Shown: one piece after another, positions 1 through 64,000 of the stretch
Layout: every line of letters starts with the position of its first letter
Position numbering within the stretch: the first letter of the stretch is position 1
NCBI RefSeq assembly: GCF_003991155.1
Contig: NZ_CP031293.1
DNA from: Escherichia coli
GTDB lineage: Bacteria > Pseudomonadota > Gammaproteobacteria > Enterobacterales > Enterobacteriaceae
Strand: one strand, 5' to 3'
Length of the DNA stretch: 64,000 bases
Program-made: the position numbers and the translations under genes
The notes under the pieces: generated by a model
The model's input: the letters and a program-made list of their open reading frames with translations, nothing else
Database searches by the model: none
What the model was told of the DNA's origin: nothing

Positions 1-606
1 GGTGCAGATGGTCAGGGCTTTCGCGCCAAATTCTGCAGCGACGCCGTAGATACCAGCTGCTTCCATTTCCACGCCGAGGATGCCGTATTTTTCCATCACG
101 TCGAACATTTCGCCGTCCGGAGAGTAGAACAGGTCAGCGGAGAACAGGTTACCAACGCGAGCATCAACGCCCAGTGCTTTAGCCGCGTCTACCGCGTTAC
201 GCACCATGTCAAAGTCAGCGATAGCGGCAAAGTCATGGTCTTTAAAACGGATACGGTTAACTTTGGAATCGGTGCAGGCACCCATACCGATAACGACGTC
301 GCGCAGTTTTACGTGTGGCAGAACAGCGCCACAGGAGCCTACGCGGATAATTTTCTTCACGCCGAAATCGGTGATCAGTTCTTTGGTGTAGATGGAGCAG
401 GACGGGATACCCATACCGTGACCCATTACGGAAATTTTGCGGCCTTTGTAAGTACCGGTGAAGCCCAGCATACCGCGAACGTTGTTCACTTCACGGGCAT
501 CTTCAAGGAAAGTTTCAGCAATATACTTCGCACGCAGCGGGTCGCCTGGCATCAAAACTACGTCAGCGAAATCGCCCATTTCTGCATTAATGTGTGGGGT
601 AGCCAT
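1..606 (-). CDS. deoD: Purine nucleoside phosphorylase DeoD; 5' part only, 3' end runs off the left edge of the window
   Basis: Reverse-strand translation from the ATG at 606 begins [28 protein letters not shown]...; last gene of the deoCABD operon order. Confidence 0.9.
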
Positions 607-662
607 TGTTTTATCCTTTTTGTGACATAACAAAGGCGGAGTCAACGCTCCGCCCAAATCCA

Positions 663-1907
<1,245 letters not shown>

Positions 1908-1937
1908 TCAAATTTAAATGATCAGATCAGTATACCG

Positions 1938-3262
1938 TTATTCGCTGATACGGCGATAGACAGTTGGTGTGCTTTCCGGTGCTTTATCGGCAAGTTTAAT
2001 TGCCGCTTTCACCGCTTTCGCCGCTTCCTGCCAGCTGTTTTCGTCTTTCGCGTGGATAACTGCCAGCGGACGCTGACCGTCTACCTGGTCGCCCAGACGC
2101 GCCATATCAGTAAAGCCGACGCTGTAATCGATGGTGTCAGATGCCTGACGGCGTCCGCCGCCCATTGCAACCACTGCCATCCCCAGTGCGCGGGTATCCA
2201 TTTCACTGACAAACCCTTCGGTATCAGCATAGACTGCTTTCGTCAGCATCGCTGTCGGCAGATACTTCGCGTAGTTCTCAACGAAGTCAGTCGGGCCTTT
2301 TTGTGCCGCTACCATACGACCAAAGACTTCTGCCGCTTTACCGTTGTCCAGCACCGCCTGCAATTTCGCGCGCGCTTCGGCGTCATCTTTCGCCAGTTTG
2401 CCGGAGATAAGCATCTCTACGCACAGCGCCATTGTGACATCAAACAGACGCGGGTTACGATACTCACCCGTCAGGAACTGCACCGCTTCACGAACTTCAA
2501 CCGCGTTACCTGCACTGGAGGCCAGTACCTGATTCATATCGGTGAGCAGCGCGGTGGTACGCACGCCAGCGCCGTTAGCTACGCCAACAATCGCTTCGGC
2601 AAGGGCTTCAGAAAGTTCGTAGGTCGGCATAAACGCGCCGCTACCCACTTTCACGTCCATCACCAGCGCATCCAGACCTTCCGCCAGTTTCTTCGCCAGG
2701 ATCGAGGCAGTGATCAGCGGGATGGAGTCCACGGTTGCGGTAATATCACGGGTCGCGTAGAAACGTTTATCCGCCGGAGCCAGTGAGCTGGTCTGACCGA
2801 TAATCGCCACGCCGACGTCTTTAATAATTTCGCGGAAACGGTTGTCATCCGGGAAAATGTCGAAGCCAGGGATGGATTCCAGTTTGTCGAGCGTACCGCC
2901 AGTATGACCGAGGCCGCGACCGGAGATCATCGGAATATAGCCGCCGCAGGCTGCGACCATCGGCCCCAACATCAGCGAAGTGACATCGCCGACGCCGCCG
3001 GTCGAGTGTTTATCAACAATCGGGCCATTCAGATGCAGGCTTTTCCAGTCGAGAACGGTTCCTGAATCTCGCATCGCCATGGTCAGCGAGACACGCTCAG
3101 GCATTGTCATATCGTGGAAGAAAATGGTCATCGCGAGGGCGGCAATCTGCCCTTCGGAGATAGTGTTGTCGCGAATACCGTTGATAAAGAAACGAATTTC
3201 TTCATCGCTCAGCGCATGACCATCACGTTTTTTACGAATAATTTCTTGTGCGAGAAACAAGG
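1938..3262 (-). CDS. deoA: Thymidine phosphorylase
   Basis: ORF 1938..3329; likely TTG start at 3262 preceded by GGAGG, giving a 440-aa product beginning (M)[14 protein letters not shown]. Confidence 0.9.
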
Positions 3263-3337
3263 TAACCTCCCGTGGAAAAGAGACGAGGTAATCGGGGAAC
3301 CGGATGAGCATCGCTGCATCATCCGGCAAATCAAGCC

Positions 3338-4117
3338 TTAGTAGCTGCTGGCGCTCTTACCGTCGCCGTGGCCCAGAGCCTTCAGCAGGCTTGCCAGCAG
3401 GCTGGAAGCACCAAAGCGGTAGTGACGCGCATCAGCCCAGTCAGCACCGAACAGTTCATCGGCGATGGAGAGATATTTCTGCGCATCTTCCGCAGTACGC
3501 ACGCCGCCCGCCGGTTTGAAACCAACGGTTTTTTCTACGCCCATATCGCGGATCACTTCCATCATGATGCGCGCGCTTTCCGGCGTCGCATTCACAGCCA
3601 CTTTACCGGTAGAGGTTTTGATGAAGTCAGCACCCGCTTTGATGGAGATTTCAGACGCTTTACGGATCAGCGCTTCGTCTTTCAGTTCTCCGGTTTCAAT
3701 AATCACTTTCAGCAGGACGTTCGCCGCAGCGCAAGCCTCTTTACAGGCTTTCACCAGGTCAAAACCAACCTGCTCGTTACCCGCCATCAGCGCGCGGTAC
3801 GGGAACACCACGTCAACTTCATCGGCACCGTAGGCGATTGCCGCACGGGTTTCTGCCAGCGCGATTTCGATGTCGTCGTTACCGTGTGGGAAGTTAGTTA
3901 CCGTAGCGATACGGATTTCCGGGGTGCCCTGCTCTTTCAGAGTTTTGCGAGCAATCGGGATAAAGCGAGGATAGATACAGATAGCGGCGGTATTGCCGAC
4001 CGGAGTTTTGGCCTGATGACACAGTGCGATCACTTTCTCATCGGTGTCGTCGTCATTCAGGGTGGTCAGGTCCATCAATTTCAGTGCACGCAGGCTGCTT
4101 GCTTTCAGATCAGTCAT
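3338..4117 (-). CDS. deoC: Deoxyribose-phosphate aldolase
   Basis: ORF 3338..4141; internal Met gives a 259-aa product [24 protein letters not shown]...; first gene of the deo operon. Confidence 0.92.
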
Positions 4118-4161
4118 TTCATTCTCCTGGCTTGTCGCCAATAAAATTCACCTTGCGAGTT

Positions 4162-4177
4162 TGTTAGTATTCTAACA
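4162..4177. promoter_or_regulatory. DeoR operator (O2, deoP2-proximal), near-palindrome TGTTAGTATTCTAACA
   Basis: 16-bp palindrome about 45 bp upstream of the deoC start; exactly 599 bp from the second copy at 4761. Confidence 0.75.
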
Positions 4178-4374
4178 TCTACTTCGCAACACACTTCGAT
4201 GTACATCACAATTAAGGAAATCTACTTACAAGTTTGCATCACTGTAATGCGATCTGGTTCAAATAATTCACTTTCAAATGAATGCGTCAGTGGTGGCAAA
4301 CGCATCAGGATCAAAGTGAACATCACGAAACTTCTTACAATGGCGCATCACCTTCGGCATAAAAGGAAAAGAAG

Positions 4375-5925
4375 ATGCCCACTTCTCATGAAAATGCACT
4401 GCAACAACGTTGCCAGCAAATTGTCACCAGCCCGGTACTTAGCCCGGAGCAGAAGCGCCATTTTCTGGCACTGGAAGCAGAAAACAATCTGCCTTACCCC
4501 GCGTTGCCTGCCGAAGCCCGCCGCGCGCTGGATGAGGGGGTAATCTGCGATATGTTTGAAGGTCATGCGCCGTACAAACCGCGCTATGTCTTACCCGATT
4601 ACGCCCGTTTTCTGGCGCACGGTTCCGAATGGCTGGAGCTGGAAGGCGCGAAAGACCTTGATGACGCACTCTCTCTGCTGACCATTCTTTACCACCACGT
4701 ACCGTCGGTCACATCGATGCCGGTCTACCTGGGGCAACTGGATGCGTTGTTGCAACCGTATGTTAGAATTCTAACACAAGACGAGATCGATATTCGAATA
4801 AAACGTTTCTGGCGTTACCTCGACAGAACCCTGCCAGATGCCTTTATGCACGCCAATATCGGCCCGTCTGATTCGCCCATTACCCGCGCAATCTTACGTG
4901 CAGACGCAGAGTTGAAGCAGGTTTCACCGAACCTGACCTTTATCTACGATCCTGAAATCACCCCTGATGACCTGCTGCTGGAAGTGGCGAAGAACATCTG
5001 TGAATGTAGCAAACCGCACATCGCCAACGGTCCGGTGCATGATAAAATTTTCACAAAAGGGGGCTACGGGATTGTGAGCTGTTACAACTCACTGCCGCTG
5101 GCGGGTGGTGGCAGCACGCTGGTACGCCTAAACCTGAAAGCCATTGCCGAGCGCAGTGAATCGCTGGAGGACTTCTTTACGCGCACTCTACCGCACTACT
5201 GCCAACAGCAGATCGCCATCATCGATGCGCGGTGTGAATTCCTCTATCAACAATCACACTTCTTTGAGAATAGCTTCCTGGTGAAAGAAGGGCTGATTAA
5301 CCCTGAACGTTTTGTGCCAATGTTTGGCATGTACGGACTGGCGGAAGCAGTTAACTTACTGTGTGAGAAAGAAGGAATTGTCGCACGTTACGGTAAAGAA
5401 GCCACCGCAAATGAAGTGGGTTATCGCATCAGCGCGCAACTGGCGGAGTTTGTCGCCAATACCCCTGTGAAATATGGCTGGCAAAAACGCGCCATGTTAC
5501 ACGCACAGTCGGGGATCAGTTCCGATATCGGCACCACGCCGGGCGCGCGTTTACCATATGGCGATGAGCCAGATCCGATTACCCATCTGCAAACTGTCGC
5601 CCCGCATCATGCTTATTATTATTCCGGCATCAGCGACATTCTGACGCTCGACGAAACCATCAAACGTAATCCGCAGGCGCTGGTACAGCTTTGCCTCGGT
5701 GCCTTTAAAGCCGGAATGCGTGAATTTACCGCCAATGTCAGCGGTAACGATCTGGTTCGCGTTACTGGTTATATGGTGCGTTTGTCGGATCTGGAAAAAT
5801 ATCGTGCCGAAGGTTCACGTACCAACACCACCTGGCTGGGCGAAGAGGCCGCACGCAACACTCGTATTCTGGAACGCCAGCCGCGCGTGATAAGCCATGA
5901 ACAGCAGATGCGCTTTAGTCAGTAA
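4375..5925 (+). CDS. yjjI: Glycyl-radical-enzyme-like protein YjjI (DUF3029)
   Basis: 516-aa ORF; C-terminal RVTGY motif resembles the glycine-radical signature RVSGY; followed by an overlapping radical SAM activase gene. Confidence 0.85.
4761..4776. promoter_or_regulatory. DeoR operator (O1, deoP1), perfect palindrome TGTTAGAATTCTAACA
   Basis: Perfect 16-bp palindrome; the 599-bp spacing from the 4162 site matches the known O1–O2 distance; lies inside the annotated yjjI ORF. Confidence 0.75.
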
Positions 5926-6760
5926 GATTATCCCCTTCTCCTGCGTTGACGGGCCAGGCAGTCGTCTGGCTCTGTTTTTGCAGGGCTGCAATCTGCGCTG
6001 CAAAAACTGTCACAATCCGTGGACGATGGGACGTTGCAATGATTGCGGGGAGTGCGTGCCACAGTGTCCGCATCAGGCGTTGCAGATTGTTGACGGCAAA
6101 GTGGCGTGGAACGCTGTAGTCTGCGAGCAGTGCGATACCTGCCTGAAGATGTGTCCGCAACATGCCACACCAATGGCGCAATCCATGAGCGTGGATGAGG
6201 TGCTTAGCCATATCCGCAAAGCGGTGCTGTTTATCGAAGGGATAACGGTAAGCGGCGGCGAAGCCACGACCCAGCTGCCGTTTGTGGTGGCGCTGTTTAC
6301 TGCTATCAAAAATGATCCGCAACTGCGCCACCTCACCTGTCTGGTGGACAGTAATGGCATGTTGAGCGAAACCGGCTGGGAAAAATTGCTTCCGGTGTGC
6401 GACGGCGCAATGCTCGATCTCAAAGCGTGGGGGAGCGAATGTCATCAGCAATTAACCGGACGCGATAATCAGCAGATCAAGCGCAGCATCTGTTTGCTGG
6501 CAGAGCGCGGTAAGCTGGCGGAACTGCGTTTGCTGGTAATCCCTGGCCAGGTGGATTATTTGCAACACATCGAAGAACTGGCGGCGTTAATCAAGGGACT
6601 TGGCGATGTTCCGGTACGCCTGAACGCGTTTCATGCCCACGGCGTGTATGGCGAGGCGCAAAGCTGGCCGAGCGCCACGCCGGAAGACGTTGAGCCGTTG
6701 GCTGATGCGTTACAGGAGCGCGGGGTGAGCCGGTTGATATTTCCGGCGCTGTATTTGTGA
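5897..6760 (+). CDS. yjjW: Glycyl-radical enzyme activating enzyme (radical SAM) YjjW
   Basis: 287 aa; N-terminal CNLRCKNC (CxxxCxxC radical SAM motif) plus ferredoxin-like Cys clusters ([24 protein letters not shown]); start overlaps the yjjI 3' end. Confidence 0.85.
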
Positions 6761-6763
6761 CAT

Positions 6764-6890
6764 GCCGGATACGGCCTACGGATCGGCATAAACTTGTAGG
6801 CATGATAAGACGCGTCAAGCGTCGCATCAGGCATTGTGCGCCAGCTGCCGGATGCGGCGTGAACGCCTTATCCGGCCTACGGCACGTTAA
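6764..6890. repeat. REP/BIME-type repetitive extragenic palindromes
   Basis: Repeated GCCGGATGCGGCGTGAACGCCTTATCCGGCCTAC-like units between convergent yjjW and yjjV. Confidence 0.7.
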
Positions 6891-7656
6891 ACAACGTATA
6901 CGTGTTATTAAGCAACACTTCGGCAATTTCATCTGCGGGTTCCAGGCGTAACTCACAAAGCACAGCAAACACCCGCGCGGCCTGTTCCGGGCGGTTAGGC
7001 TGCCCCTGAAAACCGTTGAGCGGCATATCCGGCGCGTCGGTTTCCAGCAACAACGATGCCAGCGGTAATTTTGCGATGACATCGCGGGTTTTACTGGCGC
7101 GTGGATAGGTGATAGTGCCACCTACGCCAATTTTGTAGCCCAGCTGTACAAACCGTTCAGCCTGTTGCAGGCTGCCGGAAAAACCGTGAACCACGCCAGT
7201 ACATGGCAAATCGTGGCGTTTAAGATGCATCGCCAGTTTGTCGTGTGTGCGCCGTGAATGCAGGATCACCGGCAGATCGTAGCGTTTCGCCAGTTTCAGT
7301 TGTTCGTCGAGTAACCACTGCTGCCTCTCAAATTGCGGATCGTCGCCAAAGAGATCCAGACCGATCTCCCCCACCGCCACCACCTTCGCCGGACGCCTTT
7401 CCAGCGCCTGCTGTAGCTGATCAAGAGACACATCGCTATGTTTTTCCAACATACCAGGATGCAAGCCCAATGCGGCATACAGCGGTTGATATTTTTCCGC
7501 TAACGCCTGCACGCGGGCAAAATTTTCCGCCTCTGTCGCCGGAACAATGATCTTGCCTACGCCCGCTTGTGCCGCACGTTGCAGGCTGGCCTCTTCATCG
7601 CCACTAAACGGCGGGAAATCAAAATGGCAGTGGGTGTCGATAAAACGGCAAATCAA
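6877..7656 (-). CDS. yjjV: TatD-family metal-dependent hydrolase/DNase
   Basis: 259 aa; N-terminal IDTHCHFD motif typical of the TatD family; 4-nt overlap with upstream yjjU. Confidence 0.85.
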   Translation of the reverse strand: MICRFIDTHCHFDFPPFSGDEEASLQRAAQAGVGKIIVPATEAENFARVQALAEKYQPLYAALGLHPGMLEKHSDVSLDQLQQALERRPAKVVAVGEIGLDLFGDDPQFERQQWLLDEQLKLAKRYDLPVILHSRRTHDKLAMHLKRHDLPCTGVVHGFSGSLQQAERFVQLGYKIGVGGTITYPRASKTRDVIAKLPLASLLLETDAPDMPLNGFQGQPNRPEQAARVFAVLCELRLEPADEIAEVLLNNTYTLFNVP

Positions 7657-8726
7657 GCCAGATCCTCATTGTTAAATGTCGGGTCGTTCGCCTGCGGAGC
7701 GTCGCTCACTTCGGCAACCAGCGTATCGTTGGCGACTGGCGCAGGCGGAATAACGATCGACTCCGGCGTCACCACCGGCACCAGATGGCGGCTCAGCGGC
7801 GCTTTTTCAGTCAATAATTTACCGACCGTTGCCAGAAAATAACGCCCACATAAACGCCCAAGTTTATAGTCTTCACGCAGCGCCGGAATCCGACTGCCGA
7901 GCGCAATACTATGCAATGGCTTCGGCGGATAAATTTCGAATATCCGCAGCTGGCCCGGTGGTTTCTCAATAAATTGCTGAATCTCACGATAGCTGGTTTC
8001 ATGATGCTGCACCAGATTGACCAGCGGCTGCAGGCTACTGTCACCCAGCCAGCGTTCCATGCGTTTGAACCACTGTGGCGTGTAGTACATTTGTGACGGC
8101 ACAGTGCGTATGACGACCAACGTTTTTGCTCCCTGCCTTGCCGCCTCTTTAACCGGGATCGCATCACTGATCCCACCATCCAGGTAGTTAATACCTTCCA
8201 GCGACACTCCGCTACGATAAAAGCCAGGTATCGCACTGGAGGCGCGAATCACATCCAGCCAGTTTTGTTTAGTTGGCAAAAAGTAATTCGGCGCATAGTC
8301 ATCCTGACGACAGGCGCACATATAAAACGATTTGCCGCTGTCAAATAACCGCGCTGCGGTATCCATTTGCAATGGCATCTGGCTTGCGGTGGCCTCCACC
8401 AGCCAGTCGAGATCGATAAGATTTCCTCCACGGACAAAGCGCAATGGATCGAAAAATTCGCGTTTTGTGGTATAGCGCATGATGACTTTGCGCGCGTAAC
8501 CGGGCTGATTGCAGATATACGCCGAGAGGTTCTGCGCCCCGGCAGATGTGCCGAGATAAAGATCGAAAGGATTAAACTGCGCGCGCATAAACTCATCCAG
8601 CACGCCAGCCGTGAAAATTCCACGCTGTCCGCCGCCTTCGCACACCAGAGCAATCCGTCCAGGCTGGAACGGCCTCAGCGACAACGGCGCAATATTACCA
8701 AGCGTTACAGGTATTCGCTGCCCCAC
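7653..8726 (-). CDS. yjjU: Patatin-like phospholipase family protein YjjU
   Basis: ORF 7653..8762; GxGxxG (CEGGGQRG) and GTSAG patatin motifs; likely GTG start at 8726 giving 357 aa. Confidence 0.85.
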   Translation of the reverse strand: MGQRIPVTLGNIAPLSLRPFQPGRIALVCEGGGQRGIFTAGVLDEFMRAQFNPFDLYLGTSAGAQNLSAYICNQPGYARKVIMRYTTKREFFDPLRFVRGGNLIDLDWLVEATASQMPLQMDTAARLFDSGKSFYMCACRQDDYAPNYFLPTKQNWLDVIRASSAIPGFYRSGVSLEGINYLDGGISDAIPVKEAARQGAKTLVVIRTVPSQMYYTPQWFKRMERWLGDSSLQPLVNLVQHHETSYREIQQFIEKPPGQLRIFEIYPPKPLHSIALGSRIPALREDYKLGRLCGRYFLATVGKLLTEKAPLSRHLVPVVTPESIVIPPAPVANDTLVAEVSDAPQANDPTFNNEDLA

Positions 8727-8847
8727 CTCTGCCTTCCTGTTTTTGTTGTGAAAGAAGGACAAAGTAACGCAATTTATTATTCGCTAAAACCGCAAAAGCC
8801 AGTCCGTTGGACTGGCTTTGGATAAAATTTTCTTAATGGTCTGAAAT

Positions 8848-9009
8848 CTAGGGTCGTTTTCGGCCCATGAACAAACTCACCAGGAACAGAATAATCCCGA
8901 CGACAAAGACAATTTTAGCTGCGCCTGCAGCAGTACCGGCCAGACCACCAAACCCAAGTGCGGCGGCGATTAACGCGATAACCAGAAATATGATGCCCCA
9001 ACGAAACAT
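8848..9009 (-). CDS. ytjA: Small membrane protein YtjA (DUF1328)
   Basis: ORF 8848..9039; internal start gives a 53-aa hydrophobic product [22 protein letters not shown]... Confidence 0.8.
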
Positions 9010-9135
9010 AAGCGTCTCCTTTACCATAGTTAATGTCACCGCTTGATATGAGCGTGAAAATCACTCAATGCGATATTTTTAGTGTGGTGCACATCGCGCC
9101 TCCCGACAAAGTTCGGGAGGACGAATTACGACGAA

Positions 9136-9741
9136 TTACTTAGTTTTCAGATCATTTTTAACGCTTTTCACACCATCTACCGCTTTGGCGATACTTTCAG
9201 CACGGTCACTTTGTGCCTGAGAATCTACGGTACCGGAGAGCTGAACCACACCATCGGTGGTTTCAACTTTCACTTTACGTGAAGGGACAATGTCATCCGC
9301 CAGCAGTTTGGCTTTGATTTCACTGGTGGTGGCGGTGTCACCCGCGTAGCCCTTCACAGAGCCTTCTTTAGCGTCGCGAACGTGCAGTTTGTCGCTGACA
9401 GAGGTCACCCCTTCAACGCCTTTCGCCACTTTCACTGCTTCTTCGGCCTGGGCCTGGCTTTCAACGAAACCGCTCAGGGTCACGACTTTTTGATCGGTTT
9501 TGACAGAGATATCGGTGCTCTTGATGTTGTCATGATCCACCAGGGCCGCCTTCACTTTCGCGGTGATGGCGCTGTCATCCATGAAATTACCGACTTTATT
9601 CATAGAGCTATCGACTTTTTGCCCTGCGCTTTCATTGGTAGTCTGCGCGTTGTTTTCTGCGTAGGCAGAGCCGGTCGCGACGGCAGAGGTCAACATTACA
9701 GCCAGCAGAGTTTTCGAAATCTTCAGTCTTGTCATAGTCAT
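9136..9741 (-). CDS. osmY: Osmotically inducible periplasmic protein OsmY (two BON domains)
   Basis: ORF 9136..9819; internal start [28 protein letters not shown] gives a signal peptide and a 201-aa product. Confidence 0.9.
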
Positions 9742-10133
9742 CGATTTATTCCTGTATGTTTGCTCGTAATTTGAGCCTGGCAACACGAGGTTGCATTGCT
9801 GAATAGGGAGAGACTTCACCCTCTACAGAAGTCAATGGTCGCCATCACAAAAGCGATGGGTGATGAATAACGACCATTACAGCCTCTGAATCAGTTATTA
9901 ATATCGGTAGAATGACAATCGACGGCTTTAGATACTGATATCTACGCATTGAACGGTATTTAACGCCGTCAGAAATGTCATTACTTTGTTAAATATAGAT
10001 CACAATTTTGAAACCGCTCGGGATATCCCCTAAAACATAAGCAAAAGTGAATGTTTTAAGAACATTCCGTAAGCGGCTAATAAGGAAGGGAAATTGACAG
10101 GGCGCAGCGGCTACCGCGCCCTGGAGGCTAGAA

Positions 10134-11723
10134 TTAATGCTCGCGGGTCTGGTGGAACTGAACGTCCGGATAACGTTCCTGCGCCAGGCGCAGATTGACC
10201 ATGCTGGTAGCGATGTAAGCGAGGTTATCGCCGCCATCAAGCGCCAGTTGGCTTTCGTTCTTACGCTTGAACTCTTCGAATTTCTTCGCGTCCGCACATT
10301 CTACCCAGCGGGCGGTGGCAACGTTGACTGACTCATACACTGCTTCAACGTTGTATTCGCTCTTCAGGCGCGCTACCACCACATCAAACTGCAGCACACC
10401 AACCGCGCCAACGATCAAATCGTTGTTGGAGATCGGACGGAACACCTGCACCGCGCCCTCTTCGGAAAGCTGTACCAGCCCTTTGAGCAGCTGTTTTTGC
10501 TTCAGCGGATCTTTCAGGCGGATACGACGGAACAGTTCTGGCGCGAAGTTCGGAATACCGGTGAACTTCATCATCTCACCCTGGGTAAAGGTGTCGCCGA
10601 TCTGAATGGTGCCGTGGTTGTGCAGACCAAGGATATCGCCAGGATACGCTTCTTCAACGTGCGAACGGTCACCCGCCATAAAGGTCAGCGCGTCGGAGAT
10701 CACCACATCTTTCGCAGTACGCACCTGGCGCAGCTTCATGCCTTTTTCATATTTACCGGACACCACACGCATAAACGCCACGCGGTCGCGGTGTTTCGGG
10801 TCCATGTTGGCCTGAATTTTAAATACGAAGCCGGTAAATTTGTCTTCGCTCGCCTCTACGGTACGGGTATCAGTCTGACGCGGCATCGGCGCTGGGGCCC
10901 ACTCCACCAGGCCATCCAGCATATGATCAACGCCGAAGTTACCCAGCGCAGTACCAAAGAACACTGGAGTAATTTCGCCCGCAAGGAACAATTCTTTGTC
11001 GAACTCGTTAGACGCGCCTTTCACCAGTTCCAGTTCGTCACGCAGCTGCTGTGCCAGATCTTCACCAACCGCAGCGTCGAGATCCGGGTTATTCAGCCCT
11101 TTAACAATGCGGACTTCCTGAATGGTGTGGCCTTTACCGCTCTGATAGAGATAGGTTTCATCTTTATAAAGGTGGTAAACGCCTTTAAACAGCTTGCCGC
11201 AGCCAATCGGCCAGGTGATCGGTGCGCAGCCGATTTTCAGCTCGTTCTCAACTTCATCGAGCAGTTCCATCGGGTCGCGGATATCACGGTCAAGTTTGTT
11301 CATAAAGGTGAGGATCGGCGTATCGCGCAGACGGGTAACTTCCATCAGCTTACGGGTACGATCTTCAACACCTTTTGCAGCGTCGATAACCATCAGGCAG
11401 CAGTCCACCGCAGTCAGGGTACGATAGGTATCTTCCGAGAAGTCTTCGTGCCCCGGGGTGTCGAGCAGGTTAACCAGGCAATCGTGATACGGAAACTGCA
11501 TCACAGAAGTAGTAATGGAGATCCCACGCTGCTTTTCCATCTCCATCCAGTCCGACTTAGCGTGCTGGTTGGAACCACGGCCTTTTACTGTACCGGCGGT
11601 CTGAATGGCCTGTCCGAACAGCAGCACCTTCTCGGTGATGGTAGTCTTACCGGCGTCCGGGTGAGAAATAATGGCAAAAGTGCGGCGCTTCGCCACCTCT
11701 TGCAAATAAGGAGACAACGTCAT
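10134..11723 (-). CDS. prfC: Peptide chain release factor 3 (GTPase)
   Basis: ORF 10134..11750; translational GTPase motifs [12 protein letters not shown] and DTPGH; internal start [14 protein letters not shown] gives 529 aa. Confidence 0.93.
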
Positions 11724-11813
11724 AATTCTTTCTTCTTGAGTAAGCGGCATCGCGCCGCGCTTGTTGAAAACGAAAAATTGCGGCTATTTTACCCATCAAC
11801 GGGGGGGAGGCAA

Positions 11814-12491
11814 TCAGTGTTTACACAGGAGCTGCTCCAGTTCGTGCAACGAAGAAACGGTCCAGGTGGGCGCGATGCCTTCTGGTTGCTCGCGATTGTG
11901 CGCATTCAGCCAGCAGGTCGCAAGCCCGGCGTTGATGCCACCGAGAATATCGGACTCGGCAGTGTCGCCAACCATCAGCACGCGTGAACGGTCAGGATTG
12001 CCCGCCTGTTCCAGCGCATAATCGAAAATTTTCTTATTCGGTTTGGCAACGCCAACTTCTTCGGAAATCACCAGCAAATCGAAATAATCACGCAGGCCCG
12101 TGCGTTCCAGACGCACTTGCTGCAAGGCGCTAAAGCCGTTGGTGATGATGCCGATTTTGGCGTTGCCGCGAATGGCATTAAGCAGGGAAACCGCGCCCGG
12201 CAGCGGTGTGCAAATTTCCGCCATGGCATTAATGAAGGCCTCGTTGAGTTTACCTGGCTCGACGTTCAGCCGTTCGGCCCAGCTCTCAAAACGCCCGTGC
12301 TGAAGCTGTAATGAAGTGATCGCGCCGTTTTGATAATCTACCCACAGGGGCTTGTTAACGGCCTGATAGTCCTGAAAATCTTCAGCGGTAAAAGTGACGC
12401 TGTAATCAAGAAACATCCGCTGCAGTCCGGTGAACGAGTCAAAGGTAAACAGCGTTTCATCGGCATCAAAGAAAATCCAGTCCCACTTCAT
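11814..12491 (-). CDS. yjjG: HAD-family pyrimidine 5'-nucleotidase YjjG
   Basis: 225 aa; HAD motif [10 protein letters not shown] at the N-terminus. Confidence 0.88.
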
Positions 12492-12505
12492 TATTCCACC
12501 TTGTC

Positions 12506-12952
12506 TTACATACTGATTGGCAACGCCATGATGATGGCGTCTTCGCGACCGTCCTTGGTGGGGTAGTAATTGCGGCGAATCGTCGCCTCGTTAAAGCCTA
12601 AACTTTCGTACAGGGCAATGGCGGCAGCGTTTGAGGCACGGACTTCCAGCCATAGTGTCGCCACGCCGCGTTTTTCCAGTTCGTCGATCAGATGTTCCAG
12701 CAGCGCCCTTCCCAGCCCCTGACGCTGATAGTCGGGATCGACCGCAATATTGAACAATGTAGCTTCATCCAGCACCACTTGCGTAATCGCAAACGCCGCC
12801 ATTTTGCCGTTTTGCGTTAACTGAAAGTTGAGATAACGCTCGCCCTGATTACTGGCAAAGGTTTTTTCACTCCACGGAAAGGCGTGGGCGCGTTGTTCAA
12901 TGTGGTAAGCCGCTGGTAAATCAGTCGTTTCGAGGGAAGAAATCGTGTTCAT
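12506..12952 (-). CDS. rimI: Ribosomal-protein-S18 alanine N-acetyltransferase (GNAT)
   Basis: 148 aa; GNAT motif [13 protein letters not shown]; overlaps the upstream holD 3' end. Confidence 0.9.
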
Positions 12953-13334
12953 ATGTGCAAATTTGTTGCCATAACGCGGCGCGTGCCGTTGGGTTTGCCC
13001 GTAATTCGGTGAGCGCCGGTGATGCCACCTGAGCGCCTTCCAGTGATAGCGGTTCGTCAGTACCCAACCGCCAGCTGTTGCAGCGACTGCCTTGCGGCAG
13101 CATCGCGATTTTTTCTGGCGTCAGTTGCAGCACTTGATCGGGGCTGACGGTTAATGCGCGCAGAACATCGCTCACTAAAGGATCGGTCAGGGCGGGAAGA
13201 TCATTTGCCACCATCACCAGACGGACGTGTGCCGGGATCGCAATGGCAATCTCCCCCTGCAACGCGCCAGGGCGACGCAGCGACCACTGGGTAATGCCCA
13301 GTTGCTGTAACTGCCAGTCTCGTCGGGATGTCAT
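12921..13334 (-). CDS. holD: DNA polymerase III psi subunit
   Basis: 137 aa; conserved position and overlap with rimI. Confidence 0.88.
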   Translation of the reverse strand: MTSRRDWQLQQLGITQWSLRRPGALQGEIAIAIPAHVRLVMVANDLPALTDPLVSDVLRALTVSPDQVLQLTPEKIAMLPQGSRCNSWRLGTDEPLSLEGAQVASPALTELRANPTARAALWQQICTYEHDFFPRND

Positions 13335-13436
13335 AGCGAATCGCTCCTGTTGTCAGGGGCGCAAATATAGCAAATTCGTCGATACCGCGCCAACATATGG
13401 CTATAATCGCCGCCAGTATCAATTGAGGAGCATTCC

Positions 13437-14468
13437 ATGTCTGCATTTACCCCGGCAAGTGAAGTCTTGCTGCGTCACAGTGATGATTTCGAACAAAGCC
13501 GTATTCTGTTTGCCGGAGACTTACAGGATGACCTGCCCGCGCGTTTAGATACCGCGGCCAGCCGTGCTCATACCCAGCAATTCCACCATTGGCAGGTGTT
13601 AAGCCGCCAGATGGGGGATAACGCCCGTTTTAGTCTGGTCGCCACGGCGGATGATGTCGCAGATTGCGATACGCTGATTTACTACTGGCCGAAGAACAAA
13701 CCGGAAGCCCAGTTCCAGTTGATGAATTTACTTTCTCTGCTGCCGGTGGGCACGGATATTTTTGTCGTTGGCGAGAACCGCAGCGGCGTGCGCAGCGCCG
13801 AGCAGATGCTGGCAGATTATGCGCCGTTGAATAAAGTGGACAGCGCTCGTCGCTGTGGCCTCTATTTTGGTCGTCTGGAAAAACAGCCAGTATTTGATGC
13901 CGATAAATTCTGGGGCGAATATAACGTCGATGGCCTGACGGTCAAAACGCTGCCTGGCGTGTTTAGCCGCGACGGTCTGGATGTCGGTAGCCAGTTGCTG
14001 CTCTCGACGTTAACCCCGCACACGAAAGGTAAAGTGCTGGATGTCGGCTGTGGCGCGGGCGTACTTTCGGTTGCCTTTGCGCGCCATTCACCGAAAATTC
14101 GTCTCACTCTGTGCGATGTCTCTGCGCCAGCGGTAGAAGCCAGCCGCGCAACACTTGCGGCCAACGGTGTTGAAGGTGAAGTCTTTGCCAGTAACGTCTT
14201 TTCCGAGGTGAAAGGTCGTTTTGATATGATCATCTCCAACCCGCCGTTCCACGATGGGATGCAAACCAGCCTCGATGCGGCGCAAACGCTGATTCGCGGC
14301 GCGGTGCGTCATCTTAATAGCGGCGGCGAGCTGCGAATTGTAGCGAACGCCTTCCTGCCTTACCCGGACGTGCTGGATGAGACATTTGGCTTCCACGAAG
14401 TGATCGCGCAAACCGGGCGCTTCAAGGTATATCGCGCCATTATGACCCGCCAGGCGAAGAAAGGTTGA
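13437..14468 (+). CDS. rsmC: 16S rRNA (guanine1207-N2)-methyltransferase
   Basis: 343 aa; SAM-binding [11 protein letters not shown] and NPPFH motifs. Confidence 0.9.
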
Positions 14469-14469
14469 G

Positions 14470-14650
<181 letters not shown>

Positions 14651-14699
14651 TCCTGATGGACATTTTTCCAGCAATTACACCTCCGGCGATAATTAACTA

Positions 14700-14727
14700 T
14701 TGACGAAAAGCTGAAAACCACTAGAAT
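14700..14727 (+). promoter_or_regulatory. Sigma70 promoter of the tRNA-Leu operon (TTGACG, 16-bp spacer, TAGAAT) with GC-rich discriminator
   Basis: Near-consensus -35/-10 hexamers about 40 bp upstream of the first tRNA; GCGCCTCC discriminator typical of stringently controlled stable-RNA promoters. Confidence 0.7.
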
Positions 14728-14768
14728 GCGCCTCCGTGGTAGCAATTCTTTTTAAGAATTGATGGTAT

Positions 14769-14855
14769 GCGAAGGTGGCGGAATTGGTAGACGCGCTAGC
14801 TTCAGGTGTTAGTGTCCTTACGGACGTGGGGGTTCAAGTCCCCCCCCTCGCACCA
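14769..14855 (+). tRNA. leuV: tRNA-Leu (anticodon CAG), copy 1
   Basis: 87-nt sequence GCGAAGGTGGCGGAATTGGTAGACGCG...CTCGCACCA with encoded CCA and long variable arm; anticodon CAG at 14803..14805. Confidence 0.95.
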
Positions 14856-14883
14856 AAAACCACGTTGATATTGCTCGCACTGG

Positions 14884-14970
14884 GCGAAGGTGGCGGAATT
14901 GGTAGACGCGCTAGCTTCAGGTGTTAGTGTTCTTACGGACGTGGGGGTTCAAGTCCCCCCCCTCGCACCA
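14884..14970 (+). tRNA. leuP: tRNA-Leu (anticodon CAG), copy 2; one substitution (T at 14931) relative to copies 1 and 3
   Basis: 87-nt tandem copy, identical apart from the single variable-arm difference. Confidence 0.95.
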
Positions 14971-15004
14971 AACGAGGCGATATCAAAAAAAGTAAGATGA
15001 CTGT

Positions 15005-15091
15005 GCGAAGGTGGCGGAATTGGTAGACGCGCTAGCTTCAGGTGTTAGTGTCCTTACGGACGTGGGGGTTCAAGTCCCCCCCCTCGCACCA
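15005..15091 (+). tRNA. leuQ: tRNA-Leu (anticodon CAG), copy 3
   Basis: 87-nt tandem copy identical to copy 1. Confidence 0.95.
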
Positions 15092-15129
15092 ATTATCTTT
15101 ACTTCCTTTCTTGTTGCTTCCCTGTTTTA

Positions 15130-15366
15130 TCATCCCTGCTTCAAATTCATTATCATCAGCATGATGCCAGCAATAAGCGCCAGGCACGATGGTAGCAAAA
15201 CGTAATGCCGCAACTGTTTGTGATACAGCATCACCGGCGTCAATACTAATCCCATCAGAATGACAATCCGCCACTGATCCGGCGATAAATCCGCATACAT
15301 CAGCCCTGCAATCAGCAATCCCGGCAGCAACACTCCCCAGCCACTGCCCAGCGTACGTTGCAACAT
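15130..15366 (-). CDS. yjjZ: Small inner-membrane protein YjjZ (Fur-regulated)
   Basis: 78-aa hydrophobic product from an internal ATG of ORF 15130..15477; divergent from fhuF with a Fur-box-like site immediately upstream. Confidence 0.65.
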   Translation of the reverse strand: MLQRTLGSGWGVLLPGLLIAGLMYADLSPDQWRIVILMGLVLTPVMLYHKQLRHYVLLPSCLALIAGIMLMIMNLKQG

Positions 15367-15384
15367 GGTTTCATCTCTTTCATT

Positions 15385-15403
15385 GATAATGATAACCAAT
15401 ATC
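15385..15403. promoter_or_regulatory. Fur box (GATAATGATAACCAATATC) in the yjjZ promoter region
   Basis: Close match to the Fur consensus GATAATGATAATCATTATC. Confidence 0.65.
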
Positions 15404-15473
15404 ATATGATAATTTTTATCATTTGCAAGCCAGAGAAATCCCTTGCTATCGGGTAAACCTATCGATAGGATTA

Positions 15474-15488
15474 GCAATCATTATCATT
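15474..15488. promoter_or_regulatory. Fur box (GCAATCATTATCATT) just upstream of fhuF
   Basis: Fur-consensus-like hexamer repeats about 20 bp upstream of the fhuF start. Confidence 0.6.
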
Positions 15489-15506
15489 TAGGTTACTATC
15501 CCGATT

Positions 15507-16295
15507 ATGGCCTATCGTTCCGCACCGCTCTATGAAGATGTTATCTGGCGAACGCATCTCCAGCCGCAGGATGCTGGGCTTGCACAAGCCGTACGGGCGA
15601 CGATCGCCGAACATCGTGAACATTTGCTGGAGTTTATCCGCCTGGATGAACCCGCTCCGCTTAACGCCATGACGCTGGCGCAATGGTCATCACCGAATGC
15701 GCTAAGTTCTCTACTCGCGGTCTATTCCGATCATATCTATCGCAACCAACCTTTGATGATCCGCGAGAACAAACCGCTGATCTCACTATGGGCACAATGG
15801 TATATCGGCCTGATGGTGCCACCATTAATGTTGGCGCTGCTGACGCAGGAAAAAGCATTAGATGTGTCGCCGGAACATTTCCACGTTGAGTTTCACGAAA
15901 CCGGACGCGCCGCCTGTTTCTGGGTCGATGTGTGTGAAGATAAAAACGCAACACCACATTCGCCGCAGCAGCGAATGGAAACGTTAATCAGTCAGGCGCT
16001 GGTTCCGGTTGTGCAGGCACTAGAAGCAACGGGAGAGATTAACGGTAAACTTATCTGGAGCAATACCGGTTATTTGATCAACTGGTATCTGACTGAGATG
16101 AAACAGCTGCTCGGCGAGGCGACGGTTGAATCGCTGCGCCATGCCCTCTTTTTTGAGAAAACGCTCACTACCGGTGAAGATAATCCACTCTGGCGTACCG
16201 TGGTGCTGCGCGACGGCCTGCTGGTGCGCCGCACTTGCTGCCAGCGTTATCGCTTGCCGGATGTGCAGCAATGTGGTGACTGTACGCTGAAATAG
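15507..16295 (+). CDS. fhuF: Ferric-siderophore reductase FhuF (2Fe-2S)
   Basis: 262 aa; C-terminal C-C-x10-C-x2-C cluster (RRTCCQRYRLPDVQQCGDCTLK). Confidence 0.9.
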   Translation: MAYRSAPLYEDVIWRTHLQPQDAGLAQAVRATIAEHREHLLEFIRLDEPAPLNAMTLAQWSSPNALSSLLAVYSDHIYRNQPLMIRENKPLISLWAQWYIGLMVPPLMLALLTQEKALDVSPEHFHVEFHETGRAACFWVDVCEDKNATPHSPQQRMETLISQALVPVVQALEATGEINGKLIWSNTGYLINWYLTEMKQLLGEATVESLRHALFFEKTLTTGEDNPLWRTVVLRDGLLVRRTCCQRYRLPDVQQCGDCTLK

Positions 16296-16333
16296 AAAAA
16301 TTTGCCGGGGAAGTAAACCCGGCATTAAGCGTA

Positions 16334-17011
16334 TTAATAGGGGTGCAACACGTTACTTGCTTCGCAATGACGCATACATAACAGAATGTCTGCGGCCTCC
16401 AACAGCCCTGCATCAGAACTGACGCCCAGTTTCGACATCACATTAAATTTATGTGCACGGATCGTTTTGATATTGCGTTTAAGCTGCTCGGCAATTTGTG
16501 TCATTGAGTAGCCACGCGACATAAAGCGCAATATTTCTCTCTCCGTCGGGCTTAACGTCCGGCTTTGGTTAATGTACCACTGATTGTTCAGTCGATCGGT
16601 CGCCTGACGTACACCATTTAATGACAAAAAGAGTTCCTGATGAAAAATCTCCAGCGTTGACGCTTTACTTAATACACCGTCCAGCGGTGATGGCGACAAT
16701 GAACCAATCAGCCGAGCTTCAATATCATCATCCGCAATAACTAAACGCCGGGTACGCGGAAACTTAATCGCCAGTTCAGTCAGGCAGGATAATCCCTCTC
16801 TGCGCGCACTTCTCATGGCAGAAAAAGAAAAAATGACCGCCGCAAACGAGATCCGCGACATGGCATCCTGAAATGACTCCTGACTGGTATAGGTATGGAG
16901 CTTATAAGGGTTACCCGCAAACTTTCTGAATAAACTCTCAATACCGATACTGCTCATGACGCATTTTTCTATGAGTGCGACATTTCTCTTCTTAATTCGG
17001 CTGTGTTCCAT
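16334..17011 (-). CDS. bglJ: LuxR-family transcriptional regulator BglJ
   Basis: 225 aa; C-terminal LuxR-type HTH ([45 protein letters not shown]); overlaps the yjjQ 3' end. Confidence 0.85.
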
Positions 17012-17694
17012 TCTGCGGCATCTCCATAAACAGAAGGCAAGTTAAGTTCTCTTGCACCCTGCGCGCTATTTATCCATGCATACATTTCAGCGTTGCTGTG
17101 AATTGCCAGTCGACGCATCGCACTGTTTTTTTGGGCGCTGATAGTTTTATTACTTTTCTTAAGCAATGAAGCTATCTGGTTGATGCCCCATCCTTTACCT
17201 AATAGCCGCAGCACTTTGCGCTCTGAAAGAGTGAGAATGACGGAGCGATAGCTAAAATCATGAGTTTCAGTCATTGCCGGGGAGGTCAGCATGGCGCTGA
17301 TACGCTCTGCGTGCGTATTGCCAGAACGCACGGTCTTAACCAGATTCTCAATGGGTTCAACATCAGACAATAATGTCGCCGTAGGGCACATGAGAAGTTC
17401 TACCGCCTGGGAATACCAGGAGCGTGACACCATGAAAACCCAGTGAATTTCCCGATATTGTGAAATTAAAGAATAATAATGTTCACAAACAAAACGTGGA
17501 TCTTCACTTTCACCGGCTAAATCAGCAATGACTAATCCGGAACGACGTAATTGTAATAAAGTAAGGTCCTCCGCAGAGGCGCTGGATATTATTTCATATT
17601 CAGGGAAGTGAGTCCTCATGACCTCTTTTAACCCTGCTTGCATGACAGGTATTTTACTGATAACAATTCCATTTTTGCAGCATCCTGGCAACAT
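16969..17694 (-). CDS. yjjQ: LuxR-family transcriptional regulator YjjQ
   Basis: 241 aa; C-terminal LuxR HTH ([43 protein letters not shown]); AT-rich upstream region. Confidence 0.85.
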
Positions 17695-18312
17695 ATTTCC
17701 TCCACATCCACTGTCTAAAAATCATGATGGTCTATTCAGGATATTCATTCCTTAAATGTTTCCAGCAAATTAATAGATTAAGCGAATAAATTATCCTTAG
17801 CATTCACTTTCATATCAGCATACTCCTGCTGCACAACAACTCCACTGCATGTGTCAGAAGGTTAGCATCAAATGATAACCTAGTGAAATAGCCTGGAGAC
17901 ATTTAAAATATCTACATTAAGTTGTTAGAAATACTTAATGAAAAACAGAATTCTCATTCACTTAATTTATAATTAACTGATATCCCTTCCCGCAGAATGC
18001 AAAATCACACAATCAATATTTATTCAATAAAATCTGATAGTTTTAACTTGTTAAAATTAAAAAACGCGCCCAGTTATCTTTTATCCTGATTCGTAAGGGC
18101 TAAACAATAAATTCATTATAGTGATAATATTCATGCGATAATTTGTTTGCGGCGAGAGATAATTCGCTTTTTAACACCGAGCTTCTCCCGATAACCAGGA
18201 TTAATCAGCGCAATTTTGATCTTAACCTGCCGCAAAACAACCGCGCTTCATGATACAAATGGATTCTCATAATTTGAACAATACGCAGCGCGTCTATGAC
18301 AAAGGGCGAGTT

Positions 18313-19083
18313 ATGCAAACTGAGCAACAGCGAGCCGTGACACGGCTTTGTATCCAGTGTGGATTATTTCTTTTGCAACATGGTGCGGAAAGCGCGTTGG
18401 TTGATGAGCTTTCCTCACGACTGGGTCGGGCGTTGGGAATGGACAGCGTCGAAAGTTCTATCTCTTCGAACGCCATAGTGCTGACAACTATTAAAGATGG
18501 GCAATGCCTGACATCTACACGTAAAAATCACGATCGCGGCATTAATATGCATGTGGTGACTGAAGTCCAGCACATTGTGATTCTGGCGGAGCACCATCTG
18601 CTGGATTACAAAGGCGTAGAGAAACGATTTAGCCAAATTCAGCCATTACGTTACCCAAGATGGCTGGTAGCCTTAATGGTTGGCCTTTCCTGCGCCTGTT
18701 TCTGTAAACTCAATAAAGGTGGCTGGGATGGTGCCGTCATCACCTTCTTTGCCAGTACGGCCGCGATGTATATCCGCCAGCTACTGGCACAACGTCATCT
18801 TCATCCACAGATCAACTTTTGCCTCACCGCTTTCGCCGCCACCACCATTTCCGGATTGCTTTTGCAACTTCCCACTTTCAGCAATACCCCCACCATTGCG
18901 ATGGCCGCCAGCGTTCTGCTGCTGGTGCCGGGCTTTCCGTTGATAAATGCCGTCGCCGATATGTTTAAAGGCCACATCAATACCGGACTGGCACGCTGGG
19001 CGATCGCCAGTCTGCTGACACTGGCTACCTGTGTCGGCGTAGTAATGGCACTGACGATTTGGGGGCTACGCGGATGGGTGTGA
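18313..19083 (+). CDS. yjjP: Inner-membrane protein YjjP (ThrE/DUF1212 family, putative succinate exporter subunit)
   Basis: ORF 18250..19083; start uncertain (internal Met at 18313 gives about 256 aa); multiple TM segments; overlaps yjjB. Confidence 0.8.
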
Positions 19084-19547
19084 TCGAATTTCTGTTAGCG
19101 TTGGCGCAGGATATGATCCTCGCCGCCATTCCAGCGGTCGGCTTTGCAATGGTGTTCAACGTTCCCGTGCGGGCGTTACGCTGGTGTGCGCTGCTTGGCT
19201 CGATAGGTCATGGTTCCCGAATGATCTTAATGACCAGCGGGTTGAATATTGAGTGGTCAACTTTTATGGCTTCTATGCTGGTCGGCACCATTGGTATTCA
19301 ATGGTCGCGCTGGTATCTGGCACATCCGAAAGTGTTTACCGTGGCGGCTGTTATCCCTATGTTCCCTGGCATATCAGCTTATACCGCAATGATTTCGGCG
19401 GTAAAAATCAGCCAGCTAGGTTACAGCGAACCGTTGATGATTACCCTGTTAACCAACTTTCTTACAGCGTCATCGATTGTTGGTGCGTTATCCATCGGTC
19501 TTTCCATTCCTGGATTATGGTTGTACCGCAAGCGCCCTCGCGTATAA
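19074..19547 (+). CDS. yjjB: Inner-membrane protein YjjB (DUF3815), partner of YjjP
   Basis: ORF 19059..19547; hydrophobic about 157 aa; ATG overlaps the yjjP stop. Confidence 0.8.
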
Positions 19548-19653
19548 AATTGCCTCGCTTAAGCACACGGATGAGAGACAGCCTCCTTTCCTCCGTGTGT
19601 TACTATAAAAGTTATCTCCCTTCTCGTTCATCGTTCCATATTTGAGAAACAGT

Positions 19654-20193
19654 ATGTCTTCCAGAGTTTTGACCCCGGACGTCGTTGGTATTGACGCCCT
19701 GGTACACGATCACCAAACCGTTCTGGCAAAAACTGAAGGCGGTGTGGTTGCCGTATTTGCTAACAATGCCCCGGCGTTTTATGCCGTTACGCCTGCACGC
19801 CTGGCTGAACTGCTGGCGCTGGAAGAAAAGCTGGCGCGTCCGGGAAGCGATGTCGCTCTGGACGATCAACTCTATCAGGAACCGCAAGCCGCTCCCGTTG
19901 CTGTACCCATGGGGAAATTTGCCATGTATCCGGACTGGCAACCCGATGCCGACTTTATCCGCCTGGCGGCGCTATGGGGCGTGGCACTAAGAGAGCCGGT
20001 GACCACCGAAGAACTGGCCTCATTCATTGCCTACTGGCAGGCGGAAGGTAAAGTCTTTCACCATGTGCAGTGGCAACAAAAACTGGCGCGCAGCCTGCAA
20101 ATCGGTCGTGCCAGCAACGGCGGACTGCCGAAACGAGATGTGAATACGGTCAGTGAACCTGACAGCCAAATTCCACCAGGATTCAGAGGGTAA
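19654..20193 (+). CDS. dnaT: Primosomal protein DnaT
   Basis: ORF 19642..20193; product [21 protein letters not shown]..., 179 aa; followed directly by dnaC. Confidence 0.9.
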
Positions 20194-20195
20194 CG

Positions 20196-20933
20196 ATGAA
20201 AAACGTTGGCGACCTGATGCAACGCCTGCAAAAAATGATGCCTGCCCATATCAAACCTGCGTTCAAAACGGGTGAAGAACTACTGGCCTGGCAGAAAGAA
20301 CAAGGAGCGATCCGCTCCGCCGCTCTCGAACGTGAAAATCGGGCGATGAAAATGCAGCGCACCTTTAACCGCTCCGGTATTCGTCCACTGCATCAGAACT
20401 GCTCCTTTGAGAACTATCGCGTTGAGTGTGAAGGGCAGATGAATGCGTTAAGCAAAGCGCGCCAGTATGTCGAAGAGTTTGACGGCAACATCGCCAGCTT
20501 CATCTTTTCTGGCAAGCCCGGAACCGGCAAAAACCATCTGGCGGCGGCAATCTGCAACGAGCTGCTGCTACGCGGTAAATCCGTATTGATCATCACCGTG
20601 GCCGATATTATGTCGGCGATGAAAGATACCTTCAGGAATAGCGGTACCAGCGAAGAACAACTGCTTAACGATCTGAGCAACGTTGATCTGCTGGTGATCG
20701 ATGAGATCGGCGTGCAGACCGAATCGAAATACGAAAAAGTGATCATCAACCAGATCGTCGATCGCCGCTCTTCTTCCAAACGCCCAACCGGGATGCTGAC
20801 CAACAGTAATATGGAAGAGATGACCAAGTTGCTGGGCGAACGCGTGATGGACCGTATGCGCCTGGGTAACAGTTTGTGGGTGATCTTCAACTGGGATAGC
20901 TACCGTAGCCGGGTAACGGGTAAAGAGTATTAA
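20196..20933 (+). CDS. dnaC: DNA replication protein DnaC (helicase loader, AAA+)
   Basis: 245 aa; Walker A GKPGTGKNHLAAAI and Walker B LLVIDEIG. Confidence 0.93.
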   Translation: MKNVGDLMQRLQKMMPAHIKPAFKTGEELLAWQKEQGAIRSAALERENRAMKMQRTFNRSGIRPLHQNCSFENYRVECEGQMNALSKARQYVEEFDGNIASFIFSGKPGTGKNHLAAAICNELLLRGKSVLIITVADIMSAMKDTFRNSGTSEEQLLNDLSNVDLLVIDEIGVQTESKYEKVIINQIVDRRSSSKRPTGMLTNSNMEEMTKLLGERVMDRMRLGNSLWVIFNWDSYRSRVTGKEY

Positions 20934-20981
20934 TCCCCGTTTCTGGCGGTATACTGCGACACAATTCCACCTTGAGTAATG

Positions 20982-21476
20982 ATGATGAAAACTGTTAAAC
21001 ATCTTCTGTGCTGTGCCATTGCCGCCAGCGCATTAATTTCCACCGGGGTGCATGCTGCGTCCTGGAAAGATGCGCTCTCCAGCGCCGCCAGCGAACTTGG
21101 CAACCAAAACAGCACGACACAGGAAGGCGGTTGGTCGCTCGCTTCATTAACTAGCTTGCTTAGCAGCGGGAACCAGGCCTTAAGCGCAGATAACATGAAC
21201 AATGCCGCAGGCATACTGCAATACTGCGCGAAGCAGAAGTTGGCTTCGGTAACCGATGCCGAAAACATCAAGAATCAGGTACTGGAAAAACTGGGCCTGA
21301 ACAGTGAAGAGCAAAAAGAAGACACCAACTATCTGGATGGCATTCAGGGTTTGCTGAAAACCAAAGATGGTCAGCAACTCAATCTGGATAATATTGGAAC
21401 GACTCCGCTGGCAGAAAAGGTGAAAACCAAAGCCTGCGATCTGGTGTTAAAGCAGGGGCTGAACTTCATTTCCTGA
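20982..21476 (+). CDS. yjjA: Secreted protein YjjA (DUF2501)
   Basis: About 164 aa with an N-terminal signal peptide (MMKTVKHLLCCAIAASALISTGVHA). Confidence 0.8.
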   Translation: MMKTVKHLLCCAIAASALISTGVHAASWKDALSSAASELGNQNSTTQEGGWSLASLTSLLSSGNQALSADNMNNAAGILQYCAKQKLASVTDAENIKNQVLEKLGLNSEEQKEDTNYLDGIQGLLKTKDGQQLNLDNIGTTPLAEKVKTKACDLVLKQGLNFIS

Positions 21477-21729
21477 ACCGCGAAACGCCGCGTTTTAGCT
21501 GTTACCCGGCTGACGCGGCTCTCTCCTGCCCTTTTCCCTGCTCCTGGACGGTTTTACCCCTGTTACACGGGAAGCGACCGTAATCAAAAAAGTCTGTTTA
21601 TAAACTAATTCCTAACAACATCGCATTTTTTTGACACTAGAATTGCAGCAATATGGCGACGCCATTACATTGTGCTTTTCAAAAAGCTTAAACGTTGGCT
21701 AAACGGCCCGGTTTAGTGAGGATCGCCCG

Positions 21730-24021
21730 TTGTCAGAACTACTCTCTTTCGCCCTTTTTCTCGCCTCTGTGCTGATTTACGCATGGAAAGCGGGACGTAA
21801 CACCTGGTGGTTTGCAGCCACGTTAACGGTGCTGGGGCTATTTGTCGTTTTAAATATCACCCTGTTTGCCAGCGACTATTTTACTGGCGATGGTATTAAC
21901 GACGCGGTTCTCTATACCTTAACCAACAGCCTGACCGGTGCTGGTGTCAGCAAATACATCCTGCCGGGTATCGGCATTGTGCTGGGGCTGACGGCGGTGT
22001 TCGGTGCGCTGGGCTGGATCCTGCGCCGTCGTCGTCATCATCCGCACCATTTTGGTTACAGCCTGCTGGCACTCTTACTGGCGCTGGGTTCAGTGGATGC
22101 CAGCCCGGCATTTCGTCAGATAACGGAACTGGTGAAATCCCAGTCACGCGACGGCGACCCGGACTTTGCGGCTTATTATAAAGAGCCGTCGAAAACTATC
22201 CCTGACCCGAAACTCAACCTGGTTTATATCTACGGCGAAAGTCTCGAGCGAACCTATTTTGATAACGAAGCTTTCCCGGATCTCACGCCTGAACTGGGCG
22301 CGTTGAAAAATGAAGGCCTGGATTTCAGCCACACGCAGCAGCTGCCAGGAACGGATTACACGATTGCGGGCATGGTGGCCTCTCAGTGCGGCATACCGCT
22401 GTTTGCCCCCTTTGAAGGCAACGCCTCCGCCTCTGTCTCCAGCTTCTTCCCGCAGAACATCTGTCTGGGCGATATCCTGAAAAACTCGGGTTATCAGAAC
22501 TATTTCGTGCAGGGCGCGAATCTGCGTTTTGCCGGTAAAGATGTGTTCCTGAAATCGCACGGCTTCGACCACTTATACGGCTCAGAAGAGCTGAAAAGCG
22601 TGGTGGCCGACCCGCACTATCGCAACGACTGGGGATTCTACGACGATACCGTTCTCGACGAAGCGTGGAAAAAGTTTGAAGAGCTTTCCCGCTCAGGTCA
22701 GCGATTCTCACTGTTTACCCTGACGGTCGATACCCATCACCCGGATGGTTTTATCTCGCGCACCTGTAACCGCAAAAAATATGATTTTGACGGTAAGCCG
22801 AATCAGTCATTCAGCGCGGTAAGTTGCAGCCAGGAGAACATCGCGACGTTTATCAACAAAATCAAAGCGTCACCGTGGTTTAAAGATACCGTCATCGTCG
22901 TCTCTTCTGACCATTTAGCGATGAACAACACGGCGTGGAAATACCTCAATAAACAGGATCGCAATAACCTGTTTTTTGTCATCCGTGGCGACAAGCCGCA
23001 GCAAGAGACGCTGACGGTGAAGCGTAACACGATGGATAACGGCGCGACGGTGCTGGACATTCTCGGTGGCGATAACTATCTCGGACTTGGTCGTAGCAGT
23101 TTATCCGGACAGTCGATGTCGGAAATCTTCCTCAATATCAAAGAGAAAACATTGGCGTGGAAGCCGGATATCATCCGCCTGTGGAAATTCCCTAAAGAGA
23201 TGAAAGAGTTCACCATCGACCAGCAGAAAAACATGATTGCCTTCTCGGGTAGCCATTTCCGTTTGCCGCTGCTGTTGCGGGTTTCAGACAAACGCGTGGA
23301 ACCGCTGCCGGAAAGTGAATACTCAGCACCGCTGCGTTTCCAGCTGGCCGATTTCGCTCCACGCGACAATTTCGTCTGGGTTGACCGTTGCTACAAGATG
23401 GCACAACTTTGGGCTCCGGAACTGGCACTCTCCACCGACTGGTGTGTCTCGCAAGGGCAGCTTGGCGGTCAGCAAATTGTCCAGCATGTTGACAAAACAA
23501 CATGGAAGGGCAAAACGGCATTTAAAGATACGGTCATCGACATGGCGCGTTACAAAGGCAATGTCGATACGCTGAAGATTGTTGATAACGATATTCGCTA
23601 CAAAGCCGACAGTTTCATCTTTAACGTCGCCGGTGCGCCAGAAGAGGTGAAACAGTTTAGCGGGATTTCCCGTCCGGAGTCGTGGGGCCGCTGGTCCAAC
23701 GCGCAACTGGGCGATGAAGTAAAAATCGAGTACAAGCATCCGCTGCCGAAGAAATTTGACCTGGTGATTACCGCCAAAGCATACGGCAATAACGCCAGCC
23801 GTCCTATTCCGGTACGCGTAGGCAATGAAGAACAAACCCTTGTGCTGGGCAATGAAGTGACCACCACCACACTGCATTTCGATAACCCAACCGATGCCGA
23901 CACACTGGTAATTGTGCCGCCGGAACCTGTCTCAACCAACGAAGGGAATATCCTCGGACACTCGCCGCGTAAGCTCGGGATCGGCATGGTGGAGATTAAA
24001 GTGGTAGAACGTGAAGGGTAA
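21730..24021 (+). CDS. opgB: Phosphoglycerol transferase I (sulfatase-family) OpgB/MdoB
   Basis: 763 aa; apparent TTG start; N-terminal TM region plus sulfatase-type domain. Confidence 0.88.
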
Positions 24022-24029
24022 TTCCTGAC

Positions 24030-24095
24030 TGATTTGTAGGTCGCATAAGGTGCGGCCTACACGCCTTCTCCGGCTTACAACACACTATTAAGAAA
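24030..24095. repeat. REP-like palindromic element
   Basis: GTAGGTCGCATAAGGTGCGGCCTACACGCCTTCTCCGGCTTACAA-type sequence downstream of opgB. Confidence 0.5.
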
Positions 24096-24158
24096 CAAAA
24101 AAAACAGCGCCCAACACTTCCCCGGACGCTGCATGGCAACTTGAATAATCTCGCCTTA

Positions 24159-25181
24159 TCAGAAAGTAATTACACCCTTAATCAACTCACGATTGTTAAT
24201 CACATCACGTTCGTAGGTTTCTGCCAGCGTGGCGAACGGGTAGCGATGGGTTAACATCATGTCGGCAGTGATTTTCCCTTCCGCCATCAATCGACCGACT
24301 TTAGCGAAATCTTCCGGCGTGGCGTTGCGGCTGCCCATCATCGTCGTTTCTTTTTTATGGAATTCCGGATCGGAGAACTGCAACTCACCTTTAAACAGAC
24401 CGACAAATACCACCGTGCCGCCGTGACGAATCAGATTTACGGTGTTATTCATCGCATGTTGATTACCTGTCGCGTCGATCACTTTCTGCGCCAGCGAACC
24501 ACCAAACTGCGCCCGCAGCTGCGCGTCAAAATCTTCGGCTGACGGGTCCAGTACAGGTAATTCCAGACGCGTTGCCACATGTTCACGGCGCGCCGGACTG
24601 GTATCCGCCACTACCACCTGTGCGCCATCGGCTTTAGCGATTGCCGCCGCGCCCAGACCGATTGGCCCCGCCCCGACCACCAGCACCTGCTCGCCGGGAG
24701 CAATGGCTGCGCGACGCACCGCATGTGCGCTAATAGCGAAAGGTTCAATCAATGCTGCCGCCTGCGGGTCAATACCGTCTGCGGGCAAAATGTTCGCCAC
24801 CGGCACGCTCAAATACTCACTAAAACCGCCATCCTGATGCACGCCAATAACTGAAATTTTTTCACAGCAATTGGTACGACCGCTTTTACATGCAGGGCAT
24901 TGCTGACAGGCAACATAAGGGATCACAGCAACTTGCTGACCATTTTTAAGATCAGCAATATTTTTACCCAGCCCAACAATCTCCCCACATATTTCATGGC
25001 CTAAAACACGTGGATAACTAAAAAATGGTTGATTTCCACCCCAGGCATGAATATCGGTACCGCAAATCCCGACAGACTTAATTTTTATTAATGCTTCATT
25101 GTCACCCGGAATAGGTATCTCGCGTTGTTTCCAGACTAATTCTTTCGGCTGCTGGCAAATTAAAACATTCATCGTAGACAT
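24159..25181 (-). CDS. lgoD: Zn-dependent L-galactonate 5-dehydrogenase (MDR family)
   Basis: ORF 24159..25196; GHEICGEIV Zn-ADH motif and GAGPIGLGAA Rossmann motif. Confidence 0.85.
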   Translation of the reverse strand: MSTMNVLICQQPKELVWKQREIPIPGDNEALIKIKSVGICGTDIHAWGGNQPFFSYPRVLGHEICGEIVGLGKNIADLKNGQQVAVIPYVACQQCPACKSGRTNCCEKISVIGVHQDGGFSEYLSVPVANILPADGIDPQAAALIEPFAISAHAVRRAAIAPGEQVLVVGAGPIGLGAAAIAKADGAQVVVADTSPARREHVATRLELPVLDPSAEDFDAQLRAQFGGSLAQKVIDATGNQHAMNNTVNLIRHGGTVVFVGLFKGELQFSDPEFHKKETTMMGSRNATPEDFAKVGRLMAEGKITADMMLTHRYPFATLAETYERDVINNRELIKGVITF

Positions 25182-25319
25182 GATTCGGCTCTCCATTTTT
25201 TGTTGCCTTAGATATCAATGAAAATGAAAAATGGCAGCGGAACGGAAAATCTGTTTTGTGAAAACACACGCATAAAAATGTTTTAAATCGGGTTTTAATG
25301 GACTCACAAGGAGGAAAAT

Positions 25320-26234
25320 ATGAGTCGTTCACAAAATTTACGCCACAATGTGATTAACCAGGTCATTGATGATATGGCGCGGGGTCATATCCCTTCCCCA
25401 CTTCCATCGCAAAGTGCGCTGGCGGAAATGTACAACATCAGCCGCACTACAGTGCGTCATATTCTCAGCCACTTACGCGAATGCGGCGTCTTAACGCAGG
25501 TTGGAAACGACTATGTTATTGCGCGTAAACCTGACCATGATGACGGTTTCGCCTGTACTACCGCTTCAATGAGTGAACAAAACAAAGTGTTTGAGCAGGC
25601 TTTTTTCACGATGATAAACCAGCGTCAGTTACGCCCTGGGGAAACTTTTTCTGAACTGCAACTGGCTCGGGCCGCGGGTGTCAGCCCGGTTGTAGTAAGA
25701 GAATATCTTTTAAAATTCGGCCGTTATAATCTTATTCAAAGCGAAAAGCGCGGCCAGTGGAGCATGAAGCAATTCGATCAATCCTACGCTGAGCAGCTGT
25801 TTGAGCTACGCGAAATGCTCGAAACACATTCACTTCAGCACTTTCTCAACCTGCCTGATCACGATCCCCGCTGGCTGCAGGCGAAAACCATGCTCGAACG
25901 TCATCGGCTACTGCGTGACAACATCGGCAATAGCTTCCGCATGTTCTCGCAACTTGACAGAGATTTTCACTCCTTACTGCTTTCAGCTGCCGACAATATC
26001 TTTTTTGATCAATCGCTTGAGATCATCTCAGTCATCTTTCATTTTCACTATCAATGGGACGAAAGCGATCTTAAACAGCGCAATATCATTGCCGTCGATG
26101 AGCATATGACCATTCTCAGCGCTCTGATTTGCCGCAGTGACCTGGATGCCACCCTTGCGCTCCGTAACCATTTGAATTCAGCTAAACAATCAATGATTCG
26201 ATCCATTAATGAGAACACGCGTTATGCTCATTAA
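25320..26234 (+). CDS. lgoR: GntR/FadR-like transcriptional regulator of L-galactonate utilisation
   Basis: 304 aa; N-terminal GntR-type HTH (SQSALAEMYNISRTTVRHIL). Confidence 0.8.
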   Translation: MSRSQNLRHNVINQVIDDMARGHIPSPLPSQSALAEMYNISRTTVRHILSHLRECGVLTQVGNDYVIARKPDHDDGFACTTASMSEQNKVFEQAFFTMINQRQLRPGETFSELQLARAAGVSPVVVREYLLKFGRYNLIQSEKRGQWSMKQFDQSYAEQLFELREMLETHSLQHFLNLPDHDPRWLQAKTMLERHRLLRDNIGNSFRMFSQLDRDFHSLLLSAADNIFFDQSLEIISVIFHFHYQWDESDLKQRNIIAVDEHMTILSALICRSDLDATLALRNHLNSAKQSMIRSINENTRYAH

Positions 26235-26448
26235 GTACGGATTAAAAACAGCAAACTATTAGCGGGTGCACGGTTTTATCAAAAGATAAATACCGGGAAA
26301 TTCCCGCTTACCTATGCTCACAATCAGTCGACTAAAAATGTTTTTGTGAGCGGTAGTAAAGTCCTAAAACTTTAACCTGCCGTTAATGTCAACCTTGCGT
26401 AATGCACAATTACGTAAACAATTAAAATTATAAATACAGGAGTCCGGC

Positions 26449-27810
26449 GTGGAAAAAGAAAATATCACCCTCGATCCGCGTTCTTCATTTACTCCATCTT
26501 CGTCGGCAGATATTCCCGTGCCACCAGATGGATTAGTTCAACGCAGTACCCGAATTAAACGCATTCAAACCACCGCCATGTTGTTATTATTTTTTGCGGC
26601 GGTAATCAATTATCTCGACCGCAGTTCGCTGTCGGTAGCAAATTTAACGATTCGTGAAGAATTGGGATTAAGTGCCACCGAAATCGGCGCTTTGCTCTCC
26701 GTGTTTTCACTCGCTTACGGGATTGCGCAACTTCCTTGCGGCCCACTATTGGATCGTAAAGGCCCGCGCCTGATGCTGGGACTGGGGATGTTCTTCTGGT
26801 CACTGTTCCAGGCCATGTCTGGCATGGTGCACAGCTTTACGCAGTTCGTGTTGGTGCGTATCGGTATGGGGATTGGTGAAGCGCCGATGAACCCATGCGG
26901 TGTAAAAGTCATTAACGACTGGTTCAACATCAAAGAGCGCGGACGCCCGATGGGCTTCTTCAACGCAGCTTCTACCATTGGCGTTGCCGTAAGCCCACCG
27001 ATTCTGGCGGCGATGATGCTGGTGATGGGCTGGCGCGGGATGTTTATTACTATTGGTGTACTGGGGATTTTTCTCGCCATCGGCTGGTATATGCTCTATC
27101 GCAACCGCGAGCACGTAGAACTGACTGCCGTTGAACAAGCTTATCTCAATGCAGGTAGCGTCAATGCCCGCCGAGATCCGCTCAGTTTTGCCGAATGGCG
27201 CAGCCTGTTCCGTAACCGCACAATGTGGGGAATGATGCTCGGATTCAGTGGCATCAACTACACTGCGTGGCTGTATCTGGCCTGGCTTCCTGGTTACCTG
27301 CAAACAGCCTATAACCTGGATTTAAAAAGCACAGGGTTGATGGCGGCTATCCCTTTCCTGTTTGGGGCTGCCGGGATGCTGGTCAACGGTTACGTTACTG
27401 ACTGGCTGGTCAAAGGGGGAATGGCTCCGATTAAAAGCCGTAAGATCTGCATTATTGCCGGGATGTTCTGTTCTGCCGCCTTTACGCTGGTCGTACCGCA
27501 AGCGACAACATCCATGACGGCGGTTCTGCTGATTGGCATGGCACTGTTCTGTATTCACTTTGCCGGAACATCCTGCTGGGGCTTGATCCACGTCGCAGTT
27601 GCTTCTCGCATGACGGCATCGGTGGGCAGTATCCAGAACTTTGCCAGCTTCATCTGCGCCTCTTTTGCGCCGATCATTACTGGTTTTATTGTTGATACCA
27701 CCCACTCATTCCGTCTGGCACTAATCATCTGCGGTTGCGTCACTGCGGCGGGTGCACTGGCGTACATCTTCCTGGTTCGTCAGCCGATCAACGACCCACG
27801 GAAAGATTAA
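26449..27810 (+). CDS. lgoT: MFS transporter (L-galactonate:H+ symporter)
   Basis: 453 aa; 12-TM MFS-like profile. Confidence 0.85.
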   Translation: MEKENITLDPRSSFTPSSSADIPVPPDGLVQRSTRIKRIQTTAMLLLFFAAVINYLDRSSLSVANLTIREELGLSATEIGALLSVFSLAYGIAQLPCGPLLDRKGPRLMLGLGMFFWSLFQAMSGMVHSFTQFVLVRIGMGIGEAPMNPCGVKVINDWFNIKERGRPMGFFNAASTIGVAVSPPILAAMMLVMGWRGMFITIGVLGIFLAIGWYMLYRNREHVELTAVEQAYLNAGSVNARRDPLSFAEWRSLFRNRTMWGMMLGFSGINYTAWLYLAWLPGYLQTAYNLDLKSTGLMAAIPFLFGAAGMLVNGYVTDWLVKGGMAPIKSRKICIIAGMFCSAAFTLVVPQATTSMTAVLLIGMALFCIHFAGTSCWGLIHVAVASRMTASVGSIQNFASFICASFAPIITGFIVDTTHSFRLALIICGCVTAAGALAYIFLVRQPINDPRKD

Positions 27811-27817
27811 TCTCCCT

Positions 27818-27852
27818 ATGCCCGATAACATTTTGCTTATCGGGCATTTTTA
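27818..27852 (+). terminator. Rho-independent terminator downstream of lgoT
   Basis: 11-bp stem ATGCCCGATAA/TTATCGGGCAT with 8-nt loop followed by TTTTTAT. Confidence 0.7.
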
Positions 27853-27858
27853 TGGCGA

Positions 27859-29523
27859 TTAAAACGTTTCCCAGTTCTCCCCGCTATCTGCCACGGCCAT
27901 TTTACGCGGCGTAGCTGGCGTCACGGTTTTTACCACAGCCGATGTTTCACGCTGATGTTGCTGCTGTTGCTGAATCCGGAACACTGCCACAGCTTCGGTC
28001 AGGCGACTGGCCTGCTCTTCCAGCGCGGCAGCGGCGGCGGCAGATTCTTCCACCAGCGCGGCGTTCTGTTGAGTTACCCGGTCCATCTCAGCAACCGCTA
28101 ATCCAACCTGATCGATACCACGGCTCTGCTCATCAGAAGCAGAAGCAATTTCGCCCATAATGTCCGTCACGCGGGTCACGGCACTGACAATCTCTGCCAT
28201 GGTTTCCCCGGCGCTTTCGACCAGCGTAGAGCCAACATCTACTTTCCCCACCGAGTCTTCAATCAGGCTTTTAATTTCACGAGCCGCCTGAGCGCTGCGC
28301 TGGGCCAGATTACGCACTTCACCCGCGACCACCGCAAAACCGCGCCCTTGCTCACCCGCGCGCGCTGCTTCAACCGCCGCGTTCAAAGCGAGAATATTGG
28401 TCTGGAAGGCAATGCCGTCAATTACGCTGATAATATCGGCGATTTTCTGCGAACTGGTGGAGATATCGCGCATAGTCTGCACCACGTTATCTACCACTTT
28501 GCCGCCGCGTTGCGCCGTTTCAGAAGCACTTAACGCCAGGTGGCTGGCCTGGCGCGCATTTTCGGCGTTCTGCTTCACCGTTGCGGTCAGTTGCTCCATG
28601 CTGGCTGCCGTCTCTTCCAGCGAAGCGGCCTGTTGCTCGGTGCGCGAAGAGAGATCGTTATTGCCGGTAGCGATTTCGCTGGCACCGCTATAGATGGCAT
28701 TGGCCCCGTTGCGCACATCACCGACGGTACGCATCAGCTCTCCCTGCATATGGCGCAAACTCTCAGCCAGTTGCCCCATCTCATTAGAGCCATCCACCTC
28801 AATCGGTTTCACCAGATCGCCGCCTGCAATATGACGAATGCTGTCAATCAGGCGATTCATTGGCGCTACCAACGAGGCTTTAATACCGAACCAGACGGCG
28901 AAGATGACCGCCAGTACGACGATCATCACGCCCACCAGAATCCACATCGCCTGGCTGTAGGAGGCATTATTATCGCTGACGGCGATATCATAGAGCCGAT
29001 CGTTTTGCTCCATGTAAGCCACATACTGCTTCTCGAAACCGTCCTGATATCCCTGGGTCGGCTGATCAAAGAACTCGTTGATTTTGCCTGCACCTAACAG
29101 TTGGATCAGCTCCGCCAGCGCATTGTGATAAATATCGTAATTTCGTTTGATCTCTGCCGCTGCGGCGGTGCTCTGACGCGGGTCACGCGGCAACGCTTCG
29201 TAATCCGCCCAGTTTTTTTCCGCCTGTTTCAGCGAAATACTGGCACTCTGCATCAGCTCAGCAACGGTTGAACCGCTACCAATATTATTCTGATCCATCA
29301 TGTAGCGGATACCCGCGCGGTTGAGGGTGTTACGCGTCTGCAACAACGCGACCCAGCTGCCATTCAGCGTGGATTGCTGCTGGCGAATGGTTTGTAAAAC
29401 AGTGAAATTTTCTTTGTCATTCTTTAAGGCATTAAAGAACAGACCGCCTGATGTCAGTTGTAAAAGGCCAAAAACGGCCAAAACCAGCAGTAAGCTGGTC
29501 ACGATCTTGATACGTTTTAACAT
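27859..29523 (-). CDS. tsr: Methyl-accepting chemotaxis protein I (serine chemoreceptor)
   Basis: ORF 27859..29538; product from the internal start [19 protein letters not shown]... is 551 aa; HAMP and MCP signalling domains; C-terminal NWETF pentapeptide. Confidence 0.93.
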
Positions 29524-29554
29524 GGTTTCTCTTTCCACTAGACAGATACACTGG

Positions 29555-29581
29555 TTGTCGGCCTGGTGGTGGAAAACTTTA
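29555..29581 (-). promoter_or_regulatory. Sigma28 (FliA) promoter of tsr: TAAAGTTT-N11-GCCGACAA
   Basis: Reverse strand reads TAAAGTTTTCCACCACCAGGCCGACAA, a near-perfect match to the flagellar class 3 consensus TAAAGTTT-N11-GCCGATAA, about 30 bp upstream of the tsr start. Confidence 0.75.
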
Positions 29582-29662
29582 TGCTGTGGAAAAGCGTCGG
29601 CACTGCTTTTGTTGCAGCAAACTTGCGTTTTTTGTGAGGGTCACACTCTATAGCGGCAGTTT

Positions 29663-30568
29663 ATGGTACAAAGTATCAATCTTCTTCGAACCAGTGATAC
29701 TCCTATGGCTTATAGCATCGATATCATCTCCTGCATTACCGAACGGTTTATGGCGTTAACAGCCACTGAAAAGCGTATCGCACAATTTATTCTTGATGAC
29801 GTCTCTGCCGCAGTAGAGTTGCCAATTGCTGAGCTGGCACGGTTAACGCAAACCAGTCAGGCGTCGGTGACGCGTTTTGCCCGTGCACTGGGGTGCAAAG
29901 ATGTCCGCGAGTTGAAAGTCAAACTGGCGCAGTCACTGGCTGTCGGGCAGCGGTTTATTCTCGATGTACCGGATCTTGACGGTGTTCAGGGGATCTACGA
30001 AGCGATTATTAGCGTGCTGGAGACGCATCGTCGTTCGCTGGATATGAATGCCATCAGCCAGGCTGTAAGCTGGTTAAGTCAGGCGCGGCAAATTCTTGCG
30101 TTAGGAACTGGCGGCGGTTCCACTATCTGTTCACAGGAGATTCAGTACCGTTTATTCCGTCTGGGGCTACCGGTGGTCAGTCAGAATGATGCCCTGATGA
30201 TGAGAATGATGTGCTCGGCAGTCATGCCGCAGGATGTGGTGATTGTGCTTTCGCTGGGCGGTTATACACCGGAAATCATCGAAAGTGCGGCAATCGCCCG
30301 TCAGTATGGCGCGCGTGTTATTGCCATTACGCCAGCACAAACACCGCTGGCGGAACAGGTGGATCTGGTATTGCCGTTACTGGTTCAGGAAAGTGATTAC
30401 ATCTTTAAGCCCACCCCTTCCCGCTACGCGATGTTAGCCATGGTCGATGTACTGGCAACAGAACTGGCAATGGCAAATAAAGCGCAGGCGAAAGATCGCC
30501 TGCGGCGGATAAAACTCGTGTTAGACAGCCACCGTGGGGGCGCTAACCGCCAGCCACTTGGCGATTAG
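29663..30568 (+). CDS. RpiR/MurR-family transcriptional regulator (HTH plus SIS sugar-phosphate-binding domain)
   Basis: 301-aa ORF (start may be internal, about 29705); HTH region TEKRIAQFILDD...ELARLTQTSQASVTRFARALG; SIS-like motif LGTGGGS. Confidence 0.75.
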   Translation: MVQSINLLRTSDTPMAYSIDIISCITERFMALTATEKRIAQFILDDVSAAVELPIAELARLTQTSQASVTRFARALGCKDVRELKVKLAQSLAVGQRFILDVPDLDGVQGIYEAIISVLETHRRSLDMNAISQAVSWLSQARQILALGTGGGSTICSQEIQYRLFRLGLPVVSQNDALMMRMMCSAVMPQDVVIVLSLGGYTPEIIESAAIARQYGARVIAITPAQTPLAEQVDLVLPLLVQESDYIFKPTPSRYAMLAMVDVLATELAMANKAQAKDRLRRIKLVLDSHRGGANRQPLGD

Positions 30569-30577
30569 CATTGTCGG

Positions 30578-32047
30578 TTATGCTTCTTCAGGTTTGGTGA
30601 TCACGACACTCTGGTTTTCACGCTCATTGGTGATAATAGCCAAAGCTTCTTCCCGGCTGACCTGACTTGCTGGCGTTACCAACGTCACCAGTACGCCAGC
30701 GACCAGGCTGCCCAGCACTGACGGAATACACGGGTTACCCCAGTAAGCCAGCCAGTCGGCATTCATCAGCACCACAATTGACATCACCATACCGCTCACT
30801 AACGCCGCCAGCGCGCCCTGCCAGTTAAAGCGTAGCCAGAAGCGACCGAGAATCGAGCAGATAAACAGCCCGGACATCAGCATCGAAATCATTTTGGTAA
30901 TGTAGCTGATGATGTCATTAGAGGTCAGAGCAAAGACCAGCGCCAGGCCAATAACAAAGGTCAACATCCAGCGTGAGTAAGTAATGGCCTTGTCCTCCGG
31001 CGGCATTCTGCCGGTAATCATGGTGTAGACGTCGCGCATCATAATCGCCACCGCCGCGATGGCATCGGAGCTGGCAGAAGACATGGTGGCTGAAAGCCCG
31101 GCAATCAGCACCACCAGCCCAAGAATGGCAGGTAAGAAACTGGTCGCGAACAAGAAGGCGTAGTTGCTGTTTTCCAGATTTGGGTTCATGGTGAACGCCG
31201 CCATGCCGATAATGGCAGGCAAAATCGAGAAGAACAGATATAACACCCCAGTAATAACAAACGAACGGCGTACAGAGGGAACATCTTTACCCGAGTAAAT
31301 ACGCTGGCGATAAGACGGTGTGGCCAGTACGCCGACACCAATAACCAGCGCCAGCGAAAGCGCAGGTAGAACGCCCATTTTATCAATCGCAAACAGGCTC
31401 ATCGCTTTTGGGTCCATCGCCTGTTCAATCGCACTCCAGCCGCCAACGTGAACAACGGCGAGAATAGCCATCAATATAAAGCCAAAGAACAGAATTAAGG
31501 CCTGAATGGTGTCTGTCCACACTACCGCCGAATAACCGCCGATAATAACGTAAATCGCAAAAGCTAAGGCGATAATTAATTTTGCTACAGTAAGATCAAT
31601 ACCTGTTGCCCAGGCAAGATACATACTGCCACCTAATATATGCGCCCCCAGCCAGCCAATAGAGGCAATAAATATCATCAGGCCGACAATATTTTTAATT
31701 AAATGACTCCCGCCAGTATAATAAGATATTTCTTCACTCATGGTCATAAAACGTAATTTACGTACCGGTGCAAACAGCCACGCCACCAGTAATATACCTA
31801 CGGCCCCACCGACGCCATAAAGCATTCCGGCCCAGCCATTGCTGTAGCCAAAGCCCACGGCGCCCATACTGGAACCCGTGCCAACCATCGTGGCAACGGT
31901 TGAGCCCAGCGTCAGAAACAGCGGCAACGAACGCCCGCCCAGCAGAAAATCTTCTCCGCTTTTCTGATTACGAGACACAAACCAACCAAGCCAAATCATG
32001 GCGATGGCATAAATAATAAAGCCGACTAAAAAGATATGACTGTTCAT
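30578..32047 (-). CDS. Sodium:solute symporter (SSS) family transporter
   Basis: 489 aa, highly hydrophobic, SSS-like N-terminus (GGRSLPLFLTLGSTVATMVGTGSSMG). Confidence 0.75.
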   Translation of the reverse strand: MNSHIFLVGFIIYAIAMIWLGWFVSRNQKSGEDFLLGGRSLPLFLTLGSTVATMVGTGSSMGAVGFGYSNGWAGMLYGVGGAVGILLVAWLFAPVRKLRFMTMSEEISYYTGGSHLIKNIVGLMIFIASIGWLGAHILGGSMYLAWATGIDLTVAKLIIALAFAIYVIIGGYSAVVWTDTIQALILFFGFILMAILAVVHVGGWSAIEQAMDPKAMSLFAIDKMGVLPALSLALVIGVGVLATPSYRQRIYSGKDVPSVRRSFVITGVLYLFFSILPAIIGMAAFTMNPNLENSNYAFLFATSFLPAILGLVVLIAGLSATMSSASSDAIAAVAIMMRDVYTMITGRMPPEDKAITYSRWMLTFVIGLALVFALTSNDIISYITKMISMLMSGLFICSILGRFWLRFNWQGALAALVSGMVMSIVVLMNADWLAYWGNPCIPSVLGSLVAGVLVTLVTPASQVSREEALAIITNERENQSVVITKPEEA

Positions 32048-32149
32048 AATTCACATCCTGCCAGTAGAGAGAGAATAAAGTAAGAGTTCCCGGAGTGCTG
32101 AATGTATTCAGCACTCAATTGCGGTCTATTTTTTTAATTCTTAAATTTA

Positions 32150-32539
32150 TTAGCGGGTCGCGTTATAACAGGTCACATCGACTTCAACTTTACAATCGAC
32201 AACCAGATCAGCTACACAACAAATACGTGCAGGCGGATTCTCGCCAAAAAATTCTCTGAATACTTTATTAAATGACTGGAAATAGCGGGCGTCGGTCAGG
32301 ATCACTTTCACGTGAACCACATCCGCCAGGCTATAACCGGCTTCAGTCATGATGTCGACACAGTTTTGGATCGCCAGTCGTGACTGTTCAACGATACCGC
32401 CTTCTACCACTTCACCGTTTTTCATGGGGGTTTGCCCGGAGACGTACAGCCAGCCGCCCGCCTCAACCGCCCTGGCAAACGGCAAATGCTGCCCGCCAGT
32501 GCCTGTTCCACCTTCCGTACCGTAACGTTTAATACTCAT
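32150..32539 (-). CDS. RidA/YjgF-family reactive-intermediate (enamine/imine) deaminase
   Basis: About 129 aa; pattern ...VSGQTP...AGYSLADVVHVKVILTD...PAR... typical of RidA family. Confidence 0.7.
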   Translation of the reverse strand: MSIKRYGTEGGTGTGGQHLPFARAVEAGGWLYVSGQTPMKNGEVVEGGIVEQSRLAIQNCVDIMTEAGYSLADVVHVKVILTDARYFQSFNKVFREFFGENPPARICCVADLVVDCKVEVDVTCYNATR

Positions 32540-32548
32540 ATTCACTCC

Positions 32549-34000
32549 TTAATGTGAGGTCTGGCGGCGCAGGAAGCGTCCCGCACGGCCTGTAATATGT
32601 TTATCGGGACCATAGCTCATAACGCCGTTCACCATCACCGCCTCAATGCCATCTGCCGGGCGTTTGGGATCAGAAAAGCTGGCAACATCACGAATGGTTT
32701 GTGGATCGAACAACACCAGGTCCGCAAAATAGCCGACTTTCACCAGCCCACGCTGAGGCAGACGAAAACGGCTGGCAGAAAGCCCGGTCATTTTGTGGAT
32801 AGCCGTGGTCAGTGGGAATAAGCCTTCATCACGGCAATAGTGACCCAGCACGCGAGGGAAAGCGCCCCATAAACGCGGATGCGGCATGGGATCATTGGGC
32901 AGTCCGTCAGAGCCAATCATACTGACCGGATAACTCAACACTCGGCGGACGTCGCGCTCGTCCATGTTGTAATAGATAGCCCCGGCAGGCATCAGCAACT
33001 TCGCGGCCTCCAGCATACTCATCTGCCAGTCGATGGCGATTTGCGCCAGTGTTTTCCCGGCCTGCTGCGGATGTGTTTGTGACCAGGTGATCACAATATC
33101 GAATTCGTCGGTGACTTGTTTGAGATCCAGCGTTGAAGAGCTGGCTGAGTAAGGGTAGACATCGCAGCCAATTTCCTGGTGTTGACGCATTTGGTCAAAA
33201 AAGGCCAACGTTTCTTTTGTCCGCCCCCAGTTTTTCGCCCCGGCGCATTTATGGTGGGAAACCACGACAGGCACTTTGCCATGACGCCCAATACGAAACG
33301 CCTCATCCAGGGCATCGAGAATCGGTTCAAATTCAGAACGCAGATGGGTGGTATAAACGCCCTTCTCACCGGCTAATTCTTCCGCCAGCGCCATGACTTC
33401 TTCGGTAGTCGCCTGAAATGCCGTTGCATAGGCCAGCCCGGAACTTAACCCCAGCGCCCCCTGACTCAACGCCAGACGTAAGTCGGCACGCATAGCGGCA
33501 ATTTCATCCACCGTCGCCGGGCGAAACAGGTCGTCCATATGGTTATTACGCAGCGCCGTATGACCAATCAGCGTGCCAACGTTCAGTGACGGCCTGGCTG
33601 CTTCCACTGCCTGGGCATAGCTTTCAACGGTAGGATAAATAAAGTGCTCTGCTTCCCCCAACAGATTCATCGGGTCAGGAACTTCACCTTTCATTTTCGC
33701 CGACGCCGCACTAATCCCGCAGTTACCGACAATCACCGTAGTGATCCCCTGGCTGATCTTTGGCAGATATTCCGGGATGCGAATAACGTTGATATCGTCA
33801 TGGGTATGAACGTCGATAAACCCTGGTGCCAGCACCCGCCCTTCCCCGTCAATGACCTGCTGCGCCGTAACGTTAAGCGCAGGGGCAATATCGACAATCC
33901 GATCACCTGTTATTGCCACGTCACCGCGAAATTCAGGGCCGCCGCTACCGTCGATAACGGTCACATTTTTGATTAACCAGTCAACCTGCATGTTCGTCAC
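32549..34000 (-). CDS. N-acyl-D-amino-acid deacylase (D-aminoacylase), amidohydrolase superfamily
   Basis: 483 aa; N-terminal IKNVTVIDGSG...APGFIDVHTHDD metal-binding motif characteristic of D-aminoacylases. Confidence 0.75.
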   Translation of the reverse strand: MTNMQVDWLIKNVTVIDGSGGPEFRGDVAITGDRIVDIAPALNVTAQQVIDGEGRVLAPGFIDVHTHDDINVIRIPEYLPKISQGITTVIVGNCGISAASAKMKGEVPDPMNLLGEAEHFIYPTVESYAQAVEAARPSLNVGTLIGHTALRNNHMDDLFRPATVDEIAAMRADLRLALSQGALGLSSGLAYATAFQATTEEVMALAEELAGEKGVYTTHLRSEFEPILDALDEAFRIGRHGKVPVVVSHHKCAGAKNWGRTKETLAFFDQMRQHQEIGCDVYPYSASSSTLDLKQVTDEFDIVITWSQTHPQQAGKTLAQIAIDWQMSMLEAAKLLMPAGAIYYNMDERDVRRVLSYPVSMIGSDGLPNDPMPHPRLWGAFPRVLGHYCRDEGLFPLTTAIHKMTGLSASRFRLPQRGLVKVGYFADLVLFDPQTIRDVASFSDPKRPADGIEAVMVNGVMSYGPDKHITGRAGRFLRRQTSH

Positions 34001-34191
34001 TCCATTTCTGCAATGGTGACAAGTTAACCATTTACAAGGACGAAAAACAGTGGAAAACTACGCAAAACCCAGATGATTTTATGATACTTTTATTCATAAA
34101 TAATAAGATAAATAAACTAAATATTTATATTTCATTTAGTTACAAATGATACTCACATCCGATACGGTGAAAAACTTAAAAGGTAAATGTT

Positions 34192-35412
34192 ATGAAATAC
34201 CACTCAGAACCTCTGGTTCCCCATAAATCTGCCCTGATGCAAATGCCCGCAAATCTCCTTGCCGAAGATGTCTGTTTACCTGCCGCGATCATTAAAAAGC
34301 AGGCCCTGGAGAACAACATTACGTGGATGCAACGCTACGCTGACGCGCGCGGCGTTTCACTGGCACCGCACGGTAAAACCACCATGACGCCGTGGATTTT
34401 TCAGGCGCAGCAGGCGGCTGGTGCCTGGGCAATAGGTGTCGGTAGCGCATGGCAGGCTGGTGCGGCAATGGCGAGCGGTATTCAGCGAGTGCTGATGGTT
34501 AACCAGCTGGTCGGCAAGGCGAATATGCAGTTGATTGCCCAGTTGCAACGACATTACCCGACGGTCGATTTTATCTGCTGTATCGACAGCATTGAGAACG
34601 CCCGCGCTTTGTCTGCCTTTTTTGCCAGTCAGCAACAGACACTGAACGTGATGATTGAGTTGGGTGTCCCCGGCGGGCGCTGTGGTTGCCGCTCAAGGGA
34701 TGCCGCACTGACACTGGCTAAACAGGCAGCCCAATTACCGGGGTTACGCCTGCGGGGGCTTGAGTTATATGAAGGCGTTTTACACGGTGACGCTCCACAA
34801 CCGCAGGTAGAAGCTCTGCTGCGGGATGCCGCACAACTGGCCTGTGATATGGCAAGTCTGGTTGATGGCGAGTTTATTCTCACCGGAGCAGGCACGGTCT
34901 GGTATGACGTGGTGTGCAATATCTGGCTGGCGGCAGAAAAGCCTGATAACTGCCGCATTGTTATTCGCCCTGGCTGCTACATCACTCACGACACCGGGAT
35001 CTACGACGCGGCACAACAACAGTTGCTTGCCCGTGATCCTGTGGCCTGCGATCTGGCAGGCGATCTCACATCTGCGCTGGAACTGGTCGCCATGGTGCAA
35101 TCGGTGCCGGAAGCTGATCGTGCGGTGGTAAATTTTGGTAAGCGTGATTGCGCCTTCGACGCCGGACTGCCGCAACCAGTCGCCCACTACCGCAACGGCA
35201 AATCACTGGCATTTGATCCACAGGCGATTCGCAGTACAGGTATTATGGATCAGCACTGCATGTTGCAACTGTCAGCTAATAGCGACGTGCAAGTGGGGGA
35301 TATTCTGGTGTTTGGCACATCGCATCCGTGCCTGACCTTCGACAAATGGAAAACGTTGTTATTGACTGATGACGACTACAACGTACTGGCAGAATTAGAC
35401 ACTCTCTTCTAA
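34192..35412 (+). CDS. DSD1-family PLP-dependent enzyme (alanine-racemase-fold D-serine dehydratase / D-threonine aldolase-like)
   Basis: 406 aa; putative PLP-lysine motif LAPHGKTTM near the N-terminus; divergent from the deacylase gene. Confidence 0.65.
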   Translation: MKYHSEPLVPHKSALMQMPANLLAEDVCLPAAIIKKQALENNITWMQRYADARGVSLAPHGKTTMTPWIFQAQQAAGAWAIGVGSAWQAGAAMASGIQRVLMVNQLVGKANMQLIAQLQRHYPTVDFICCIDSIENARALSAFFASQQQTLNVMIELGVPGGRCGCRSRDAALTLAKQAAQLPGLRLRGLELYEGVLHGDAPQPQVEALLRDAAQLACDMASLVDGEFILTGAGTVWYDVVCNIWLAAEKPDNCRIVIRPGCYITHDTGIYDAAQQQLLARDPVACDLAGDLTSALELVAMVQSVPEADRAVVNFGKRDCAFDAGLPQPVAHYRNGKSLAFDPQAIRSTGIMDQHCMLQLSANSDVQVGDILVFGTSHPCLTFDKWKTLLLTDDDYNVLAELDTLF

Positions 35413-35536
35413 GAACGCCCCTTCGGTTAATTATCGAAGGGGCATTTTTATTGTGATCTCAATCACATATCCACCCGACGAATAATTCTTGCCCAACCGC
35501 TCACCGCCATTCCTGACCGCTTACATCCCTAAAATA

Positions 35537-35559
35537 ACCACTCAGTTATTTACCTTACT
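35537..35559. promoter_or_regulatory. Possible BtsR (YehT) direct-repeat binding site upstream of btsT
   Basis: ACCACTCA ... ACCTTACT direct-repeat-like motifs about 130 bp upstream of btsT; weak match, from memory of the ACC(G/A)CT(C/T)A motif. Confidence 0.3.
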
Positions 35560-35679
35560 TTACGCGCGCGTAACTCTGGCAACATCACTGCAGGATAGCG
35601 GTCAATTTACCTCCTCAAACGCAACGCAAACCTAGAACGGCTTCGGCCAACTATTAATCAATACATGCCAGGTTTTACT

Positions 35680-37830
35680 ATGGATACTAAAAAGATATTC
35701 AAGCACATACCCTGGGTGATTCTCGGAATCATCGGTGCATTCTGCCTCGCGGTAGTTGCATTACGTCGGGGGGAGCACGTCAGTGCCCTGTGGATCGTGG
35801 TCGCCTCTGTGTCGGTGTATCTGGTGGCTTATCGCTACTACAGTCTGTACATCGCCCAGAAGGTGATGAAACTCGACCCCACGCGCGCGACGCCTGCGGT
35901 TATTAACAACGACGGTCTGAACTATGTTCCGACCAACCGTTACGTGTTGTTTGGTCACCACTTCGCCGCTATCGCCGGTGCTGGTCCGCTGGTTGGTCCG
36001 GTTCTCGCCGCGCAGATGGGCTACCTGCCTGGCACGCTGTGGCTGCTGGCGGGGGTAGTGCTGGCCGGTGCGGTACAGGACTTTATGGTGCTGTTTATCT
36101 CCTCTCGCCGTAACGGCGCATCTCTCGGTGAGATGATCAAAGAAGAGATGGGACCAGTACCGGGGACTATCGCGCTGTTTGGCTGTTTCTTAATCATGAT
36201 CATCATCCTTGCCGTCCTGGCGCTGATTGTGGTTAAAGCCCTGGCCGAAAGTCCGTGGGGTGTCTTCACCGTTTGCTCAACCGTACCGATTGCGCTGTTT
36301 ATGGGTATCTACATGCGCTTTATTCGTCCGGGGCGTGTGGGTGAAGTCTCTGTCATTGGTATCGTGCTGCTGGTTGCCTCTATCTACTTCGGTGGCGTGA
36401 TTGCTCACGATCCGTACTGGGGTCCGGCACTGACCTTTAAAGACACCACCATTACCTTCGCGCTGATTGGCTATGCGTTTGTTTCCGCACTGCTGCCAGT
36501 GTGGCTGATCCTCGCACCGCGCGACTATCTGGCAACCTTCCTGAAAATCGGCGTTATCGTCGGCCTGGCGCTGGGTATCGTGGTGTTGAACCCGGAACTG
36601 AAAATGCCTGCGATGACCCAGTACATTGACGGTACTGGCCCGCTGTGGAAAGGCGCTCTGTTCCCGTTCCTGTTCATCACCATCGCCTGTGGTGCGGTAT
36701 CTGGCTTCCACGCGCTGATCTCTTCCGGTACGACGCCGAAACTGCTGGCTAACGAAACCGACGCGCGTTTCATCGGCTACGGCGCAATGCTGATGGAATC
36801 CTTCGTGGCGATTATGGCGCTGGTTGCTGCGTCCATCATCGAACCGGGTCTTTACTTCGCGATGAACACCCCGCCTGCTGGCCTTGGCATCACCATGCCT
36901 AACCTGCATGAAATGGGTGGCGAGAACGCGCCGATCATCATGGCGCAGCTGAAAGACGTTACCGCACACGCGGCAGCGACCGTCAGCTCCTGGGGCTTCG
37001 TGATTTCGCCAGAGCAGATCCTGCAAACCGCGAAAGACATTGGTGAGCCTTCTGTCCTGAACCGTGCAGGTGGTGCGCCGACGCTGGCGGTAGGTATCGC
37101 TCACGTGTTCCACAAAGTGCTGCCGATGGCTGACATGGGCTTCTGGTATCACTTCGGTATTCTGTTCGAAGCCCTGTTCATCCTGACCGCGCTGGATGCG
37201 GGTACCCGTTCTGGTCGCTTTATGCTTCAAGACCTGCTGGGTAACTTCATCCCGTTCCTGAAAAAAACCGACTCTCTGGTTGCCGGTATCATCGGTACTG
37301 CGGGCTGTGTGGGTCTGTGGGGCTACCTGCTGTATCAGGGCGTGGTCGATCCGCTGGGCGGCGTTAAGAGCCTGTGGCCGCTGTTCGGTATCTCCAACCA
37401 GATGCTGGCAGCCGTAGCGCTGGTACTGGGCACCGTTGTGCTGATTAAGATGAAGCGCACCCAATACATCTGGGTAACTGTTGTTCCGGCTGTATGGCTG
37501 CTTATCTGCACCACCTGGGCGCTGGGCCTGAAACTGTTCAGCACCAACCCGCAGATGGAAGGCTTCTTCTACATGGCAAGCCAGTACAAAGAGAAGATTG
37601 CTAACGGTACTGACCTGACGGCACAGCAGATTGCCAACATGAACCACATCGTTGTGAACAACTACACCAACGCAGGTCTGAGTATTCTGTTCCTGATTGT
37701 GGTGTACAGCATCATCTTCTACGGTTTCAAAACCTGGCTGAAGGTGCGTAACAGCGACAAACGTACTGACAAAGAAACTCCGTACGTTCCAATCCCGGAA
37801 GGCGGCGTGAAGATCTCTTCGCACCACTAA
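35680..37830 (+). CDS. btsT: Pyruvate/H+ symporter BtsT (CstA family)
   Basis: ORF 35665..37830; large polytopic CstA-like membrane protein; probable start MDTKKIFKHIPW. Confidence 0.9.
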   Translation: MDTKKIFKHIPWVILGIIGAFCLAVVALRRGEHVSALWIVVASVSVYLVAYRYYSLYIAQKVMKLDPTRATPAVINNDGLNYVPTNRYVLFGHHFAAIAGAGPLVGPVLAAQMGYLPGTLWLLAGVVLAGAVQDFMVLFISSRRNGASLGEMIKEEMGPVPGTIALFGCFLIMIIILAVLALIVVKALAESPWGVFTVCSTVPIALFMGIYMRFIRPGRVGEVSVIGIVLLVASIYFGGVIAHDPYWGPALTFKDTTITFALIGYAFVSALLPVWLILAPRDYLATFLKIGVIVGLALGIVVLNPELKMPAMTQYIDGTGPLWKGALFPFLFITIACGAVSGFHALISSGTTPKLLANETDARFIGYGAMLMESFVAIMALVAASIIEPGLYFAMNTPPAGLGITMPNLHEMGGENAPIIMAQLKDVTAHAAATVSSWGFVISPEQILQTAKDIGEPSVLNRAGGAPTLAVGIAHVFHKVLPMADMGFWYHFGILFEALFILTALDAGTRSGRFMLQDLLGNFIPFLKKTDSLVAGIIGTAGCVGLWGYLLYQGVVDPLGGVKSLWPLFGISNQMLAAVALVLGTVVLIKMKRTQYIWVTVVPAVWLLICTTWALGLKLFSTNPQMEGFFYMASQYKEKIANGTDLTAQQIANMNHIVVNNYTNAGLSILFLIVVYSIIFYGFKTWLKVRNSDKRTDKETPYVPIPEGGVKISSHH

Positions 37831-37838
37831 CCGTGTTT

Positions 37839-37866
37839 AGCCCCGCTTCGGCGGGGCTTTGTTCTT
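37839..37866 (+). terminator. Rho-independent terminator after btsT
   Basis: Stem AGCCCCGC/GCGGGGCT with TTCG loop followed by TTGTTCTT. Confidence 0.7.
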
Positions 37867-37879
37867 ATCAGAGTGAACT

Positions 37880-38083
37880 ATGTTTGGTAACTTAGGACAG
37901 GCAAAAAAATATCTCGGCCAGGCGGCGAAGATGTTGATTGGCATTCCAGACTACGACAACTACGTCGAGCATATGAAGACCAACCATCCCGACAAGCCGT
38001 ACATGAGCTATGAAGAATTCTTCCGCGAACGCCAGAACGCACGCTACGGCGGCGATGGTAAAGGCGGTATGCGCTGTTGTTAA
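37880..38083 (+). CDS. yjiX: Small protein YjiX (DUF466)
   Basis: 67 aa [33 protein letters not shown]...; directly follows btsT. Confidence 0.85.
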
Positions 38084-38093
38084 CGGAGAGAGC

Positions 38094-39050
38094 ATGAACC
38101 CGATTGCAGTTACCCTACTCACCGGTTTTTTAGGCGCGGGCAAAACTACCCTGCTGCGCCATATTCTTAACGAACAGCACGGCTACAAGATTGCCGTGAT
38201 TGAAAACGAATTCGGCGAAGTCTCCGTTGATGATCAACTGATTGGCGACCGCGCCACGCAGATCAAAACGCTGACCAACGGCTGCATCTGCTGTTCGCGC
38301 TCCAACGAGCTGGAAGACGCACTACTCGACCTGCTGGATAATCTCGACAAGGGCAATATTCAGTTCGACCGTCTGGTCATTGAATGCACCGGCATGGCCG
38401 ATCCCGGCCCGATTATTCAGACCTTTTTCTCCCATGAGATTTTATGCCAGCGCTACCTGCTGGACGGCGTGATTGCGCTGGTGGATGCGGTACATGCCGA
38501 TGAGCAGATGAACCAGTTCACCATCGCCCAGTCACAGGTTGGCTACGCCGACCGTATTCTGCTGACTAAAACCGACGTCGCAGGCGAAGCAGAAAAACTG
38601 CGTGAACGCCTGGCGCGCATCAACGCCCGTGCACCGATCTACACCGTCACCCACGGCGACATCGACCTGGGCCTGCTGTTCAACACCAACGGTTTTATGC
38701 TGGAAGAGAACGTCGTCAGCACCAAACCGCGTTTCCACTTTATCGCGGACAAACAAAACGATATTTCGTCGATTGTGGTGGAACTGGATTACCCGGTAGA
38801 TATCAGCGAAGTTTCCCGCGTGATGGAAAACCTGCTGCTGGAGTCGGCGGATAAACTACTGCGTTACAAAGGGATGCTATGGATTGACGGCGAACCTAAT
38901 CGCCTGCTGTTCCAGGGCGTCCAACGCCTCTACAGCGCCGACTGGGACCGCCCGTGGGGCGATGAAACACCGCATAGCACAATGGTGTTTATCGGGATTC
39001 AGCTGCCGGAGGATGAGATTCGGGCGGCGTTTGCGGGGTTGAGGAAGTAA
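38094..39050 (+). CDS. yjiA: CobW/COG0523-family metal-chaperone GTPase YjiA
   Basis: ORF 38010..39050; product from MNPIAVTLLTGFLGAGKTTLL (P-loop) with CxCC motif GCICCS; 318 aa. Confidence 0.9.
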   Translation: MNPIAVTLLTGFLGAGKTTLLRHILNEQHGYKIAVIENEFGEVSVDDQLIGDRATQIKTLTNGCICCSRSNELEDALLDLLDNLDKGNIQFDRLVIECTGMADPGPIIQTFFSHEILCQRYLLDGVIALVDAVHADEQMNQFTIAQSQVGYADRILLTKTDVAGEAEKLRERLARINARAPIYTVTHGDIDLGLLFNTNGFMLEENVVSTKPRFHFIADKQNDISSIVVELDYPVDISEVSRVMENLLLESADKLLRYKGMLWIDGEPNRLLFQGVQRLYSADWDRPWGDETPHSTMVFIGIQLPEDEIRAAFAGLRK

Positions 39051-39061
39051 TTTTGGATGAT

Positions 39062-39092
39062 GGCCGCCATGTGGCGGCCTGAATTATTTTTT
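39062..39092. terminator. Bidirectional hairpin terminator between convergent yjiA and brnA
   Basis: Inverted repeat GGCCGCCA/TGGCGGCC followed by a T-run (TGAATTATTTTTT). Confidence 0.6.
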
Positions 39093-39386
39093 GTTCTGAT
39101 CGCGCAGCATCGCTTCACGTAAAATTGCGTTCAGGCGAGTTTGATAGCCTTTACCTGGTCGCTTCAACCATTCCATCACATCAGAATCAATACGCACCGA
39201 GGCCTGAGTTTTCAATGGCCGATAAAACTTACCGCGTTCTGCGTTAGACCATTGCTCATCGCTGGAAGGTGGGATATCACTGTAATCAATATCTTCGTCG
39301 GATTTATTCGCCAGCGCCTTCAGTTCGGCCTCATGCTGCACATCGAGTGTAGAGGAGGTCCCTCGTTTATGTTTAACCATGCTCAT
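39084..39386 (-). CDS. brnA: BrnA-like antitoxin (COG3514 / DUF4415 family)
   Basis: About 100 aa from an internal ATG of ORF 39084..39527; motifs IDYSDIP and VRIDSDVMEWLKRPGKGYQTRLNAILREAM typical of BrnA; start overlaps the upstream toxin gene. Confidence 0.75.
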   Translation of the reverse strand: MSMVKHKRGTSSTLDVQHEAELKALANKSDEDIDYSDIPPSSDEQWSNAERGKFYRPLKTQASVRIDSDVMEWLKRPGKGYQTRLNAILREAMLRDQNKK

Positions 39387-39687
39387 AGCGATTCCTCTCT
39401 TTACGATCTGCTTTTCGTGCACTGATGATTCGAATAATTTCATTTCCGCTTTCGAAACGGATGGTATGCGCAACCAGAATAACCACGATGCCGTAAACCA
39501 GGCCGATTGTCTGCCAGCGATACTCACCGTTTTCTATGCGTTCTTGCTGTGACAAATGTTGTGGATCATCAAACACTAACACCGCATCTTCAAAGCGGAT
39601 GCCATGTTTCACCCGATTACTTTTGGCCTTGTTTGCATCCCATTCAAACTCCATTGGCATAGTTGCCATCCCTAATTGTATATACAA
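39373..39687 (-). CDS. brnT: BrnT-like toxin (COG2929 ribonuclease, RelE-like fold)
   Basis: 104-aa ORF (true start may be internal); motifs EFEWDANKAKSNRVKHGIRFEDAVLVFDDP and IRIISARKA typical of BrnT; toxin-first order with 14-nt overlap onto brnA. Confidence 0.75.
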   Translation of the reverse strand: MYIQLGMATMPMEFEWDANKAKSNRVKHGIRFEDAVLVFDDPQHLSQQERIENGEYRWQTIGLVYGIVVILVAHTIRFESGNEIIRIISARKADRKERNRYEHG

Positions 39688-39856
39688 AAATGTATCTACA
39701 ATTATTCTGCAATTATAGCGTTGATGTTGGAAATAGCATCACGTTTTGGATAATCAACCATGAAATTGACAATGAGTGAGTTGGACTTGATTCATCCAAT
39801 AGAATTTCTCGCCTGACATGGCACACTAAACACCTCGCTGTCGTTAAGGGATTACC

Positions 39857-41023
39857 GTGAAAAACTACAAAGTCATTACCCCGCTTTTTCCTACCTATGC
39901 GCAAGTTAAGGCTATGATGAAAGCCGTCTCAGGCTATTCCCTGAAAGCGGTGCGCAATATGATTACTGCCATTCACGAGCAAACCGGTACGCCGCAAAAA
40001 CCCGTTGACTGGTCAGAACCCGACCTGTGGATCAGCGAGCGCTTAACGGGTGAAGATGCCGACATCGCCCGTCGTATTTGGGATACCGATAATCACATCT
40101 TGAACCCGCGCCACAGCTACGGCTGCTACTTATTCCTCAACTATCCCCAGTTTGAGCTGATGGAAAGCACACCAGATGATATCTGGCAGCCCACCTCGCG
40201 CGGGCAAAAATTCCTGCAAGATGACGAAAAAACGCTGCGTTCACTGGACGACCAGGAAGGCATTCTGCAACTGCTTGAGCTGCTGGCTGGCCGGGAAATG
40301 TCGCGCCGCGCCGATTTATTGCCGGAATGGCAGGCCTTTTTGCATCAGCATTCGAAATTCGCGTCAGCAAGTTCAGTGAAAAGCACGCTCTACTCCCGTC
40401 TCTATAACCTTATCGACCGTGACATGGTTAACCGTGAAGGCATGAGCTATCGCATCACCGATACCGGGCGCGCCTGGCTTGGAAAAGCGTTGCCAGCACG
40501 AAAAAGCGATCCGCGTAAAGAGCTGTTGGAAGCGGTAAAACGCTATAACGAACAGCAAAAAGAGCTGCTGCGCGAACAAATCAGCACGATGAACCCGTAC
40601 AAATTTGAGCAACTGGTTGGTCAATTACTGGAAGCAATGGGCTACGAGCAGGTCGAAGTGACCAAAGCCTCAGGCGACAAAGGTGTGGACGTGATTGGTC
40701 AGGTGCAGGTCGGCATCACCACTATTACCGAAGTGGTGCAGGTCAAAAGAATGCAGAACACTATCACTCGCCCGTATATCGACCAGTTGCGCGGGGCGTT
40801 GCCTTACCACAAAGCCATTCGCGGTACGCTCATCACCACCGGGAAATTTGCGGCGAAATGTGCAGAAGCGGCGCTCTTTCCGGGTGCCGCGCCCATTACG
40901 CTTATCGACGGCGATCGTTTACTGGAACTGTTAATCGAAAATAACGTCGGCATTCGCCGCAGCAATGCAGTGGAATTGCTGGATGTGGATTTGCAGTTGT
41001 TTGATGAGCTGGAGATGGATTAA
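39857..41023 (+). CDS. Mrr-family (type IV-like) restriction endonuclease with extended N-terminal region
   Basis: 388 aa with GTG start; C-terminal Mrr catalytic-like core (NPYKFEQLVGQLLEAMGY...SGDKGVDVIG...EVVQVKR) and an Mrr-like C-terminal tail; N-terminal half about 80 aa longer than K-12 Mrr (304 aa, from memory). Confidence 0.7.
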   Translation: MKNYKVITPLFPTYAQVKAMMKAVSGYSLKAVRNMITAIHEQTGTPQKPVDWSEPDLWISERLTGEDADIARRIWDTDNHILNPRHSYGCYLFLNYPQFELMESTPDDIWQPTSRGQKFLQDDEKTLRSLDDQEGILQLLELLAGREMSRRADLLPEWQAFLHQHSKFASASSVKSTLYSRLYNLIDRDMVNREGMSYRITDTGRAWLGKALPARKSDPRKELLEAVKRYNEQQKELLREQISTMNPYKFEQLVGQLLEAMGYEQVEVTKASGDKGVDVIGQVQVGITTITEVVQVKRMQNTITRPYIDQLRGALPYHKAIRGTLITTGKFAAKCAEAALFPGAAPITLIDGDRLLELLIENNVGIRRSNAVELLDVDLQLFDELEMD

Positions 41024-41067
41024 AGGGCGAAATCTGCCGCCTCTACCATTACAATACGGAGTTCATC

Positions 41068-41244
41068 GTGGTCAAAGCACCAACTAAAAAAGCCAAAGCA
41101 AAGAAAAGCTCTGAAGAAACATTATGTGATACCACAAACCAATTTCGTGGTAGCGTTGAGTCCTCCGAATACAAGCACGTGGTGTTAAGCCTCGTGCTCC
41201 AGAAACTCATCAGCGATAAGTTTGAAGCACGCCGCAAAAAATGA
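41068..41244 (+). pseudogene. Type I R-M methyltransferase HsdM N-terminal fragment (about 58 codons, then stop)
   Basis: GTG start with GGAG RBS; translation ...LCDTTNQFRGSVESSEYKHVVLSLVLQKLISDKFEARRKK* resembles the HsdM N-terminal domain; ends at TGA within an A6 tract. Confidence 0.5.
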
Positions 41245-41903
41245 TTGCCGAAGCGTTAAAAGCTGATGGGATGGAAGAAATTTATTTTTCTGGCGACAAA
41301 AAAGCGGAATCTATCGATATTTTTGACGAAGATTATCTGGCGCGAATTAACAAGATCAAACTTCCAGCAACGAAGATCCTGTTATTACAAAAATTACTGG
41401 AAAAAGCGATCAGCGAGTTCAGGAAAGTGAACCAGTTGCAAGGGATTAACTTCACCCGCCGCTTCCAGGCGATTATAGATCGTTATAATGAGCGGCGAGA
41501 AGATGATGTACTCAACGGTGAAGAATTCGATACATTCAGTCAGGAAATGATTGATATTATCTATGATATTAAAACCGAAATGGGCACCTGGGCCGATTTA
41601 GGCATTGATATTGAAGAAAAAGCCTTTTTCGACATTCTTGCTCATATGCGCGATAAATATCAGTTCACCTATGACGATGAAAAAATGCTGTCACTGGCAA
41701 AAGAGATGAAAAGCGTTGTTGACAACACATCGAAATATCCTGACTGGAGTAAACGCGATGATATTAAAGCGAAACTGAAAGTTGAACTTATTCTGCTTCT
41801 ACACAAGCATAAGTTCCCGCCAGTAGCGAATGATGATGTTTATATGGGTGTGCTGGCACAGGCAGAGAATTTTAAAGAACATCATATGAGTGCTTTAAAT
41901 TAA
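41241..41903 (+). pseudogene. Type I restriction enzyme HsdR C-terminal fragment (DUF3387-like)
   Basis: 220-aa ORF starting at the ATGA overlap with the upstream fragment; motifs LGIDIEEKAFFDIL and ...LLLHKHKFPP... resemble the HsdR C-terminal domain as I recall it; no helicase/nuclease core present. Confidence 0.5.
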
Positions 41904-41910
41904 TTATGAA

Positions 41911-41936
41911 GGCCGGATACACTTTGTTATCCGGCC
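41911..41936 (+). terminator. Stem-loop (possible terminator) after the hsdR remnant
   Basis: 9-bp perfect inverted repeat GGCCGGATA/TATCCGGCC with 8-nt loop; no strong T-run. Confidence 0.4.
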
Positions 41937-42022
41937 ATTCTGAATTAACGTTAATTTCTCTTCCAGATCTTTCCAGTAACGCTTTTATTATTTTCTATTT
42001 TTAGCTGGACTTTCCCTGTATT

Positions 42023-42042
42023 TACTGATGATATATCCAGGT
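42023..42042. promoter_or_regulatory. LexA (SOS) box in the symE promoter: TACTGATGATATATCCAGGT
   Basis: CTG-N10-CAG with AT-rich centre, about 75 bp upstream of the symE start codon. Confidence 0.7.
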
Positions 42043-42059
42043 ATTTAGCGCGGTGCGAA

Positions 42060-42136
42060 TGTGCGCCAACACACCCGCACCGCTCATCACAATCCCTATT
42101 TCACGAGAATAGTAATCATGACTGACACGCATTCTA
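42060..42136 (-). ncRNA. symR: Probable SymR antisense sRNA (antitoxin of SymE), approximate coordinates
   Basis: Inferred from the known cis-antisense arrangement over the symE RBS and start codon; boundaries not determined from sequence. Confidence 0.35.
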
Positions 42137-42456
42137 TTGCACAACCGTTCGAAGCAGAAGTCTCCCCGGCAAATAACCGTCAATTAACCGTGAGTTATGC
42201 GAGCCGCTACCCGGATTACAGCCGTATTCCCGCCATCACCCTGAAAGGTCAGTGGCTGGAAACCGCCGGTTTTGCTACCGGCACGGCGGTAGATGTCAAA
42301 GTGATGGAAGGCTGTATTGTCCTCACCGCCCAACCACCCGCCGCCGAAGAGAGCGAACTGATGCAGTCACTGCGCCAGGTGTGCAAGCTGTCGGCGCGTA
42401 AACAAAGGCAGGTGCAGGATTTTATTGGGGTGATTAGTAGCAAAACGCCACGCTAA
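42118..42456 (+). CDS. symE: SOS-induced toxin SymE (AbrB-fold RNA-cleaving protein)
   Basis: ORF 42061..42456; product [48 protein letters not shown]... matches SymE. Confidence 0.88.
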
Positions 42457-42497
42457 GTTTCTCTCCCCTTCCCCATACGGAAAGGGGAATTGCCCCC

Positions 42498-42662
42498 TCA
42501 CTCCACATCTTCCCTGCGTAACCCAATATCCCTCAACCGCTCATCACTCATCTGCTGTAACACCCGCCGGGCCTGCATTTGCCGCCGCCAACGCCTCACT
42601 GCCTGCCAGAGTTGCACAAGTCCAATAAACGGTGCTTTAGCTTTGTTTTCGTGAAATTCCAT
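42498..42662 (-). CDS. yjiS: Small DUF1127 protein YjiS (54 aa)
   Basis: Hand-translated reverse-strand ORF MEFHENKAKAPFIGLVQLWQAVRRWRRQMQARRVLQQMSDERLRDIGLRREDVE* with GGAGG RBS; below the 60-aa cutoff of the ORF track. Confidence 0.75.
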   Translation of the reverse strand: MEFHENKAKAPFIGLVQLWQAVRRWRRQMQARRVLQQMSDERLRDIGLRREDVE

Positions 42663-42838
42663 CTGCTGCCTCCTCATCTTTCAGAGGCTTCATCATCCGC
42701 CTTCTGGCAGCTCACAATACAGATGCAAATATTAGTTTTATTTAACATACAGACAGGTTAAAACAGCATCTGCATCCGGTTTTTTAGCCTCATCTGTACC
42801 GGTTTTTCCCTCTGTATGGTCCAAATAAGGAATACAGC

Positions 42839-44251
42839 ATGACGCGTTATCAACATCTGGCGACTCTGCTTGCCGAGCGGATTGAGCAAGGGCTGTATCG
42901 TCACGGGGAGAAATTGCCGTCGGTGCGCAGCTTGAGTCAGGAGCACGGCGTCAGTATCAGCACCGTGCAGCAGGCGTACCAGACGCTGGAGACGATGAAG
43001 CTCATCACTCCGCAGCCGCGTTCGGGTTATTTTGTCGCACAACGGAAAGCCCAGCCGCCAGTACCGCCGATGACGCGTCCGGTGCAGCGCCCGGTGGAAA
43101 TTACCCAGTGGGATCAGGTGCTGGATATGCTGGAGGCGCATAGCGACAGTTCCATTGTTCCGTTAAGTAAAAGCACGCCGGATGTCGAAACGCCCAGCCT
43201 GAAACCGCTGTGGCGGGAGCTAAGCCGGGTGGTGCAGCATAATCTGCAAACCGTTCTCGGTTATGACTTGTTAGCCGGTCAGCGAGTGTTGCGAGAGCAG
43301 ATTGCCCGCCTGATGCTCGACAGCGGCTCGGTGGTCACCGCCGATGACATCATCATTACTAGCGGCTGCCATAACTCGATGTCGCTAGCGTTAATGGCGG
43401 TGTGTAAACCGGGCGATATTGTCGCGGTCGAATCCCCCTGTTATTACGGTTCGATGCAGATGCTGCGCGGCATGGGCGTGAAAGTGATTGAAATCCCCAC
43501 CGATCCAGAAACAGGCATCAGCGTTGAAGCGCTGGAACTGGCGCTGGAGCAGTGGCCGATTAAAGGCATCATTCTGGTGCCAAACTGTAATAATCCGCTG
43601 GGATTTATTATGCCGGACGCGCGCAAACGGGCCGTTCTCTCTCTCGCTCAGCGTCATGATATTGTGATTTTTGAAGATGATGTCTACGGCGAACTGGCAA
43701 CGGAGTATCCGCGCCCGCGGACCATTCATTCCTGGGATATCGACGGGCGAGTGCTGTTGTGCAGCTCGTTCAGTAAAAGTATTGCTCCAGGCCTGCGCGT
43801 GGGTTGGGTCGCACCGGGGCGTTATCACGATAAACTGATGCATATGAAATACGCCATCAGCAGCTTTAATGTGCCGTCCACGCAAATGGCGGCGGCAACG
43901 TTTGTGCTGGAAGGTCACTATCATCGCCATATCCGGCGGATGCGGCAGATCTATCAGCGCAATTTGGCGCTTTATACCTGCTGGATACGGGAATATTTTC
44001 CCTGCGAAATCTGTATTACGCGCCCGAAAGGCGGATTTTTACTGTGGATAGAATTGCCTGAACAGGTCGATATGGTTTGCGTTGCGCGGCAGCTATACCG
44101 CATAAAAATCCAGGTGGCGGCAGGCTCGATTTTCTCAGCTTCCGGCAAATACCGTAATTGTCTGCGCATCAACTGCGCTTTGCCGCTCAGCGAAACCTAT
44201 CGCGAAGCACTGAAGCAAATTGGCGAAGCCGTGTATCGGGCAATGGAATGA
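42839..44251 (+). CDS. yjiR: MocR/GabR-type transcriptional regulator (GntR HTH fused to PLP aminotransferase-like domain)
   Basis: 470 aa; N-terminal GntR HTH (LPSVRSLSQEHGVSISTVQQAYQTLE) and large aminotransferase class I-like C-terminal domain. Confidence 0.85.
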   Translation: MTRYQHLATLLAERIEQGLYRHGEKLPSVRSLSQEHGVSISTVQQAYQTLETMKLITPQPRSGYFVAQRKAQPPVPPMTRPVQRPVEITQWDQVLDMLEAHSDSSIVPLSKSTPDVETPSLKPLWRELSRVVQHNLQTVLGYDLLAGQRVLREQIARLMLDSGSVVTADDIIITSGCHNSMSLALMAVCKPGDIVAVESPCYYGSMQMLRGMGVKVIEIPTDPETGISVEALELALEQWPIKGIILVPNCNNPLGFIMPDARKRAVLSLAQRHDIVIFEDDVYGELATEYPRPRTIHSWDIDGRVLLCSSFSKSIAPGLRVGWVAPGRYHDKLMHMKYAISSFNVPSTQMAAATFVLEGHYHRHIRRMRQIYQRNLALYTCWIREYFPCEICITRPKGGFLLWIELPEQVDMVCVARQLYRIKIQVAAGSIFSASGKYRNCLRINCALPLSETYREALKQIGEAVYRAME

Positions 44252-44329
44252 ATTCGAAATAGTGGCGAGCCCCCTGATTTCCTCTCACGAATAGCGTGTG
44301 ACTCGTTTTATCTTTGCAGGGTCATCTCC

Positions 44330-44460
44330 ACGTTCCAGTATGGCTTAGGCAAATTGCGCTTCGTTCATGCCGGATGCCATGTGAACGCCTTACCAGGTCT
44401 ACAAAATTTTTAAAGTTCAATATATTGAATGGGTTATGTAGACCTGATAAGCGTAGCACA
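44330..44460. repeat. REP/BIME palindromic units
   Basis: GCCGGATGCCATGTGAACGCCTTACCAGGTCTAC and inverted GTAGACCTGATAAGCGTAGCACATCAGGC copies between yjiR and rpnD. Confidence 0.7.
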
Positions 44461-44493
44461 TCAGGCAGCTTTGCGTTTGTCATCGGCCTCTGA

Positions 44494-45450
44494 TTAGTAC
44501 TCGATCCATGGATCGCGCTTGCTTTCAGGCAAGGGCTGATCTAATGCCTGCATTTGCTCTGCCGAAAGTCCGGTATATCGTTGTATCCATTCAGGATCCG
44601 CCCCATTCTGCAACAACAATCGGAGGAGGCTCTTTTCCCCTTCTTCTTTCCCTTCTTTCCTCCCCCTCTCCCTTCCCAACAGCCATCCATCATTATGAAT
44701 TCGCTCTGCAATCGTCATTATTCGCTCCCTGTGTTGTGGCATTCGACGGATAAGTTCGCTGATAAACTCATTAAAACGCGCTTCATCGCCAGTCAGTAAA
44801 ATGTAATTTAACAGCGCGGTTATCTGGCTGTCATTAGCGCACCCTGTAACCAGTAATACTGCCAGTTGATCAATAAGCCCCATTAGATCGCGCTGGCGAA
44901 TATGCTTTTGGATCAACTCCAGCAGGGCGACTCTGCGATGCTGCACAATCTCGTCGTCTGGCACGACAGTGACATCCACCAGCGGGAACGCTGCGGTATA
45001 AAGCTTCCGTGCGGTAGCCGGGTCGGCAAATTCATCCAGCCAGCACAAAGACCAGGGGTAAGGACTACGGCTACCGTGATAAAACAGCATCGGGATGACC
45101 AGCGGTAGCGGCCGGCGTTTATCATGCTCGATATGGCGCTGCATCACCGCCATGGAATATCGCATCAGGCGAAAGGCCATATGGATATCCTCGCGGCTCT
45201 GATGTTCAATCACCACATAAATATAGCCATCTCCTTCGCGGGTCTTTACCGACCACAGAATATCGGAATGTAGCGCCCGCAATTTTTCATCGACAAAGCT
45301 GGCGTATTCCAGTTTTAAGCTGTCGAGATCGCACAGTTCACGTAAATCTTTGGGTAAGTGGATCTCCATAAAATCCCGCGCGGTGTCAGGGTGGGTGAGA
45401 AAAGATTTAAATAATGCGTCATGCGGCGTGCTGGTCGTGAAGTTTGTCAT
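44494..45450 (-). CDS. rpnD: Rpn-family recombination-promoting nuclease (PD-(D/E)XK, transposase_31-like); intact ORF
   Basis: 318 aa; N-terminal HDALFKSFL motif typical of Rpn/YhgA-like proteins; E/G/K-rich low-complexity C-terminal linker. Confidence 0.75.
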
Positions 45451-45916
45451 GGCGATCCGTCACCTGTAGATAAGATGGCCCGACTGTAGCGACTAACAAA
45501 ACCATTCTCACCCGGCAATTTCTCGTTCCCCGAGGTGCTTTCCAGGCTATTTTTGTTCCTCTGCAAACGATACATTTTTCCGGAAACAGGCTCGCATTTT
45601 ACATTTCCTGTACCCGGCAGATATTCCCCTTTCCACCGCACTCTTTTGATTAACCGCAAATTTTAATTACACTTAAGGTGTATATTTTCTATGCAACCCA
45701 TCAATTCAAGAGGTGTAATGTGCTGATGACTATTTGTAATCGTTATACATTCTGACCTGGAGTCAGAAGGTATTTCTCTGTCTGTATGTTCACAGGCAGT
45801 GTGGTTGATTACATGAAATTCAGTACATTTGCCCGTCTCGCCTGCCTTTCGTCATTACCGACGGTATTGAATTTCGTTTTCCCCATTGGGATTCTCCGGA
45901 CAAGGAGTTGTTTGTT

Positions 45917-47149
45917 ATGCCACGTTTTTTTGCCCGCCATGCCGCCACGCTGTTTTTCCCGATGGCGTTGATTTTGTATGACTTTGCTGCGTATCTGTCG
46001 ACGGACCTGATCCAGCCAGGGATCATTAATGTGGTCCGTGATTTTAATGCCGATGTCAGTCTGGCCCCTGCTGCCGTCAGTCTCTATCTCGCTGGAGGCA
46101 TGGCATTGCAGTGGCTGCTGGGGCCGCTTTCCGACAGGATTGGCCGCAGGCCGGTGCTGATTACCGGGGCGTTAATTTTTACCCTTGCCTGCGCCGCGAC
46201 AATGTTCACCACGTCAATGACACAATTTCTTATCGCGCGTGCAATTCAGGGCACCAGTATCTGTTTTATTGCCACCGTTGGTTATGTCACGGTGCAGGAG
46301 GCGTTCGGACAGACAAAAGGGATCAAGTTGATGGCGATTATCACCTCCATCGTACTGATTGCGCCGATTATTGGCCCGCTTTCCGGCGCAGCTCTGATGC
46401 ACTTTGTGCACTGGAAAGTCCTTTTTGCCATCATTGCGGTTATGGGTTTTATCTCATTTGTCGGCTTGCTGCTGGCGATGCCAGAGACGGTGAAGCGCGG
46501 CGCGGTTCCGTTTAGCGCCAAAAGCGTCTTACGCGATTTTCGCAATGTCTTTTGCAACCGGCTGTTCCTCTTTGGCGCGGCAACCATCGCCCTCAGCTAT
46601 ATCCCAATGATGAGCTGGGTGGCTGTCTCGCCGGTGATCCTGATCGATGCGGGCGGCTTAACAACTTCGCAGTTCGCCTGGACGCAGGTTCCGGTATTCG
46701 GCGCGGTGATTGTCGCGAATGCCATCGTGGCGCGTTTCGTTAAAGATCCGACCGAACCGCGGTTTATCTGGCGTGCCGTACCCCTTCAACTGGTCGGCCT
46801 CGCGCTGTTGATTATCGGCAATCTGCTGTCGCCACACGTCTGGCTGTGGTCGGTGCTCGGCACCAGTCTGTATGCTTTCGGGATTGGTTTGATCTTCCCG
46901 ACCTTATTCCGCTTTACGCTGTTTTCCAATAACTTACCGAAAGGGACCGTCTCCGCATCGCTGAATATGGTGATCCTGATGGTGATGTCTGTCTCGGTCG
47001 AAATCGGCCGCTGGCTGTGGTTTAACGGCGGTCGCTTGCCGTTTCATCTGTTAGCCGTTGTGGCAGGCGTTATCGTCGTTTTCACCCTGGCCGGATTGCT
47101 TAATCGCGTGCGCCAACATCAGGCTGCCGAGCTGGCGGAGGAGCGGTGA
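45917..47149 (+). CDS. mdtM: MFS multidrug efflux transporter MdtM
   Basis: ORF 45908..47149; 12-TM MFS; product from [23 protein letters not shown], about 410 aa. Confidence 0.88.
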
Positions 47150-47190
47150 TTTTTGCGCGATCCTGCCGTCAGGCTCTATTCTTAACGTTA

Positions 47191-48470
47191 TGAATAAACT
47201 CATCGAACTCAGACGCGCCAAAATGTTGGCGCTCTCTTTACTGCTTATCGCCGCTGCTACCTTTGTCGTTACGCTGTTTTTGCCGCCCAATTTTTGGGTG
47301 AGCGGCGTGAAGGCGATTGCTGAAGCGGCGATGGTCGGCGCGCTGGCTGACTGGTTTGCGGTGGTGGCGCTATTTCGCCGCGTGCCGATTCCGATCATTT
47401 CTCGTCATACGGCGATTATCCCGCGTAATAAAGACCGGATTGGCGAAAATCTCGGTCAGTTCGTGCAGGAAAAATTTCTCGATACCCAATCGCTGGTGGC
47501 ATTGATTCGACGTCACGAACCGGCGTTGTTGATTGGCAACTGGTTTAGTCAGCCAGAAAACGCCCGCCGCGTTGGTCAGCATCTGTTGCAGATCATGAGT
47601 GGTTTTCTTGAACTGACCGATGATGCGCGTATTCAGCGCCTGCTTAAGCGCGCGGTCCACCGGGCGATTGATAAGGTTGATCTTTCTGGCACCAGTGCGT
47701 TGATGCTGGAGAGTATGACCAAAAACGATCGTCATCAGGTGCTGCTCGATACGCTGATCGCACAGTTGATCGCCCTTCTCCAGCGCGATAAATCGCGCAA
47801 GTTTATCGCCCAGCAGATTGTTCGCTGGCTGGAGAGTGAGCATCCACTGAAAGCCAAAATTCTCCCCACTGAATGGCTGGGCGAACATAGCGCGGAGTTA
47901 GTTTCTGACGCGGTGAATTCTTTGCTTGATGATATTAGTCGCGATCGTGCGCATCAGATCCGCCATGCATTTGATCGCGCCACTTTTGCCCTGATCGACA
48001 AGTTGAAAAACGATCCTGAAATGGCAGCGCGAGCCGATGCCGTAAAAAGCTATCTGAAAGAAGATGAAGCTTTTAACCGCTATCTCAGTGAATTGTGGGG
48101 GGATTTGCGGGAATGGCTGAAAGCGGATATCAACAGTGAAGATTCTCGTGTGAAAGAACGCATCGCACGAGCGGGTCAATGGTTTGGCGAAACGTTAATT
48201 GCCGATGATGCCTTGCGGGCGTCGTTAAATGGTCACCTGGAACAAGCCGCGCACCGCGTCGCGCCTGAGTTTTCCGCATTCCTGACGCGCCACATCAGCG
48301 ATACGGTAAAAAGCTGGGATGCCAGGGATATGTCGCGGCAAATCGAGTTAAATATCGGCAAAGATCTGCAGTTTATTCGTGTTAACGGTACGCTGGTTGG
48401 CGGATGTATTGGGCTGATTTTATATTTGCTGTCGCAGCTCCCGGCCTTGTTCCCCCTCGGCAATTTTTAG
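47191..48470 (+). CDS. yjiN: DUF445-family inner-membrane protein YjiN
   Basis: ORF 47058..48470; likely start [19 protein letters not shown] at 47191 (about 426 aa). Confidence 0.8.
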
Positions 48471-48585
48471 AAATCCATGAAAAACTAAGTGGCTAACCGC
48501 GAGAGAGATCAAATAAACCATACTAAAAGAATGGTAATAATGTGGCCTCTTTTCATTATCTCCCGTGGTACGGGGAAGGAAAATC

Positions 48586-49737
48586 ATGTCACTTGTCACC
48601 GATCTACCCGCTATTTTCGATCAGTTCTCTGAAGCTCGCCAGAAAGGCTTTCTCACCGTCATGGATCTCAAGGAGCGCGGCATTCCGCTGGTTGGCACTT
48701 ACTGCACCTTTATGCCGCAAGAGATCCCGATGGCAGCCGGTGCGGTTGTGGTTTCGCTCTGTTCCACCTCTGATGAAACCATTGAAGAAGCGGAGAAAGA
48801 TCTGCCGCGCAACCTCTGCCCGCTGATTAAAAGCAGCTACGGCTTTGGCAAAACCGATAAATGCCCCTACTTCTACTTTTCGGATCTGGTGGTCGGTGAA
48901 ACCACCTGCGACGGCAAAAAGAAAATGTATGAATACATGGCGGAGTTTAAGCCCGTGCATGTGATGCAATTGCCCAACAGCGTTAAGGACGATGCCTCGC
49001 GTGCATTATGGAAAGCTGAGATGCTGCGCTTACAAAAAGCGGTAGAGGAACGTTTTGGACACGAGATTAGCGAAGATGCTCTGCGCGATGCCATTGTGCT
49101 GAAAAACCGCGAACGTCGCGCACTGGCTAATTTTTATCATCTTGGGCAGTTAAATCCTCCGGCGCTTAGCGGCAGCGACATTCTGAAAGTGGTCTACGGC
49201 GCAACCTTCCGGTTCGATAAAGAGGCGTTGGTTGACGAACTGGATGCAATGACCGCCCGCGTTCGTCAGCAGTGGGAAGAAGGCCAGCGACTGGACCCGC
49301 GTCCACGCATTTTAATCACCGGCTGCCCAATTGGCGGCGCAGCAGAGAAAGTGGTGCGCGCGATTGAAGAGAATGGCGGCTGGGTTGTCGGTTATGAAAA
49401 CTGCACTGGGGCGAAAGCGACCGAGCAATGCGTGGCGGAAACGGGCGATGTCTACGACGCGCTGGCGGATAAATATCTGGCGATTGGCTGCTCCTGTGTT
49501 TCGCCGAACGATCAGCGCCTGCAAATGCTCAGCCAGATGGTTGAAGAATATCAGGTCGATGGCGTAGTTGATGTGATTTTGCAGGCGTGCCATACCTACG
49601 CGGTGGAATCGCTGGCGATTAAACGTCATGTGCGTCAGCAGCACAACATTCCTTATATCGCTATTGAAACAGACTACTCCACCTCAGATGTCGGGCAGCT
49701 CAGCACCCGTGTCGCGGCCTTTATTGAGATGCTGTAA
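48586..49737 (+). CDS. yjiM: 2-hydroxyacyl-CoA dehydratase-like protein YjiM (HgdB/BcrB family component)
   Basis: ORF 48565..49737; product from MSLVTDLPA, 383 aa; adjacent to its putative ATPase activator yjiL. Confidence 0.8.
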   Translation: MSLVTDLPAIFDQFSEARQKGFLTVMDLKERGIPLVGTYCTFMPQEIPMAAGAVVVSLCSTSDETIEEAEKDLPRNLCPLIKSSYGFGKTDKCPYFYFSDLVVGETTCDGKKKMYEYMAEFKPVHVMQLPNSVKDDASRALWKAEMLRLQKAVEERFGHEISEDALRDAIVLKNRERRALANFYHLGQLNPPALSGSDILKVVYGATFRFDKEALVDELDAMTARVRQQWEEGQRLDPRPRILITGCPIGGAAEKVVRAIEENGGWVVGYENCTGAKATEQCVAETGDVYDALADKYLAIGCSCVSPNDQRLQMLSQMVEEYQVDGVVDVILQACHTYAVESLAIKRHVRQQHNIPYIAIETDYSTSDVGQLSTRVAAFIEML

Positions 49738-49746
49738 GGAGTGGCA

Positions 49747-51693
<1,947 letters not shown>

Positions 51694-51760
51694 CAGGCTG
51701 GCATATTTCACCTTTTTGTTATTAACTTGTTAACAACAAAAATGACATACAAGGTTAAAC

Positions 51761-52939
51761 ATGCCTTCGTCCTCGCATCCCGTAGAACGCTTTTCTTTCA
51801 GCACCGCGCTTTTCGGGATGCTGGTTCTGACCCTAGGTATGGGATTAGGTCGCTTCCTTTATACGCCTATGTTGCCCGTCATGATGGCGGAAGGGGCGTT
51901 TTCATTTAGCCAGCTCTCGTGGATTGCCAGCGGCAACTATGCGGGGTATCTGGCTGGCAGTCTGCTATTTTCGTTTGGCGCATTTCACCAGCCGTCGCGC
52001 CTACGCCCATTTCTGTTGGTTTCTGCCCTGGCGAGCGGGTTGTTGATCCTCGCAATGGCATGGTTGCCGCCATTTATTCTGGTGTTATTGATTCGCTTCC
52101 TGGCGGGTGTCGCCAGCGCCGGTATGCTGATTTTTGGTTCGACGCTGATTATGCAGCACACGCGCCATCCTTTTGTGCTGGCAGCTTTGTTTTCTGGCGT
52201 TGGCATTGGCATTGCACTGGGCAACGAATATGTTCTGGCAGGCCTGCATTTTGCCTTATCCTCGCAAACGTTATGGCAAGGCGCCGGGGCGCTTTCTGGC
52301 ATGATGCTGATTGCACTTACGCTTTTAATGCCCTCGAAAAAACACGCCATCGCACCAATGCCATTGGCAAAAACGGAGCAACAGATAATGAGCTGGTGGT
52401 TACTGGCTATTCTGTACGGCCTGGCGGGATTTGGTTATATCATCGTCGCGACTTACCTGCCGCTCATGGCGAAAGATGCAGGCTCACCATTGTTAACCGC
52501 CCATCTCTGGACGTTAGTCGGCTTATCAATTGTGCCAGGCTGCTTTAGCTGGCTATGGGCAGCAAAACGTTGGGGGGCTTTGCCTTGCCTGACGGCGAAT
52601 TTGCTGGTGCAGGCTATCAGTGTGCTGCTTACTCTCGCCAGCGACTCTCCTCTCTTGCTTATCATTAGTAGTATCGGTTTTGGCGGTACCTTTATGGGCA
52701 CGACATCTCTGGTGATGACTATCGCCCGCCAACTGAGCGTTCCGGGAAATCTCAATCTTTTAGGCTTTGTGACGCTCATTTACGGCATTGGACAAATCCT
52801 CGGCCCGGCGCTGACCAGTATGCTCGGCAATGGAACATCGGCGCTTGCCGGCGCCACTCTCTGCGGCGCGGCGGCGTTGTTTATTGCTGCGCTTATCAGC
52901 ACAGTACAATTATTTAAGCTGCAAGTGGTCACTTCATGA
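51761..52939 (+). CDS. yjiJ: MFS transporter YjiJ (DUF1228)
   Basis: 392-aa polytopic membrane protein. Confidence 0.8.
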
Positions 52940-52951
52940 GGAGTGTTTCCC

Positions 52952-53506
52952 TTACCACTCAAGAAATTCGACCGCAACCGTTGATGTCAGCCAGACTCCG
53001 TTTTCCGCTTGCCAGAAAGGGATGCCTCGTTTCGCCATTTCCTGTGCTTTGACGGTTAAGATAACCGGCGATCCGTGTCTTGCTCCCACTTTGCGTGCCG
53101 TTGCTTCATCAGCAGAGAGATGCACGTAATGACGCTCCCCTGCAATCAGCCCCTGTTTTTTTATCTCGTCAAGGAAACGGCTTGCCGTACCGTGGTAAAG
53201 AAACTGTGGCGGTGTTTTTTCGGCAAAGGAAATAGCGACCTGCGAAGTCGAATGCCCCTGAACCGCGCGGATGCACCTACCATCACTGGAATAACTAAAA
53301 CGCTTTTTATCACTGGTGGCGACCACGGTATCCAGCAATGTACGGGTTAATCGCTTGCCCGCTTTTTGGGCACAAAGTATGAGCTTATCGATATCCGCCC
53401 ATCCTTCACGGTCAAGTACGATACCAATCGCCTCCGGTTTGTGTCGGAGGACAAAACTTAAAAACTTGCTCGTATCCGCCAGCTCTTTTTCGTTGTACTT
53501 TGCCAT
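52952..53506 (-). CDS. kptA: RNA 2'-phosphotransferase KptA (Tpt1 family)
   Basis: ORF 52952..53608; product from [24 protein letters not shown], 184 aa. Confidence 0.88.
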
Positions 53507-53755
53507 CTCGTTTTCGTCCCTGGATTTTCTGTTTTTATTTACTGATGTCATTGTCACTGGGTTTATGAATTTTCTGCAACTCAATCCTGCGCAGAGCCTT
53601 TTCCACACAGCGTAATTTTTCCGCTATGCAAAAAACGCATAGCCAGAAACATACTTGCATTTTCCCCATACCCACATGGCTGATAAGGTTTTTCCGCTCC
53701 AGGAATTTTCCTGGCTCAAGCAACACACAAACACAAAAAAACAATGGGGATTGTT

Positions 53756-54439
53756 ATGACACAACAAGGGGATGCTGTAGCCGGGGAGCTGGCGACAGAA
53801 AAAGTGGGCATTAAAGGGTATCTGGCTTTTTTTCTCACCATAATCTTTTTTTCCGGTGTTTTTTCCGGAACAGACAGCTGGTGGCGCGTTTTTGATTTTT
53901 CCGTTCTGAACGGATCGTTTGGGCAACTGCCTGGTGCGAACGGAGCCACCACCTCATTTCGCGGGGCGGGTGGCGCGGGGGCTAAAGATGGCTTTCTCTT
54001 TGCGCTGGAGCTGGCACCGTCAGTCATTCTCTCTCTGGGGATTATTTCAATTACCGATGGTCTTGGTGGATTACGCGCCGCGCAGCAGTTAATGACACCT
54101 GTGCTAAAACCGTTGTTGGGCATTCCAGGGATCTGCTCGCTGGCGCTGATCGCTAACCTGCAAAACACGGATGCCGCCGCCGGTATGACCAAAGAGCTGG
54201 CGCAGGAAGGTGAAATTACCGAACGCGATAAAGTGATTTTCGCCGCATATCAAACCAGCGGTAGCGCCATCATCACCAACTACTTCTCTTCCGGCGTCGC
54301 GGTGTTTGCCTTTCTGGGCACGTCCGTAATCGTACCTTTAGCCGTCATCCTGGTGTTTAAATTTGTCGGAGCCAACATTTTGCGCGTCTGGCTTAACTTC
54401 GAAGAACGTCGCAACCCAACGCAAGGAGCGCAAGCATGA
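53756..54439 (+). CDS. yjiH: Nucleoside-recognition-domain membrane protein YjiH
   Basis: ORF 53744..54439; membrane protein; start overlaps with downstream yjiG. Confidence 0.8.
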   Translation: MTQQGDAVAGELATEKVGIKGYLAFFLTIIFFSGVFSGTDSWWRVFDFSVLNGSFGQLPGANGATTSFRGAGGAGAKDGFLFALELAPSVILSLGIISITDGLGGLRAAQQLMTPVLKPLLGIPGICSLALIANLQNTDAAAGMTKELAQEGEITERDKVIFAAYQTSGSAIITNYFSSGVAVFAFLGTSVIVPLAVILVFKFVGANILRVWLNFEERRNPTQGAQA

Positions 54440-54897
54440 CAACTCAGGTCCGCAAAAACGTCATGGATATGTTTATCGATGGCGCGCGCCGTGGCTTTAC
54501 TATCGCCACCACCAACCTGCTGCCAAACGTGGTGATGGCGTTTGTCATCATTCAGGCGCTGAAAATTACCGGCCTGCTCGACTGGGTGGGGCATATCTGT
54601 GAACCGGTAATGGCGCTGTGGGGATTACCCGGTGAAGCGGCAACCGTCCTTTTAGCCGCATTAATGAGTATGGGCGGCGCAGTCGGTGTTGCCGCCAGTC
54701 TGGCGACCGCTGGCGCATTAACCGGCCACGATGTCACCGTTTTACTGCCCGCGATGTATTTAATGGGCAACCCGGTGCAAAATGTCGGTCGCTGCCTGGG
54801 GACAGCCGAAGTGAATGCCAAATATTACCCGCATATCATTACGGTCTGCGTGATTAACGCATTGCTGTCGATCTGGGTTATGCAGCTTATTGTTTAA
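54436..54897 (+). CDS. yjiG: SpmB-like inner-membrane protein YjiG
   Basis: 153 aa; 4-nt overlap with yjiH; upstream of iadA. Confidence 0.82.
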   Translation: MTTQVRKNVMDMFIDGARRGFTIATTNLLPNVVMAFVIIQALKITGLLDWVGHICEPVMALWGLPGEAATVLLAALMSMGGAVGVAASLATAGALTGHDVTVLLPAMYLMGNPVQNVGRCLGTAEVNAKYYPHIITVCVINALLSIWVMQLIV

Positions 54898-54909
54898 CAA
54901 GGAGTTACC

Positions 54910-56082
54910 ATGATTGATTATACCGCAGCCGGTTTTACCCTGCTGCAGGGAGCGCATTTGTATGCGCCGGAAGATCGGGGAATTTGCGATGTCCTCGTCG
55001 CTAACGGCAAAATTATCGCCGTTGCCAGTAATATCCCTTCTGACATTGTACCGGACTGCACGGTTGTCGATCTCAGCGGGCAAATCCTCTGCCCAGGTTT
55101 TATTGATCAACACGTCCATTTGATTGGCGGTGGCGGCGAAGCAGGTCCCACGACGCGCACGCCGGAAGTGGCGCTAAGTCGCCTGACGGAAGCGGGCGTC
55201 ACGTCAGTGGTTGGTCTGCTGGGCACCGACTCTATCTCTCGCCACCCGGAATCCCTGCTCGCCAAGACCCGTGCGCTCAATGAAGAAGGCATCAGCGCCT
55301 GGATGCTGACCGGCGCTTATCATGTCCCTTCCCGCACTATTACGGGTTCCGTGGAAAAAGACGTGGCGATTATCGATCGCGTGATTGGTGTGAAATGCGC
55401 CATCTCTGATCACCGTTCTGCCGCACCGGACGTTTATCACCTGGCTAATATGGCGGCGGAATCCCGCGTTGGCGGTTTGCTCGGCGGCAAACCTGGCGTC
55501 ACCGTGTTCCACATGGGCGACAGTAAAAAGGCGTTACAGCCTGTCTATGACCTGCTGGAAAACTGCGATGTGCCGATCAGCAAGCTGCTGCCGACCCACG
55601 TTAACCGCAACGTTCCGTTGTTTGAGCAGGCGCTGGAGTTCGCGCGCAAAGGCGGCACCATCGACATCACCAGCAGCATTGACGAACCGGTCGCCCCTGC
55701 CGAAGGTATTGCCCGCGCCGTTCAGGCGGGTATTCCGCTGGCACGCGTCACCCTCAGCTCCGACGGCAACGGTAGCCAGCCGTTCTTCGATGACGAAGGG
55801 AATTTAACCCATATCGGTGTTGCCGGTTTTGAAACGTTGCTGGAAACCGTGCAGGTGCTGGTCAAAGACTATGATTTCAGTATCAGCGATGCCCTGCGCC
55901 CGCTCACCAGTAGCGTAGCCGGTTTCCTTAACCTGAGCGGGAAAGGCGAAATTCTGCCAGGCAATGACGCAGACTTACTGGTCATGACGCCAGAATTGCG
56001 CATTGAGCAGGTATACGCTCGCGGCAAACTGATGGTCAAAGACGGCAAAGCCTGCGTGAAAGGAACGTTTGAAACGGCTTAA
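54910..56082 (+). CDS. iadA: Isoaspartyl dipeptidase (amidohydrolase superfamily)
   Basis: 390 aa; metal-binding GFIDQHVHLIGGGGE motif. Confidence 0.9.
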   Translation: MIDYTAAGFTLLQGAHLYAPEDRGICDVLVANGKIIAVASNIPSDIVPDCTVVDLSGQILCPGFIDQHVHLIGGGGEAGPTTRTPEVALSRLTEAGVTSVVGLLGTDSISRHPESLLAKTRALNEEGISAWMLTGAYHVPSRTITGSVEKDVAIIDRVIGVKCAISDHRSAAPDVYHLANMAAESRVGGLLGGKPGVTVFHMGDSKKALQPVYDLLENCDVPISKLLPTHVNRNVPLFEQALEFARKGGTIDITSSIDEPVAPAEGIARAVQAGIPLARVTLSSDGNGSQPFFDDEGNLTHIGVAGFETLLETVQVLVKDYDFSISDALRPLTSSVAGFLNLSGKGEILPGNDADLLVMTPELRIEQVYARGKLMVKDGKACVKGTFETA

Positions 56083-56146
56083 ACGGTTGTCAGCCGCCCG
56101 AATGGACGTAGAATGCCCGCAAGGGCGGCTGACAGAGTAAAACGTA

Positions 56147-57058
56147 ATGGATGGCTGTGGTGCGGTTTTGCATAATATTGAAACAAAATGGCTTTATGAT
56201 TTTCTGACCCTGGAAAAATGCCGCAACTTTTCCCAGGCGGCAGTCAGTCGCAACGTCTCGCAACCGGCATTCAGCCGCCGCATCCGTGCACTGGAACAGG
56301 CGATTGGCGTTGAATTGTTTAACCGCCAGGTGACGCCGCTGCAACTCTCGGAACAAGGGAAAATCTTTCATTCGCAGATCCGCCATCTGTTGCAACAGTT
56401 AGAAAGCAATCTGGCAGAGCTGCGTGGCGGCAGCGATTACGCGCAACGTAAAATCAAGATAGCCGCTGCACACTCTCTTTCCCTCGGTCTGTTACCGTCC
56501 ATTATCAGCCAGATGCCGCCGCTCTTTACCTGGGCGATTGAAGCCATTGATGTCGATGAAGCGGTCGATAAACTGCGTGAAGGGCAAAGTGACTGTATTT
56601 TTTCCTTTCACGACGAAGATTTGCTGGAAGCACCATTTGACCACATTCGCTTATTTGAATCTCAATTGTTCCCCGTCTGCGCCAGTGACGAACACGGAGA
56701 AGCACTTTTTAACCTCGCGCAGCCACACTTTCCGTTACTGAATTACAGCCGCAACTCCTACATGGGGCGATTGATTAATCGCACCCTGACGCGCCACAGT
56801 GAGTTAAGTTTCAGCACCTTTTTTGTCTCTTCGATGAGCGAGCTTTTAAAGCAGGTTGCCCTCGACGGCTGTGGAATTGCCTGGTTGCCGGAGTATGCCA
56901 TCCAACAAGAAATTCGCAGCGGGAAGCTCGTTGTGCTTAATCGGGACGAACTAGTGATCCCGATTCAGGCTTACGCATACAGGATGAACACCCGTATGAA
57001 TCCCGTTGCCGAACGCTTCTGGCGTGAACTGCGCGAGCTGGAGATTGTGCTTAGCTGA
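56147..57058 (+). CDS. hypT: LysR-type transcriptional regulator HypT (hypochlorite-responsive)
   Basis: 303 aa; N-terminal LysR HTH ([29 protein letters not shown]). Confidence 0.85.
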
Positions 57059-57443
57059 CATTCTCCAGCGTCGCACTACGCCAACCGCCATTATCCCAGA
57101 CCAGATCAAACGTTAGCGGTTCATCGTCGTGGTACAGCATTATCTCAAGGCAGATCGCCAGCGTGTGGCAGTACGCTTCTTTCAAATTGACCTGCAACGC
57201 CGCAATCCGTGGCTCATGAAATAACAGTGCAGAACGCAGCTGACGGCAATACCAGCCCTGAAGATGTTTGTCGCTCTGGTTATGCAGTTGCCACTCGGGC
57301 ATGCCTGAAACAAGTAATGACGGTAATGCCGAATGAGGAGAATTAAAAAGTGTGAGGAGATCGCTGCATACCGATTTACGCAGCGATGACGTTTTATTGC
57401 CTGAAATTTCAGGTAAAACAGCCTGAAGTGATTGGCGCATCAT
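57051..57443 (-). CDS. iraD: Anti-adaptor protein IraD (RssB inhibitor, DNA-damage induced)
   Basis: ORF 57051..57452; internal start MMRQSL gives about 130 aa; 3' end overlaps hypT. Confidence 0.8.
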
Positions 57444-58115
57444 TTTGCGCACTCCTGACGTTTAGCAACATATGCGGCTTGCCCTGAACACCGGGCACCA
57501 CTGTATTGATGCTCATTTTCCATAGCCATTCCCTTTTGTTCATTACATCCATGTCAGTCTGAGACAGGCCTGAATCCTGTCAGCAAAGTATAAAACCTTA
57601 CTTGCCTATGAATATCTACTGACTTTTCAGGAAAAAAGTCATGATTTGATAAAAATCATCAAACTCAAAAAAAAACTGCTAGTATATTCTGAATATTCCG
57701 AATAGTTATGTAGATGAAAATACTTGTCACCGCCGCTACTTAATTCCGGTGGGAAATTATTTATTTCCGCATAATCAGCCATGTATTATTTGAAACAATT
57801 AGTTTGTAAATAATATAAATTGATAACATATCAAATACATCAAAAATACCATTCACAGGCATTATTAATATAGACATCAATATAGCAACATCAAATTCCA
57901 ATTAGTAATAAGATATGCTTTTTAATTGCATGAAAATAATTTCAAATGAGCGTTTTTTGATACTTTAGAGTGTTTCCTACCCTTTAATATCACCGTGTAG
58001 AGTTGATATCACTACAACAGAAACATGCATGTCATTTGTTTACTTCTCTTTTTACTACAGAAAAATTTATCTATTTTTCTAAACATCAGTGAAATACTCC
58101 TAAAAGGTAACTATT

Positions 58116-58946
58116 ATGTCTATGCCATTAAGCAATGCCCTTCAGAGCCAAATTATTACAGATAATCACTTCCTTCATCATCCAAAAGTCGACAGTGAGT
58201 TAACACGTCGATATGAATATGCACGCCTGGATACGGAAAATATCTATCTTCTGCCTCTTGCTCGTGGCAATAACCATAATTACGATGGAAAAAGCGTTGT
58301 CGAAATTAGAAAACTTGATATTAGTAAAGAGCCCTGGCCATTTAATTATGTGACAGAAACATGCAGAGAATCCGATGGTATTACAACAACAGGACGTATG
58401 CTCTATCGAAACTTGAAAATCACCACAGTTTTAGACGAAATATATGGTGGTATATGTAAAAAGGCGCATGCTGCCACAGAGTTAGCAGAAGGATTAAGGC
58501 TAAATTTATTTATGAAGAGCCCTTCCTATCCTGTTGAGGACTATACAGTTCATGAAATAACATTAGGCCCTGGTTGCAATGTTCCAGGTTACGCCGGAAC
58601 CACGATAGGATATATTTCAACCCTTCCAGCTTCTCAGGCAAAAAGATGGACCAATGAGCAGCCAAGGATTGATATCTATATTGATCAGATAATGACGGTA
58701 ACAGGGGTAGCAAATTCTTCCGGATTCGCCCTTGCCGCATTACTTAATGCTAATATTGAGTTGGGTAATGACCCAATAATTGGTATAGAAGCCTATCCCG
58801 GTACCGCGGAGATCCATGCAAAAATGGGATATAAAGTTATCCCGGGTGATGAAAATGCACCACTCAAACGTATGACTCTGCAACCGTCATCTCTTCCAGA
58901 ACTGTTTGAATTAAAAAATGGTGAATGGAATTATATTGGTAAATAA
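58116..58946 (+). CDS. yjiC: Uncharacterised protein YjiC
   Basis: 276-aa ORF with low-GC AT-rich codon usage, preceded by a long AT-rich intergenic region. Confidence 0.7.
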   Translation: MSMPLSNALQSQIITDNHFLHHPKVDSELTRRYEYARLDTENIYLLPLARGNNHNYDGKSVVEIRKLDISKEPWPFNYVTETCRESDGITTTGRMLYRNLKITTVLDEIYGGICKKAHAATELAEGLRLNLFMKSPSYPVEDYTVHEITLGPGCNVPGYAGTTIGYISTLPASQAKRWTNEQPRIDIYIDQIMTVTGVANSSGFALAALLNANIELGNDPIIGIEAYPGTAEIHAKMGYKVIPGDENAPLKRMTLQPSSLPELFELKNGEWNYIGK

Positions 58947-59048
58947 CTACCAGGAACAATGAGTACTAATATTCAGGTTATACAGATATTTAAACAATAC
59001 CCTGCAATTTACAAAGTAATACTCATTGCGACTTCTTAATTTAAGAAA

Positions 59049-59073
59049 GCGCAAGAAACGTTTACCCTTGCGC
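59049..59073 (-). terminator. Rho-independent terminator downstream of uxuR (shared with convergent yjiC)
   Basis: Stem GCGCAAG/CTTGCGC; on the reverse strand it is followed by TTTCTTAAATT. Confidence 0.6.
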
Positions 59074-59086
59074 TTATCATAATAAG

Positions 59087-59860
59087 TCAGGCGTCGACTT
59101 TATCCAGCGGCCATGAATCAAACAGATAGCCATCAAAATAAATATCGTCAACGTTCGAGAATTCCAGCAGACGTTGCTTAACGTTTTCCAGATGCTGCCA
59201 CATTGCCAGCTTCGCCGCTCGGGCATCTTTTTTGATTAACGCGGCGAGGATCTGTTTGTGATCGCCCAACCACTCTTTGCGATACAGGCTGTCATCCAGA
59301 TGGCTGTGCAACTGGATCCACATTGGATTGTTTTCCCGCCACTGCCAGGACTGACGGAACAGCTCCACCAGCATGCTGTTATGCGTTGCTTCGGCAATAG
59401 CGAGATGGAACTGCATGTCACCGCTTTCGCTGCTGCCCGGCGCACTGGAAGCCAGTTCACGCTCTTCCAGTTGCAATGCCTGACGCATTTTGACGATATC
59501 TTCGCGGGTAGCCTGCAAAGCGGCAAACTCGGCGATGTTGCTCTCCAATAACTGCCGCGCCTGTAACAGCTCAAAAGGACCGGCATCGTTGCAGACGTTG
59601 GCATCCGGACTGTCTGTGTTCTGGCTGCCTGAGTTATCAAGAACATAGATACCGGCACCCCGGCGTACTTCCACCAGCCCTTTGATCTCCAGCATGATCA
59701 GCGCTTCACGTACCACCGTCCGCGTGACATCAAGCATTTCTGCAATTTCACGCTCCGGCGGCAGCCGTTCGCCAGGATTGTACGGCGTCTTTATGATCAG
59801 ATCGCGGATCATCGCCCCGACTTCCTGGTAAGGTCTTTGCGCAGAGGTGGCAGATTTCAT
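59087..59860 (-). CDS. uxuR: GntR/FadR-family repressor of hexuronate utilisation
   Basis: 257 aa; GntR HTH (LPPEREIAEMLDVTRTVVREAL) plus FCD domain. Confidence 0.9.
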   Translation of the reverse strand: MKSATSAQRPYQEVGAMIRDLIIKTPYNPGERLPPEREIAEMLDVTRTVVREALIMLEIKGLVEVRRGAGIYVLDNSGSQNTDSPDANVCNDAGPFELLQARQLLESNIAEFAALQATREDIVKMRQALQLEERELASSAPGSSESGDMQFHLAIAEATHNSMLVELFRQSWQWRENNPMWIQLHSHLDDSLYRKEWLGDHKQILAALIKKDARAAKLAMWQHLENVKQRLLEFSNVDDIYFDGYLFDSWPLDKVDA

Positions 59861-59879
59861 GGTGTTGTGTCCGTTAGGT

Positions 59880-59945
59880 GCGGTTAATCAAATTTTTGCC
59901 GGATGCGGCGTGAACGCCTTATCCGGCCTACAACGGGCAATTTTA
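59880..59945. repeat. REP palindromic unit
   Basis: TGCCGGATGCGGCGTGAACGCCTTATCCGGCCTACAA between uxuB and uxuR. Confidence 0.7.
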
Positions 59946-60074
59946 CGGCCCCCGTTAATCTCAAACTATACCATTAGCACTGGAAGTTGGCACGTACAGG
60001 TGGGCAAAAAAACGAAAACTGGTCAACCAAATATCAGTTTGATTGACCAGTAAGTCTGTAGGGTAATCAGTTAG

Positions 60075-61535
60075 TTACAGCGCAGCCACACACTCGCGCG
60101 CACCGCGTTCGCACAGCTGCTGATATGCCGCCGTCACTGCGCCAACAAAGTCGGCATTCTGCGGCAGATCATCGGCAAAAATACCGCTCAGGCCCAGCAG
60201 CGCTTTCACGCGGTCTGCGCCCTGATACTGCGCGTTGATCTTCTGGAACTCCGCCAGCATCGGGTCGACCACGTCAATGGCATTACCCTGCTCATCCACG
60301 CCCTGGGTGTAACGCATCCAGCCAGCCACGCCCAGCGCCAGGTGACGCCAGCTGCCGCCGTTTTGCAGGTGCAGACGCACCGGGTCCAGCAGACGCTGCG
60401 GTAACTTCTGGCTGCCGTCCATCGCAATCTGCCAGGTACGGTGACGCAGAGACGGGTTGCTGAAACGCTCGATCAGCAGCGTCGCATAGGCGTTCAGGTC
60501 TGTACCTTCCGGCATCGACAGCGTTGGCGCTTGTTCCTGCATCATCAGGGCAAAGGCCGCTTTGCGATAATCCGGGTTAGTCATGGTGTCGGCAATGGTT
60601 TCATAGCCACCGAGGTAACCGAGGTACGCCAGGAAAGAGTGGCTGCCGTTCAGCATACGCAGCTTCATCATTTCGAACGGTACAACGTCTGCAACGAACT
60701 GTGCGCCCACTTTATCCCAGTCCGGACGACCATTAACGAAGTTATCTTCAATCACCCACTGACGGAACGGTTCGCAGGCAATGGCGCACGGGTCGTAAAC
60801 ACCCAGCTGGTCAGCAATTTCCTGTAAGGTTTCTGGCGTCGCCGCCGGAACGATGCGGTCAACCATGGTGCACGGGAAGGTGACGTTCTCTTCAATCCAT
60901 GCCGCCAGCTGTGGATCACGCGCCTGAGCCAGCCCCAGAACCGCGACCTTCGCCACATGACCGTTTTCACGTACGTTGTCGCAGGACATCACCGTAAACG
61001 CTTTCAGCCCTTTTTCACGACGCAGACGCAGGGCTTCTACGATGTAACCAATCGCGGACTTCGGCGCAGTCGGGTTTTCCAGATCGTGCTTAATCAGCGG
61101 ATTATTGAGATCCAGCTGACCGCTTGCCGCATCGGCGCAATAACCTTTCTCTGTGACCGTCAGGGAGACAATCGCCGTCTGCGGACGCGCCATCGCGTTG
61201 AGAATACCTTCACAACCGTCGATTTCCGGGTGCAGGGCTTCTTTCATCGAACCGATAATTTTCAGCTCGGTGCTTTCTGCGCCTTTTTCCGCCACGGTGT
61301 ACAGCAGTTGCTGTTTTTTCAGGTTTTCGATCAGCACGCGGTCGTTACCTGGCATCAGGTTAACTTCGCAGATACCCCAGTCGCTGTCGGTACTTTCCAG
61401 CAGATGATGGGTATACAGCGCCTGGTGCGCGCGGTGAAACGCTCCGCAACCGAGATGCACAATGCGTGATTCCAGACGAGAATGATCCCATGACGGGCGG
61501 GCAACCGGCAGATTGCTGTCAACAATAGTAGTCAT
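60075..61535 (-). CDS. uxuB: D-mannonate oxidoreductase (fructuronate reductase)
   Basis: 486 aa; N-terminal Rossmann motif IVHLGCGAFHRAHQA. Confidence 0.9.
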   Translation of the reverse strand: MTTIVDSNLPVARPSWDHSRLESRIVHLGCGAFHRAHQALYTHHLLESTDSDWGICEVNLMPGNDRVLIENLKKQQLLYTVAEKGAESTELKIIGSMKEALHPEIDGCEGILNAMARPQTAIVSLTVTEKGYCADAASGQLDLNNPLIKHDLENPTAPKSAIGYIVEALRLRREKGLKAFTVMSCDNVRENGHVAKVAVLGLAQARDPQLAAWIEENVTFPCTMVDRIVPAATPETLQEIADQLGVYDPCAIACEPFRQWVIEDNFVNGRPDWDKVGAQFVADVVPFEMMKLRMLNGSHSFLAYLGYLGGYETIADTMTNPDYRKAAFALMMQEQAPTLSMPEGTDLNAYATLLIERFSNPSLRHRTWQIAMDGSQKLPQRLLDPVRLHLQNGGSWRHLALGVAGWMRYTQGVDEQGNAIDVVDPMLAEFQKINAQYQGADRVKALLGLSGIFADDLPQNADFVGAVTAAYQQLCERGARECVAAL

Positions 61536-61615
61536 CGTAAACTCCAGAATCCGTCTTCAGAGAGTGACGGCAAGGAAGAAGGAACCGGCACGGCGCGCAG
61601 CCATGCCGGTGGATA

Positions 61616-62800
61616 TTAACGGCTAAAGAAAGCGCGCTGGATCGCCAGTTCGACACCGCGAACTTCGGCCAGGCCTTTCAGACGACCAATTGCGGAGTAA
61701 CCTGGGTTGGTTTTCTTCTTCAGGTCGTCCAGCATCTGATGACCGTGGTCCGGACGCATCGGGATCAGGTCTTCTTTGCCTTCCGCTTTACGACGGTGTT
61801 CTTCTTCAACAATCGCTTTCACCACTTCGTACATATCAACGTCACCGTTCAGGTGCGCCGCTTCGTGGAAGGTTTTCGGGTTATCTTCACGCATGGTGGA
61901 ACGCAGATGGGTGAAGTAAATACGCGGACCGAACTGCTTGATCATATCAACCAGATCGTTGTCAGCACGCACGCCGTAGGAACCGGTGCACATGGTGAAA
62001 CCGTTCGCCATGCTGTTTACGGTATCAACCATCCACTGCATATCTTCAATGGTGGAAACAATGCGCGGCAGGCCGAGGATTGGGCGCGGCGGATCGTCCG
62101 GGTGAACAGCCATACGGACGCCAACTTCTTCCGCAACTGGAATGATCGCCTTCAGGAAGACCGCAAAGTTTTCGCGCAGTTTGGCTTTGTCGATATCTTT
62201 GTACAGCTCCAGGTGCTTACGGAACTGGTCGAGGGTGTACCCTTCTTCCGCGCCCGGCAGACCGGCAATGATGTTACGGGTCAGACGCGCTTTGTCTTCG
62301 TCGCTCATAGTGGCGAAGCGTTCAGCTGCCTGAGCAATTTCTTCTTCGGTGTAATCCGCTTCCGCACCTGGGCGTTTCAGGATATGCATTTCGAATGCAG
62401 CGAATTCGATCTGGTCGAAGCGCAGAGCTTTGGAGCCGTCTGGCAGCACGTATTCGAGGTCAGTACGGGTCCAGTCGAGCACCGGCATGAAGTTGTAGCA
62501 CACGGTGCGAATGCCGCACTGCGCCAGGTTGCGCAGGGTCTGCTGATAGTTAGCAATCCACTGCTCATAGTTGCCAGTGTGGGTTTTGATATCTTCGTGA
62601 ATTGGTACGCTTTCAACGACAGACCACACCAGGCCTGCGTCTTCAACGATCGCCTTGCGTTTGAGGATCTCTTCTACGGACCATACTTCGCCGTTCGGGA
62701 TATGGTGCAGCGCGGTAACCACGCCAGTTGCGCCCGCCTGACGGACATCAGCTAAAGAAACCGGATCGTTTGGGCCGTACCAGCGCCAGGTCTGTTCCAT
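61616..62800 (-). CDS. uxuA: D-mannonate dehydratase
   Basis: ORF 61616..62836; product from [23 protein letters not shown], 394 aa. Confidence 0.92.
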
Positions 62801-63139
62801 GATTTTTCCTCTTTCACATAGTGGGTTCCACAGCAAAGAGACGTGGAGCCCCGGAGTTGTTTAGGTATCCGGATGAACAACCAGACCGCAGCCGTGGCGT
62901 TGCATCGGATGAGATGGCGTATAAGTTCTACCTTTTGGTAAGACATGTCAACCCGAATTCTAAAATTGGTTAACCACATCACAAGAATTTCACTCTCATG
63001 GTTGTTGCTGCAAATTGCATCAAAGGGTAATCGATGGTTATTGATCAGAGGATGTGACATTCATCGCAACAATGGTTGACCAATTTACATAACATGTCGC
63101 CCAAAATAACAACGGTTCAACCAGGTAAGGTAAAACGTT

Positions 63140-64000
63140 ATGCATGTGCTTAACATTCTCTGGGTGGTATTCGGCATTGGTCTGATGCTGGTACTGAATT
63201 TGAAGTTCAAAATCAATTCAATGGTGGCTTTGTTGGTGGCGGCGCTGTCCGTCGGGATGCTGGCGGGCATGGATTTGATGTCGCTGCTGCACACCATGAA
63301 AGCGGGCTTCGGCAACACGCTGGGGGAACTGGCTATCATCGTGGTGTTCGGTGCGGTCATCGGTAAATTGATGGTCGACTCCGGCGCGGCTCACCAGATA
63401 GCACATACGCTGCTGGCGCGTCTCGGTCTGCGCTATGTACAGCTGTCGGTGATTATCATCGGCCTGATTTTCGGTCTGGCGATGTTTTATGAAGTGGCCT
63501 TTATCATGTTAGCGCCGCTGGTTATTGTTATTGCCGCCGAAGCTAAAATTCCGTTCCTGAAACTGGCGATCCCGGCAGTAGCAGCTGCCACTACCGCACA
63601 TTCACTGTTCCCACCGCAGCCGGGTCCGGTGGCGCTGGTGAATGCTTATGGCGCGGATATGGGGATGGTTTATATCTATGGCGTACTGGTGACGATCCCA
63701 AGTGTAATCTGCGCAGGTCTGATCCTGCCGAAGTTCCTCGGCAATCTTGAGCGCCCAACGCCATCATTCCTGAAAGCAGATCAACCGGTAGATATGAATA
63801 ATCTGCCCTCTTTCGGCGTTTCGATTCTGGTGCCGCTGATCCCGGCGATCATTATGATCTCCACCACCATCGCCAATATCTGGCTGGTAAAAGATACCCC
63901 TGCCTGGGAAGTGGTTAACTTTATCGGTTCCTCGCCGATTGCAATGTTTATTGCGATGGTGGTTGCATTCGTACTCTTTGGCACCGCGCGTGGTCATGAC
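63140..64000 (+). CDS. gntP: GntP-family permease (fructuronate/gluconate transporter); 5' part only, continues past the right edge of the window
   Basis: Hand-translated open frame from the ATG at 63140 ([36 protein letters not shown]...) with no stop before the window end; divergent from uxuA. Confidence 0.8.

Follow-up and report, generated by a model that had tools for sequence, protein, structure and literature searches.

The window analysed here, a 64-kb stretch of Escherichia coli DNA, carries the three DeoR operators (O2, O1 and OE) of the deoCABD operon, whose two tandem promoters, deoP2 and deoP1, they repress by DNA looping. O1, deoP1 and OE lie within yjjI, the divergently oriented neighbouring gene, whose codons over these sites have been fixed by the demands of DeoR binding. 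We assign this reading as a whole a probability of roughly 0.93.

The DeoR operators and the deo promoters

The features on the deo side of the locus, and the operators themselves, are as follows.

3338..4117, minus strand: deoC, the first gene of deoCABD (open reading frame list; RefSeq annotation of the identical E. coli locus)
4162..4177, strand not applicable: DeoR operator O2, TGTTAGTATTCTAACA, which reads TGTTAGAATACTAACA on the minus strand and has one mismatch to the palindrome
4195..4210, minus strand: promoter-proximal CRP site of deoP2, TGTGATGTACATCGAA (pattern scan; conserved)
4211..4247, minus strand: expected CytR region of deoP2, between the CRP sites (high conservation)
4248..4263, minus strand: distal CRP site of deoP2, TTTGAACCAGATCGCA, offset by 53 bp from its proximal counterpart (pattern scan; conserved)
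4761..4776, strand not applicable: DeoR operator O1, the perfect palindrome TGTTAGAATTCTAACA, with no mismatches
4795..4814, minus strand: conserved block immediately upstream of the deoP1 -35 position, covering the yjjI codons CGA ATA AAA CGT TTC TGG
5040..5055, strand not applicable: DeoR operator OE, TGATAAAATTTTCACA, lying 279 bp beyond O1 and 878 bp beyond O2

O2 and O1 lie 599 bp apart, measured from start to start (4761-4162). When both strands of the window were searched for the O1 palindrome allowing up to three mismatches, these two sites were the sole matches. Dinucleotide-preserving shuffles of the window (n=100) yielded a mean of 0.14 such matches, and two or more matches in none of the 100 cases. 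The preliminary description had reported both operators and their spacing, with exact coordinates, and its assignment of them to DeoR at deoP2 and deoP1 agrees with published reviews (PMC3334521, PMC8053113). In this literature, a distance of 599 bp separates deoP1 from deoP2, both promoters have a DeoR operator, and repression works via looping (PMC3334521); the tandem promoters are described as carrying O1 and O2 at a spacing of about 600 bp, OE being located about 300 bp farther upstream, the loops have been visualised by electron microscopy, and O1-O2 looping in vivo has been estimated at about 72% (PMC8053113). The binding of DeoR to identical sequences and the lifting of repression by deoxyribose-5-phosphate are likewise taken from the literature (PMC3334521, PMC8053113).

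Comparison across species indicates that the sites, rather than their precise spacing, are conserved. In 75 species O2 is retained in the alignment, varying at its positions 4, 6, 7, 11 and 12, and both O1 and O2 are found at the homologous position in all orthologous loci in which deoC adjoins yjjI, bar one (L084). The spacing of "exactly 599" bp given in the preliminary description holds for E. coli but not elsewhere, since it ranges from 579 to 675 bp in other species (mode 601). Because this variation spans a complete turn of the helix about the mode, we rejected the idea that the 599-bp spacing reflects helical phasing. The chance that the two palindromes are A/T-rich inverted repeats devoid of function is negligible: their shortness (16 nt) is the sole point in favour of this, against which stand the excess over the shuffled sequences, the match of both to the published operator and spacing, and the retention of both positions across families of Enterobacterales.

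The inventory of operators in the preliminary description was correct for O1 and O2 but overlooked a third site, OE. This sequence differs from the palindrome at four positions while retaining the frame TG.TA....T..CACA. A search allowing up to four mismatches returned six matches where 2.1 were expected, and OE is not significant by its sequence alone. Codons 222-227 of yjjI, (C)AT GAT AAA ATT TTC ACA, encode it; 65 of 77 species share the identical site, which lies at offset +665 in all 76 orthologous loci outside Proteus. Its distance of 279 bp from O1 fits the third operator of the literature (PMC8053113). The operator papers of 1986-87 reportedly give the same 279 bp for OE. Variants of E. 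coli YjjI that lack OE through an in-frame deletion are present among database proteins, and no such deletion was found among 5423 complete genomes.

The surrounding sequence fits the deo promoters. Both O2 and O1 were seen, on reading the sequence, to contain an extended -10 element, TGT TAGAAT: O2 overlaps that of deoP2 (minus strand, 4177..4169) and O1 carries that of deoP1 (minus strand, 4776..4768). With this element of the promoter lying inside the operator in each case, bound DeoR would be expected to occlude RNA polymerase. The two CRP sites, spaced by 53 bp, adjoining O2 and upstream of deoC, fit deoP2; they place its transcription start provisionally near 4162, 40.5 and 93.5 bp downstream of the sites, a geometry that is classical for this promoter. 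The start of deoP1, the weaker of the deo promoters, is likely to lie near 4761, as judged from the -10 element within O1. In enterotoxigenic E. coli (ETEC), the proximal CRP site lies under a CRP ChIP-seq peak (PMC4287617), and anti-activation by CytR and CRP has been described at deoP2 (PMC3454398). A further CRP motif, at 4698-4713 within yjjI, also corresponds to an ETEC ChIP peak; it was set aside, as it displays no synonymous constraint (rank 923/1533 among yjjI windows). A consensus promoter scan called neither deoP1 nor deoP2, because the -35 hexamers of both are weak, and its sole plus-strand match (5021-5048) was at chance level.

According to the literature, multimeric DeoR bridges O2, O1 and OE into DNA loops and thereby shuts both deo promoters. 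At this locus, O1, deoP1, OE and probably the block upstream of deoP1 are dual-purpose stretches, which also encode part of YjjI on the opposite strand.

Constraint on yjjI codons over the operators

The deo genes lie on the minus strand, with deoA, deoB and deoD further left than deoC, and diverge from yjjI on the plus strand.

4375..5925, plus strand: yjjI, encoding a YjjI-family glycyl radical enzyme of unknown function, 516 aa (open reading frame list and annotation)
5897..6760, plus strand: yjjW, encoding the activase for YjjI (TIGR04041, 398.7 bits against a cut-off of 250.2)

O1 begins 386 nt into the 516-codon reading frame of yjjI, close to the figure of about 390 bp suggested previously, and falls within codons 129-134 (TAT GTT AGA ATT CTA ACA). 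The preliminary description had raised the alternative that the yjjI start is over-called, in which case O1 and deoP1 would truly be intergenic. A few database entries for YjjI are indeed shorter, for example one of 402 aa that starts at Met115, yet even this codon (4717) lies upstream of O1, and OE would be intragenic whichever start were used. Moreover, the protein matches TIGR04040 at 785.8 bits (cut-off 498.3) over residues 11-504 (model positions 1-497) and PF11230 over residues 22-504, so that both family models span the region encoding O1 and OE; orthologues down to 65% identity align from residues 1-12; codons 2-128 vary in a coding pattern dominated by the third position (entropy 0.39/0.28/1.26 at positions 1/2/3); and a Shine-Dalgarno sequence, AAGGA, precedes the ATG at 4375 by 8 nt. 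Model coverage that begins at residue 11 in one family and 22 in the other, together with the conserved N-terminus, leads us to regard the over-called start as refuted, and we give it hardly any credence.

To what extent the operators have shaped the gene was assessed with yjjI sequences from 77 species, scored in 16-nt windows (n=1533) and in six-codon windows (n=511); because the sampled species are related, the resulting statistics are relative to the rest of yjjI and are not formal probabilities. Among the 16-nt windows, OE is the most conserved (rank 0/1533), followed by the block upstream of deoP1 and then by O1. The fourth most conserved is the 29-nt overlap of the end of yjjI with yjjW, by which the method is positively controlled within the gene itself. 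Third-position entropy is 0.046 over O1 and 0.11 over OE against a yjjI mean of 1.15 in the 77 species. The two operators occupy ranks 1 and 2 among the 511 six-codon windows, and none of 20000 random sets of six codons had a third-position entropy as low. O1 keeps its offset of +386 in 76/76 loci outside Proteus and matches the palindrome perfectly in 55 of the 77 sequences, and the offsets of both O1 (+386) and OE (+665) hold even in a lineage with merely 66% YjjI identity. The rare codons AGA131, CTA133, CGA141 and ATA142 are fixed and cluster at O1 and the deoP1 block.

The lineages without the operator sites, namely Proteus (L078-81), L084 and L085/86, provide the counterpart, as both codons and residues vary freely there. 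Their gene neighbourhoods differ: in Proteus deoC is not adjacent to yjjI, L085 is without deoC, and in L084 deoC is adjacent. Residue 131 of YjjI is Gly in these lineages, within PYVG-x-L-T/S, and Arg or Lys in Enterobacteriaceae, while the segment at OE is frozen as [HN]DKIFT in OE-bearing lineages and variable where OE is missing. Synonymous variation is therefore suppressed over the sites and released in orthologues that lack them, the pattern expected of dual-use constraint. As judged from these alignments, selection for DNA binding has fixed both synonymous positions of yjjI and residues of YjjI wherever the operators exist.

It is very unlikely, in our view, that the frozen codons at O1 and OE instead reflect a constraint on the YjjI protein or on its translation, such as a pause at rare codons. 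The occurrence of AGA, CTA, CGA and ATA within 12 codons lends this idea some appeal, as such clusters are sometimes proposed to act as pauses. However, the fixed sequence is that of the experimentally defined operator and recurs in the non-coding O2, orthologues without operators have other residues and freely varying codons at these positions, and the protein segment at OE is variable beyond the operator-bearing clade.

The conserved block upstream of deoP1 calls for a more cautious reading. The window starting at 4799 has the second-lowest entropy of all 16-nt windows in yjjI, the rare codons CGA (unique in yjjI) and ATA are fixed within the block, and its minus strand presents the A/T-rich sequence AAACGTTTTATTCG at about -34 to -48 of deoP1. 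It is a candidate for a part of deoP1 that resembles an UP element. Because AAA, CGT and TTC are preferred codons, the signal may owe something to codon bias; the KRFW motif encoded by AAA CGT TTC TGG is invariant and found in Proteus too, and codon preference together with this motif may be a partial cause of the conservation.

Convergence of deoP1 with a predicted yjjI promoter

The region between the two operons, and the part of yjjI that follows it, contain the predicted elements of yjjI transcription.

4301..4314, plus strand: predicted FNR site of the yjjI promoter, CGCATcaggATCAA (prediction; a ChIP peak lies nearby)
4336..4341, plus strand: predicted yjjI -10 element TACAAT (nearly all of the 75 species aligned have TACAAT or TACACT)
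4349..4761, both strands: region expected to be transcribed both ways, as yjjI mRNA (plus) and deoP1 leader (minus), from the geometry

Within the predicted FNR site, the promoter-proximal half-site GGATCAAA is the only half that is invariant across species. An FNR ChIP peak has been reported at 4,615,181 (U00096.2) and yjjI listed as directly activated by FNR (PMC3688515); by a coordinate conversion anchored on a sigma-54 motif, this peak corresponds to about position 4282 of the window. The yjjI transcript is predicted to start near 4348-4349, 26 nt ahead of the ATG. The predicted promoter faces deoP1, so that by geometry the two would share about 410 nt of convergent transcription. Transcripts from deoP1 would run for about 640 nt to deoC, antisense across the first 129 codons of yjjI and head-on into its predicted FNR-dependent promoter, and RNA polymerase starting from that promoter would have to pass DeoR at O1 and OE. 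An antisense course of deoP1 transcripts through the 5' region and promoter of yjjI, as proposed in the preliminary description, is indeed required by geometry if they are to reach deoC.

Several other candidate elements in this region were rejected. Within the deoP1 leader, a hairpin resembling a terminator (4413-4401) was at chance level and is not conserved. Two antisense open reading frames in the leader (4566-4348 and 4669-4439) are interrupted by stop codons in most species, and hence give no evidence for an antisense gene. No Rfam families were found within 3300-6800. Romero 2014 and Kim 2012 do not mention deoC or yjjI, and a preprint on 3'-end mapping has no deo entry.

Whether this arrangement has consequences for yjjI can be considered at three levels. 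Physiologically relevant mutual interference between deoP1 and the yjjI promoter, through polymerase collision or antisense pairing, is possible but on balance doubtful: the promoters are opposed at a distance of about 410 bp and the deoP1 leader has full complementarity to the 5' UTR and first 129 codons of yjjI, but the two may seldom be co-active, since deoP1 depends on the DeoR inducer and yjjI on FNR and anaerobiosis, and deoP1 is the weaker deo promoter. We are similarly hesitant about the suggestion that yjjIW is a hidden member of the DeoR regulon, with O1 and OE acting as roadblocks and the O2-O1 loop enclosing the yjjI promoter, an arrangement that is compatible with looping repression of deoCABD and does not exclude it. 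In its favour are the geometry of the yjjI promoter relative to O2, O1 and OE, the high predicted occupancy of the loop (PMC8053113), and gene order: deoCABD adjoins yjjIW in 74 of 80 orthologous loci (in two others the flanks stop short of where deoC would be seen) and in three of five extra loci, and a gene for a NupC-family nucleoside transporter adjoins yjjW in 15 loci. Against it, yjjI clusters with FNR- and nitrate-regulated genes and not with deo (PMC3228777, PMC3688515), L084 retains the adjacency of deoC and yjjI without intragenic operators, and the 29 papers that mention yjjI, going mostly by titles and the openings of abstracts, include nothing on DeoR.

A still more speculative proposal, which we think improbable, is that the DeoR loop and roadblocks together with head-on transcription from deoP1 gate the FNR-activated yjjIW genes by deoxynucleoside availability, and that YjjI has a role in the anaerobic metabolism of nucleosides or deoxyribose. 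If this were true, the conserved deoCABD-yjjIW(-nupC) neighbourhood would reflect that role.

Comparison with known systems and significance

The element corresponds to the DeoR system of E. coli deoCABD and is in fact the same locus, with a 16-bp operator, an O1-O2 distance of 599 bp, a third site at about 300 bp (here 279 bp), a deoP2 controlled by CRP and CytR, and deoC downstream; the element itself presents no difference. Looping at deo goes back to Dandanell & Hammer 1985, Valentin-Hansen et al. 1986, Dandanell et al. 1987 and Amouyal et al. 1989 (cited in PMC8053113 and PMC4217526). As this looping system is a classic one, its finding here adds nothing new in itself. In the deo literature examined, we found no mention of the position of O1, deoP1 and OE in the yjjI frame or of its effects on codons, and we view the locus as a known system to which the codon-level constraint in yjjI adds a modest new evolutionary detail.

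Operators that lie in frame within a gene and loop with a promoter operator, so that the same DNA serves coding and binding, are also represented by lacO2 in lacZ and galOI in galE. Those sites, however, belong to the very operon that they regulate, being located in one of its genes on the downstream side of the promoter, whereas at deo two operators and a whole promoter are embedded in an unrelated neighbouring gene of opposite orientation. The coliphage 186 promoters pR and pL, at which convergent transcription leads to transcriptional interference, resemble deoP1 and the yjjI promoter in their opposed orientation and in an overlap of transcription over a few hundred bp, but in the deo-yjjI case interference would follow from the geometry and the position of the yjjI promoter is predicted. 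Suppression of synonymous variation where a second function overlaps the frame is shared with the yjjI/yjjW overlap, the second function there being the initiation of yjjW translation and at O1 and OE the recognition of DNA by a protein.

The overlap has practical implications for genetic work on this locus. Any deletion or replacement of yjjI, the usual knockout of its whole reading frame included, would remove deoP1, O1 and OE as well; this loss should weaken DeoR repression of deoCABD, so that phenotypes ascribed to yjjI may be deo effects. Similarly, genome recoding of AGA, CTA or ATA would destroy O1 or the block upstream of deoP1. The locus offers a clean natural example of regulatory DNA that fixes the codons and residues of a neighbouring gene, with the site-lacking lineages as controls. 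Finally, the overlap provides a testable lead to how YjjI is regulated and perhaps to what it does, no substrate being known for this glycyl radical enzyme.

Operators of the deo operon within the yjjI reading frame

The window is part of an E. coli chromosome. Of 5426 complete E. coli genomes, 5423 contain its region 3300-6000 at ≥95% identity, and the locus is annotated as deoC / yjjI / yjjW. The preliminary description reported two DeoR operators here, 599 bp apart, the distal one inside yjjI. O2 and O1 do lie 599 bp apart from start to start, and O1 begins 386 nt into the yjjI ORF; a third operator, OE, had been overlooked. The features of the locus are as follows.

Features of the deo-yjjI locus (window coordinates)
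4117, - strand: ATG of the deoC ORF
4162-4177: O2, proximal palindrome, TGTTAGTATTCTAACA
4195-4210: proximal CRP site of deoP2, 53 bp from the distal CRP site
4248-4263: distal CRP site of deoP2
4306-4313: invariant GGATCAAA, ATCAA half-site within a poor FNR site (4301-4314; 75-species alignment)
4336-4341: conserved hexamer TACAAT/TACACT (75-species alignment)
4375-5925, + strand: yjjI, 516 aa
4698-4713: weak CRP motif CGTACCGTCGGTCACA, inside yjjI, 48-63 bp from O1
4761-4776: O1, distal, perfect palindrome, TGTTAGAATTCTAACA
5040-5055: OE, TGATAAAATTTTCACA, 279 bp beyond O1 and 878 bp from O2
5897-5925: 29-nt yjjI/yjjW overlap, from the yjjW start to the end of yjjI
5897-6760: yjjW, downstream of yjjI

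O1 and O2 are the sole matches with up to three mismatches in the 64 kb (shuffled controls gave a mean of 0.14 matches, and two matches in 0 of 100 shuffles). These palindromes are the classical DeoR operators. The promoters deoP1 and deoP2 drive the deo operon and are repressed by DeoR, locked in a DNA loop, and lie ‘599 bp apart’ (PMC3334521), the very spacing to which the pair had been matched. DeoR binds the single operators O1 and O2, ~600 bp apart at a tandem promoter pair, with a third site, OE, ~300 bp farther upstream (PMC8053113); looping spans ‘up to 900 bp naturally’ (PMC4217526). The distances of OE from O1 and O2 agree with these last two values.

An over-called yjjI start had been offered as an alternative to an operator lying within coding sequence. 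This reading fails on several grounds. YjjI reaches 785.8 bits (cut-off 498.3) with TIGR04040, the NCBIfam model for YjjI-family glycyl radical enzymes, its residues 11-504 covering model positions 1-497, and Pfam PF11230 spans residues 22-504; the alignment begins at residues 1-12 in 80 orthologous loci. In an alignment of 76 deoC-clade orthologues and the window (four Proteus loci excluded), entropy over codons 2-128 is 0.39, 0.28 and 1.26 at positions 1, 2 and 3, as in the pattern of the rest of the gene. The shortest alternative YjjI annotation starts at Met115 (4717), still upstream of O1. Thus, yjjI is genuinely coding across O1. Two antisense ORFs in the deoP1 leader (- strand, 4348-4566 and 4439-4669; 72 and 76 codons) were rejected as conserved genes, with stops in 64 and 67 of ~80 species.

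Double constraint on codons and operators

We then compared orthologous yjjI loci from 80 species, each represented by a single locus. A site resembling O1, with at most 2 mismatches, lies exactly 386 nt from the yjjI start in 76 of 76 non-Proteus loci (Escherichia, Citrobacter, Salmonella, Enterobacter, Lelliottia, Kosakonia, Kluyvera, Hafnia, Edwardsiella and other genera), and the divergent neighbour is deoC in 74 of these, the flanks being truncated in the other two. O1 occupies yjjI codons 129-134 (TAT GTT AGA ATT CTA ACA, Y V R I L T) and OE codons 222-227 ((C)AT GAT AAA ATT TTC ACA, H D K I F T); the O1 series and, from GAT onwards, the OE series are nearly invariant in codon alignments, and synonymous positions of the flanking codons vary freely. 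When yjjI was scanned with a sliding 16-nt window (1533 windows, 77 sequences), the lowest entropy fell on OE, the second-lowest on 4799-4814, next to the deoP1 -35 position on its upstream side, and the third distinct minimum on O1, followed by the overlap of yjjI with the start of yjjW, an internal positive control. Third-position entropy is 0.046 for O1 and 0.11 for OE (gene mean 1.15), and none of 20000 random 6-codon sets was as low. O1 is perfect in 55 and OE identical in 65 of the 77 sequences; the non-coding O2 is less uniform, occurring in 15 variants and being identical in 25 of 75. Rare codons cluster in the region: AGA131, CTA133, CGA141 (the sole CGA of the gene) and ATA142.

Lying within the reading frame, O1 and OE keep a constant distance of 279 bp; this and the 878 bp to O2 are also the exact OE figures reported in the original operator papers. 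Between O1 and O2 the distance is 579-675 bp across species (mode 601) and is therefore neither conserved nor phased: the ‘exactly 599’ of the preliminary description is right for the E. coli window and holds in 7 of 75 species.

Lineages differing in these sites serve as natural controls. One divergent lineage (loci L082/L083, YjjI identity just 66%) retains adjacent deoCABD, O2, O1 (+386) and OE (+665 from the yjjI start). Locus L084 (70% identity) has adjacent deoC and the CRP pair, lacks O1 and OE, and reads TAC GTC GGC GCA CTG AGC at the O1 position. Loci L085/L086 and Proteus have neither deoC nor operator sites, yjjI in the four Proteus loci standing beside smp-serB-radA; in Proteus mirabilis (L080, 528..3732) it directly adjoins these genes, which in E. 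coli lie beyond deoCABD. Gene order therefore indicates that Proteus lacks a deoCABD-containing block here, either because one lineage acquired it by insertion or because the other lost or relocated it. The operators were either gained in an ancestor of Enterobacteriaceae and Hafniaceae or lost elsewhere.

Since site-lacking lineages carry PYVG-x-L-(T/S)-E at the O1 position, Gly131 is probably ancestral, and GGA to AGA (Arg) or AAA (Lys) is a change toward the operator. The OE position is highly variable in these lineages (LQDAVFG, LHDEVFS, LQQQAFD, IHAEFFA and others) and fixed as [HN]DKIFT in the operator-bearing clade. Frozen codons, together with this variation, show that selection acts on the DNA; it has also dictated the sequence of two otherwise permissive segments of the YjjI protein. 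Two E. coli YjjI variants in the database lack the OE codons through in-frame internal deletions (window ~4960..5220, codons ~197-280): P0084 (452 aa, on 176 contigs, PHIA joined to IIDAR between ATCGCCA repeats) and P0013 (476 aa). An OE-removing deletion occurs in 0 of 5423 complete E. coli genomes.

Promoters in and around the loop

On the - strand, O2 reads TGTTAGAATACTAACA and includes an extended -10, TGT TAGAAT, identical to that of O1. The CRP pair, 53 bp apart beside O2 as in the known deoP2 layout, places the deoP2 start near 4162, and deoP1 should start near 4761 on the - strand, given the same -10 in O1. O1 and O2 differ from the CRP core TGTGA-N6-TCACA by just 2 mismatches. A CRP ChIP-seq peak motif in ETEC is the proximal deoP2 CRP site, and a second peak with the weak motif CGTACCGTCGGTCACA lies within yjjI, 544 bp from the first (PMC4287617). 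This motif shows no synonymous-site constraint (rank 923 of 1533), and the peak might stem from weak binding of CRP close to O1 or from cross-linking via the DeoR loop. Being palindromic, the operators also carry extended -10-like elements on the + strand (O1, 4764-4769, TGT TAGAAT; O2, 4165-4170, TGT TAGTAT; OE, 5043-5048, TGA TAAAAT). The lone match in a promoter scan was that of OE, at chance level; sense-direction initiation from these operators within or toward yjjI is conceivable.

yjjI is listed as a direct target of FNR activation, its ChIP peak lying at 4,615,181 of U00096.2 (PMC3688515). Converted via the sigma-54 motif at 4,613,489, this peak falls at about window 4282; the motif itself, CTGGCTCTGTTTTTGCA (5966..5982, + strand), is a sense-oriented intragenic sigma-54 site in yjjW detected by genome-wide ChIP (PMC4591121). 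In addition, both E. coli and Salmonella show co-expression of yjjI with nar genes (PMC3228777). Conserved islands in the deoC-yjjI intergenic region of 75 species comprise the deoC Shine-Dalgarno sequence, O2, both CRP sites with the segment between them, the FNR half-site and the TACAAT/TACACT hexamer. From these islands we predict that yjjI has a promoter of the FNR type (class II) with its start near 4349. By geometry, deoP1 (leftward) and this predicted promoter (rightward) would face off across ~410 bp, the latter enclosed by the O2-O1 loop, and polymerase on yjjI would have to pass O1 and OE occupied by DeoR. Such an arrangement might lead to interference, a roadblock or co-regulation. 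Judged mostly by titles and abstract openings, none of 29 papers mentioning yjjI appears to be concerned with DeoR, and the literature searched contained no functional study of YjjI or YjjW.

Nucleoside neighbourhood and known systems

The deoC leader of Hafnia, Edwardsiella and two further Enterobacterales exceeds that of E. coli by ~150 nt. It contains a variable hairpin between two invariant blocks, GCGGTGAGAGGGAaCTCA ... TCTTCAaGGAaCCAAGTCCGCTCGCCAAcG, and GCTCGCCAAC is able to pair with GTTGGAGAGT, the deoC Shine-Dalgarno sequence. The long leader has no Rfam match, and its pairs are all invariant and so give no covariation support; it is a candidate for sequestering the ribosome-binding site. 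In 15 loci a convergent NupC-family nucleoside transporter gene, not at this position in E. coli, lies immediately 3' of yjjW, so that yjjIW sits between deoCABD and the transporter.

Features of orthologous loci
Long deoC leaders, - strand: L072 3534-3760, L073, L075 3525-3730, L077, L082 3595-3775, L084 3594-3790
NupC-family neighbour, ~6.4-7.7 kb in each: L035, L052, L056, L058, L059, L061-L063, L066, L070, L075, L077, L082-L084

What lies here is the already known O1/O2/OE system of the E. coli deo operon, and it will not surprise a specialist. Operators within coding sequence also occur in lacZ (lacO2) and galE (galOI), its closest analogues; unlike these, deo has two operators and an entire promoter embedded in an unrelated gene that is read from the opposite strand. 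Our additions are modest: OE, the refuted start-codon alternative, the predicted yjjI promoter position, the codon/residue double constraint with its natural negative controls, and the finding that 599 bp is not conserved. In practice, yjjI knockouts may be confounded and codon recoding would be hazardous. Residual interest also lies in a possible link, in regulation or function, between YjjIW and nucleoside catabolism, hinted at by the conserved deoCABD synteny and the NupC neighbour.

Follow-up and report, generated by a model that had tools for sequence, protein, structure and literature searches.

The adjacent genes yjjI and yjjW most probably encode a self-contained glycyl-radical enzyme (GRE) and its dedicated activase, expressed anaerobically, an explanation in which, taken as a whole, we have high confidence. 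They lie in a 64,000 nucleotide stretch of Escherichia coli DNA (contig NZ_CP031293.1, hereafter the window), and the in silico support for this reading covers gene structure, motifs, conservation, fold, pairing, purifying selection and promoter conservation. The GRE/activase interpretation is supported and is not itself new, since it is already the standing Pfam, NCBIfam and RefSeq annotation (PF11230, TIGR04040/TIGR04041); what is new here is the evidence from conservation across 26 homologues, the recognition of a stripped-down lineage, the pairing of the genes in 84 of 86 loci together with the selection acting on them, and the placement of the promoter in the deo region. YjjI is the sole predicted E. 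coli K-12 glycyl-radical enzyme without an assigned reaction, and a 2025 paper listing the glycyl-radical enzymes of E. coli omits it. Our literature search found no biochemical paper on YjjI, no report of a glycyl radical or an activity, and no paper characterising a substrate, in agreement with an earlier note on this DNA that had called the substrate of the pair uncharacterised.

Organization and conservation of the locus

The stretch carrying the pair matches E. coli chromosomes with a yjjI/yjjW/deoC annotation at 100% identity, and most of it is present in 5422 of 5426 complete E. coli genomes. The earlier note had placed two open reading frames here, the downstream yjjW overlapping yjjI, and both the positions and the overlap hold exactly:

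4375..5925, + strand: yjjI CDS (ORF), 516 aa, predicted minimal glycyl-radical enzyme of the YjjI family
5897..6760, + strand: yjjW CDS, 287 aa, predicted radical-SAM activase dedicated to YjjI
5897..5925, + strand: overlap of the yjjI 3' end with the yjjW 5' end, 29 nt

The 29-nt overlap, also found in E. albertii, Hafnia, Proteus and Providencia (4 nt in distant homologues), likely couples translation of the two genes. deoC is on the opposite strand, with its annotated ATG near 4117, 257 bp from the yjjI ATG. The previous description of the pair as divergent from the deo operon is therefore right as to strand, but it understates the layout, since yjjI itself contains the deo P1 operator region.

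In 84 of 86 loci, one of them from an archaeon, yjjI has a yjjW homologue next to it, and one of the two remaining loci is a short contig that ends just past the start of the downstream gene; this supports the proposal that YjjW is dedicated to YjjI. The related-locus search, run with 11 YjjI sequences, contributed 80 loci, all from close gammaproteobacterial relatives. PF11230 occurs in at least 592 species, and pathogens with YjjI include Salmonella, Haemophilus, Proteus and Vibrio. Both genes are under strong purifying selection (dN/dS of yjjI is 0.04-0.10 against other genera), and the catalytic residues of YjjI are invariant from bacteria to an archaeon.

Motifs and predicted fold of YjjI

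Against the family models YjjI scores 730 bits (PF11230) and 786 bits (TIGR04040), the latter well over its curated cut-off; its RefSeq K-12 name is still 'DUF3029 domain-containing protein'. The features that carry the assignment are:

5074..5088, + strand: VSCYN, predicted Cys loop, YjjI aa 234-238
5080-5082, + strand: codon for C236, predicted thiyl-radical cysteine, the only invariant Cys, aligned with PFL C419
5287..5289, + strand: codon for invariant E305, candidate general acid/base, a role suggested by its invariant alignment column
5758..5772, + strand: RVTGY, glycine-radical motif, YjjI aa 462-466, 51 residues from the C-terminus
5767-5769, + strand: codon for G465, predicted radical site, aligned with PFL RVSG734Y

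Only nine residues, C236, R462 and G465 among them, are invariant in an alignment of 26 homologues of 30-90% identity. The C-terminal RVTGY signature pointed out previously is thus confirmed, and it is not a chance motif, because R462 and G465 persist in all 26 homologues down to 30% identity. The alignment around the Gly motif and active-site Cys that the earlier note had proposed as a check came out positive, with S235-C236 falling on PFL C418-C419 and RVTG465Y on RVSG734Y. In the same 26 sequences N238 is nearly invariant, giving the motif C236-Y-N238, and YjjI has no Cys beyond residue 440.

A single-sequence phmmer search of YjjI against the PDB returned no relative (best E = 1, to the unrelated Sso10a), so its homology rests on weak profile matches and predicted structure. 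A YjjI family profile matches exclusively glycyl-radical enzymes in the PDB, PFL being the best (E 2.6e-4), and hhalign gives modest probabilities of 73% to PflB and 88% to NrdD; as the Cys loops of YjjI and E. coli NrdD do not align convincingly, we claim no mapping of the NrdD active site. The AF2 model (pLDDT 91.3) has the glycyl-radical enzyme fold, including the ten-stranded alpha/beta barrel common with ribonucleotide reductases, and the nearest structural relative of this predicted fold is NrdD, the class III ribonucleotide reductase (RNR). By this model some 450 of the 516 residues would make up the common barrel core, and YjjI may be a useful minimal model for radical transfer, since at 516 residues it approximates a core-only fold. 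A Pfam scan of E. coli YjjI reported only PF11230, reaching neither the PFL-like and Gly_radical models (PF02901, PF01228) nor the class III RNR model (PF13597). The predicted barrel, RVxG[FWY] motif, conserved Cys and adjacent radical-SAM activase gene place YjjI in the glycyl-radical enzyme superfamily, as a minimal lineage that branches deeply within it. Judged by sequence, it stands outside the PFL family in the narrow sense, retaining just one of the two PFL cysteines.

The predicted activase YjjW

The earlier note had read YjjW as a glycyl-radical activating enzyme with a CNLRCKNC radical-SAM motif and two ferredoxin-like Cys clusters, all of which we recover:

5948..5965, + strand: DGPGSR, N-terminal activase motif, YjjW aa 18-23, aligned with PflA DGPGIR
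5987..6010, + strand: CNLRCKNC (CX3CX2C), radical-SAM cluster motif, YjjW aa 31-38, aligned with PflA CLMRCLYC
6035..6154, + strand: ferredoxin-like insert with two CX2CX2CX3C motifs, a gap against PflA
6035-6067, + strand: first CX2CX2CX3C motif, YjjW aa 47-57
6122-6154, + strand: second CX2CX2CX3C motif, YjjW aa 76-86

YjjW scores 398.7 bits against TIGR04041 (cut-off 250.2), and it also belongs to the Radical_SAM and Fer4 families. It scores 133.5 against the general PFLE_PFLC model TIGR02494, under the cut-off of 174.35, and 46 bits against the NrdG-type model TIGR02491 (cut-off 126). It is 26% identical to PflA (E 1e-21). The activases of the archaeal homologue and of homologue locus L088, at 247-250 aa, lack the insert. 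The TIGR04041 score and the PflA alignment support YjjW as a putative glycyl-radical activase of the ferredoxin-like-insert type.

Proposed mechanism

YjjW would bind S-adenosylmethionine through a [4Fe-4S] cluster on C31/C35/C38, with two auxiliary clusters in its ferredoxin-like insert, and would cleave it reductively; the 5'-deoxyadenosyl radical so formed would remove a hydrogen from YjjI at Gly465. The glycyl radical stored there would then move, within the ten-stranded barrel, to Cys236 on the facing finger loop, and the resulting thiyl radical would take an H atom from a small substrate and recover that atom once the substrate has rearranged. The Gly and Cys loops appear PFL-like in sequence, whereas the overall predicted shape is closest to class III RNR. 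The single cysteine and the lack of C-x-E favour a reaction of the lyase or dehydratase type that uses a single thiyl, perhaps with participation of the invariant E305. From these features we infer that YjjI forms a radical, what C236 and E305 do, and what type of reaction follows. The PDB now contains substrate-analogue complexes of PflD and YbiW.

The predicted yjjI promoter lies within the deo control region

The predicted promoter of yjjI lies inside the deo control region, between the DeoR operators O2 and O1 and beside the deoP2 CRP sites:

4162..4177, unstranded: DeoR operator O2 at deoP2, TGTTAGTATTCTAACA, between yjjI and deoC, one mismatch from the 16-bp palindrome
4195..4263, unstranded: deoP2 CRP sites (CRP-1 4195-4210, CRP-2 4248-4263), conserved blocks directly upstream of the yjjI promoter
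4302..4315, + strand: predicted FNR site of the yjjI promoter, CGCATCAGGATCAA, centred about -40 from the predicted start
4336..4341, + strand: predicted yjjI -10 hexamer TACAAT, whose T, A, A and T do not vary across 10 genera
near 4348, + strand: predicted yjjI transcription start
4363-4368, + strand: yjjI Shine-Dalgarno sequence AAGGAA
4761..4776, unstranded: DeoR operator O1, TGTTAGAATTCTAACA, a perfect palindrome inside yjjI codons 129-134 (YVRILT)
5040..5055, unstranded: candidate DeoR operator OE, TGATAAAATTTTCACA, inside yjjI codons 222-228, 4 mismatches

A scan with the FNR consensus, allowing up to 2 mismatches, gave no conserved site. The conserved right half of the predicted site, GGATCAAA at 4308-4315, emerged only from an alignment of 10 enterobacterial genera, in which GGATCAA is invariant; the left half is degenerate. 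Others' data include FNR binding and FNR-dependent anaerobic induction of yjjI, and the peak in the FNR ChIP data of Myers 2013 falls, after a checked coordinate conversion, at ~4282, about 26 bp from the predicted site. Another candidate, TCGATGTACATCAC at 4196-4209, was rejected as an FNR site: it is deoP2 CRP-1 (TTCGA-N6-TCACA at 4195-4210, 53 bp from CRP-2) and matches a CRP ChIP-seq site, TGTGATGTATATCGAA, that has been assigned to yjjI/deoC.

O1 is 599 bp from O2 and occupies the same position in 59 of the 86 loci, including 48 of the 50 in which deoC is called adjacent; among the 86 it is absent from Proteus, Providencia, Gilliamella and the Vibrionaceae. At the match level of O2, a DeoR operator search is expected to give 0.14 matches by chance. 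The candidate OE is spaced from O1 by exactly 279 bp and from O2 by exactly 878 bp, which we take to be the published OE-O1 and OE-O2 spacings.

Genomic neighbours and a possible link to nucleoside catabolism

We consider it possible, though on balance doubtful, that YjjI acts in anaerobic nucleoside catabolism, using radical chemistry to modify a ribose moiety, for instance by dehydrating or deoxygenating a nucleoside or a pentose phosphate, and feeding the Deo pathway, in which DeoC yields glyceraldehyde-3-phosphate and acetaldehyde. Such a role would refine, not replace, the explanation as a glycyl-radical enzyme with its own activase. In its favour, nucleoside genes recur beside yjjI-yjjW in differing arrangements. 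The pair is divergent from deoCABD, with O1/OE inside yjjI, in Enterobacteriaceae and Hafnia. Orbaceae, represented by 8 Gilliamella loci and by Orbus, have a same-strand run of deoD, nucleoside symporter, (adenosine deaminase), 5'-nucleotidase, cytidine deaminase, pyrimidine-nucleoside phosphorylase, yjjI and yjjW, with a gap of only 53 bp ahead of yjjI in Orbus. For H. influenzae, one sentence of a published account gives the order yjjI, radical SAM, NupC/NupG transporter (PMC5609409). A 35%-identical homologue of YjjI sits in mid-operon, with genes for a RihC-like nucleoside hydrolase, a PfkB kinase, a DeoD-type phosphorylase and a sulfatase on one side and MFS and BMP-type ABC transporter genes on the other. 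NrdD, closest to the predicted fold, acts on ribose C2'/C3', and PflD bound to 1,5-anhydromannitol-6-phosphate (8id0) is a precedent for a GRE sugar-phosphate dehydratase.

Most other contexts, however, are without nucleoside genes, namely Proteus, Providencia, three Vibrionaceae loci, the archaeal contig and homologue loci L005, L087, L088 and L098; distant homologue contexts, sampled singly, mostly show no recurring neighbour. Moreover, because Enterobacterales, Orbales and Pasteurellales are related orders, the adjacency may be one inherited synteny, and the co-expression reported so far for yjjI is with nitrate and nitrite respiration genes. The three Vibrionaceae loci have a LysR regulator in common, and a LacI-family regulator beside the pair in Aliivibrio, considered as CytR, was rejected as GntR/IdnR-like. 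Recurring in Enterobacteriaceae, in Orbaceae, in Haemophilus and in a single distant metagenomic lineage, the nucleoside link is a new but unproven lead, and a ribose-containing metabolite of nucleoside catabolism is, with low confidence, the best lead to the substrate.

A bolder version, which we judge unlikely, makes YjjI a third GRE lineage with new radical chemistry on nucleoside or pentose-phosphate ribose, such as a 2'-dehydration or deoxygenation that resembles that of NrdD but does not serve nucleotide synthesis; facultative anaerobes would then gain a radical branch of nucleoside catabolism, controlled by FNR and possibly DeoR/CytR, that feeds DeoC. The anoxic gut offers nucleosides in abundance as carbon sources, and the nucleoside link, if true, would introduce an oxygen-sensitive radical reaction into a pathway that has been regarded for decades as completely mapped.

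Alternative explanations and comparison with known systems

Three further readings compete with that of an active glycyl-radical enzyme and its activase. A remnant that is decaying or no longer functional, and has no role today, might explain why no phenotype or activity has been reported for the pair and why the K-12 protein is still named for a DUF; the conservation data (dN/dS 0.04-0.17, near-universal retention in E. coli, catalytic residues shared with an archaeon) already contradict it, as does the regulated anaerobic expression of yjjI, and we regard it as extremely improbable. It is very improbable that YjjI is a second, cryptic anaerobic ribonucleotide reductase of class III type, given the missed PF13597 model, the PFL type of its activase (see TIGR02491 above) and the structural differences from NrdD detailed below; furthermore, nrdD mutants are unable to grow strictly anaerobically, and YjjI is therefore no substitute for NrdD. 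The best profile match, the PFL-like PNLT strand, Cys loop and Gly loop, and the EcoGene label of the H. influenzae orthologue as a pflB homologue would all suit either a formate-lyase acting on 2-ketoacids as PFL does or a 1,2-eliminase of the conventional C-x-E kind (diol dehydratase, choline lyase), but the missed Pfam PFL-like and Gly_radical models and the altered Cys loop and missing periphery described below make this, too, improbable. Invariant E305, elsewhere in YjjI, might substitute for the missing Glu. The preferred explanation thus remains a minimal glycyl-radical enzyme with a dedicated activase, and its differences from known systems can be set out as follows.

PflB, the sole protein to which YjjI has detectable sequence-level similarity, shares the Gly loop (RVSGY against RVTGY), the position of the Cys loop and, ahead of that loop, the PN(L/M)T strand, but it has 759 aa to the 516 of YjjI, and where it has the Cys pair C418-C419, YjjI has S235-C236. 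The PFL-family lyases and dehydratases (glycerol/propanediol dehydratase, CutC, HypD, IslA, PflD, YbiW) have C-x-E where YjjI has C-Y-N, and are longer by about 250 to 300 residues, the PFL-family periphery that YjjI is missing. E. coli NrdD (712 aa) has a C-terminal four-Cys zinc ribbon (C644, C647, C662, C665), the loop RRVCG681Y, an ATP cone and a specificity site; YjjI is without zinc ribbon, cone, specificity site or N-terminal extension, its loop reads LVRVTGY, and the second redox Cys of NrdD has no counterpart in it, C236 being its sole invariant Cys. The single Cys (S-C-Y-N) and the lack of C-x-E argue against PFL-type C-C cleavage and against disulfide-based reduction. On the activase side, PflA is homologous to YjjW but has neither of its two extra cluster motifs, the NrdG type is only 154 aa long whereas YjjW appears to be a PFL-type activase with a ferredoxin insert, and YjjW is set apart from PFLE_PFLC-type activases by falling under the TIGR02494 cut-off and having a model of its own, TIGR04041.

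Gene pair and annotation status

Several complete chromosomes annotated deoC / yjjI / yjjW / yjjV match the stretch around the pair (window 4100-6900) at 100% identity, and most of that stretch is present in 5422 of 5426 complete Escherichia coli genomes. The ORF list and motif scan place the features as follows:

4375-5925, + strand: yjjI, 516 aa, with RVTGY at residues 462-466
5897-6760, + strand: yjjW, 287 aa, with CNLRCKNC at residues 31-38 and two CX2CX2CX3C motifs at residues 47-57 and 76-86
257 bp upstream of yjjI, opposite strand: deoC

These positions confirm the earlier note's observation in all elements: its coordinates agree exactly with the ORF list, in which the two genes overlap by 29 nt, its glycine motif and cysteine clusters are located, and the pair is divergent from deo. 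Its interpretation of YjjI as a glycyl-radical enzyme and YjjW as the activase is also supported, and is already what the family models state. Among Pfam models YjjI hits PF11230 'Glycyl radical enzyme YjjI-like' at 730 bits, and among NCBIfam models TIGR04040 'YjjI family glycine radical enzyme' at 786 bits against a cut-off of 498. YjjW hits TIGR04041 'YjjW family glycine radical enzyme activase' at 399 bits against a cut-off of 250, as well as Radical_SAM and several Fer4 models. The interpretation is therefore the standing annotation and no discovery. Both TIGR models are of type 'hypoth_equivalog', meaning that function is not known, and RefSeq K-12 still labels YjjI 'DUF3029 domain-containing protein'. 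A full-text literature search on the two proteins, DUF3029 and the family accessions yielded nothing beyond omics tables and lists of annotations, bearing out the view that the substrate is uncharacterised. The pair is thus already known, as an annotated orphan. Beyond annotation, this analysis adds the structural placement of YjjI as a minimal third lineage, explicit negative tests of subfamily membership, the promoter and operator anatomy at yjjI, and a nucleoside-catabolism lead that turns the open substrate question into a testable one.

A YjjW homologue adjoins the YjjI homologue in 84 of 86 loci, one of the two exceptions being a short contig that breaks off just inside the downstream gene; the gene order is reversed once. 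E. albertii, Hafnia, Proteus and Providencia share the 29-nt overlap, and in distant pairs the two genes overlap by 4 nt. Ratios of dN/dS between E. coli and other genera are 0.04-0.10 for yjjI and 0.08-0.17 for yjjW, and, judged from sequence, both are functional genes. One lineage with the pair is archaeal by its neighbours (eIF-1A, NMD3, RIO1), and on these contigs (L001-L003) the pair follows genes for an AdoMet decarboxylase and an alpha/beta hydrolase in the same orientation. Another distant lineage is represented by L088-L090.

REP-type palindromic repeats (e.g. gccggatgcggcgtgaacgccttatccggcctac) occupy the convergent yjjW-yjjV gap (window ~6765-6880), and because of them a BLAST query hits E. 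coli genomes at a median of 34 places each. A 574 aa protein from a 2.9-kb contig (P0005) is 99% identical to YjjI and also has a DeoC/LacD aldolase domain (PF01791); as the E. coli genes for the two are encoded on different strands, it probably arose through misassembly or faulty gene calling.

Predicted promoter and operator anatomy

The yjjI gene overlaps the control region of deo. Two copies of the 16-bp DeoR palindrome, one at 4162-4177 with a single mismatch and a perfect one at 4761-4776, lie 599 bp apart, where 0.14 matches are expected by chance; a weaker copy at 5040-5055 is 279 bp from the latter and 878 bp from the former. These distances agree with the spacings reported by Dandanell and co-workers for operators O2, O1 and OE, and we accordingly take the three sites to be O2, O1 and a candidate OE, respectively. 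O1 (codons 129-134, YVRILT) and OE (codons 222-228) would therefore lie within yjjI, with the predicted yjjI promoter between O2 and O1, so that transcripts from deoP1 would run antisense through the first ~130 yjjI codons and the yjjI promoter. The YVRILT segment is variable elsewhere in the family. Of the 86 loci, 59 have an O1-like site at the corresponding position, among them 48 of the 50 in which the ORF caller places a divergent deoC within 600 bp; the Proteus, Providencia, Gilliamella and Vibrionaceae loci, which do not have deoC next to the pair, showed none.

Besides the known deoP2 elements, an alignment of intergenic sequences from ten genera reveals two more blocks that are invariant, GGATCAAA at 4308-4315 and the hexamer TACAAT/TACACT at 4336-4341. 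Their spacing would fit a class II FNR promoter, the centre of the putative site preceding a predicted start near 4348 by ~40 bp; the right half-site alone is conserved across the ten genera. The deoP2 CRP sites (4195-4210 and 4248-4263, the latter CRP-2) lie just upstream of this predicted promoter, CRP-2 being ~93 bp from the start, an arrangement similar to that of the FNR-plus-CRP ansB promoter.

Published data point to anaerobic control. Myers et al. 2013 count yjjI with the operons that FNR activates directly; their ChIP peak, at 4,615,181, converts to window ~4282 (old coordinates shifted by +1977 bp, a conversion that puts a published sigma-54 site exactly on 5966-5982). A paper on the HU regulon likewise lists yjjI as FNR-activated, aerobic and anaerobic transcriptomes of Yersinia intermedia list fold changes of 4.3 (yjjI) and 2.1 (yjjW), and yjjI shares biclusters with narG in E. 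coli and Salmonella. CRP ChIP-seq in ETEC H10407 (PMC4287617) reports a yjjI-deoC intergenic site and a second site within yjjI; the latter, CGTACCGTCGGTCACA, matches exactly at window 4698-4713, ~50 bp from O1.

Genomic neighbourhoods and substrate

Most of the distant yjjI-yjjW contexts sampled have no recurrent neighbour in common, which suggests that the module stands alone and acts on a common metabolite. The one recurrent theme is nucleoside catabolism. The pair is back-to-back with deoCABD in Enterobacteriaceae and Hafnia, and in Orbaceae (eight Gilliamella loci and Orbus) it ends a same-strand cluster of deoD, nucleoside:H+ symporter, (adenosine deaminase), 5'-nucleotidase, cytidine deaminase and pyrimidine-nucleoside phosphorylase, with only 53 bp between yjjI and the preceding gene in Orbus. 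For H. influenzae, PMC5609409 gives the order yjjI, radical SAM gene, NupC/NupG transporter gene. A metagenomic homologue of 35% identity sits mid-way in a tightly packed same-strand cluster, in the order RihC-like nucleoside hydrolase, ADP-ribosylglycohydrolase-family protein, PfkB kinase, DeoD-type phosphorylase, sulfatase-family protein, YjjI, YjjW, MFS transporter, BMP-family binding protein, ABC ATPase. These neighbourhoods, together with the NrdD-like fold (NrdD, class III ribonucleotide reductase), make a ribose-containing substrate a reasonable lead, albeit one that we consider rather unlikely to prove correct, because Enterobacterales, Orbales and Pasteurellales, all gammaproteobacterial, may have inherited the arrangement from a single ancestor, many lineages are without the nucleoside-gene association, and the lead is drawn from gene context and fold.

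Two neighbours deserve mention. In the distant lineage with the nucleoside-type cluster, the sulfatase-family (alkaline-phosphatase superfamily) gene is directly ahead of YjjI on two independent contigs (L101 3806-5341, L102 1-897), hinting at a sulfated or phosphorylated substrate. In all three Vibrionaceae-type loci the first gene after yjjW, on the other strand, encodes a LysR-family regulator (L085 10452-11423, L097 11466-12362, L100 10397-11326); it may be dedicated to the pair, and its ligand could reveal the substrate.

The activase and the enzyme compared with known systems

YjjW and PflA, the activase of pyruvate formate-lyase (PFL), share 26% identity (E 1e-21), with the DGPGxR and CX3CX2C motifs in register. 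Directly after the SAM-cluster motif YjjW carries an insert of ~50 residues containing the two CX2CX2CX3C motifs, the architecture of activases serving non-PFL enzymes, whereas the archaeal and L088-type activases (247-250 aa) are without this ferredoxin-like insert. Window 5966-5982 (CTGGCTCTGTTTTTGCA, codons ~24-29 of yjjW) exactly matches IS57, a strong sense-strand intragenic sigma-54 binding site from ChIP-seq (PMC4591121); it overlaps codons of the conserved LALFLQG just ahead of the radical-SAM motif and has no evident downstream target.

The YjjI family is a small one, with 538 clusters at the 50% identity level and members in at least 592 species genomes, and a single-sequence search of YjjI against the PDB gave no match. 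An alignment of 26 homologues (30-90% identity) has only nine invariant columns, G83, G120, D123, L174, C236, E305, G418, R462 and G465, so that the radical glycine, its arginine and one cysteine rank among the most conserved positions. As a profile against the PDB, this alignment retrieves glycyl-radical enzymes only (PFL at E 2.6e-4, YbiW, HPAD, NrdD and a chain labelled benzylsuccinate synthase). It sets 'VRVTGY' opposite PFL 'IRVSGY', and 'YGIVSCYN' opposite 'YAIACCVS' (S235-C236 at C418-C419); the alignment to PFL that the earlier note proposed as a check thus pairs the invariant G465 with G734 and the invariant C236 with C419. An AlphaFold2 model built from the same alignment is confident (pLDDT 91.3, pTM 0.91), and its top 50 Foldseek matches in the PDB are all glycyl-radical enzymes, class III ribonucleotide reductases being the best (E 9e-18, TMq 0.77). 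Model and matches suggest that YjjI is essentially the superfamily's common barrel core with sparse decoration.

YjjI is without the defining features of each known glycyl-radical subfamily. Where PFL has its Cys-Cys pair YjjI has Ser-Cys, in place of the C-x-E of the 1,2-eliminases it has C-Y-N, and both the zinc ribbon (C644, C647, C662, C665) and the RRVCGY loop of NrdD are missing; a scan of YjjI found no cysteine after residue 440 and the alignment no second invariant one. The E. coli protein falls short of both the PFL-like and the NRDD model of Pfam, although some homologues match one or the other faintly. Because there is a single thiyl and no redox partner, we favour a radical rearrangement of the lyase or dehydratase type, for which the invariant E305 is a candidate acid/base. 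We read YjjI as a separate, deeply branching lineage, resembling PFL in its loops and NrdD in its overall shape.

Follow-up and report, generated by a model that had tools for sequence, protein, structure and literature searches.

Three tRNA-Leu(CAG) genes lie in tandem, as the sequence-only reading had proposed; they stand between rsmC and yjjZ (Table 1). ARAGORN finds exactly these three, and no further tRNA, in the window (the whole 64-kb stretch of DNA that was analysed), and the Rfam tRNA model RF00005 gives each copy 48.5 bits against a gathering score of 29. The ARAGORN drawings display the features of class II in every copy: a cloverleaf, a long variable arm and the anticodon CAG. The 3' CCA is genome-encoded, each gene ending ...GCACCA; every copy has A just before CCA, and its D-loop and T-loop match those of K-12 tRNA-Leu1. 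When the 87-nt copies are aligned, they differ in one column alone, position 48, with C, T and C in copies 1 to 3. A recount on this alignment agrees with the earlier statement that the outer copies (1 and 3) are identical over all 87 nt; direct reading, alignment and cloverleaf likewise bear out the T for C in the variable arm of the middle copy, where gene position 48 is window base 14931 (AGTGTTCTTACGG versus AGTGTCCTTACGG). Three 87-nt copies one base apart cannot resemble one another by chance. Three of the four genes for tRNA-Leu1 (anticodon CAG) belong to this operon, the fourth being leuT in the argX operon; the leucine codon most used in E. coli is CUG.

Table 1. Features of the leuQ-leuP-leuV locus, in window coordinates
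Feature	Position	Strand	Description
rsmC	13437..14468	+	16S rRNA m2G1207 methyltransferase; annotation by offset from the 100%-identical strain 2016C-3878
Operon promoter	14700..14735	+	-35 TTGACG 14700-14705, 16-nt spacer, -10 TAGAAT 14722-14727
5' leader	14736..14768	+	Precursor leader containing the hairpin 14743-14749/14755-14761
Helix H1	14735-14740 (CGTGGT) with 14859-14864 (ACCACG)		Predicted, around leuQ
Leader hairpin	14743-14749 with 14755-14761 (CAATTCT/AGAATTG)		Predicted, in the 5' leader
leuQ	14769..14855	+	tRNA-Leu(CAG), C at position 48; ARAGORN, Rfam, NC_000913.3 names
Spacer 1	14856..14883	+	28 nt; orthologous across Enterobacteriaceae genera
Helix H2	14865-14877 with 14973-14986		Predicted, around leuP
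leuP	14884..14970	+	tRNA-Leu(CAG) isodecoder, T at 14931; alignment, ARAGORN cloverleaf, K-12 base
Spacer 2	14971..15004	+	34 nt; orthologous across Enterobacteriaceae genera
Helix H3	14992-15000 with 15093-15102		Predicted, around leuV
leuV	15005..15091	+	tRNA-Leu(CAG) identical to leuQ; ARAGORN, Rfam, alignment, NC_000913.3 names
3' trailer	15092..15151	+	Pyrimidine-rich, G-poor: C 16, G 4 in 60 nt; Rho-dependent termination has been reported for this region
yjjZ	15130-15366	-	Convergent gene; 3' end overlapped by the operon 3' trailer

The same operon is found in K-12 MG1655, where leuQ (b4370), leuP (b4369) and leuV (b4368) occupy positions 4606079-4606401 of NC_000913.3 on the minus strand; the names run there in transcription order, so that copy 1 is leuQ, copy 2 leuP and copy 3 leuV. 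The comparison with reference genes that had been suggested returns the same C-T-C order, between the same neighbours, rsmC and yjjZ: the window equals K-12 MG1655 in the tRNAs, both spacers, the leader, the promoter hexamers and the T in leuP. The two differ by three substitutions upstream of the -35 hexamer (window 14645, 14684 and 14686), by several in the trailer and yjjZ, and in the intergenic region from rsmC to the promoter, which is 33 nt shorter in the window than in K-12. Between rsmC and the leu promoter lies one of two matches in the window to the Rfam family naRNA4 (RF02564, REP-type repeats), at 14547-14629 (-); the other is at 6799-6877 (-). The wider synteny is deoCABD ... prfC-yjjG-rimI-holD-rsmC / three tRNA-Leu / yjjZ-fhuF-bglJ, in which rsmC, whose translation ends ...RQAKKG-stop, is a synteny marker outside the operon. 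Of 5,426 complete E. coli genomes, 5,425 have a match to a 561-nt query around the genes, and strain 2016C-3878 agrees with it at 100% identity; the region around the array is ordinary E. coli chromosome. Elsewhere in the window, 42047-42123 (-) matches the SymR antitoxin RNA (RF01809, 88.9 bits), which E. coli would be expected to have in this chromosomal region.

The near-consensus sigma70 promoter with a GC-rich discriminator, noticed at first from the letters, holds up in a consensus scan, in which the hexamers match at 10 of 12 positions; the stretch is identical to K-12 throughout. The discriminator, GCGCCTCC at 14728-14735, is GC-rich and lies directly 3' of the -10 hexamer. Transcription would start near 14735-14736, and a FIS site has been placed about 70 nt upstream of the transcription start (PMC9122604). 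A literature search directed at the leuV promoter itself gave nothing of use. From this strong sigma-70 promoter with its GC-rich discriminator a single transcript of about 360 nt would be made; RNase P, acting without RNase E, would cut it into three tRNAs, and PNPase and RNase II would trim the trailer left by Rho-dependent termination. The published work reports this route: leuQ-leuP-leuV transcripts end Rho-dependently and lose their trailer to PNPase and RNase II (PMC2190699), and the three tRNAs are cut apart by RNase P with no need of RNase E (PMC2190699, PMC7049720). A terminator scan finds no intrinsic terminator-like site on the + strand downstream of leuV.

Each tRNA of the operon is bracketed by complementary flanking segments (H1 to H3 in Table 1), conserved across Enterobacterales with some compensatory changes. 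These three helices and the leader hairpin are all predicted unprompted by RNAalifold from 40 operons of named species. In the four-helix structure 95% of cells pair, and 29-50% do so once the partners are shifted by 1-3 columns. Its covariation score of 0.165 falls to 0.013-0.054 on shifting and was reached by 0 of 500 shuffles; pairs changed on both sides, however, number 6, no more than in the shuffles. Such changes occur at 2 of the 7 pairs of the leader hairpin, as in an AU<->UA exchange in 16 sequences. Duplex energies were compared with those of shuffled flanks in 43 distinct arrays from the allele-blind sample described below. For H2 the energy is -15.95 versus -6.32 kcal/mol shuffled (z = -4.2), with 43 of 43 arrays below z = -1.64; for H1 it is -9.1 versus -4.1 kcal/mol, and for H3 -7.8 versus -3.6 kcal/mol, with a cross-lineage control at -4.7 kcal/mol. 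The complementarity of H3 persists even where the sequence is entirely different. An explicit published description of the flanking helices was not found; PMC2190699 refers to predictions for the full transcript as data not shown. One may speculate that the predicted helices help to offer each tRNA to RNase P while shielding the spacers against RNase E.

The base that sets leuP apart forms the third pair of the 4-bp variable-arm stem in the ARAGORN cloverleaf, C-G in leuQ and leuV and U.G in leuP. Minimum-free-energy folds of the bare single tRNAs gave no cloverleaf with either allele (z-scores -1.4 and -0.6), and this folding was replaced by the energy of the fixed ARAGORN cloverleaf, which is -30.0 kcal/mol with C and -27.1 kcal/mol with T. 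The isolated variable arm has -5.2 kcal/mol with C-G and -2.3 kcal/mol with U.G, a cost of about 2.9 kcal/mol; as modelled, the pairing is retained in leuP yet weaker. Leucine identity in E. coli depends on A73 together with tertiary elements of the D-loop and T-loop; neither the sequence nor the folding of the long variable arm correlates with leucylation, and armless variants are still active (PMC9976931). The acceptor stem has a peculiarity of its own: its fifth pair (14773 with 14847, and likewise in the other copies) is an A.C mismatch in all three genes and throughout Enterobacteriaceae, presumably a known feature of tRNA-Leu1. The pair is G.U in Morganellaceae, and position 5 is C in a Lelliottia-like group.

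How the two alleles are spread over E. coli was counted with 30-mers centred on the site, so that any 28-base exact word includes it. The T 30-mer occurs in 4,845 of the 5,426 complete genomes, at a median of one place per genome (maximum four), and the C 30-mer in 5,425 genomes, at a median of three places (range 1-7). Linkage of the allele to a position in the array comes from 82-nt queries that join 20 nt of unique flanking sequence to 62 nt of tRNA. Spacer 1 joined to T has 100% matches in 4,536 records, with the spacer 1 junction present in 4,998 genomes; the shortfall of 4,536 against 4,845 is due mostly to single-nucleotide differences in spacer 1 of some T genomes (CPww7 and YJR, for example). 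Spacer 1 joined to C matches 564 records at 99% identity or more, of which 431 match in the tRNA part only and are without the junction; about 133 are left. The leader joined to T (copy 1) is found in 61 records, and spacer 2 joined to T (copy 3) in 62, with the spacer 2 junction present in 5,142 genomes. By these counts about 89% of E. coli have T in leuP, the allele standing almost always in the middle copy; about 8% of genomes have contracted arrays of one or two genes and no spacer 1 junction; roughly 2.5% read C-C-C, and roughly 1% each have T in the first or in the third copy. The C-to-T difference at 14931 is, on this evidence, the normal inherited state of the locus. The sequence-only reading had offered a strain polymorphism or an isodecoder difference: the second stands, with the same T in K-12, in the genomes just counted and in the literature, and the first holds only in reverse, in that some 11% of E. 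coli appear to have lost the T by contraction or by conversion to C.

The arrays that depart from C-T-C do so in several ways. C-C-C is the state of 2013C-4465 and of one MG1655 assembly; O157:H7 ATCC 43888 and AVS0744 have a single gene between leader and trailer, and a single-gene array is seen in many O157:H7 strains; 2015C-4136CT1 has two genes, in the order leader-T-spacer 2-C; Nissle 1917 and ATCC 25922 read C-T-T, and EA7 reads T-T-T. Unequal crossing-over and gene conversion between the 87-nt tandem copies would occasionally erase, spread or delete the variant, producing contracted, expanded and converted arrays; a literature search for gene conversion and isodecoders among E. coli tRNAs found nothing specific. 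Places for this tRNA reach 7-10 per genome in some E. coli, and in the E. coli genome set a few tRNA-Leu(CAG) copies are annotated on plasmid records (9 places in total, for example on the 294-kb NZ_CP170379.1); these may be genuinely plasmid-borne or pieces of chromosome assigned to the wrong record.

Each of the three genes contains a run of eight C (14840-14847, 14955-14962 and 15076-15083), which in some copies of public assemblies is 7, 9, 10 or more C long. The run is an indel hotspot in mismatch-repair-defective lines (PMC8510543), and some of its variants are probably sequencing or polishing errors. In several variant E. coli arrays this run, too, is altered, to 7 C or 9 C. Part of the rare array variation is therefore possibly polishing error; some variant arrays may be artefacts of assembly or polishing, and the probable errors in the run leave less confidence in the rare 'converted' arrays. 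As counted, the array contracts, expands and swaps its marker base at percent-level frequencies in E. coli, which is relevant to the use of tRNA loci as stable markers and to the trust placed in assemblies across repeats.

Beyond E. coli, one genome per species was scanned for the exact T-allele variable arm; the sample is thus selected for T and cannot show how often T is absent. The arm is present in at least 120 stretches from at least 96 genomes, and the matches listed are all Enterobacterales. Among the matches listed in this T-selected sample there are 43 rsmC-linked three-gene arrays: 35 with T confined to the middle copy, 7 with T confined to the third and 1 that reads T-T-C; in none of the 43 is T confined to the first copy. 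The scarcity of T in copies 1 and 3 where the middle has T could point to a constraint on the pattern. The orthology of the leader and of both spacers can be recognised in Escherichia, Salmonella, Citrobacter, Klebsiella, Raoultella, Kosakonia, Phytobacter and others, and the C-T-C array with orthologous spacers occurs also in Salmonella, Citrobacter, Klebsiella, Raoultella and Kosakonia; the arrangement was therefore inherited and did not arise anew. Two-gene arrays of Morganellaceae read T-C in Xenorhabdus and Photorhabdus and C-T in Proteus and Morganella. When genomes are found through a T in leuT, which is blind to the array, T is present in the array in 24 and absent in 16, the latter including complete chromosomes of Enterobacter cloacae and E. 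hormaechei.

An allele-blind sample was drawn from metagenomes, with the leader and the first 47 nt of copy 1 as anchor; many contigs end in the array or collapse it, and single-gene 'C' contigs were left out of the counts. Of about 42 distinct complete three-gene arrays, 36 are heterogeneous in the variable arm. C-T-C accounts for 10, among them five E. coli-like arrays and four with an RsmC 86-91.5% identical to that of E. coli. The remaining arrays contain at least 10 other variable-arm variants, in patterns that include C-b-b, g-b-b, C-b-C, C-e-C, c-d-d, e-a-T, C-T-T, a-a-a and T-T-T. One variant is a base shorter, TGTCCTTAGGATGTG, and the C-e-C lineage, which has a Klebsiella pneumoniae-like leader, has a U.G wobble at the neighbouring pair of its middle copy. 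Outside the variable arm the tRNA barely varies among Enterobacterales copies; the arm is therefore the one tolerant part of the molecule, and the T of leuP one old variant among many.

The whole is best understood, and we hold this with high confidence, if the feature is the E. coli leuQ-leuP-leuV operon and the base in leuP an old, nearly neutral isodecoder difference. Near-neutrality is inferred because E. coli LeuRS does not use the variable arm, and because the variable arm is what varies most between copies across Enterobacterales. Against it stand the cost of the U.G pair in the isolated stem, and the C-T-C order retained in several genera, which ought to have reached saturation at neutral sites.

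In a different perspective, the isodecoders would differ in function and the mixed array, with its weaker U.G in the middle and C-G in the outer copies, would be held by weak purifying selection across Enterobacteriaceae. The selected property, if any, could be precursor folding or processing, tRNA stability, a condition-specific role or behaviour under stress. The placement of the T speaks for such selection, in the middle only in most of the T-selected arrays listed and never in the first only; so do the orthologous spacers, by which the pattern has been inherited across genera, and the C/T dimorphism of the Morganellaceae two-gene arrays, which recurs on a different acceptor-stem background. 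The C-e-C arrays can be counted on the same side, as can the dominance of C-T-C within E. coli, where converted arrays stay at 1-2.5%. However, the species sample that yields the placement was chosen for T; 16 of the 40 genomes ascertained through leuT are without T in the array, and where the sampling was blind to the allele C-T-C is one pattern of many, uniform a-a-a and T-T-T among them. O157:H7, O55:H7 and ETEC H10407 are successful lineages without the T or with a single gene, and the variable arm is dispensable for leucylation (PMC9976931). We regard selection on the array as unlikely. If it were true, bacterial tRNA-Leu(CAG) isodecoders would differ in some such property; and if either the isodecoder difference or the conserved flanking helices were functional, they would have a bearing on how RNase P handles polycistronic precursors.

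It is far less probable that leuP is decaying or does not function as a tRNA gene. The weaker variable stem would fit with decay, as would the bare minimum-free-energy fold of leuP, which is not a cloverleaf, though that of copy 1 is not one either. Yet the pair is retained as U.G, and ARAGORN and Rfam score leuP as high as its sisters; the other 86 positions match the sister copies across genera, which would be unexpected without constraint, and tRNA-seq work has leuP as a gene category of its own, (leuP) being kept apart from (leuQ leuT leuV) in the assignment of reads (bioRxiv 10.1101/2020.02.21.958157). The pseudogene reading was rejected on the retained pair, the equal detector scores and the conservation of the other positions.

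That the T is a polymorphism private to the strain, or an error of sequencing or transcription, is scarcely credible and was rejected: apart from prior possibility it has in its favour the 11% or so of E. coli genomes that differ at the locus, and against it the T read directly from the window at 14931, shared by K-12 MG1655, by 4,845 of 5,426 E. coli genomes and by many other genera. This is a clean negative, in that the leuP variant is neither an error nor a strain marker.

The feature is already on record: the operon, its promoter, its processing and the base difference in leuP are all textbook matter or published. The single-base difference of leuP is noted in PMC12472396, and Mohanty and Kushner (PMC2190699) handle the tRNA genes of the operon as identical. 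In Table 1 of the latter, the sequence after CCA is given as CCAAACGAG for leuQ and CCAAAAACC for leuP; in the window it begins AAAACC for leuQ (14856-14864) and AACGAG for leuP (14971-14979), and the two entries in that table appear to be swapped.

Two other tRNA operons invite comparison. The gene leuT, in argX-hisR-leuT-proM, is in E. coli identical to leuQ and leuV over all 87 nt, C allele included, and in many other genera it has the T allele; it differs in that it belongs to a separate operon, which is processed by RNase E (PMC2190699). The valV-valW operon shares the route of leuQ-leuP-leuV: it is the other tRNA operon that depends on RNase P, is independent of RNase E and terminates in a Rho-dependent way, RNase P separating the tRNAs and PNPase and RNase II taking off the unstructured trailer (PMC2190699). 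It differs in having two genes, which fall just short of identity and are 4 nt apart. Isodecoders, tRNAs with the same anticodon and another body sequence, are documented best in eukaryotes. In that sense leuP is an isodecoder of leuQ, leuV and leuT, from which it differs by one wobble-preserving base.

Follow-up and report, generated by a model that had tools for sequence, protein, structure and literature searches.

The 140-bp spacer between the divergent Escherichia coli genes yjjZ and fhuF very probably carries two separate Fur operators, one for each gene and each expected to occlude the core promoter of that gene. Fur regulation of yjjZ and fhuF is already known in detail from published experiments, and the present analysis makes small additions to it: Fur sites that had been overlooked, the assignment of one cluster of sites to each gene, and a composite origin of the spacer. 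The underlying evidence is split between two sources, in that others demonstrated by experiment the binding of Fur (in vitro as well as in living cells), the derepression of both genes in its absence, and the transcription starts, and our analysis contributes sequence statistics, the location of sites with respect to promoters, and the constant association of each cluster with one gene across Enterobacteriaceae.

Locus and Fur motif content of the spacer

The DNA analyzed here, a stretch of 64 kb taken as a whole (the window), belongs to an E. coli chromosome and contains rsmC, three tRNA-Leu genes, yjjZ, fhuF, and bglJ. Several complete genomes match a 1.7-kb stretch around the spacer with 100% identity, and 5423 of 5426 genomes contain it. 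The RefSeq annotation of the 100%-identical genomes (three tRNA-Leu genes, yjjZ as DUF1435, fhuF as siderophore-iron reductase, and bglJ) concurs with the Pfam matches (Table 1) in upholding the gene names that an earlier note, made from the sequence alone, had given to yjjZ and fhuF. The fhuF product is a ferric-siderophore reductase with a 2Fe-2S motif at its C-terminus. Positions 15367..15506 are exactly the yjjZ/fhuF spacer, bounded by ATGs at 15366 (minus strand) and 15507 (plus strand), with a G+C content of 33% vs. 51% window-wide.

Table 1. Positions of genes, promoters, and regulatory elements in and around the yjjZ/fhuF spacer (window coordinates)
Feature	Coordinates	Strand	Evidence and details
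yjjZ CDS	15130..15366	-	78 aa DUF1435 small membrane protein; ORF, RefSeq, Pfam PF07256 (E = 9e-37)
High-affinity Fur cluster ('fhuF1'), yjjZ operator (probable assignment)	15378..15430		footprint, matrix, ChIP-exo, conservation
yjjZ sigma-70 promoter	15393..15428	-	-35 TTGCAA 15428..15423; -10 TATGAT 15406..15401; start 15393
Junction zone between spacer halves	15426..15441		local alignments end or start here; poorly conserved
fhuF promoter	15443..15477	+	-35 TTGCTA 15443..15448; 17-bp spacer; -10 TAGGAT 15466..15471; starts 15476, 15477
OxyR-like site	15448..15484		ATAG-N7-CTAT-N7-ATAG-N7-CTAT, 12/16 specified positions
Low-affinity Fur cluster ('fhuF2'), fhuF operator (probable assignment)	15460..15513		footprint, matrix, conservation; sites 15467..15485, 15473..15491
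fhuF CDS	15507..16295	+	262 aa; ORF, RefSeq, Pfam PF06276 + PF11575 (FhuF + FhuF_C)

An RNA element in the spacer was considered and dropped, as an Rfam scan of 14400..16500 (E up to 1) gave no match within the spacer and returned only the three tRNA-Leu genes and naRNA4. Located between rsmC and the tRNA-Leu genes, the naRNA4 match (REP-derived nucleoid-associated RNA; 14547..14629) exceeds the gathering score with 70.3 bits. The tRNA-Leu genes, leuV, leuP, and leuQ in K-12 naming, stand in tandem at 14769..15088 directly downstream of yjjZ, and mechanical ORF calling placed over them three spurious ORFs with near-identical N-termini (MAELVDALASGVSVLTDVGVQVPPLAP).

Fur motifs were scored with a 19-bp symmetric weight matrix, seeded with the consensus and refined on 16 Fur-regulated promoter regions of K-12 (fepA-fes, fepD-entS, fepB-entC, gpmA, ryhB, sodA, fecA, fecI, cirA, fur, tonB, yoeA, sufA, bfd, mntH, and fhuA), with fhuF left out. 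In leave-one-out scoring the training regions gave 1.9 to 23.0 bits, mostly between 15 and 21. The earlier note had drawn attention to two boxes, GATAATGATAACCAATATC at 15385..15403 (box 1) and GCAATCATTATCATT at 15474..15488 (box 2), both of which are found at these positions, and had described both as matching the Fur consensus. For box 1 this description is accurate: it agrees with the 19-mer consensus GATAATGATAATCATTATC at 17 of 19 positions (2 mismatches), is the sole match with at most 3 mismatches in 64 kb (0 in 100 shuffles), and with 22.4 bits is the best weight-matrix match in 64 kb, level with the best training sites. Box 2, by contrast, is a weak match, agreeing with the consensus at 12 of 19 positions in one register (15467..15485, 12.9 bits) and at 11 of 19 in another (15473..15491, 11.0 bits). 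These scores fall in the lower range of the training regions, and the only perfect half-site is the right one, AATCATTATC (15476..15485).

Two more sites of the strong cluster had been overlooked in the earlier note, at 15402..15420 (13.1 bits) and at 15408..15426 (16.0 bits, includes TGATAATTTTTATCA). Together with box 1 and a site of 9.5 bits at 15379..15397, they make up the overlapping sites of this cluster. The weight-matrix scan, which the earlier note had named as a check on its proposal, came out in favor of Fur sites at both places, with 22.4, 16.0, and 13.1 bits for the strong cluster and 12.9 and 11.0 bits for the weak one. Overall, the spacer contains six sites of at least 8 bits within its 140 bp, compared with at most two in any other 140-bp stretch of the window. 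The best matrix matches outside the spacer are located at 41543..41561 (16.5 bits) and 57502..57520 (14.2 bits).

Fur targets have been described in terms of a classical Fur box and of arrays of GATAAT hexamers; this work reportedly goes back to de Lorenzo in 1987 and Escolar in 1998, and the 7-1-7 model is said to be that of Baichoo and Helmann from 2002. The spacer resembles these descriptions through the near-consensus box 1 and through TGATAATTTTTATCA (15407..15421), a 7-1-7 Fur motif with 1 mismatch; its sites overlap in 6-bp steps as in other Fur arrays, with no unusual difference.

Promoters and published evidence for Fur control

Between 15341 and 15540, the K-12 sequence differs from the window by 5 substitutions (15368, 15435, 15465, 15468, and 15492) and 0 indels, so that published coordinates can be mapped exactly. 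Chen et al. (2007, NAR 35:6762, PMC2189734) scanned the promoter with a 24-site information model, which scored the strong cluster at 22.3, 20.8, and 16.1 bits and the weak one at 14.6 and 9.3 bits, and reported Fur DNase I footprints over a high-affinity 'fhuF1' (4603763-4603815) and a low-affinity 'fhuF2' (4603680-4603733), corresponding to 15378..15430 and 15460..15513 of the window. In that study the weak-cluster footprint was faint at 50 nM Fur, and a gel shift was published for an oligo bearing the strong cluster (PMC2189734). The same source gives fhuF transcription starts at 4603717 and 4603716 (Figure 5 legend), which map to 15476 and 15477, as well as translation starts at 4603686 (fhuF) and 4603827 (yjjZ). 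The window and K-12 share the locus, the two clusters, and their ranking by strength, and the Fur cores are free of substitutions; the differences are a fhuF -10 of TAGGAT in the window strain vs. TATGAT in K-12 and three other spacer substitutions. TAGGAT is also found in most other genera, and TATGAT is closer to the consensus. Chen et al. (2007) treated both clusters as fhuF promoter elements, whereas the comparative data presented below give the strong one to yjjZ.

Evidence from living cells is provided by Gao et al. (2023, PMC10164565), who detected Fur by ChIP-exo in MG1655 under iron-replete conditions, the peak at 4603779-4603794 being equivalent to 15399..15414 of the window, with W3110 peaks likewise assigned to yjjZ and fhuF. 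Upon fur deletion in nine strains, yjjZ increased by log2 5.5 to 11.3 and fhuF by log2 2.0 to 8.5, the derepression of yjjZ being the largest in several strains; the nine share a core Fur regulon of 36 genes, in whose list yjjZ comes first and of which fhuF is also a member (PMC10164565). In the MG1655 supplement of that study, the spacer peak P137 is assigned to yjjZ only, and a peak ~10 kb off, P135 (4593337-4593349), is assigned to fhuF (b4367), probably because rows of the table were misaligned; P135 was not used here. Iron-dependent Fur repression of both genes, as proposed in the earlier note, is supported by the combination of footprints covering both boxes, the ChIP-exo peak, and derepression in nine strains. 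Its picture of two Fur sites flanking divergent starts also stands, with footprints on both, and is refined in that each "box" is a cluster of sites, the two being very unequal and very probably serving one gene each.

The two clusters lie on core promoters. The yjjZ hexamers, spaced by 16 bp in a consensus scan and both conserved across genera, are identical to those of the prediction by Shimada (2014), and a ROSE study (PMC10301672) places the yjjZ start at 4,605,777 in NC_000913.3, i.e., at 15393 of the window. According to the latter study, wild-type cells show no activity of this promoter, a fur deletion turns it on, and RNA polymerase alone uses it strongly in vitro (PMC10301672). All of the yjjZ promoter, from the -35 through the -10 to the start site, lies under the strong cluster; the weak cluster spans the -10, the start sites, and the leader of fhuF, whose promoter hexamers were read off the sequence and whose starts are the published positions mapped onto the window.

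At the center of the strong cluster lies a perfect 10-bp palindrome, ATCATATGAT (15401..15410), in which a TATGAT -10 can be read on each strand. Its minus-strand TATGAT is the yjjZ -10, and the plus-strand copy pairs with TTGATA at 15383..15388. The resulting TTGATA-16-TATGAT arrangement (15383..15410) could be a second, strongly Fur-controlled fhuF promoter. As the main fhuF promoter, both this arrangement and the TTGATA-19-GATAAT predicted by Shimada were rejected in view of the mapped starts at 15476/7 and of a -35 TT that is not conserved.

A candidate OxyR site (Table 1), judged by sequence alone, overlaps the weak Fur cluster as well as the -10 and start site of fhuF; it is the sole match in the window with at least 12 of the 16 specified positions. 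An OxyR footprint and a fhuF primer extension were reportedly obtained by Zheng et al. in 2001. Oxidized OxyR is reported to bind and repress fhuF, and RegulonDB holds four OxyR sites there.

Of 5426 E. coli genomes, 3738 carry the strong 53-bp region at 100% identity and a further 1646 at 95% identity or better. Polymorphism in the fhuF-side segment occurs at 15465, 15468, and 15492, positions that flank the Fur core; the 74-bp allele of the window recurs unchanged in 42 genomes and that of K-12 in 366. A megablast search with this 74-bp segment found 511 genomes when the window allele was the query vs. 5019 when the K-12 allele was, the low count of 511 reflecting a limit of the method, because scattered polymorphisms leave no exact 28-base word.

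Comparison across Enterobacteriaceae

A scan for relatives of FhuF yielded 80 loci from Enterobacteriaceae, one per species, with the yjjZ start visible in 75 of them. A directly divergent arrangement of yjjZ and fhuF (140 to 166 bp apart) is confined to 10 loci, all from Escherichia, Leclercia, and Silvania. In the other 65 loci (from genera including Salmonella, Citrobacter, Klebsiella, Raoultella, Enterobacter, Lelliottia, Kosakonia, Kluyvera, and Siccibacter), the yjjZ start lies ~1.4 kb upstream of fhuF, with a spacing of 1395 to 1444 bp. Reading of ORFs in two of these loci, from Salmonella enterica subsp. arizonae (L036, 316..1380) and Klebsiella michiganensis (L094, 346..1392), revealed between the two genes a membrane GGDEF (GGEEF) protein of ~350 aa encoded in the fhuF orientation (Pfam GGDEF E = 4e-47 for the Salmonella protein); the uniform spacing suggests the same intervening gene in the other 63. 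The GGDEF gene, missing in Escherichia, Leclercia, and Silvania, is divergent from yjjZ, and some 190 to 230 bp separate it from the strong Fur cluster upstream. Fur-matrix matches of 23.8 and 19.5 bits (CATAATGATTATTATTTTC) are located ~894 bp upstream of fhuF in Citrobacter youngae (L029) and C. werkmanii (L031), respectively; these matches fall inside the GGDEF CDS and are limited to these two species.

On both sides of the intervening gene, Fur sites are kept close to their respective start codons. In 73 of 75 loci, the top-scoring site in the 120 bp next to the yjjZ ATG reaches at least 18 bits, and in 54 of 75 it reads exactly GATAATGATAACCAATATC; the strong box begins at a distance of 16 to 25 bp from this ATG, also in the 65 species with ~1.4 kb to fhuF. 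On the fhuF side, all 80 loci have a site of at least 10 bits no more than 80 bp from the ATG, and 77 of the 80 species have the weak core AATCATT[AC]TCATT there, with a Salmonella counterpart of 18.2 bits at the same place. Alignment of the yjjZ side from 22 genera shows 15385..15428 to be nearly invariant between variable flanks, and alignment of the fhuF side from 23 genera shows the -35 TTGC, the -10 TAnnAT, and 15476..15494 to be invariant or nearly so. The Salmonella yjjZ is reported to be iron-repressed despite the intervening gene, and earlier work cited there puts it in the Fur regulon. The fact that each box stays with its own gene despite a separation of ~1.4 kb argues for two separate operators, and the conservation of the weak cluster alone at fhuF in 65 of 75 species points to a self-sufficient element.

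The two halves of the E. coli spacer have different counterparts in other genera. Up to ~15425 to 15438, it aligns with the end of the yjjZ-GGDEF spacer that lies next to yjjZ, and from ~15428 to 15442 onward it aligns with the GGDEF-fhuF spacer. Local alignments with the Citrobacter, Salmonella, Klebsiella, Enterobacter, and Pseudocitrobacter loci all break at the junction zone (Table 1), where most other genera have about 1.3 kb with the GGDEF gene. The view of the E. coli spacer as an evolutionary composite left after GGDEF gene loss is well supported by these alignments. The simplest reading is that of independent losses of the GGDEF gene, since this gene occurs in most genera and since Leclercia and Silvania differ from Escherichia in junction and spacer length; the direction of change is itself deduced from this distribution. 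On the comparative data, the two operators are adjacent in Escherichia only because the GGDEF gene is absent.

An alternative that we regard as unlikely, even though only ~30 bp (15430 to 15460) separate the facing edges of the clusters, is a single shared operator, in which Fur bound at the strong cluster would spread or loop to the weak one, the center of which is about 77 bp away, and would co-repress both promoters as at fepA-fes, making fhuF repression dependent on the strong cluster. Such a spread would be in keeping with Fur footprints reported to extend at higher concentration (PMC2189734), and the name of a FURTA positive-control clone, FB-FhuF1 + 2, may mean that both boxes were cloned together. 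Nevertheless, the footprints are two discrete ones with an unprotected gap between them (PMC2189734), no part of the spacer is less conserved than this gap, and in 65 of 75 species the weak cluster is found alone at fhuF, ~1.4 kb from the strong one. Coupling appears unnecessary because fhuF in most genera retains the weak cluster only.

Two separate operators also set the spacer apart from its closest parallels. The fepA-fes, fepB-entC, and fepD-entS spacers of the enterobactin cluster are similar in being short, divergent, and iron-regulated, with overlapping Fur arrays on core promoters. At fepA-fes, one Fur-protected region serves both overlapping promoters, whereas yjjZ/fhuF has two discrete clusters of unequal affinity with separate evolutionary histories. 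A further difference from the enterobactin spacers is that one of the two flanking genes is without known iron function.

Weak cluster, proposed mechanism, and meaning

The weakness of box 2 raises the question of a chance match in AT-rich DNA, with iron control of fhuF exerted from the strong cluster only or indirectly. Indeed, four other positions of the window also attain its 12.9 bits (12/19), as do 2.5% of shuffled spacers of matched composition, and by sequence alone box 2 is not significant, standing marginally above chance. It is supported, however, by position, conservation, and the published footprint: box 2 lies within the DNase I-protected region, though a weak one at 50 nM Fur (PMC2189734); its core is invariant in 23 genera, more than the -10 alone would require; and this core recurs in 77 of 80 species, with the Salmonella version of 18.2 bits in the same place. 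We therefore consider a chance match highly improbable. It is scarcely credible that the AT-rich repeats serve primarily OxyR, H-NS, or a Zur-like Fur-family protein, with Fur binding incidental, given that the Fur-dependent derepression is very large and conserved in nine strains and the ChIP-exo peak is present with iron (PMC10164565), that the yjjZ promoter works only once fur is deleted and not in wild-type cells (PMC10301672), and that OxyR, despite the overlap of its putative site with the weak cluster and its reported repression of fhuF, is additional to Fur and not a substitute for it. Shimada's table marks no H-NS binding in the yjjZ/fhuF spacer.

Two separate operators, each over the core promoter of its own gene, suggest the following mechanism. 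Under iron sufficiency, Fe2+-Fur dimers would fill the overlapping sites at 15378..15430, and this array over the yjjZ -35, -10, and start 15393 would turn yjjZ almost fully off. The weaker array at 15460..15513, placed over the fhuF -10 and start 15476/7, would impose a looser repression on fhuF, and oxidized OxyR would be able to bind the overlapping site and also repress fhuF. A looser repression would fit fhuF as a classic reporter readily titrated from Fur. The overlap of sites and promoters points to steric exclusion of RNA polymerase at both promoters, and positional and comparative evidence suggests that each cluster acts mainly on the nearest gene in E. coli. In the literature, we found no experiment that tells apart what each cluster contributes to either promoter in E. 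coli.

Overall, the spacer is a textbook iron-repression switch, the confirmation of which adds nothing new on Fur as such. The fhuF promoter underlies a widely used Fur titration assay (FURTA), the reporter of which is fhuF::lacZ. If the assignment of clusters proposed here is right, the high-affinity 'fhuF1' is really the operator of yjjZ, the gene that heads the published core-regulon table, and fhuF itself has a weak operator only, from which its sensitivity in titration assays would follow. More tentatively, and with rather low confidence, it may be proposed from sequence comparison that fhuF has been rewired in Escherichia by proximity to the strong cluster and that in other genera this cluster exerts iron control over a diguanylate cyclase. 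The rewiring, if true, might operate, e.g., via cooperative Fur binding or via a second upstream promoter at 15383..15410. A diguanylate cyclase gene situated beside a strong Fur cluster, as in Salmonella, Klebsiella, Citrobacter, and Enterobacter, would represent a possible link between iron and c-di-GMP signaling.

Follow-up and report, generated by a model that had tools for sequence, protein, structure and literature searches.

Why are the divergently transcribed yjjQ-bglJ and yjjP-yjjB genes of Escherichia coli held apart by a long and very AT-rich spacer, and does its composition reflect a control region, a foreign origin or simply the usual bias of intergenic DNA? We addressed this question in a stretch of 64,000 nucleotides of E. 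coli DNA (hereafter the window), whose positions 1-50000 are identical at every base to strain LWY24. Silencing of the yjjQ/yjjP spacer by H-NS is already known and was published for the same locus. Our own additions are modest and are offered as leads: an AT-rich spacer throughout the family, a centre whose sequence turns over, and a TTGATCT/extended -10 module upstream of which the IS insertions fall. Altogether, we consider it highly probable that the spacer is an H-NS-silenced, LeuO-relieved regulatory region common to two divergent transcription units. This reading draws on published K-12 work (H-NS repression, LeuO activation, in vitro binding to the spacer and the effect of IS insertions) and on the K-12 identity, compositional anatomy and conservation pattern computed here; from these we infer the centre as a nucleation zone, selection on composition, and the positions of the core promoters.

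Position and composition of the yjjQ/yjjP spacer

On one side of the spacer, two genes for LuxR/GerE-type regulators are carried by the minus strand: yjjQ (16969..17694; 241 aa; GerE E=6.7e-8), the first gene of the yjjQ-bglJ operon, and bglJ (16334..17011; 225 aa; Pfam GerE E=1.3e-12). Both YjjQ and BglJ have a C-terminal PF00196 GerE/LuxR HTH scoring above the curated cut-off, and the overlap of the two LuxR-type genes, to which the earlier note had drawn attention, is real and amounts to 43 bp. By gene order, fhuF (15507-16295, plus strand) lies beyond bglJ. On the other side, the plus strand carries yjjP (18313..19083), encoding a ThrE-family membrane protein of 256 aa (ThrE E=3.7e-69), and its co-transcribed partner yjjB (19074..19547; ThrE_2 family from Pfam and annotation), downstream of which are dnaT, dnaC and yjjA. 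In the K-12 annotation YjjQ is a transcriptional repressor, and YjjP/YjjB are putative succinate exporters. The earlier note had also placed yjjP in divergent orientation with a promoter region in common with yjjQ-bglJ; this gene layout holds and is the same as in K-12. The GC content is 44.5% in yjjQ (GC3 0.42) and 46% in bglJ (GC3 0.50), and the GC3 of the neighbours yjjP, yjjB, dnaT and dnaC ranges over 0.55-0.71.

The gap between yjjQ, which starts at 17694 on the minus strand, and the RefSeq ATG of yjjP at 18313 forms the divergent intergenic control region at 17695-18312. An interval of about 600 bp with low GC had been noted beforehand, and that description turns out to be exact: the spacer measures 618 bp and has a GC content of 34.3%, versus 51.3% for the whole window. 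Only 1.2% of 618-bp segments match or undercut this value, which is ~3.5 SD under the mean, and the core of the spacer (17900-18130) reaches 25.5% GC. TpA steps, A/T tracts and W-runs rank at the 92nd-99th percentile (TpA steps and W-runs at the 98th-99th), and W-runs of at least 8 bases are mostly inside the spacer centre, 17941-18194. The AT-rich patch does not stop at yjjQ: it covers a further ~300 bp, the 5′ part of that gene, where GC is 41% (17400-17700). By these measures the spacer is a long AT-rich tract of the kind bound by H-NS.

For spacer GC, the annotated intergenic gaps of positions 1-50000 are a fairer null than all segments of the window. Among these 38 gaps, the spacer is the longest (the runner-up has 466 bp) and merely the fourth lowest in GC; the median gap has ~43.5% GC, and the three gaps with a GC equal to or below that of the spacer are 38-200 bp long. 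Thus, the spacer is unusual by its length and AT-richness combined, and low GC by itself is unexceptional among gaps. Since low GC is common to several short nearby gaps, composition alone is no proof of silencing.

Other AT-rich gaps are found in the window. Its most AT-rich stretch (29% GC over 618 bp, at 57586-58203) is held by the gap at 57453-58115, flanked by two ORFs, one of 133 aa on the minus strand and one of 276 aa on the plus strand, with LysR-type and UxuR-like genes adjoining. This gap, which we take to be the iraD/yjiC region, is possibly a further H-NS-type tract. In the first 50 kb, the lowest GC among annotated gaps is that of the divergent spacer at 33992-34191 (200 bp, 29% GC), within a cluster (29705-35412) that encodes a MurR/RpiR regulator, a sodium:solute symporter, RidA, an N-acyl-D-amino-acid deacylase and an amino acid deaminase. 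In a decayed defence locus at 39084-41903, the neighbours of a brnT/brnA toxin-antitoxin pair are a gene for a restriction endonuclease and two truncated pseudogenes of type I restriction-modification, one retaining the N-terminal part of hsdM and the other a fragment of hsdR.

Control of the locus by H-NS and LeuO

The yjjQ-bglJ/yjjP region published for K-12 (Stratmann, Madhusudan & Schnetz 2008, J Bacteriol 190:926) is the same locus, with the same genes and the same 618-bp spacing to the current yjjP start. In K-12 MG1655 the equivalent interval is NC_000913.3 4602859-4603476; the spacer has 618 bp in both strains within an identical gene arrangement, and its identity to K-12 in three consecutive parts is 98.4, 92.5 and 95.8%. 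The strain-level substitutions are concentrated in the centre (7.5% divergence) and give no sign of a functional difference.

Work on K-12 also bears out the H-NS repression of yjjQ-bglJ that the earlier note had cited as known. The operon is repressed by H-NS and activated by LeuO, with H-NS being dominant in laboratory conditions (PMC5025477), and an hns stpA mutant needs bglJ deleted, as the yjjQ-bglJ operon is otherwise expressed (PMC3950696). Both the repression by H-NS and the activation by LeuO are restated in reviews (PMC4264507; PMC2646131). In a genomic SELEX table the spacer is listed as 'yjjP < HNS > yjjQ', that is, bound by H-NS in vitro, and it is also bound by the RpoD holoenzyme in genomic SELEX (PMC3946193). 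The same study predicted the promoters ATGAAA-17-TTTAAT for yjjP and CTGATA-17-GATAAT for yjjQ-bglJ (PMC3946193). The latter corresponds to our candidate sigma-70 promoter for yjjQ-bglJ at 17790..17818 on the minus strand, which is supported by a consensus scan and by that prediction. The Shimada-predicted yjjP promoter falls at 17939-17967, where the second hexamer reads CTTAAT here versus TTTAAT in K-12, a change of its first base; the real yjjP promoter is probably elsewhere (compare the element at 18251-18259 described below). Motif searches gave 11 matches in the window to the H-NS high-affinity motif TCGATAAATT with at most one mismatch, of which 0 in the spacer, and no RcsAB box with up to three mismatches in the spacer.

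Two starts have been in use for yjjP, and the gap is exactly 555 bp if the older one, ATG 18250, is taken. Stratmann and colleagues reportedly located H-NS binding, in 2008, in the middle of a '555-bp' spacer and away from the two promoters, with one LeuO site overlapping the yjjP promoter. We considered the longer yjjP from ATG 18250 and rejected it: a 1-nt indel breaks its frame in two Escherichia clades, and 18262-18300 is without family conservation and displays no conservation of the coding type. The indel, together with the loss of conservation past 18260, argues for 18313 as the real yjjP start.

From the published and computed evidence, the following scheme can be proposed. The yjjQ-bglJ unit, with its two LuxR-type regulators, and the yjjP-yjjB unit, which would specify a ThrE-family exporter, would share the 618-bp spacer, and the AT-rich centre, through its TpA steps and A/T tracts, would seed an extended nucleoprotein complex of H-NS (and StpA). 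This complex would hold the promoters at both spacer ends off in laboratory conditions. Binding of the LysR-type LeuO to the spacer would partially relieve the repression of yjjQ-bglJ, and BglJ, together with RcsB, would then activate leuO and bgl, among other loci. Expression of yjjP would be increased by insertions that come between the centre and the yjjP core promoter or that carry outward promoters of their own. The spacer would thereby represent a textbook-style case of H-NS silencing and LeuO counter-silencing. It would control BglJ, with its feedback on leuO and bgl, as well as YjjQ and an exporter repeatedly selected through IS insertions in the mouse gut.

Two known systems are close to this one. 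The control region of the bgl operon is, like the yjjQ/yjjP spacer, AT-rich and H-NS-silenced, and in both, LeuO or an IS that has inserted upstream of the promoter relieves the silencing (PMC2646131; PMC5493358). The bgl operon differs by an extra downstream H-NS site within the transcription unit and by its distribution: it is patchy among E. coli lineages (PMC2646131), whereas nearly all E. coli have the yjjQ/yjjP locus, in a synteny that extends family-wide. The leuO promoter region, silenced by H-NS/StpA, autoregulated and activated by BglJ-RcsB, belongs to the same circuit as the yjjQ/yjjP spacer, and both are reported as off through H-NS in laboratory conditions (PMC5025477). While BglJ-RcsB and LeuO sites have been mapped at leuO and create feedback loops there, the yjjQ/yjjP spacer is without any RcsAB-box-like sequence at the threshold used above.

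Fine structure, conservation and insertions within the spacer

Within Escherichia, the conserved parts of the spacer are 17695-17940 on the yjjQ side and 18195-18312 on the yjjP side. Between them lies the AT-rich centre (17941..18194), the presumptive zone of H-NS nucleation or binding, with 31% GC and a fast-evolving sequence. Its identity to K-12 is 92.5%, versus ~98% for the flanks. In comparison with cryptic-clade Escherichia and E. whittamii (loci L003-L005), the centre is ~52% identical and barely alignable, versus 80-86% identity for the flanks and 86-89% for the genes. Despite this turnover, the GC of the centre stays at 0.30-0.35 in the Escherichia alignment. The centre may have been replaced, or mutated to saturation, with its GC unchanged. 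The alignments suggest that the constraint on the centre would be one of composition, not of sequence, as an H-NS loading zone would need.

A conservation footprint of the family, drawn from 54 aligned members, revealed a few conserved islands: the yjjQ RBS GGAGG on the minus strand (plus-strand CCTCC at 17699-17703), a block at 17861-17940, the yjjP RBS AAGGGCGAG with its ATG, which are kept across the family, and a module upstream of yjjP. The block upstream of yjjQ (17861..17940, minus strand) appears moderately conserved, the alignment of such AT-rich DNA being uncertain; most genera have in it a minus-strand TGnGATAnT that resembles an extended -10, and the E. coli version of this element is degenerate. 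The region holds 5 sigma-70-like sites, compared with 4.5 +/- 2.5 in shuffled sequence, and thus shows no enrichment.

The module upstream of yjjP has two elements. The first is a near-invariant heptamer, TTGATCT (18216..18222, plus strand), with a GATC (Dam) sequence at 18218-18221, ~47 bp upstream of the presumed yjjP start site. The second is a candidate extended -10 of the yjjP promoter, TGATACAAA (18251..18259, plus strand), pointed out by the phylogenetic footprint, with TGnTAAAAt as family consensus. The layout reads TTGATCT, 28 nt, TGATACAAA, 53 nt and the yjjP ATG, and a TTGATCT-N28-TGnTAnAAn module with a fixed spacer of 27/28 nt is present at 59/80 Enterobacteriaceae loci. Between TTGATCT and the presumed yjjP start site there is no -35-like hexamer, and no known regulator motif was recognised in the TTGATCT module.

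A more far-reaching proposal combines these observations: the spacer might act as a silencer that has been maintained only for its composition, from before the Enterobacteriaceae radiation onwards, with in addition a conserved TTGATCT/GATC module, regulator-bound or methylation-sensitive, that governs YjjPB. We regard this as speculative and rather unlikely. If true, selection in the centre would act on AT-richness as the capacity to load H-NS and would leave the sequence free to turn over, and the module, bound by a regulator or sensitive to methylation, would control the YjjPB succinate exporter, a target of selection in the gut.

That selection has been documented during evolution of K-12 in the mouse gut, where IS1, IS2 and IS5 recurrently inserted in the yjjP/yjjQ spacer, in 57% of wild-type mice in one study (PMC4674774; PMC5094792). 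These insertions are beneficial, with s ~0.03-0.05, and one of them increased yjjP only ~2-fold, aerobically (PMC4674774; PMC5094792). The positions given relative to the yjjP ATG, -111, -125, -185, -236, -256, -267 and -385 (PMC5094792; PMC4674774 supplements), correspond to 18202, 18188, 18128, 18077, 18057, 18046 and 17928 in the window. Together with a natural IS1, they delimit an insertion zone at 17928..18202, and all the mapped insertions are upstream of the TTGATCT/extended -10 module. This arrangement is consistent with insertions that leave the yjjP core promoter intact but cut its link to the AT-rich centre.

In natural E. coli genomes the spacer is intact in 5400 of the 5424 that have a match, and the other 24 (~0.4%) give an estimate of how many could carry an insertion. 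A swine isolate (L083, NZ_CM135183.1) has a natural IS1 in the spacer, with its target at 18145-18154, and a cat isolate (L084, NZ_CP180597.1) has an IS1 accompanied by a deletion of yjjQ, the 5′ part of bglJ, the whole spacer and the first 38 nt of yjjP. The IS1 events in these two isolates resemble the insertions selected in the mouse gut.

Could the spacer be nothing more than a long divergent promoter and 5′-UTR region with the usual intergenic AT bias and no special role in silencing? Three shorter gaps of the same 50 kb have an equal or lower GC, around a median of ~43.5%, promoter-like sites are not in excess, and the spacer holds no match to the H-NS motif. Against these points, H-NS repression, LeuO activation and in vitro H-NS binding are published for the K-12 sequence, the spacer is the longest of the 38 gaps, and its AT content is kept family-wide while the sequence of the centre turns over; we therefore find this explanation very improbable. 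A gene for a small RNA or a small protein, so far unannotated, could also account for the length of the spacer, as an E. coli intergenic gap of 618 bp is a long one, the spacer includes ORFs of 21-36 aa, and the 250 bp next to yjjQ are fairly conserved within Escherichia. That a hidden gene is responsible seems hardly credible, given that an Rfam search of 16000-20000 at E<=1 returned nothing, that a terminator scan found none, and that the centre is unalignable even within the genus Escherichia. We also discarded the small ORFs of the spacer (at least 20 aa) as genes; they are situated in stretches that are unconserved across genera. Thus, an H-NS-silenced and LeuO-relieved control region, shared by both transcription units, is the reading that we retain.

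Distribution and origin of the locus

The locus was detected in 5424 of the 5426 complete E. coli genomes with a 3.3-kb query, several RefSeq strains matching at 100%. A YjjP-anchored scan with one genome per species yielded 80 Enterobacteriaceae loci, from Escherichia, Salmonella, Citrobacter, Enterobacter, Klebsiella, Kosakonia and other genera. At 76 of them, yjjQ-bglJ is upstream of and divergent from yjjP-yjjB, and at the remaining four the upstream sequence was too short to judge. Where yjjQ and yjjP are adjacent, the spacer measures 347-709 bp and always has 30-44% GC. The GC of yjjP is 50-61%, and yjjQ and bglJ are below yjjP in GC at every locus. Outside Escherichia, identity is 83-91% for YjjP, 47-74% for YjjQ and 35-69% for BglJ. 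The family-wide synteny and the near-universal presence argue that the yjjQ-bglJ/yjjP block is old and vertically inherited, with regulators that, judging from these sequence comparisons, are fast-evolving and AT-biased. If yjjQ-bglJ was acquired at all, this may have happened before the Enterobacteriaceae radiation.

The AT-richness could alternatively be read as the mark of a horizontally acquired yjjQ-bglJ island that H-NS silences as foreign, in line with the xenogeneic origin put forward in the earlier note. The composition fits: yjjQ and bglJ are deviant, with a GC3 of 0.42 and 0.50 against 0.55-0.71 in the neighbours, YjjQ and BglJ evolve much faster than the proteins around them, and three tRNA-Leu genes are located 2.6 kb from the block. 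With respect to the features expected of a genomic island, a deviant composition was indeed found, and neither a patchy distribution nor mobility signatures at the borders were. The tRNA genes are separated from bglJ by yjjZ and fhuF; no integrase, transposase, IS or flanking repeats are annotated in the block in this strain, and a repeat search of 17500-18500 returned just short two-copy matches at chance level. The presence of the locus in all but two of the E. coli genomes already refutes a recent origin, and the shared synteny of the species loci also speaks against an island. Moreover, the GC of yjjQ and bglJ is low relative to yjjP in every genus, which would not be expected of an old import drifting toward the composition of its host. 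The claim of a xenogeneic origin thus fails as regards a recent event or an acquired island, for which composition alone fits, and we judge the island reading improbable.

We therefore return to an old and vertically inherited block under H-NS control. As the arrangement is family-wide, AT-richness and H-NS silencing are here no sign of a recent foreign origin, which calls for caution in scans that equate low GC with horizontal transfer.

The organisation of the block varies in part of the family. At ~22 loci (Klebsiella, Raoultella, Kluyvera and the C. amalonaticus group), yjjQ and yjjP are separated by ~2.6 kb with pobR-like and pobA-like genes. Identified by eye, these encode an AraC-type regulator of 302 aa and a PobA-like flavin monooxygenase (4-hydroxybenzoate hydroxylase) of 394 aa. 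At most of the pob-carrying loci, fhuF was not found within 6 kb upstream of yjjP. In the K. pneumoniae locus (L057), the pobR-like/pobA-like insert occupies 3641-5723.
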